From positions 1 to 18,127 of the forward strand of contig CALJER010000023.1 of the NCBI GenBank assembly GCA_938074535.1: a stretch of 18,127 nt of DNA, given 5' to 3'. Below the pieces are notes generated by a model. It had not been told where the DNA came from. It did not search any database and worked only from the letters and a program-made list of their open reading frames with translations. Below, piece by piece: positions 1 to 18,127 of the stretch. The position numbers and the translations under genes are program-made. Position 1 is the stretch's first letter. Each line of letters begins with the position of its first letter. This DNA is from an uncultured archaeon (lineage in GTDB: Archaea > Hadarchaeota > Hadarchaeia > Hadarchaeales > WYZ-LMO6).

Positions 1-2
1 GC

Positions 3-155
3 CCTCTGGCCAGGGCCTCCTTCGGGAAGAGCATCCCCGCTTACGCCCTCACGGAGCTGGGGGAGAGGGTGCTGAGGATGCAGGAGGAGAAGGTGGGGAG
101 GAGCGAGAGGGCGGTGAGGGTGGAGGAGCCCAGGCCCCCCTATCCTTTGAGGTAG
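3..155 (+). CDS. 3' end of a gene truncated by the window edge; possible winged-helix C-terminus
   Basis: Open frame 3 to TAG at 153-155 (PLARASFGKSIPAYALTELGERVLRMQEEK...PYPLR). YALTELGERVL resembles the wing/last helix of wHTH proteins. Ends 7 nt before the next ATG. Confidence 0.55.
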   Translation, partial: PLARASFGKSIPAYALTELGERVLRMQEEKVGRSERAVRVEEPRPPYPLR

Positions 156-162
156 AAAGAAA

Positions 163-1221
163 ATGGAAGGACTCAGATCCGTGGAGCTTTCCCTTCTTTC
201 CTTGGGAATTAGAAGCAAGGGGATTTATCGCGGGAGGAAGGGTGGAGCAGGTCCCTCAGGGGGGAGATGTATGATTTTCCCCGATGGGGTGGTTTTGAAC
301 GTTCCTTTCCGTGGGAGTTTCGTTTCACGTTCTCCTTTCGAGTTAAGGGACGGATGGGTCTGGAAGGGGAAAGAGCGGCTGGTGGAGGTTTCCCTGATCC
401 CCTTTCCGCGGTTTTACCGCAGGAAGACTTCGAACGGTATTCCCATGCATCGAGTGGCCAAGCTCCACGGGAGGGACTGCCTGGCCACCACCCTCCTCTC
501 CTCCTGCTGGAGGTGGGCGCAGGGCAAGGCCTGCAGGTTTTGTGCCATTCAGGTCTACGGGGAGAGGGACCCTCTCATAAGGAAGACCCCGGAGCAGCTG
601 GTGGAGGTGGCCCGGGCGGCGGTGGAAGAGGGAATAACCAAGCACCTCGTGATCACCACGGGAACGCTCGCCTCACCGGACCGCGGGGCCAGGGTGCTGG
701 CCGAGACGGTGAGGAAGGTCAGGGAGAAAGTGGATTTGCCCACGGAGGTGCACCTAGAACCCCCTGAAGATCCCGAGAGTCTGGAGGAGCTAAAGGAGGC
801 GGGTGTGGATACCGTGGGGATGCACCTGGAGTTCTATGACGAGAGGGTGAGGAAGGAGGTCTGTCCTGGGAAGGCGGAGCTTCCCAGGGAGGAGTACTTC
901 AGGAGATGGGAGGAGGCGGTAGAAATCTTCGGAAAGTGGCAGGTCAATTCCTTCCTGCTGGTAGGACTGGGAGAGTCGGACCAGAGCTTGCTGGAGGGAA
1001 CCAAGGATCTGTTGGGAAGGGGGGTTTTCCCCAGGCTCGTCCCCTTTAGGCCCACCCCAGGCACCCCGCTGGAGGGGGTTCCTCCTCCCGAGCCCTCCAG
1101 GCTGGAGAGGCTTCTCTCCCAGGTGGAGGAGGAATACAGGAAGAGGGGGGCCCTCTCGGCCCGCATCAAGAGCGGATGCGCGAGGTGCAGGGCTTGCGGC
1201 TTGGATGCCTTTCTCTCCTAG
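163..1221 (+). CDS. Radical SAM protein, MSMEG_0568 (Nit1C-cluster) family-like
   Basis: Atypical C-x8-C-x2-C motif (CWRWAQGKACRFC), N-terminal RKGGAGPS, RFY..T..GIP...A.LHG.D.LATT, HLVITTGT, VGMHLE, LVGLGES, VPFRP.PGTPL and a C-terminal SGCARCRAC. Confidence 0.8.
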   Translation: MEGLRSVELSLLSLGIRSKGIYRGRKGGAGPSGGRCMIFPDGVVLNVPFRGSFVSRSPFELRDGWVWKGKERLVEVSLIPFPRFYRRKTSNGIPMHRVAKLHGRDCLATTLLSSCWRWAQGKACRFCAIQVYGERDPLIRKTPEQLVEVARAAVEEGITKHLVITTGTLASPDRGARVLAETVRKVREKVDLPTEVHLEPPEDPESLEELKEAGVDTVGMHLEFYDERVRKEVCPGKAELPREEYFRRWEEAVEIFGKWQVNSFLLVGLGESDQSLLEGTKDLLGRGVFPRLVPFRPTPGTPLEGVPPPEPSRLERLLSQVEEEYRKRGALSARIKSGCARCRACGLDAFLS

Positions 1222-2021
1222 GCTGCTCCATCGAAAATCAGGCGTTCGGGATGGGTGTAGACGTTGAGGCGGGGACCCCGGACGAAGCCCACCAGGGTCA
1301 GCCCCCCAGCCTCTGCCAGGTTTATCCCAGACTCCAGCGGGGCCGAGCGGGAGGCGATCAGCGGGATCCCCGCTCTTAGACACTTGGCCACCACTTCCGC
1401 AGGCATTCTTCCCGTAAATCCCAAGAAGCTCTCGCCGAAGTCCACCCCCCTCTCGAGTCCCCATCCCAACACTTTGTCTACGGCGTTATGTCGCCCCACA
1501 TCCTCCAGGCACACCCTCATCTTTCCTCCTCGGGTGAAGAGGGCGGCGGCGTGCGTGCCACCGGTCTCGCGGAAGATCTCCGTGCTCGAGTGGAGGGTCC
1601 TGAGGCCCTCTAAGACATCGGCGACCCTGAAGCGTGCATTCCCCAGGTCCGGTGGGTTCTCTAGGAGCTCCAGGTAATAGAGTTCTGCAGGTTCTAAGGC
1701 GCCGCAGGAGGTGTTTAGTAGGGCACGAGGGGGAAAAGGAGGGGACCTCCCTTTCAACCTCACGTGGACTTCCAGCCCCTCTTCCCTCACTTCTGCCTCC
1801 TCCGGCTTGCGGAGGATCCCTTCCCCCAGCAGATGCCCCAGGGCCAGCTCTTTCAGGTGGGTGGGTGTGGCCACGAGGGTGAGAAAGGGTTCTCCGTTGA
1901 GAAAGAGGCGAACGAGTCGGTCCACCGCCACAGAGTCCATACTCTCCTCGGTTCTCGGCAGGTTTATCCTGAGGACTCTTTTCTTGGTGATCGGCCCGGG
2001 TTTGCTCTTGGTGTCAGTCGT
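1218..2021 (-). CDS. fdhD: Formate dehydrogenase accessory sulfurtransferase FdhD (first ATG at 1940; probable true start ACG at 2021)
   Basis: [53 protein letters not shown]...E.V.K, SAP...G..LA...GLTLVGF.R. Confidence 0.93.
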
Positions 2022-2943
2022 GGGTGACCCTCCCCGAGATCTCCAGCATTCGTTCTATGGTCTTCCTCGCCCTGGCTGCGATTTCTTCCGGCACCCTCAC
2101 CACGTGTTTTTCGTCCCTGAGGGAAAGGTAGACCTTCTCCAGTGTGTGTTTCTTCATCTGCACGCAGATGGCGGACTCAAGGGCTGGTATAAACTCCTTC
2201 CCCGGGTTCTCTCTGCGAAGCCTTTCGAGCATGCCTACCTCCGTGGCGATGATGAATCTCTTCGCGGGGGAGGCTTTGGCTCTCCTCAGCATCTGGCTCG
2301 TGCTGCAGAGGTGGGTGGCCAGCTGCTGGACCTCAGGGTCGCACTCGGGGTGCACCAGCACTTCCGCGTCCGGATAGCGCTCCTTCAGCAGGGCCACGTC
2401 TGCGGCGGAGAACATCCTGTGCACGTAGCAGTGACCGTTCTCCGGGAGGGGAAGGACCCTCTTGGAGGTGCGCTGCTGCACAAACCAGGCCAGGTTGCGG
2501 TCTGGTCCGAAGATCACGGTATCCTCTTCTAGGGCGTTCACGATCTGAGGGGCGTTGGCGGAGGTACAGGCTACGTCGGACTCGGCCTTGGCCTCGGCAA
2601 GGGTATTGACGTAAAGCACCACAGCTGCTTTGGGATGTCTCTTCCTCGCCTCTTTTATGAGCTGGGGAGGAAGCTGAGCCGCCATGGGGCACCTAGCCTC
2701 GGGATCCGGTATCACCACCTTCTTTTCCGGATTGAGCATGGCGGCAGTCTCCGCCATGAAGTCCACCCCAGCGAATACCACCAGCTTCGCCTTCACCCCA
2801 GCTGAAACCCTGGCGAGCTCGAGGGAATCACCCACGAAGTCCGCCACCTTCTGTACCTCCGGCCTCTGGTAGTTGTGGGCCAGGATCACGGCTTCCTTCT
2901 CTCTTTTCAGCCTTTCGATCTCCACCCTCAGTTTCTGATCCAC
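2014..2943 (-). CDS. nadA: Quinolinate synthase NadA
   Basis: [62 protein letters not shown]. Likely start is GTG at 2943; the track's upstream extension to 3288 is antisense to the next gene. Confidence 0.96.
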
Positions 2944-2963
2944 AATCCCCTTTTTCTCCCCCT

Positions 2964-2979
2964 CCTTTAAGGTTTTTAG
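2964..2979 (-). promoter_or_regulatory. Candidate BRE/TATA promoter for nadA-fdhD
   Basis: Minus strand CTAAAAACCTTAAAGG, about 25 nt upstream of the nadA GTG, in an AT-rich divergent intergenic region. Confidence 0.45.
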
Positions 2980-3040
2980 TCGAGTTCGAATAACACTGTT
3001 TTTGGCTTCGTTTTCTTTATAACTCTTAGTTATTTTTTGT

Positions 3041-3055
3041 AGAAAAGTATAAATA
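3041..3055 (+). promoter_or_regulatory. BRE/TATA promoter for the homocysteine-biosynthesis operon
   Basis: AGAAAAG-TATAAATA about 30 nt upstream of the TTG start; SD-like GGTGA at 3077-3081. Confidence 0.6.
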
Positions 3056-3085
3056 CTAGTTCTGCAGAAGTGCGTTGGTGATCTG

Positions 3086-4585
3086 TTGAAAACCGTCGCG
3101 GAGATAAACGAGAAAATCCGCCGGGGAGAGGCCGTGGTCGTAACGGCCGAAGAGATGGTGGAAATAGTGAAGGAGAAGGGAGCCGCCGCGGCCGCCAGGG
3201 AGGTGGATGTGGTGACCACGGGCACCTTCGGGGCGATGTGCAGCTCCGGTGCCTTCCTCAACTTCGGGCACGCCGATCCGCCCATCAAGCTGGGGGGTGG
3301 AGAGATCTACCTGAACGATGTCCCCGCCTACGCCGGGCTCGCGGCCGTGGACACCTACATAGGTTCTACCTCCATCTCCAGAACCAGGGGGATGGAGTAT
3401 GGGGGGGGACATGTCATAGAGGATCTAGTTCGAGGGAAGGAAGTGGAGCTGAGGGGGAGAGGTTACGGCACCGACTGCTACCCCAGGAAGGAAATAGAGA
3501 CCACCATCACCATCCACGACCTCAACCAGGCCATCCTGTACTGCCCGCGCACCGCCTACCAGAGGTACAACGCGGCCACGAACTCGCGCGACGAGACGCT
3601 CTACACCTACATGGGCACGCTCCTTCCGGAGTACGGCAATGTCACCTTCTCCGGCGCGGGCGTGCTGGGGCCCCTGGGGAGGGACCCAGGCTACCGGACC
3701 ATCGGGGTGGGCACGCGGATCTTCCTGGGCGGGGCTCAGGGCTACATAGCCTGGGAGGGCACCCAGCACTACCCGGGAAAGGGTCTGGGCACCATAGCCG
3801 TGGTGGGGGACCTGAAGCGCATGGATGCCAGGTACCTCAGGGGATGCACCATCCACAGGTACGGAACCTCCCTCTACGTGGGGCTGGGGATACCCATCCC
3901 CATCCTTGACGAGGAGGTGGCCAGGACCGCCGGTACGGACGAGACCCAGCTCAGGACCAACTTGCTGGACTACGGGGTGCCGAGGAGGGAGAGACCCGTC
4001 GTGAGGGAGGTCACCTATGCCGAACTCAGGTCCGGCAGAATAGTGGTGGGGAAGAAGGAGGTGCCCGTCAGCCCCCTGAGCAGCTTCAGGATGGCGAGGG
4101 AGATCGCCTGGACCCTCAAGCGCTGGATAGAGAAGGGGGAGTTCCTGCTCTCCGAGCCGGTGGAGAGGCTGCCCGCGGACAGGGTCTTCAGGCCCATGAA
4201 ACAGGTGGCCCCCGTGCCCCTGGTTCGGGAGGTGATGACCAGACAGGTGGTGACGGTGGGGCCGGAGTGCTCCATCGCCGAAGCCGCCAGGATCCTGGCC
4301 GAGAAAGGCTTCGATCACCTGCCGGTCGTGGACGAGCACCGCAGGCTCGTGGGCATCATCACCTCCTGGGACATCGCCACCTCGGTGGGCACGGGGAAGA
4401 CCAGGGTATCGGAGATCATGACGCGGAAGGTGGTCACGGCCAGGGAGGACGAGCCCGTGGACTCAGTGGCGAGGTCCCTGGAGCTCCACAGCATCTCCGG
4501 GGTGCCCGTGCTGAACGAGCGCGGGGAGGTCACGGGAGTCCTCACGAGCGACGACCTCTCGAAGCTGGTGGGGAGGAGGAGGTAA
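3086..4585 (+). CDS. L-aspartate-semialdehyde sulfurtransferase / homocysteine biosynthesis protein (DUF39 + CBS pair; MA1821/MJ0100 family)
   Basis: [78 protein letters not shown], plus a C-terminal CBS pair ([12 protein letters not shown]..., HLPVVD, SGVPVL). Confidence 0.93.
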
Positions 4586-4984
4586 GTGAGGAGGAAAGTC
4601 CTGTTGAGGTGTTCCCGCGAAAGGGGCGGACCCCTGCTGGCGGAGCTCGTGAAGGAGACGGGCCTGCTTCCCCACCTCCTGCGGGCTGACCTCACCGCCA
4701 GGGGCAGCGAGCTCCTGATCAGCCTGGAAGAGGAGGAGGTGGAAACTTTGAGAACGAGTTCCTTCCTGAAGGAGAAGGGGGTGGAACTGAGGGAGATAAA
4801 GCGCACCCTTCAGCTGGACAGGGAGAGCTGCACGGACTGCGGGGCGTGCATCTCCCTCTGCCCCACCGGTGCCCTCCGTCTGGGGGAGGACTACTCCCTG
4901 CAGCTGGAGGAGGAGAGATGTGTGTTCTGCGGTCTCTGCGTTCCGGCATGCCCCGTTAGGGCCCTGAAAATGGGCGAGTTCTGA
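4586..4984 (+). CDS. NIL domain + 2x[4Fe-4S] ferredoxin (MA1822/MJ0099-type partner subunit)
   Basis: CTDCGACISLCP and CVFCGLCVPACP motifs after a NIL-like N-terminus; abuts the DUF39-CBS gene. Confidence 0.88.
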   Translation: MRRKVLLRCSRERGGPLLAELVKETGLLPHLLRADLTARGSELLISLEEEEVETLRTSSFLKEKGVELREIKRTLQLDRESCTDCGACISLCPTGALRLGEDYSLQLEEERCVFCGLCVPACPVRALKMGEF

Positions 4985-5016
4985 GGGTTTTTATCCGCCG
5001 AAGGGGAGGAAGGAGG

Positions 5017-5748
5017 ATGAAGGTTCTGGCCTTCAACGGGAGCCCGAGGGGAGAAAACGGGAACACCGACCTCCTCCTGAAGCCCTTCCTGGAGGGGATG
5101 AGGGAAGAGGGGGCGGAGGTGGAGCTCTTCTACCTGAACAGGCTGAGGATCAAACCCTGCAACGGGGAGTTCGCCTGCTGGACGAAGACCCCGGGGAAGT
5201 GCGTGCAGGAGGATGACATGACCCCCCTCTACCCCAAGCTGGCCCAGGCCGACGTCTGGGTGTTCGCCTTCCCCCTGTACGTGGACGGCATGCCGGGACC
5301 CCTCAAGACCATGATAGACCGCTTCCTCCCCCTCGTGAAGCCCTTCTTCGAGCTGAGGGAGGGGCACTGCAGGCACCCGCTGAGGGAGGGGGTGAAGGGT
5401 GGGAAGGTGGTGCTGGTGTCCACCTGCGGCTTCTGGGAGAGGGACAACTTCATCCCGGTGGTGGAGCACGCGAAGGCGATGTGCAGGAACGCGGGAAGGG
5501 AGTTTGCGGGGGCCCTATTGCGTCCCCACGGGGGAGGGCTCAGGCTCCTCCTCAGGCTCGGCCTTCCGCTGGACGACCTCTTCGAGGCCTGCAGGGAGGC
5601 CGGAAGGAGACTGGTGAGGGAGGGGAGGATACCGGAGGAGCTGCAGAAGAAGGTGGAGGGGGAGCTGATGCCCCTGGACCAGTACGTGGAGGCCGCGAAC
5701 GCCACCTTCCAGGCCGCCCTGGAGGAGGGGAAGGTTCCAGACCTCTGA
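5017..5748 (+). CDS. Iron-sulfur flavoprotein (Isf) / NADPH-dependent FMN reductase family
   Basis: MKVLAFNGSPR..GNT..L, PCNGEFACWTKTPGKCVQEDDM, AD..VFA.PLY, LKTMIDR; SD GGAGG upstream. Confidence 0.87.
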   Translation: MKVLAFNGSPRGENGNTDLLLKPFLEGMREEGAEVELFYLNRLRIKPCNGEFACWTKTPGKCVQEDDMTPLYPKLAQADVWVFAFPLYVDGMPGPLKTMIDRFLPLVKPFFELREGHCRHPLREGVKGGKVVLVSTCGFWERDNFIPVVEHAKAMCRNAGREFAGALLRPHGGGLRLLLRLGLPLDDLFEACREAGRRLVREGRIPEELQKKVEGELMPLDQYVEAANATFQAALEEGKVPDL

Positions 5749-5780
5749 CCGGGGAAAAGGCACGGTTCAGGGAGACCGGG

Positions 5781-5871
5781 TGGTGGGGTCGCCGGGATTT
5801 GAACCCAGGTCACCGGCTTTTCCGCCGGAGTCCCGAAGCCGGCAGGATAGACCAGGCTACCCCACGACCCC
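5781..5871 (-). tRNA. tRNA-Pro(CGG) with a 13-nt intron at 37/38 (5819-5831) and encoded CCA
   Basis: Reverse complement GGGGTCG-TG-GGGTAGCCTGGTCTATCCT-G-CCGGC-TTCGGG-[ACTCCGGCGGAAA]-A-GCCGG-TGAC-CTGGG-TTCAAAT-CCCGG-CGACCCC-A-CCA folds to a full cloverleaf. Confidence 0.95.
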
Positions 5872-6111
5872 TTAAAAGATACTCCTCCTTTCTTTAACTC
5901 TACCGCTGGTCTTTTACGAGCTTCCCGTTTTTGCCCGAGGAACCGGCCTAACCGGTGTTTATCCCTCTCCAGAACCGTCACCCTGGTTCTGCAGGTGGAG
6001 GGTCCTTCCAGTTGTGGAGCGTCCCGATGATCCGCCGAGCCACGATCTCGGGGCCCTTCCGCGGTCGGCGACTTCCAGCGGAGCAAAATTTAAGGAGGGA
6101 AGAGAAAAGGG

Positions 6112-6855
6112 ATGATGCCCGAGCTTCCGGAAGCGGAGGTGGTGGAAACCAAAAAGGTGGAGCCGAACCGCCCCCTCCTGGTGCTGGGCTTCATAGGTCC
6201 GGGGCTGGTGGGCTCCATAGCGGTCTCCCACCTGGTGCGGGAGCTGAAGATGGAGGAGATCGCCCACCTGCGCTCCAGGTACCTCCCCCCCGTGGCCGTT
6301 TTCCTGGAGGGAAGGCTCCACCATCCCTTCAGGATCTACGCCACCCCGGACGGGAAGCTCCTCGCCTCCTTCACCGAGGTGCCCATCCCCCCCGAGGGCC
6401 TCTACCCCATCGCCTCGAGCCTGCTGGAGTGGGCGGAGGGGAAGGGGGTGGAGGAGGTGGTGGTGCTGGAGGGTTTGCCCGTGGAGGGCCTCCCGATGGA
6501 GAGGCCCAAACTCTGCGTGGCGGAGGAGGAGCGGTGCAGGCTCCTGGAGGGGAAGGGCGTGAAGATGGCCTCGCAGGGGGTGATCACGGGGATAGCCGGG
6601 GCCATCCTGAACGAGTGCCTCAACCGCAGGCTCGTGGGCACCGCCTTCCTCACCCCAGCCGTTCTCTTCCTGCCCGACGCCGAGGGGGCGGCCGTGCTGC
6701 TGGAGGCCCTCAACGATTCCTTCGGGCTGAAGGTGGATGTATCCTCCCTCAGGGAGCAGGGGAAGGAAATGGAGAAGAAGCTGGAGGAAATGGCGAACGC
6801 CTACAGGGCCATGAGGGCCAGGGAGAGGACGGGACCGGAGAGCATCTACGGTTGA
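6112..6855 (+). CDS. Proteasome assembly chaperone family protein (PAC2 / PbaA-PbaB-like)
   Basis: GF.GPGLVGSIA..HL, PPVAVF..G....PFRIY, G.ITGI.G..L, PD..GAA..LE, VD...L; C-terminal HbYX motif (IYG). Confidence 0.9.
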   Translation: MMPELPEAEVVETKKVEPNRPLLVLGFIGPGLVGSIAVSHLVRELKMEEIAHLRSRYLPPVAVFLEGRLHHPFRIYATPDGKLLASFTEVPIPPEGLYPIASSLLEWAEGKGVEEVVVLEGLPVEGLPMERPKLCVAEEERCRLLEGKGVKMASQGVITGIAGAILNECLNRRLVGTAFLTPAVLFLPDAEGAAVLLEALNDSFGLKVDVSSLREQGKEMEKKLEEMANAYRAMRARERTGPESIYG

Positions 6856-6901
6856 GCTCCAAAATCATAAAAAAGCGGGGGAGGAAAGAGTAGGGATTCC
6901 C

Positions 6902-7252
6902 GTGGAGCTGAGGGTGCTGGAGAGGAGGGAAAATCCGCTGATGGAGCGCGAGGAGGTGAGGTTCGAGGTCCTCCATGCGGGAGAGCCCACCCCCTCCCGC
7001 GAGGCGCTCAGGCCGCAGCTTGCCTCCCAGCTGGGGGCGGACGGGGGGATGCTGGTGATCTGGAGGCTCAGGACCCATCAGGGCTCCTCCCGCACCAGGG
7101 GGCTGGCGCACCTCTACCGCTCCGAGGAGGCTTTGAGGAGGTTCGCCCCCAAGCACCTGCTCCGGAGGGGGGTGAAGAAGGAAGAGGGGGCCAAGGAGAA
7201 GAAGGAGGTCAAGGAAGAGAAGGGAGGAGGCGAGAAGGGTGGCGAAGGGTGA
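6902..7252 (+). CDS. rps24e: 30S ribosomal protein S24e
   Basis: [19 protein letters not shown]..., G.A.LY.S; upstream of S27ae as is usual in archaea. Confidence 0.92.
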
Positions 7253-7406
7253 GCAGGCCAAGACCAAGTTCTACGCCGCGGAGGGAGGGAAGCTCAAGAC
7301 CCTGAGGAGGTCCTGCCCCAGGTGCGGGCCGGGGGTCTTCATGGCGGAGCACGGGGACAGGTGGTCCTGCGGAAGGTGCGGCTACACGGAGTTCAAGAAG
7401 GGGTGA
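7239..7406 (+). CDS. rps27ae: 30S ribosomal protein S27ae (not in the ORF track)
   Basis: GTG start; [55 protein letters not shown] with a CPRCG...CGRCGYTE zinc ribbon. Confidence 0.95.
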
Positions 7407-7497
7407 GCCCTGGAAAAAGTCCCGGGGTGAAAGGGCCGGTCTTATCTTGCGAGGGATTCCCCGGCAGGCCTGTTCCCTAGGATGGGTCTCCGGGAAG

Positions 7498-8043
7498 CTA
7501 CGGCTTCGCCACCATCACCTCGGTGGCCTTGATCACCGCCTCCACCCTGTCCCCCTTCTTCAGCCCCAGCGTCTCCGCGGCCTCCCTGGTGATGAGGGCG
7601 GTCACGGTGGAGGGACCCACGGCGATTCTCACCTTGGCCCCCACCTCCCCCAGCTCCACGCTCTCTATCACGCCCCTCAGCCTGTTCCTGGCGGAGAGCC
7701 TGGTGGAGAGGGCCTCCCAGAAGGTCTCCTCCCTCACCGCTTCCCTCAGGGCCCCCTCCAGAATTCCGTACCACCTCACCAGCCTCCTCCCCTCCTCCGT
7801 CAGCAGGCTCTTTCCCCCCTCCCTTCCCCCCCTCCTCCTCAGGAGGAGCTCAGCACCCAGCTCCTTCTCCAGCTCCCTCACCATCCCCCAGGCGTGCCTG
7901 TAGGACATGCCCAGCTTCCTCGCCGCCCTGCTCAGGGAGCCCTCTTTCTCTATGGCCAGCAGCAGCTCCACCTTCCCCTTCCCCCCCACCACCCTTCCCC
8001 CCTTCCGCAGCCAGAGCCTCACCTCCGGGCCGAGCTCCTTCAT
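7498..8043 (-). CDS. modE: ModE-family molybdate/tungstate-responsive regulator (wHTH + TOBE)
   Basis: LL.AI...GSLS.AA..LGMSY..AW, RRGG..GG.S.LT..G; TOBE/Mop domain SARNRL.G....., A.IT..A...LGL..G..V.A.IKATEV. Confidence 0.88.
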   Translation of the reverse strand: MKELGPEVRLWLRKGGRVVGGKGKVELLLAIEKEGSLSRAARKLGMSYRHAWGMVRELEKELGAELLLRRRGGREGGKSLLTEEGRRLVRWYGILEGALREAVREETFWEALSTRLSARNRLRGVIESVELGEVGAKVRIAVGPSTVTALITREAAETLGLKKGDRVEAVIKATEVMVAKP

Positions 8044-8047
8044 CCCC

Positions 8048-8722
8048 TCACCACTCCCCCCTCACGAACTTCCTGATCCTGCCCTTCGGTCGCTCCACGA
8101 TTTCTCGCGGTGTGCCTTGGGCCAGGACTTTGCCCTCGAAAAGGCAGACCACCCTGTCCGAGAGCCTGGCCGCCTGAAAGGGATGGCTGGTGGCCAGCAC
8201 CACCGTGCACTCCTCCCTCACCTCCTCGATCACCCCCTCTATCAGCCTGGTGCTGCGGGGATCCAGGTTGGAGGTGGGTTCGTCCAGCAGCAGGAGCTCG
8301 GGCCTGAGGGCCAGGGCGCGGGCCAGGGAGACCCTCTGTTTCTCCCCGCCGGAGAGCTCCCCGGCCCTCCTCTCCTCGCATCCCCTCATCCCCACCAGGG
8401 AGAGGGCCCTTCTCACCTCCTTCCTCACTTCCCCCTCCGGTCTTCCCCTGAGCCTCAGGCCGTAGGCCAGGTTGCGGTACACGGTGGTGTTGAAGAAGGC
8501 GGGCTGCTGGAAGACCATGGTCACCTTCCCCCGCTCCACCCCGCAGATCACCTCCCCCCCATCGGGGGGATCCAGGAGGGCCATCACCCTCAGCAGGGTG
8601 GTCTTTCCGGAGCCGTTGGGCCCTATGATGGAGAGGGTCTCCCCCCTCCTCACCCTCAGGCTCACCCCCCTCAGGGCCTCCACGCCGCCGTATCTCCTGA
8701 CCACCCTCCTCAGCTCCAGCAT
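8048..8722 (-). CDS. tupC: Tungstate ABC transporter ATP-binding subunit
   Basis: ATG at 8722; Walker A GPNGSGKT, VFQQP, signature LSGGE, Walker B LLLDEPT; downstream of tupAB. Confidence 0.88.
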   Translation of the reverse strand: MLELRRVVRRYGGVEALRGVSLRVRRGETLSIIGPNGSGKTTLLRVMALLDPPDGGEVICGVERGKVTMVFQQPAFFNTTVYRNLAYGLRLRGRPEGEVRKEVRRALSLVGMRGCEERRAGELSGGEKQRVSLARALALRPELLLLDEPTSNLDPRSTRLIEGVIEEVREECTVVLATSHPFQAARLSDRVVCLFEGKVLAQGTPREIVERPKGRIRKFVRGEW

Positions 8723-8724
8723 CC

Positions 8725-9348
8725 CTATCTCCCCCCCAGCCTTCCCGCCACCAGGCTCAGGGTGAAGACGATGAGCAGGAGGACCGCCGCCAGCTGGAGG
8801 GAGAGGAGGATCTCCCCCCTGGCGGTCTCCAGGGCTATGGCGGTGGTCATCACCCTGGTGTAACCATGGATGTTCCCCCCCAGCATCATGGCCACCCCCA
8901 GCTCCGAGACCGCCCTGTTGAAGGAGGCCACCACGGCCAGCGCCGCCCCCCTCCTGGCCTCCCCCAGCGCCGCCAGCGAGGCCTGCCTCTCGGAGGCCCC
9001 CAGGGTTCTGGCCAGATCCCTCAGGGCAGGATCCACCGCCCGCAGGGCGTCGGCCAGGAGGCTCACCAGGATGGGCGTGACCAGCAGGGCCTGCCCCAGC
9101 ATCATGGCCGCGGGGGTGTAGAGGAGGTGGAGGGGCCCCAGCGGCCCCCGGCTGGAGAGGAGGAGGTAGAGGAGGAGGCCGAGGGTGACGGTGGGGAGTC
9201 CGAGCAGGGTGTGGAAGAGGTTGAGCACCACCCTCCTTCCCCTGAACTCCCTCAGGCCCAGGAGGAGGGCCAGGGGGAGGCCCCAGGCGGTGGCCAGGGC
9301 GGTGGCCGTTCCGGAGACCCAGAGGGAGCGGAGGACGATGTCCAGCAC
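8725..9348 (-). CDS. tupB: Tungstate ABC transporter permease
   Basis: SL.VS..AT, F.GR, LP.V..GL..Y..LS..GPLG, LLYTP.AM..GQ, RA.SE.G..MM.GGNI...TRV.TTAI.LET..G. Confidence 0.92.
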   Translation of the reverse strand: MLDIVLRSLWVSGTATALATAWGLPLALLLGLREFRGRRVVLNLFHTLLGLPTVTLGLLLYLLLSSRGPLGPLHLLYTPAAMMLGQALLVTPILVSLLADALRAVDPALRDLARTLGASERQASLAALGEARRGAALAVVASFNRAVSELGVAMMLGGNIHGYTRVMTTAIALETARGEILLSLQLAAVLLLIVFTLSLVAGRLGGR

Positions 9349-10236
9349 TCACCCTCCCCCCCAAACCTCCAGGAGCCAGCCCGCCAGCTCCGGGTCGGAG
9401 TTCTCCAACCCCGCCACGGGGAAGAAGAGGGGGGAGCCGTACTCCCCCGCCCCGAACTCCCCTATGAGCCCCTGCCCCTCCTCCGACAGCAGGAAGGTCA
9501 GGAAGTCCACCGCCCCCTCGAGGTTCACCCCCCTCACCCTCTCGGGGTTCACCACGATGGCGGAGTAAACGTTGAGGAGCTCCTTCCCCCTCTCCACCAC
9601 GGGCTCCAGCTGCACGAGCCCCTTCTTTTTGTACCTCAGGAAGGTCCCCAGGTCGGAGAGGGTGTAGGCCCTCCTCTCGCTGGCCAGCAGGAGGGTCTGT
9701 CCCATCCCCGCCCCAGCCTCCAGGTACCAGCCCTCTTTCCTCAGCTCCTCCCGATCGAAACCCGCTTCCCTCCAGAGGAGGTTCTCCTTCAGGTGGGTGC
9801 CGGAGAGGTCACCCCTCGAAACCCACCTCGCCCTTCCCTCCCTTCCGGCCCGGGCTATCCTGCCGAGGGCCTCCACGGGAGGGAGGTTCTCGATCCCGGC
9901 GGGGTCCCCGGGAGGGCCGACGAGGACGAAGAAGTTGTAGGCCACCACCACCCTCCTCCTCCCGTACCCCTCCTGCATGAACTCCCTCTCCAGGGAGGGA
10001 GCGTGAACGAGGAGGAGATCGGCCTCCCCCCTCTTCGCCGAGAGCAGGGCCTGCCCGGTTCCCAGGGAGAGGAAGGCCGGCCTCTTCCCCCGGTACCTAC
10101 CCGCCAGGTGGTCGAGCAGCCCGGTGTCGTACAGGCTGGTGCTGGTGGCCACCCTCAGTCCCGGCCTTCCCCGGAGGGGGAGAGCCAGGGAGAGGAGGAG
10201 AAGGAGGACGGGAACCGCGAGGAACAGGCCGCGCAT
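9349..10236 (-). CDS. tupA: Tungstate ABC transporter substrate-binding protein
   Basis: N-terminal hydrophobic segment; ATSTSLYDTGLL (TTTS-like), GTGQAL, LVHAP..E, YNFFVLVGP..DPA, SRGD.SGTH.KE, GMG.TL, YTLSD.GT, LLNVY. Confidence 0.92.
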   Translation of the reverse strand: MRGLFLAVPVLLLLLSLALPLRGRPGLRVATSTSLYDTGLLDHLAGRYRGKRPAFLSLGTGQALLSAKRGEADLLLVHAPSLEREFMQEGYGRRRVVVAYNFFVLVGPPGDPAGIENLPPVEALGRIARAGREGRARWVSRGDLSGTHLKENLLWREAGFDREELRKEGWYLEAGAGMGQTLLLASERRAYTLSDLGTFLRYKKKGLVQLEPVVERGKELLNVYSAIVVNPERVRGVNLEGAVDFLTFLLSEEGQGLIGEFGAGEYGSPLFFPVAGLENSDPELAGWLLEVWGGG

Positions 10237-10247
10237 CTCCTTTCTGG

Positions 10248-10273
10248 TCGATATGTTTAATTAAGCATATCGA
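10248..10273. promoter_or_regulatory. 26-bp near-perfect palindrome overlapping a TATA-like box; candidate ModE-type operator
   Basis: TCGATATG-T-TTAATTAA-G-CATATCGA has one mismatched pair and ends 11 nt upstream of the tupA ATG. Confidence 0.7.
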
Positions 10274-10306
10274 TGAACCTTTTTTCCTCTGCGGAGAAAA
10301 GGAGGA

Positions 10307-11539
10307 GTGTTCGAGGAGATTTTCAGGAAGGAACTGGGAAGGAACTCGGTCTTTAAGGATCAGGGAAAGCTCTCCCCGGACTACCTGCCCGAGAAACTGG
10401 TGGGAAGGGAAGGGGAGTTCAGGAGGCTGGTTTCCTTCTTCCGTCCCCTGCTGGAGGGGGGGATCCCCTGCAGGGTGCTGATCACGGGGAGGGTGGGGGT
10501 GGGGAAGACCGCCCTCTCCCGCAGGTTCGGGATGGAGGCGGAGAAGGAGGGCGGGAGAAGGGGGCTGAGGCTTTCCCACCTCTACCTGAACTGCAGGGGA
10601 AGGACGCCGTACTCCCTGCTGCTGGAAGCGGTGAGGAAGTTCTCCCCCGCCTGGCCTGAGAGGGGGGTGGGGAAGGGGGAGCTCCTTTCGATGCTCGTGG
10701 AGTACCTGAAGCACCACTCCCTCTCCCTGCTCCTCATCCTGGACGAGGTGGACTATTTGGTAGAAAGCCACGGTCCCGACCTCCTCTATTCCCTCAGCAG
10801 GGTGGGGGAGACGGCCTCCGGAATAAGCCTCCTCTCCATCTCCAGGGACCAGAGGTTCCTGGAGGAGCTGGACGAGCCCACCAGGGCCACCTTCCTGGGC
10901 CACCACCTCGAGCTCCTCCCGTACACGAAGGAGCAGCTGGTGGAGATTCTGAGGGCCAGGAGGGAGGAGGCCTTCCGCAGGGGGGCCCTCCCCGACGAGA
11001 GCCTCGAGCTGGCGGCGGAGATGGCCTCCAGGACGGGGGACGCCAGGATGGGGATAGAGCTCCTCCTGAGGGCGGGAATGCTGGCGGACGAGCAGGGGAA
11101 GAGGATGGTCCTGCCCGAGCACGTGAGGGCTGCCAGGGCCTCCCTCTACCCCGAGCTGAGGAAGGAGGTCCTTTCGGAGCTCTCCCTCCACGAGCTCCTC
11201 CTCCTGCTGGCGGCGGCCAGGGGGCTGAGGAAGGCCGGGCAGCTGACCACGGGGGAGCTCAGGAGGGCATACGAGGTGGTGTGCGAGGAGCACGGGGAGA
11301 AACCCAGGCACCACTCCACCATGCTCGGGCACCTGCGCAGGCTGGGGGCGCTGGGGATCCTGGAGGTGGAGGCGGCCACCCTCCATCCCAGGGGGCAGAC
11401 CCAGAGGATCTGGCTGGAGGTGGCCCCCGCCGCCGAGCTGGAGAAGGAGGCGGAGCTGAGGCTGGAGGGGGTGCTCAGAGGCTCCTCGCGGTCCGGGCGA
11501 GCACGGGATCGGGGAGGGAGCACCTCTCCTCCCCTTTGA
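10307..11539 (+). CDS. cdc6: Orc1/Cdc6 family replication initiation protein
   Basis: SVFKD..KLSPDYLP..L.GRE, Walker A GRVGVGKT, YLNC, Walker B LILDEVD, PY...QL..IL..R, GDAR, C-terminal wHTH. Confidence 0.92.
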   Translation: MFEEIFRKELGRNSVFKDQGKLSPDYLPEKLVGREGEFRRLVSFFRPLLEGGIPCRVLITGRVGVGKTALSRRFGMEAEKEGGRRGLRLSHLYLNCRGRTPYSLLLEAVRKFSPAWPERGVGKGELLSMLVEYLKHHSLSLLLILDEVDYLVESHGPDLLYSLSRVGETASGISLLSISRDQRFLEELDEPTRATFLGHHLELLPYTKEQLVEILRARREEAFRRGALPDESLELAAEMASRTGDARMGIELLLRAGMLADEQGKRMVLPEHVRAARASLYPELRKEVLSELSLHELLLLLAAARGLRKAGQLTTGELRRAYEVVCEEHGEKPRHHSTMLGHLRRLGALGILEVEAATLHPRGQTQRIWLEVAPAAELEKEAELRLEGVLRGSSRSGRARDRGGSTSPPL

Positions 11540-11985
11540 GGATCAGTCCGTCCGCCAGGTTCTCGAGGAGGTTGGCCAGGATGCGGTCGGGGAGGGTCCT
11601 TCCCTCCTTGCTCTCCGGGCAGCCCTTTATTTCCCCCCACCGGCTCTCACCCTCGGCCAGCTTCCTCAGGATGAGGAGGTATCTCTTTCTCGCCACCTCC
11701 CTCCCCTTCAGGAACCTCTCCAGCTCTTCCCTCCTCAGCCCCCTGCTCTTCTCAACCACCATCTCCACGGTTCCTGGGTTGGCTCCCCTCCTGAGGGCCT
11801 CCACACCGAAGTAGGTCAGCCATCCGGGGTTGCCGTCCAGCCTCTCCACCGTATACCTCAGGAGGTCCTCGGGCGCCTTTTTCCCAGCTGCTCGAAGCCC
11901 TCCCTCAGGAACCCTTCCTCTGGGAAGCGGTCCAGCCTTATCTCCGGGTAGGACCTTCCGTAGGGGGGGGCGCTCCGGCTCCACC
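11475..11985 (-). pseudogene. Truncated, frameshifted archaeal AAA+/STAND-like ATPase (C-terminal half, SSO1545/PAB2304-like)
   Basis: One frame reads SAPPYGRSYPEIRLDRF..EGFLREGFEQLG, then shifts near 11880 into VERLDGNPGWLTYFG...RYLLILRKLA.G..RW.EIK....L..LLENL....I......SLPDPVL. No Walker A/B region is present. Confidence 0.75.
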
Positions 11986-12086
11986 TCCTGCGGCTGCCCG
12001 GGCCTTTCCCGAACCCCTCAAGATTTAGCCGCCGAGCCCGAGGAGCTGAGCTCCCTCGATCCGGGGGTTAGTATGAGAGCTAAAAA

Positions 12087-12114
12087 ACCAAAAGGTTATA
12101 ACCAAAAGGTTATA
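12087..12114 (+). repeat. Tandem 14-bp direct repeat (ACCAAAAGGTTATA x2) containing the palindrome GGTTATAACC, in the ATPase promoter
   Basis: 12087-12100 and 12101-12114 are identical; the second TATA-like copy lies about 28 nt before the ATG at 12142. Confidence 0.8.
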
Positions 12115-12141
12115 AGAAAAGCCGCCTTCCTTCTTTGGGAC

Positions 12142-13239
12142 ATGGAGAACCCTTTCGTATACGGGAGGATCGTAACGGGAAAACACTTCGTGGACAGGGA
12201 GGGTGAGATAAGGGAGCTGAAATCCGACCTCCTCTCCGGGCAGCACGTGATCCTTTACTCCCCGAGGAAGATGGGAAAGTCATCGCTCATAGAGGAGATC
12301 TTCAGAAGGATGGGGAACCGTGCGGTGTGCGTGAGGATAAACGTTCAGAATGCGAGCACGAAGGAAGGACTGGCGAGACTGATCATAAATGAGATAGTGA
12401 GAAAATCCTACACCTCCTTGGAAAAACTTGCCAGGGAGGTGAGGGAGTTCTTCTCCCGCATAAGTGTGAGGGCCTTTGTGGATGGGGAGGGAAGGGTGGG
12501 GGTCGAGCCCGTCTTCAGGGAGAAGAGGGAGCTTTTGGAGGAGGCCCTGGAGCTCCCTGAAAGGATGGGGGGGAGAAGGAAGCTCATAGTGGCCTTCGAC
12601 GAGTTCCAGGAGGTAGAAAGGCTGGACGGAATCGAAATGGAGAGGATGATGAGGGCTGTGATGGAGAAGCACAGGAAGGTAACCTATCTGTTTTCGGGAA
12701 GCGAAAGGCACCTGATTTCGCTGATCTTCGAAAACAGGGAAAGACCCTTCTACAGGTTTGGAAAGATGATGAGGCTGGGGCCGATAGGGAGGGAAGAACT
12801 CGAGGAGTTCGTGGTGGGGAGATTCAGGGAGACGGGCAGGAAGATAGAGGAGGAAGCGGTGGATTTCATCCTAGACTTCAGCGAAGGAGTGCCCTTCTAC
12901 GTGCAGGCGCTGTGTCATGAAGCGTGGAACATCGGTGGGGACGTTGACACCGTGAAGGTGAGGAGGGCGATGGAAAACTTGATATCGTCCTTCGGTTCGG
13001 GGTACGACCTGATATGGAGGAGCATAAAGAGCGAGTACCAGAGGAGGCTTCTGGTTGCAATGGCTGTGGAGGACAGAAGTTTCGCTCCGAAGATGGAGCT
13101 GATAGAAAAATACGGGCTCAAAACGGCAGCGCATCTCAAAAAAGCGGTGGATGCCCTACAGGAAAAAGGGTTGATTTATCAGAACCGAATAGAAGACTTC
13201 CTCTTCAGGGAATGGATAAAGCTGAACAAGGTTGCGTGA
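12142..13239 (+). CDS. Archaeal ATPase (ATPase_2/COG1672-like AAA+ ATP-binding protein with C-terminal wHTH)
   Basis: MENPFVYG..V.G..FVDRE.E, Walker A SPRKMGKSS, Walker B IVAFDEFQE, FSGSE, PFY.FG, G.PFY.Q.LC, DFLFREWI. Start is ATG 12142, not 11830. Confidence 0.88.
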   Translation: MENPFVYGRIVTGKHFVDREGEIRELKSDLLSGQHVILYSPRKMGKSSLIEEIFRRMGNRAVCVRINVQNASTKEGLARLIINEIVRKSYTSLEKLAREVREFFSRISVRAFVDGEGRVGVEPVFREKRELLEEALELPERMGGRRKLIVAFDEFQEVERLDGIEMERMMRAVMEKHRKVTYLFSGSERHLISLIFENRERPFYRFGKMMRLGPIGREELEEFVVGRFRETGRKIEEEAVDFILDFSEGVPFYVQALCHEAWNIGGDVDTVKVRRAMENLISSFGSGYDLIWRSIKSEYQRRLLVAMAVEDRSFAPKMELIEKYGLKTAAHLKKAVDALQEKGLIYQNRIEDFLFREWIKLNKVA

Positions 13240-13383
13240 GGGTGCGGCTGAGGGCCTGAGGGACTCCTCCCCACCTTCGCACCCACCAATTTCAGGAGCA
13301 AACCGTGGTCGGAGCTTGTTGCGGAAGTGGGTATGCTTGCGCCTTTTCGTAGTTATTAAGTCCTGCGGGGGAGAGGGGGAGGG

Positions 13384-14082
13384 ATGGGGCTCAGGGGCAG
13401 GCTGGTGGGTTTCGAGGACGTGGGGAAGGCCGTCCTGGTGGTGGTCGTCCTCAGTCTCTTCTCTTTCCTCTGGACCTCCCTCTTTCCCTCCCTCCTCCCC
13501 CTCTTCTCCCTCTCCCGGTCCCATCCGTGGGGGATCCTCACCGCCCTCTTCACCCACGCCGACGCCGACCACCTGCTCTCCAACCTCTTCTCCCTCCTGC
13601 TTTTCTCCCTCCTTTTCGCCCTCCTCCACTTCCCCCGCAGGGTGGAGGCCAGGAGGGATCTGAGTCTGGCCTTCACCCTCTCCCTCTTTCTCGCGGGGGC
13701 GGGGGTGAACCTGGCGGACTTCCTCTCCCGCGTGTTCTCCGGCTCCAACTCCACCTCCTGCGGCTCCTCGGGCATGGTCTACGCGGTGATGGGCATGCTG
13801 CTGGTTTCCTCCATCTACAACCTCCTCCTCTTCTCCCGCCTCTCCCTCAGGCATCCCGCCCTCAGGCTCCCCCTTCTCTTCGCCTCCTTCCCCGCCGCCG
13901 CCGTTCTGCTGGTCTTCTCCCTGGAACTCCTGCTCCACCCCTCCTCCTTCTTCAGTGTCTCCCCCTCCGCCAACGTCCAGTCCCACGTGCTGGGCTTCCT
14001 CTACGGGGCGGTGATCTTTTCTGCCCTCCTGGCCGAGAAACCCACCCGCCGGCCCCTCCTGCACCGCGTTCGCTTCCGCTAG
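13384..14082 (+). CDS. Rhomboid-family intramembrane serine protease
   Basis: PW..LTALFTHAD..HL.SN, catalytic GSSG (GxSG), N..SH..GFL.G; multiple TM segments. Confidence 0.85.
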   Translation: MGLRGRLVGFEDVGKAVLVVVVLSLFSFLWTSLFPSLLPLFSLSRSHPWGILTALFTHADADHLLSNLFSLLLFSLLFALLHFPRRVEARRDLSLAFTLSLFLAGAGVNLADFLSRVFSGSNSTSCGSSGMVYAVMGMLLVSSIYNLLLFSRLSLRHPALRLPLLFASFPAAAVLLVFSLELLLHPSSFFSVSPSANVQSHVLGFLYGAVIFSALLAEKPTRRPLLHRVRFR

Positions 14083-14170
14083 ACCCTCCTCTGCGCTTCC
14101 CCTCCATCCACTTCCGGGAAGAGCGGAGGGAGAGGAGGCCGGCCGCCAGCAGCGCTCAGCTCAGCCAGGA
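14079..14170. repeat. Degenerate direct-repeat copy of 15750-15843 (3' end of the membrane protein gene)
   Basis: 14091-14155 matches 15764-15828 at 64/65 nt; looser similarity extends to about 90 bp. Confidence 0.9.
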
Positions 14171-14247
14171 AGCCGGCCGTCGGGAGCAGGCGAAGACCTT
14201 TCACTGGTAATGCAAAGATTTTTAAAAACTTAGCACTAGCAAAATTG

Positions 14248-15543
14248 ATGCCTTCGGTGGAGGAAATCAAGTCGGCCATCGTGGACAGGGAGGAGCAGAT
14301 GGAAAAGGTGTTTTCTTCCGAGAACATCATTGAGAGGGAAAACCGGGGAATAGGAAGGGAGTTCGAGAAGGGCGTTGCGAACATCATCACGGGGGCAAGG
14401 AGGTGCGGGAAATCGGTGCTCGCTTTTCAGCTGGCCAGGAAGGAAAACTTTGGTTACGTTAACTTCGAGGACGAGAGGCTGGCCATGAAGGCGGAGGAGC
14501 TGAACAAGGTGCTTGAGGCCATTTGCTCCCTGAAGGGTGAAGTGGACACGCTCGTCTTTGATGAGATCCAGAACGTTGAAGGGTGGGAGAGGTTCGTGGG
14601 CAGGGTCCTGCCCGCCAGGAGGGTGGTGCTCACGGGAAGCAACGCCAGGCTGATGAGCAGGGAGCTATCCACCCATCTGACCGGCAGGCACCTGGATTTC
14701 GTCCTCTACCCCTTCAGCTTCAGGGAGTTCCTGACGTACAGGGGTGTGGGCTTCAGGAGGGAGGACCTCTACTCGACGCGCGGGGTGGCGCTGATAAAGA
14801 GGCACTGGCAGGAATACTTGGAGGTCGGCGGGTTCCCCCCAGCCCTCAGGCTGGGCAGGCTCTTCCTCCTCGAGAACTTCAGGGACATCGTCGAGAGGGA
14901 CGTGGTCCAGAGGTACCGGATAAGGCACCAATCGAAGCTGAAGGAACTCGCTAGGTACCTCATCTCGAATCCCTGCGCGGAGATCACCTACAACAGGCTG
15001 AAGCGGATGCTCTCGCTCGGAAGCGCGAACACCGTTCTGGAGTGGATGTCCTTTCTCGAGAGCTCCTACCTTGTCTTCAAGCTCGAGCGCTTCTCCACCA
15101 AGCTGAAGGAGTCGGCACTTGCCCCCAAGAAGATCTTTTCGATCGACACCGGGCTCTCAAACGCAGCCGGGTTCAGAATCTCGGAGAACAGGGGAAGGCT
15201 CATGGAAAACGCGGTTGCGGTGGAGCTCGCCAGGAGAAGGGATTACTGGAGGAGGGAGTGGGAGATATTTTACTGGAAGGATCACAGGCAGCGGGAGGTG
15301 GACTTCGTGATCAAGGAGGGAAGGAGGGTGAAGCAGCTCGTTCAGGCGTGCTGGGAGGTAACGCCTGAGGTTGAAAAGAGGGAGGTCGAGCCCCTTCTTC
15401 TGGCGATGAGGGAATTCGGGCTGAGGGAGGGTCTGATCCTCACCTTCGACCAGGAGGGGGAGGAGAGTGTTGGGGGAAAGAGGATAGTCTACAGACCCGT
15501 CTGGAGGTGGATGATGGAAGTAGATGAAGGTAAGCCGGTTTGA
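14248..15543 (+). CDS. AAA_14 + DUF4143 family ATP-binding protein (COG1373)
   Basis: ITGARRCGKS, YVNFEDERL, FDEIQNV.GWE, LTGSNA, LTGR, LYPFSFREF, GGFP, PKK.F.IDTGL, GRL.EN.V, YWK....EVDFV; TATA-like TTTTAAAAA about 24 nt upstream. Confidence 0.9.
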   Translation: MPSVEEIKSAIVDREEQMEKVFSSENIIERENRGIGREFEKGVANIITGARRCGKSVLAFQLARKENFGYVNFEDERLAMKAEELNKVLEAICSLKGEVDTLVFDEIQNVEGWERFVGRVLPARRVVLTGSNARLMSRELSTHLTGRHLDFVLYPFSFREFLTYRGVGFRREDLYSTRGVALIKRHWQEYLEVGGFPPALRLGRLFLLENFRDIVERDVVQRYRIRHQSKLKELARYLISNPCAEITYNRLKRMLSLGSANTVLEWMSFLESSYLVFKLERFSTKLKESALAPKKIFSIDTGLSNAAGFRISENRGRLMENAVAVELARRRDYWRREWEIFYWKDHRQREVDFVIKEGRRVKQLVQACWEVTPEVEKREVEPLLLAMREFGLREGLILTFDQEGEESVGGKRIVYRPVWRWMMEVDEGKPV

Positions 15544-15741
15544 CACCAAACAAAAACTCGAGTCGGCTACCAAAGGTTCGCCTAAATGGCGCTGTGCGCG
15601 TGCGCGCAATCCAAACTGGTCCTGGATAGACTTTCACAGTCCCCTCCTTCTTCGGTGCGGCTCCCCCGGCCGACGCTCACTCCCGCGTGACGGGCTTTGG
15701 GACGGTGATCTCCACAGAGGCGCCCCTGCCCCCGTGTGCCT

Positions 15742-16128
15742 TCACTGCCAGACCCTCCTCCTCCTGCGCTTCCCCCCCATCCACTTCCGGGAAGAGCGGA
15801 GGGAGAGGAGGCCGGCCGCCAGCAGCGCCCAGACCTCCCAGGAGAAGATGCCCCTGGAGAAGGAGCGCAGGGCACCCACCACGAAGAGGAGGCCGAAGAG
15901 GAAGGAAACGGGCAGGGGGGGAAGGAGCCGGGGAGGGAGGTCCGAGGAGACCAGGTCGAGGGCCACGGCCAGGCTGAGCCACATGAGAAAGGCCATCACG
16001 ATGAGGTTCGCGTCCAGCAGGTAGCCTCCCAGCAGGAGGACCAGGAGGGAGGAGAGGAGCAGGGAGGCTTCGGGCCTCTCCACCCACCGCCTGAGTATCT
16101 TCCTGAACTCCACCTCTACCATCACCAT
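15742..16128 (-). CDS. Hypothetical membrane protein (about 4 TM helices, basic C-terminal tail)
   Basis: Four hydrophobic stretches; co-oriented with and 39 nt downstream of the S26 cluster. Confidence 0.7.
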   Translation of the reverse strand: MVMVEVEFRKILRRWVERPEASLLLSSLLVLLLGGYLLDANLIVMAFLMWLSLAVALDLVSSDLPPRLLPPLPVSFLFGLLFVVGALRSFSRGIFSWEVWALLAAGLLSLRSSRKWMGGKRRRRRVWQ

Positions 16129-16167
16129 ACTTGGTTGGTTGAGAAAAAAGGTTCTCGGGAGCTCGTC

Positions 16168-16587
16168 TCACCGGGAGTAGATGATCCCTATCACCAGGCC
16201 CTTCAGCTCCTCCACCACGTAGTTGTCCGTGGAAGGGAGGGCGTCTCCCTTGGTCCTGAAGGAGCCCCCCAGCACCTCCACCACCCTGTGGACCACCAGC
16301 CTCCCGGAGCCAGGCTCTCGGTAGAGGATGAGGTCGCCCACCTTCGGGAGGGAAGGGTCCACCTCCACCCAGATCACCGTGTCGTTTTCCCCCACCGTCT
16401 TTCCCATCCCCCAGTCCTCCCCCCCGAGCAGGTGGAGCCTTCGGTCCAGGAAGGCCGTGTACCCCCCGAACCACTCCGTCCTGTTCTCCAGCTCCTGGGA
16501 GCGCCTGGAGAGGTGGAGGACGGACAGGAAGGTGACCACCCCAAGCAGGAGGAGGATCAGCAGGTTCAGGACGGTCTCTTTTCTCAC
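16168..16587 (-). CDS. S26 signal peptidase-like protein lacking the catalytic Ser
   Basis: N-terminal TM; KVGDLILY, VVHRVV and FRTKGD boxes are present, but box B reads DWGMGKTV instead of SxSMxP. Confidence 0.75.
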   Translation of the reverse strand: MRKETVLNLLILLLLGVVTFLSVLHLSRRSQELENRTEWFGGYTAFLDRRLHLLGGEDWGMGKTVGENDTVIWVEVDPSLPKVGDLILYREPGSGRLVVHRVVEVLGGSFRTKGDALPSTDNYVVEELKGLVIGIIYSR

Positions 16588-16591
16588 CCCT

Positions 16592-17251
16592 TCACCCCCA
16601 GAGCTCCAGGATGAGGTTGTCTATCCAGAGCTCCTGCCCGGGGAGGAGGGCGTAGCCCTCCCCGTCGTTGTCCCAAACCACGTTCATCCTGAGGTAGCCG
16701 TCGGCTGTTCCGTACCCTTCGCTGTAGAACACGTATTCCCTCTCGTCGGGAGCACAGTCGAAAGGGATGGTGAAGGCCCCGCTGGTCCCCAGCCAGACCT
16801 TCACGTTCTCCTTGACGGCGTAGGCCAGGTTTTCCCTGTCGGCCTTCGCTCTCACGGCCACCACGAGATCGAAGACCTCGTTGGCCTTCACAGTCAATAC
16901 CTGTCCGCTGTAGGAGAGCACGCCCAGCCACCTGAGGGAGTTGTCGGCAAGATTTTCGTAGGGCGAGTAACTACCGTGCTTCATGAGGTAGATGTTCTCT
17001 ATTCCCGTGAGCCCCCCCCTGGGGAGGGCGAGGGGCTGGGTGGATCTCCTCCCGGCTATGGTGAAGGTGGGCCCCCTCACCACCGCCTTGGGCCAGTTGT
17101 CGGCGGAGGGGGAAGGGGAGGAAGAGCGGGGCAGGAGCAGCAGCAGGGATACGAGGACGAGAACCACCAGGAGGAGGGGGGAGAGCTGCCTGAGCCTCCT
17201 CTTAAGGCGCCAGTACCTGTCCATCCCCCACTTAAGCTCTCCGGCCATCAT
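16592..17251 (-). CDS. Exported/membrane-anchored beta-rich hypothetical protein (paralog of 17733-18127)
   Basis: Basic N-region, hydrophobic helix (LLLVVLVLVSLLLLL), Ser/Pro linker, then a beta-strand-like domain; tightly packed between the two S26 genes. Confidence 0.75.
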   Translation of the reverse strand: MMAGELKWGMDRYWRLKRRLRQLSPLLLVVLVLVSLLLLLPRSSSPSPSADNWPKAVVRGPTFTIAGRRSTQPLALPRGGLTGIENIYLMKHGSYSPYENLADNSLRWLGVLSYSGQVLTVKANEVFDLVVAVRAKADRENLAYAVKENVKVWLGTSGAFTIPFDCAPDEREYVFYSEGYGTADGYLRMNVVWDNDGEGYALLPGQELWIDNLILELWG

Positions 17252-17273
17252 CCCCTCTCTGAGGGGGGTATTA

Positions 17274-17684
17274 TTACCTTGGGAGGACCCCCATCACCCT
17301 CCCCAGGATGTTCTCCCACCCCACCCTGTGCTCCTCCCAGGCCTCCGGCGAGTCTCCCCTCGTAACTACCACACCCTCCCCCAGTCCCACGATCCTGTGG
17401 GCCACGAGGGTGCCCTCGTACAGGTACACGATGATGTCCCCCACCCTGAGGCCGGCCGGATCCTCCTCCACGCACAGCAGGAGGTCGTTCTCGGTGAGGG
17501 AGGGGTACATGCTGCTCCCCATCAGGGTTAGGAACCAGATTCTCCGGTCGAGGAGGGCCCGATGGCCCAGGAAGGCGTTCGTCCAGTCCCTCGTGTCCCT
17601 GGGGGGAGGGGAAGGGAGGCGGAGGAGAAGCAGGAGGGAGAGGAGCAGGAGGAGGGTCAGGGCCGCCAGCCTGGGGTAACTCAC
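17274..17684 (-). CDS. S26 family signal peptidase (Ser-His, ER/SipW-type)
   Basis: N-terminal TM; GSSMYPSL (catalytic Ser), RVGDIIVY, VAHRIV (catalytic His), VTRGDS, ILGRV. Confidence 0.87.
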   Translation of the reverse strand: MSYPRLAALTLLLLLSLLLLLRLPSPPPRDTRDWTNAFLGHRALLDRRIWFLTLMGSSMYPSLTENDLLLCVEEDPAGLRVGDIIVYLYEGTLVAHRIVGLGEGVVVTRGDSPEAWEEHRVGWENILGRVMGVLPR

Positions 17685-17713
17685 AGAAAGAAAAAAGAAA
17701 GAAAAAAAGAAAA
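17685..17713 (-). terminator. Long oligo-U tract, candidate archaeal intrinsic terminator after the 17733-18127 gene
   Basis: Minus strand TTTTCTTTTTTTCTTTCTTTTTTCTTTCT, starting about 20 nt after the stop codon. Confidence 0.6.
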
Positions 17714-17732
17714 GGGTTGCGGTGGTCCAGGC

Positions 17733-18125
17733 TTACTTCCAGGTGTAGATGGTCAGCGGGTCGATGTTGATGGAGCCTCCGGCCGGTAGCTTGAAGCCGT
17801 TGCCGCCGTTATCGATGTAGTTGTACATCCTCAGCCAGGAGGATGGATAATTTTTGCCCACCGCTCCATAGGTAACATTTTCGGTGTGCCAGGGGCAGGT
17901 GGTTGCCCAGTCCGTCCCAGCCTCTAGCCTGTTTTCGGTCCTGGAAAAAGTGCCCGTGATTCTGATGTACTCATAGGTGTTCTCGAACCTCATGTAAGCC
18001 ACGTTGTCCCCCCTGATCTTGTACACGACCAGGATGTCGAAAGCCCTTTCGTAAGGTATGTTTACGGTTGCACCGCTGAAGCTTATGTTTTCATAGTAGT
18101 TGTCGCCTTTCACCCAGCTCTCTGG
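17733..18125 (-). CDS. C-terminal part of a beta-rich hypothetical protein (5' end outside the window); candidate filament/surface subunit
   Basis: The frame stays open to the window edge (PESWVKGDNYYENISFSG...), and the protein aligns by eye with 16592-17251. Confidence 0.75.
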   Translation of the reverse strand, partial: PESWVKGDNYYENISFSGATVNIPYERAFDILVVYKIRGDNVAYMRFENTYEYIRITGTFSRTENRLEAGTDWATTCPWHTENVTYGAVGKNYPSSWLRMYNYIDNGGNGFKLPAGGSINIDPLTIYTWK

Positions 18126-18127
18126 AG

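Follow-up and report, generated by a model that had tools for sequence, protein, structure and literature searches.

Comparison of loci across genomes of the order Hadarchaeales shows a membrane-protein module whose universal part is the pair formed by protein A, a bitopic membrane protein with a predicted cytoplasmic zinc ribbon, a single transmembrane (TM) helix and an extracellular Ig-like domain, and an active peptidase of the S26B family; in five genera this pair is accompanied by an accessory duplicate, in which a paralog of A, protein B, stands next to an S26 protein predicted to be dead. To our knowledge, TasA-like fibres are the only systems to which dedicated peptidases of the Sec11/SipW type had been linked. 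What is new here is that the partner is an undescribed Ig-like family with a strongly conserved cytoplasmic zinc ribbon, and that a conserved dead Sec11 paralog belongs to the module. In the sequence searches reported below the A/B module matches no described protein family, and on any reading of its function it opens the cell surface of an uncultivated phylum to experimental tests.

The window analysed, 18,127 nucleotides in length, is the entire contig CALJER010000023.1 of an uncultured archaeon. Five open reading frames follow one another here on the minus strand, with intergenic gaps of 48, 22, 4 and 39 nt as calculated from their coordinates, which agrees with the five-gene order and the 4-48 nt spacing of the first-pass annotation. 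Gene A (17733..18127, minus strand; ORF 17733-18125) is open at its 5′ side at the contig end and, because the window is the whole contig, it has been cut by the assembly and not by the choice of window. The remaining C-terminal 130 codons correspond to the Ig-like ectodomain and encode a fragment 78.5% identical to the C-terminal part of a 269-aa protein from genome G064. The N-terminus of the gene, comprising the zinc ribbon and the TM anchor, was retrieved from another contig of the same genome (G000:C18:263..3), which encodes the N-terminal 86 residues (MMRCPRCGYEW...CPRCK...LPWLAAAVVIVVAVGLGSWLWL) with 88.5% identity, so that approximately 50 codons of A are missing between the two contigs. 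The genus also provides complete A-type proteins.

The full-length A-type proteins of 21 loci have a common layout, in which the ribbon (MxCPRCGYEWxPKVPxPKECPRCKxRLDY) is followed by a linker, the TM helix and the ectodomain. Mean pairwise identity reaches 81% in the zinc ribbon and 38% in the ectodomain. The anchor is of TM length, its uncharged stretch between Trp residues having a median of 21 positions, and a Pro-Ala motif is conserved 2-6 residues past the helix. A had been proposed to be the major subunit of a fibre or surface layer, but a protein with a strongly conserved cytoplasmic zinc ribbon and an anchor of this length is not a plain exported subunit. In one lineage (locus L042 of genome G061, and P0026) the ribbon is swapped for a CcdA ribbon-helix-helix (RHH) domain, with scores of 33.4 and 30.8 bits against a model cut-off of 22.4 bits. 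A ribbon-less isoform of A is possible, since an internal Met directly before the anchor is conserved in 20 of the 21 proteins and many database gene calls for A-type proteins begin at that residue. The three-part topology of A, zinc ribbon, TM helix and ectodomain, is the same as that of staphylococcal TcaA, and six of 23 A-type proteins are weakly matched by the NCBIfam TcaA model (best E 0.0094, well short of the cut-off), but the TcaA ectodomain is unrelated to that of A and we know of no peptidase linked to TcaA.

The gene that follows A encodes P1 (17274..17684, minus strand), a short S26B peptidase of the Sec11/SipW type with 136 aa and an N-terminal TM anchor, assigned from its match to TIGR02228 (archaeal signal peptidase I), its catalytic motifs and its position in the S26 tree. 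P1 has the catalytic Ser (GSSMYPS), the His (AHRIV) and the GD motif (TRGD), and sits in the active part of the tree. Its score against TIGR02228 (46.2 bits, E 4.3e-12) is under the cut-off of 51.85 bits, as is that of the second S26 protein of the locus, P2 (33.6 bits, E 3.2e-8), but orthologs from other genera exceed it (66.5 bits for P1 of locus L039 and 54.4 bits for P2 of locus L040). P1 and P2 align with 33% identity (E 1e-14), and in a search with a profile of their subfamily human SEC11A/C come out as the nearest relatives of both among solved structures (E 3e-12). The segment F.G..A.LDRR that had been reported as common to the two proteins is real and corresponds to an order-wide subfamily motif, N.T..F.GY.AYLD..I. 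The subfamily has an extra conserved segment ahead of box B that is absent from the other S26 genes of these genomes; we consider it subfamily-specific because the other S26 matches span only model positions from approximately 48 onward. The housekeeping Sec11 of the genome is a separate protein of 168 aa, encoded on contig C44 among the genes for PCNA, primase and TFS, and it exceeds the TIGR02228 cut-off. Besides the S26 genes of the module, two located elsewhere in the genome exceed this cut-off. Together with the tight linkage of A/B and S26 genes across the order, described below, this bears out the proposal that the peptidases of the locus are dedicated ones and not the housekeeping enzyme.

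P2 (16168..16587, minus strand; 139 aa) had been taken for a second peptidase. Both P1 and P2 retain the His (not Lys) general base and the downstream GD that are characteristic of S26B signal peptidases I, in P2 as VHRVV and TKGD; the box B Ser (S-M-x-P) is present in P1 and missing from P2, since WGMGKT stands where P1 has SSMYPS, within a segment DWGMGKT that replaces GSSMYPS. The replacement W-x-M-G-x-T is invariant in all 13 aligned P2-type orthologs, of which nine keep the His, and since the catalytic Ser is found in 0 of the 13, P2 is predicted to be a conserved pseudo-enzyme of the S26B family. The motif alignment, the tree and the adjacency to B-type genes agree in this assignment: the Ser-less S26 proteins (n = 14) form one clade with 99/98 support that extends across families f1, f3 and f5, in 12 of 13 loci they stand directly beside a B-type gene, and in complete loci they never occur without an active S26. 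In a literature search we found no paper on this module and none that mentions both Hadarchaeota and a signal peptidase; among the papers listed, none used the phrase "inactive signal peptidase". A comparable protein is SipA/LepA of Streptococcus pyogenes, reported as an inactive signal-peptidase-like protein of pilus islands and proposed to work by binding (PMC4049620; PDB 4n31, 4k8w). Like SipA, P2 keeps the S26 fold, has lost the nucleophile and is encoded among Ig-like surface proteins, and the S26 profile built here reaches SipA weakly (E 0.023). SipA, however, comes from the P-type (Ser/Lys) lineage of bacteria and cooperates with sortases, whereas P2 belongs to the Sec11/SipW lineage, its orthologs largely keep the His and in complete loci it always accompanies an active paralog.

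Between P1 and P2 lies gene B (16592..17251, minus strand), which encodes a 219-aa paralog of A without the zinc ribbon, identified by BLASTP, by its AF2 model and by clade support. The kinship of A and B had been recognised in the first-pass annotation and holds (BLASTP, 27% identity over 118 residues, E 1e-9), with the segments quoted there lying inside the alignment. In B, a short basic tail on the cytoplasmic side precedes the TM anchor, after which come the conserved strand xGPxF, a linker and the Ig-like ectodomain. We found 12 homologs of B, and all 4 that bear a source name come from Hadarchaeales or Hadarchaeota. B-type proteins form a single clade (99/99 support), and the zinc ribbon is absent from both B-type and C-type paralogs. 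As the dead S26 proteins and the B-type proteins each form one clade, the comparison shows that the B-P2 pair arose once, by an ancient duplication of A and the active S26, with loss of the zinc ribbon in B and of the catalytic Ser in P2.

The co-occurrence of the A/B genes with the S26 pair was followed across 66 genomes of the phylum. A/B matches are present in 34 of them and the specific S26 subfamily in 32; a subfamily S26 lies within 1.5 kb of 40 of the 51 A/B matches, and an A/B gene within the same distance of 43 of the 47 subfamily S26 matches. The remaining 11 A/B matches are without a subfamily S26 nearby, and several of these are at contig ends. Common neighbours of the module are giant secreted proteins and a MinD/ParA-like ATPase, and 15 of 34 genomes have an A/B gene with a member of a helix-turn-helix (HTH) regulator family no more than 1.3 kb away on the same contig; to these the genome studied here is added through contig C18. 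A "WxLIETWTG"-type motif, a passing observation for other genera only, was tried as a link between the A/B/C proteins and the giant surface proteins and was rejected, being absent from the N-terminus of the giant protein in the genome studied here.

We tentatively favour, with a probability of approximately 0.35, the explanation that the two pairs are cognate client-peptidase pairs, in which P1 would shed the ectodomain of A, the remaining zinc-ribbon stub would serve as a signal in the cytoplasm, and P2 would bind its partner without cutting it. P1 would bind the segment of A just outside the membrane, around the conserved Pro-Ala, and cut it there, so that the Ig-like ectodomain would be released to the cell surface and the zinc-ribbon-TM stub would remain. 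We take the stub to be the putative cytoplasmic output because its ribbon shows much stronger conservation than the ectodomain and because in one lineage the ribbon is exchanged for an RHH (DNA-binding) domain. The pair may thus be a proteolysis-coupled device from the surface to the cytoplasm, by analogy with the site-1 cleavage of RsiV/RsiP, and its target may be the HTH regulator whose gene is often found nearby. P2, unable to cleave, would hold B uncut, much as SipA may do in streptococcal pilus assembly. If shedding does signal, this would be an archaeal regulated-proteolysis pathway run by a private signal peptidase.

RsiV and RsiP are reported to be N-in bitopic anti-sigma factors with a cytoplasmic regulatory domain, whose signalling begins with an outside cut by a type I signal peptidase (PMC4183432, PMC8844934). 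There the cut is made by the housekeeping bacterial peptidase, whereas in Hadarchaeales a dedicated one would act; moreover, RsiV and RsiP are anti-sigma factors and Archaea have no sigma factors, and both the cleavage of A and the partner of its ribbon are hypothetical. Several observations stand against shedding. ER-type peptidases cleave TM-length anchors poorly, and the anchor of A, between its Trp residues, is of that length. About half of the genomes lack the HTH regulator near the module, and its family is multi-copy. The absence of the ribbon from B-type and C-type proteins means that signalling is not the whole story, and the possible ribbon-less isoform of A is a further point against it. 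Dedicated pairing as such is opposed by the A/B matches without a nearby S26 and by distant AT-rich relatives: a single-protein scan of genome contigs yielded none of these, a metagenome scan yielded three closely related loci, and no S26 is encoded within the 2.7-7 kb of sequence covered at these.

A second explanation is that the module matures a surface structure: the A-, B- and C-type ectodomains would be subunits of a fibre, sheath or envelope, with P1 as the maturing peptidase, P2 as an assembly chaperone and the ribbon as an incidental feature. In Bacillus subtilis tapA-sipW-tasA and in the archaeal SipW/Sec11-linked fibre loci (AbpA bundling pili, tafi, cannulae and threads), a short ER-type (Ser/His) S26B peptidase is likewise reported to be encoded beside presumed beta-rich paralogous clients, and the A, B and C clades of Hadarchaeales do place multiple paralogs in one genome, with the giant secreted proteins and the MinD/ParA-like ATPase as frequent neighbours. 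An extended strand-like stretch past the anchor (GTATITGIAG..., AVVRGPTF...) is also consistent with this explanation. In the AF2 model of B (pLDDT 76.3), the strand at residues 55-59 falls in a block modelled with high confidence (mean pLDDT 86), followed by a linker of low confidence (47 and 50 in its blocks), an arrangement that may resemble self-complemented donor strands, as judged from the scores of a monomer model. The weak fold matches (Z 4-5) also include pilins of Gram-positive bacteria, and the distant AT-rich relatives adjoin a protein that resembles a pilin by eye.

The analogy with TasA and bundling pili drawn in the first-pass annotation was, however, not borne out by the family and fold searches. 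Pfam gave no family for A and B at E<=1, and only zinc-ribbon models and chance matches for 23 A-type proteins at E<=5; NCBIfam returned no TasA-type or other ectodomain family for A, B or the 23 relatives, and a sequence profile search of the PDB no fibre protein at E<=10, so that neither sequences nor profiles linked the proteins to TasA/camelysin, to DUF1102 or to another fibre family. NCBIfam presumably holds a model for the SipW-cognate N-terminal signal peptide, and at E<=1 this had no match in B, the A fragment or the 23 A-type proteins. The fold searches recovered generic Ig-like sandwiches, with 9ard_B as the best match of both A (Z 6.5, rmsd 3.0, 102 aligned) and B (Z 5.7, rmsd 3.6, 102 aligned); TasA, AbpA, cannula, thread and SPC22/23 chains were not among the fold matches listed, and Foldseek gave nothing at E<=0.001. 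The ESM Atlas returned only unnamed or CBM-type clusters for B (0.88-0.90) and no usable named match for the A ectodomain, and only 143 clusters matched the A/B family among 1.84 billion representative proteins. In comparison with tapA-sipW-tasA and the archaeal fibre loci, A and B have no sequence relation or clear fold relation to TasA-type subunits, the Hadarchaeales clients differ by their cytoplasmic zinc ribbon and by an anchor of TM length in place of a short signal-peptide core, and their module includes a second, dead peptidase. Since the near-invariant ribbon and the RHH swap are also left unexplained, we regard a surface structure as doubtful, and its narrow version, a donor-strand fibre of the TasA type, as very improbable; a fibre of any kind would represent a new subunit class.

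The third explanation, which we consider unlikely, is that A and B are accessory subunits, type-II-anchored beta sandwiches that embrace the S26 proteins in two-subunit peptidase complexes. In the eukaryotic signal peptidase complex, SPC22/23 is reported to be an N-terminally anchored beta sandwich embracing SEC11 (10.1101/2020.11.11.378711; PDB 7P2P, 7P2Q), and A and B share with it the predicted arrangement in which an N-terminal TM helix and a short strand are followed by a beta sandwich on the luminal or extracellular side. A-P1 would then be a prokaryotic counterpart of the SEC11-SPC22/23 core by analogy, conceivably by descent, and its substrates would be other proteins, such as the giant surface proteins encoded nearby; B-P2 would be its non-cleaving receptor version, binding signal-like segments without cutting them. 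The strict 1:1 pairing and the parallel duplication of the partners are as expected for obligate binding partners, the retention of a dead enzyme next to B is most readily understood if it binds, and the TM-length anchors, the conserved segment of the S26 subfamily before box B and the closeness of P1 and P2 to SEC11A/C are also favourable. However, A and B have no detectable homology to SPC22/23 in sequence or among the fold matches listed, nothing in that complex corresponds to the ribbon, which is again unexplained, or to the pseudo-enzyme duplicate, the binding itself is hypothetical, and the same genome has a housekeeping Sec11 that requires no partner of this kind. A stable complex would bear on the origin of the multi-subunit eukaryotic signal peptidase.

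It is hardly credible that no functional link exists and that the S26 genes are spare general signal peptidases beside unrelated membrane proteins, as the unaccompanied A/B matches and distant relatives might suggest, since the adjacency spans five families' worth of divergence, the partners were duplicated in parallel and a pseudo-peptidase cannot serve as a spare general peptidase.

The last gene of the series (15742..16128, minus strand), identified as an ORF and by hydropathy, encodes a small polytopic membrane protein of 128 aa. It had been described as a 4-TM protein; a simple hydropathy scan finds 3-4 hydrophobic stretches. We rejected it as a core part of the module, outside which it probably lies, because the adjacency is limited to a single genus: its weak matches in other genera sit on contigs without the module, and it adjoins the module in all five genomes of genus g1.

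The window spans the complete 18,127-base contig C23 of genome G000. Its right end carries five minus-strand ORFs, spaced by 48, 22, 4 and 39 nt: A (17733-18125, truncated where the contig stops), P1 (17274-17684), B (16592-17251), P2 (16168-16587) and, last, the gene of a small polytopic protein (15742-16128). The genome comprises 1.2 Mb in 53 contigs with an estimated completeness of 93.6%, and the names attached to close homologs of B assign it to Candidatus Hadarchaeales. A and B are paralogs that align at 27% identity across 118 residues (E 1e-9), and P1 and P2 are likewise paralogs (33% identity, E 1e-14). Both P1 and P2 match TIGR02228 (archaeal signal peptidase I) slightly under its cut-off, which their orthologs from other genera exceed, and the nearest solved proteins to the profile of this S26 subfamily are human SEC11A/C (E 3e-12). 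What the first-pass annotation observed is therefore confirmed.

Alignment of the S26 pair showed that P1 has all the ER-type motifs, with the catalytic serine (GSSMYPS), the histidine (AHRIV) and the GD, and that the serine position of P2 reads DWGMGKT. The serine is absent from all 13 aligned P2-type proteins, which come from five genera, and W-x-M-G-x-T is invariant among them; the histidine is retained in 9 of the 13. In a maximum-likelihood tree, 14 serine-less S26 proteins from three taxonomic families form a single clade (support 99/98). These observations indicate that P2 is an old, selected, predicted pseudo-peptidase and that its serine loss is no local defect. Both types share a subfamily-specific segment before box B (N.T..F.GY.AYLD..I), and matches of the other S26 genes of the Hadarchaeota genomes searched are confined to the later portion of the subfamily profile.

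Of the 66 genomes of the phylum, 34 carry A/B-family genes; among the 26 of high quality the number is 18. S26 matches fall into two score classes, one of at least 111 bits covering nearly the whole subfamily model (32 genomes) and one of at most 81 bits covering the catalytic core alone, which contains housekeeping and other S26 genes. A subfamily S26 gene lies within 1.5 kb of 40 of the 51 A/B matches, and 43 of the 47 subfamily S26 matches have an A/B gene within the same distance, several of the exceptions being at contig ends; 31 genomes carry both, 3 A/B alone and 1 the S26 alone. The S26 neighbour is thus retained by most A/B homologs but not by every one. Nor is either window gene the only Sec11 of its genome, since two further G000 S26 genes exceed the family cut-off: a 168-aa protein on contig C44, encoded among PCNA, primase and TFS genes and likely the housekeeping Sec11, and a 384-aa fusion on contig C17, in which an S26B domain above the TIGR02228 cut-off is joined to a C-terminal half that is long and hydrophobic. 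The fusion belongs to a second S26 locus (L060, G000:C17:16668-20080), where its neighbours are three proteins that have hydrophobic N-termini and match no NCBIfam family.

Two states emerged from the locus maps: A with an active S26 alone in most genera, and both pairs (A with the active S26, B with the dead S26) in five. In 12 of 13 cases the dead S26 directly adjoins B, and complete loci never had it without the active one. The B-type proteins group in a single clade (99/99); a third type, C, which lacks the ribbon and is encoded away from any S26, has a clade of its own (99/97). Because the dead S26 and B-type proteins each form one clade and adjoin each other so regularly, the phylogeny argues that A and the active S26 were duplicated once, as a pair, to give B and the dead S26. 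The data show that an anchored Ig-like protein and a private Sec11-type protein are inherited together and were duplicated together, with one of the two pairs predicted to be catalytically dead.

In same-genus genomes gene A is complete and encodes 265-269 aa: first a zinc ribbon with four cysteines (MxCPRCGYEWxPKVPxPKECPRCKxRLDY), next a basic linker, then a single hydrophobic helix and finally the Ig-like domain. The window holds the Ig-like domain of its own A; the missing N-terminus, in which ribbon and helix recur, is found at the beginning of G000 contig C18. Next on C18 come a membrane protein that belongs to no Pfam family, genes for an HTH regulator and a MarR-like protein, and the first part of a giant secreted protein. 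Mean identity across 21 A-type proteins from the taxonomic order is 81% in the ribbon, 55% in the anchor and 38% in the ectodomain. The anchor has a median of 21 uncharged residues with tryptophans at both sides, and a conserved Pro-Ala follows 2-6 residues past it, leading into an extended strand-like stretch. A CcdA-type ribbon-helix-helix (RHH) domain (residues 8-48, above the Pfam cut-off) takes the place of the ribbon in a protein from one genus (L042:8421-9185, genome G061) and in the independent database protein P0026; B has a short basic tail at this position. As to export, A has a membrane-directing helix but not a classical signal peptide, the anchor sitting behind the zinc ribbon. 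A methionine two to four residues ahead of the K-L-P-W anchor start is conserved in 20 of the 21 A-type proteins (e.g. L038:9423-10232), and many database entries begin there, without the ribbon, so an internal start yielding a ribbon-less form of A is possible.

Neither A, B nor 23 A-type relatives have an ectodomain family in Pfam or NCBIfam, where only weak zinc-ribbon models were matched, and the ectodomain profile found no match among PDB sequences. Searched against 1.84 billion representative proteins, it retrieved 143 clusters at E<=0.001; of the 142 that were read, 18 have a zinc ribbon, which comes in two sequence types. AlphaFold2 models of A (mean pLDDT 66, most ectodomain blocks 79-90) and B (mean pLDDT 76) are beta sandwiches whose best matches, among those listed, are Ig-like domains of a generic kind, headed by the Pycsar AGS-C domain (Z 6.5 for A, 5.7 for B) and followed by RhoGDI, beta-2-microglobulin and Gram-positive pilins (Z 4-5), although values below 8 may reflect merely a common arrangement; Foldseek returned nothing at E<=0.001, and no enzyme fold was matched. 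Membership of the TasA superfamily consequently finds no support from sequence, and the fold, with Z below 8, is indecisive.

The long retention of P2 beside B would make sense only if P2 binds something, most simply B, and by homology of the pairs P1 putatively binds A. We favour, with a probability of about 0.35, a client-peptidase relationship with cytoplasmic output. P1 would cut A just past the anchor and release the ectodomain, leaving the zinc-ribbon or RHH stub as the output, a role that would explain why the A N-terminus is so conserved; P2 would hold B uncut. Parallels are the reported site-1 cleavage of RsiV and RsiP by signal peptidase for the P1 cut, and SipA of streptococcal pilus loci (PMC4049620) for the P2 hold. 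In 15 of the 34 genomes an A/B gene has a member of the HTH regulator family no more than 1.3 kb away, and G000 can be added by way of C18; a rhomboid gene, too, is encoded close to the module in this taxonomic family. That the A, B and C ectodomains are instead structural surface subunits seems to us rather unlikely: it agrees with the series of paralogs, the strand-like beginning of the mature protein, the nearby genes for surface proteins and the SipA parallel, but the zinc ribbon is left without explanation. Less probable still are stable complexes resembling SEC11-SPC22/23, for which the 1:1 co-duplication, the TM-length anchors and a layout identical to that of SPC22/23 (10.1101/2020.11.11.378711) would speak, but A and B have no detectable homology to SPC22/23. 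The ribbon-less B-type and C-type proteins, the conserved pre-anchor methionine at which many gene calls start and the distant AT-rich relatives without a nearby S26 weigh against all three readings, the favoured peptidase-client one included.

A dedicated S26B peptidase with cognate partners is a known kind of arrangement, and published fibre work on such peptidases, among the papers listed, concerns TasA-like subunits. New here are the family to which the partners belong, a zinc ribbon on the cytoplasmic side and the conserved duplicate peptidase predicted to be inactive. Our literature search turned up no publication describing the module, no paper combining Hadarchaeota and signal peptidase, and nothing relevant on inactive signal peptidase paralogs in archaea.

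Several features of the neighbourhoods were also recorded. The distant ectodomain relatives (L057-L059, metagenome contigs of 32-33% GC) are of about 200 aa with many N-x-S/T sites; their neighbours are very large proteins together with small membrane proteins, of which one is pilin-like by eye, and no S26 was found within the 2.7-7 kb searched. In other genera, giant surface proteins adjoining the module carry many tandem AxWxLIETWTGT-like repeats (L039:11058-14422, L040:11440-17961, L045:11693-13144, L046:11728-13722), a motif that the giant protein of G000 does not show in its N-terminus; a similar PxWR(I/L)xxVW follows the anchor in C-type paralogs (L047-L050) and one A-type protein (L051). 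In 5 of the 10 mapped loci, a MinD/ParA-type P-loop ATPase is the direct neighbour of the module or of a B-like orphan (L040:10633-11439, L041:9450-10247, L044:5557-6366, L045:10842-11672, L046:10909-11712). A rhomboid-family intramembrane protease (13384-14082, plus strand, Pfam E 3.7e-10) is convergent to the module in the window, and rhomboid genes also lie near it in genomes G063, G064 and G061. In the window, an AAA_14/DUF4143 ATPase gene (14245-15543) sits between imperfect direct duplicates (13943-14170 and 15643-15843; an 80-nt block 93% identical, a 55-nt block 75%, 79% mean column identity over the whole alignment) that repeat the 3' ends of the rhomboid and small polytopic genes. 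G063 has no insertion at the locus, and in G064 (L038) another AAA_14-type ATPase block separates P2 from the polytopic gene, the 3' end of P2 being duplicated at 14246-14479; these ATPase genes look mobile, seemingly with long target duplications.
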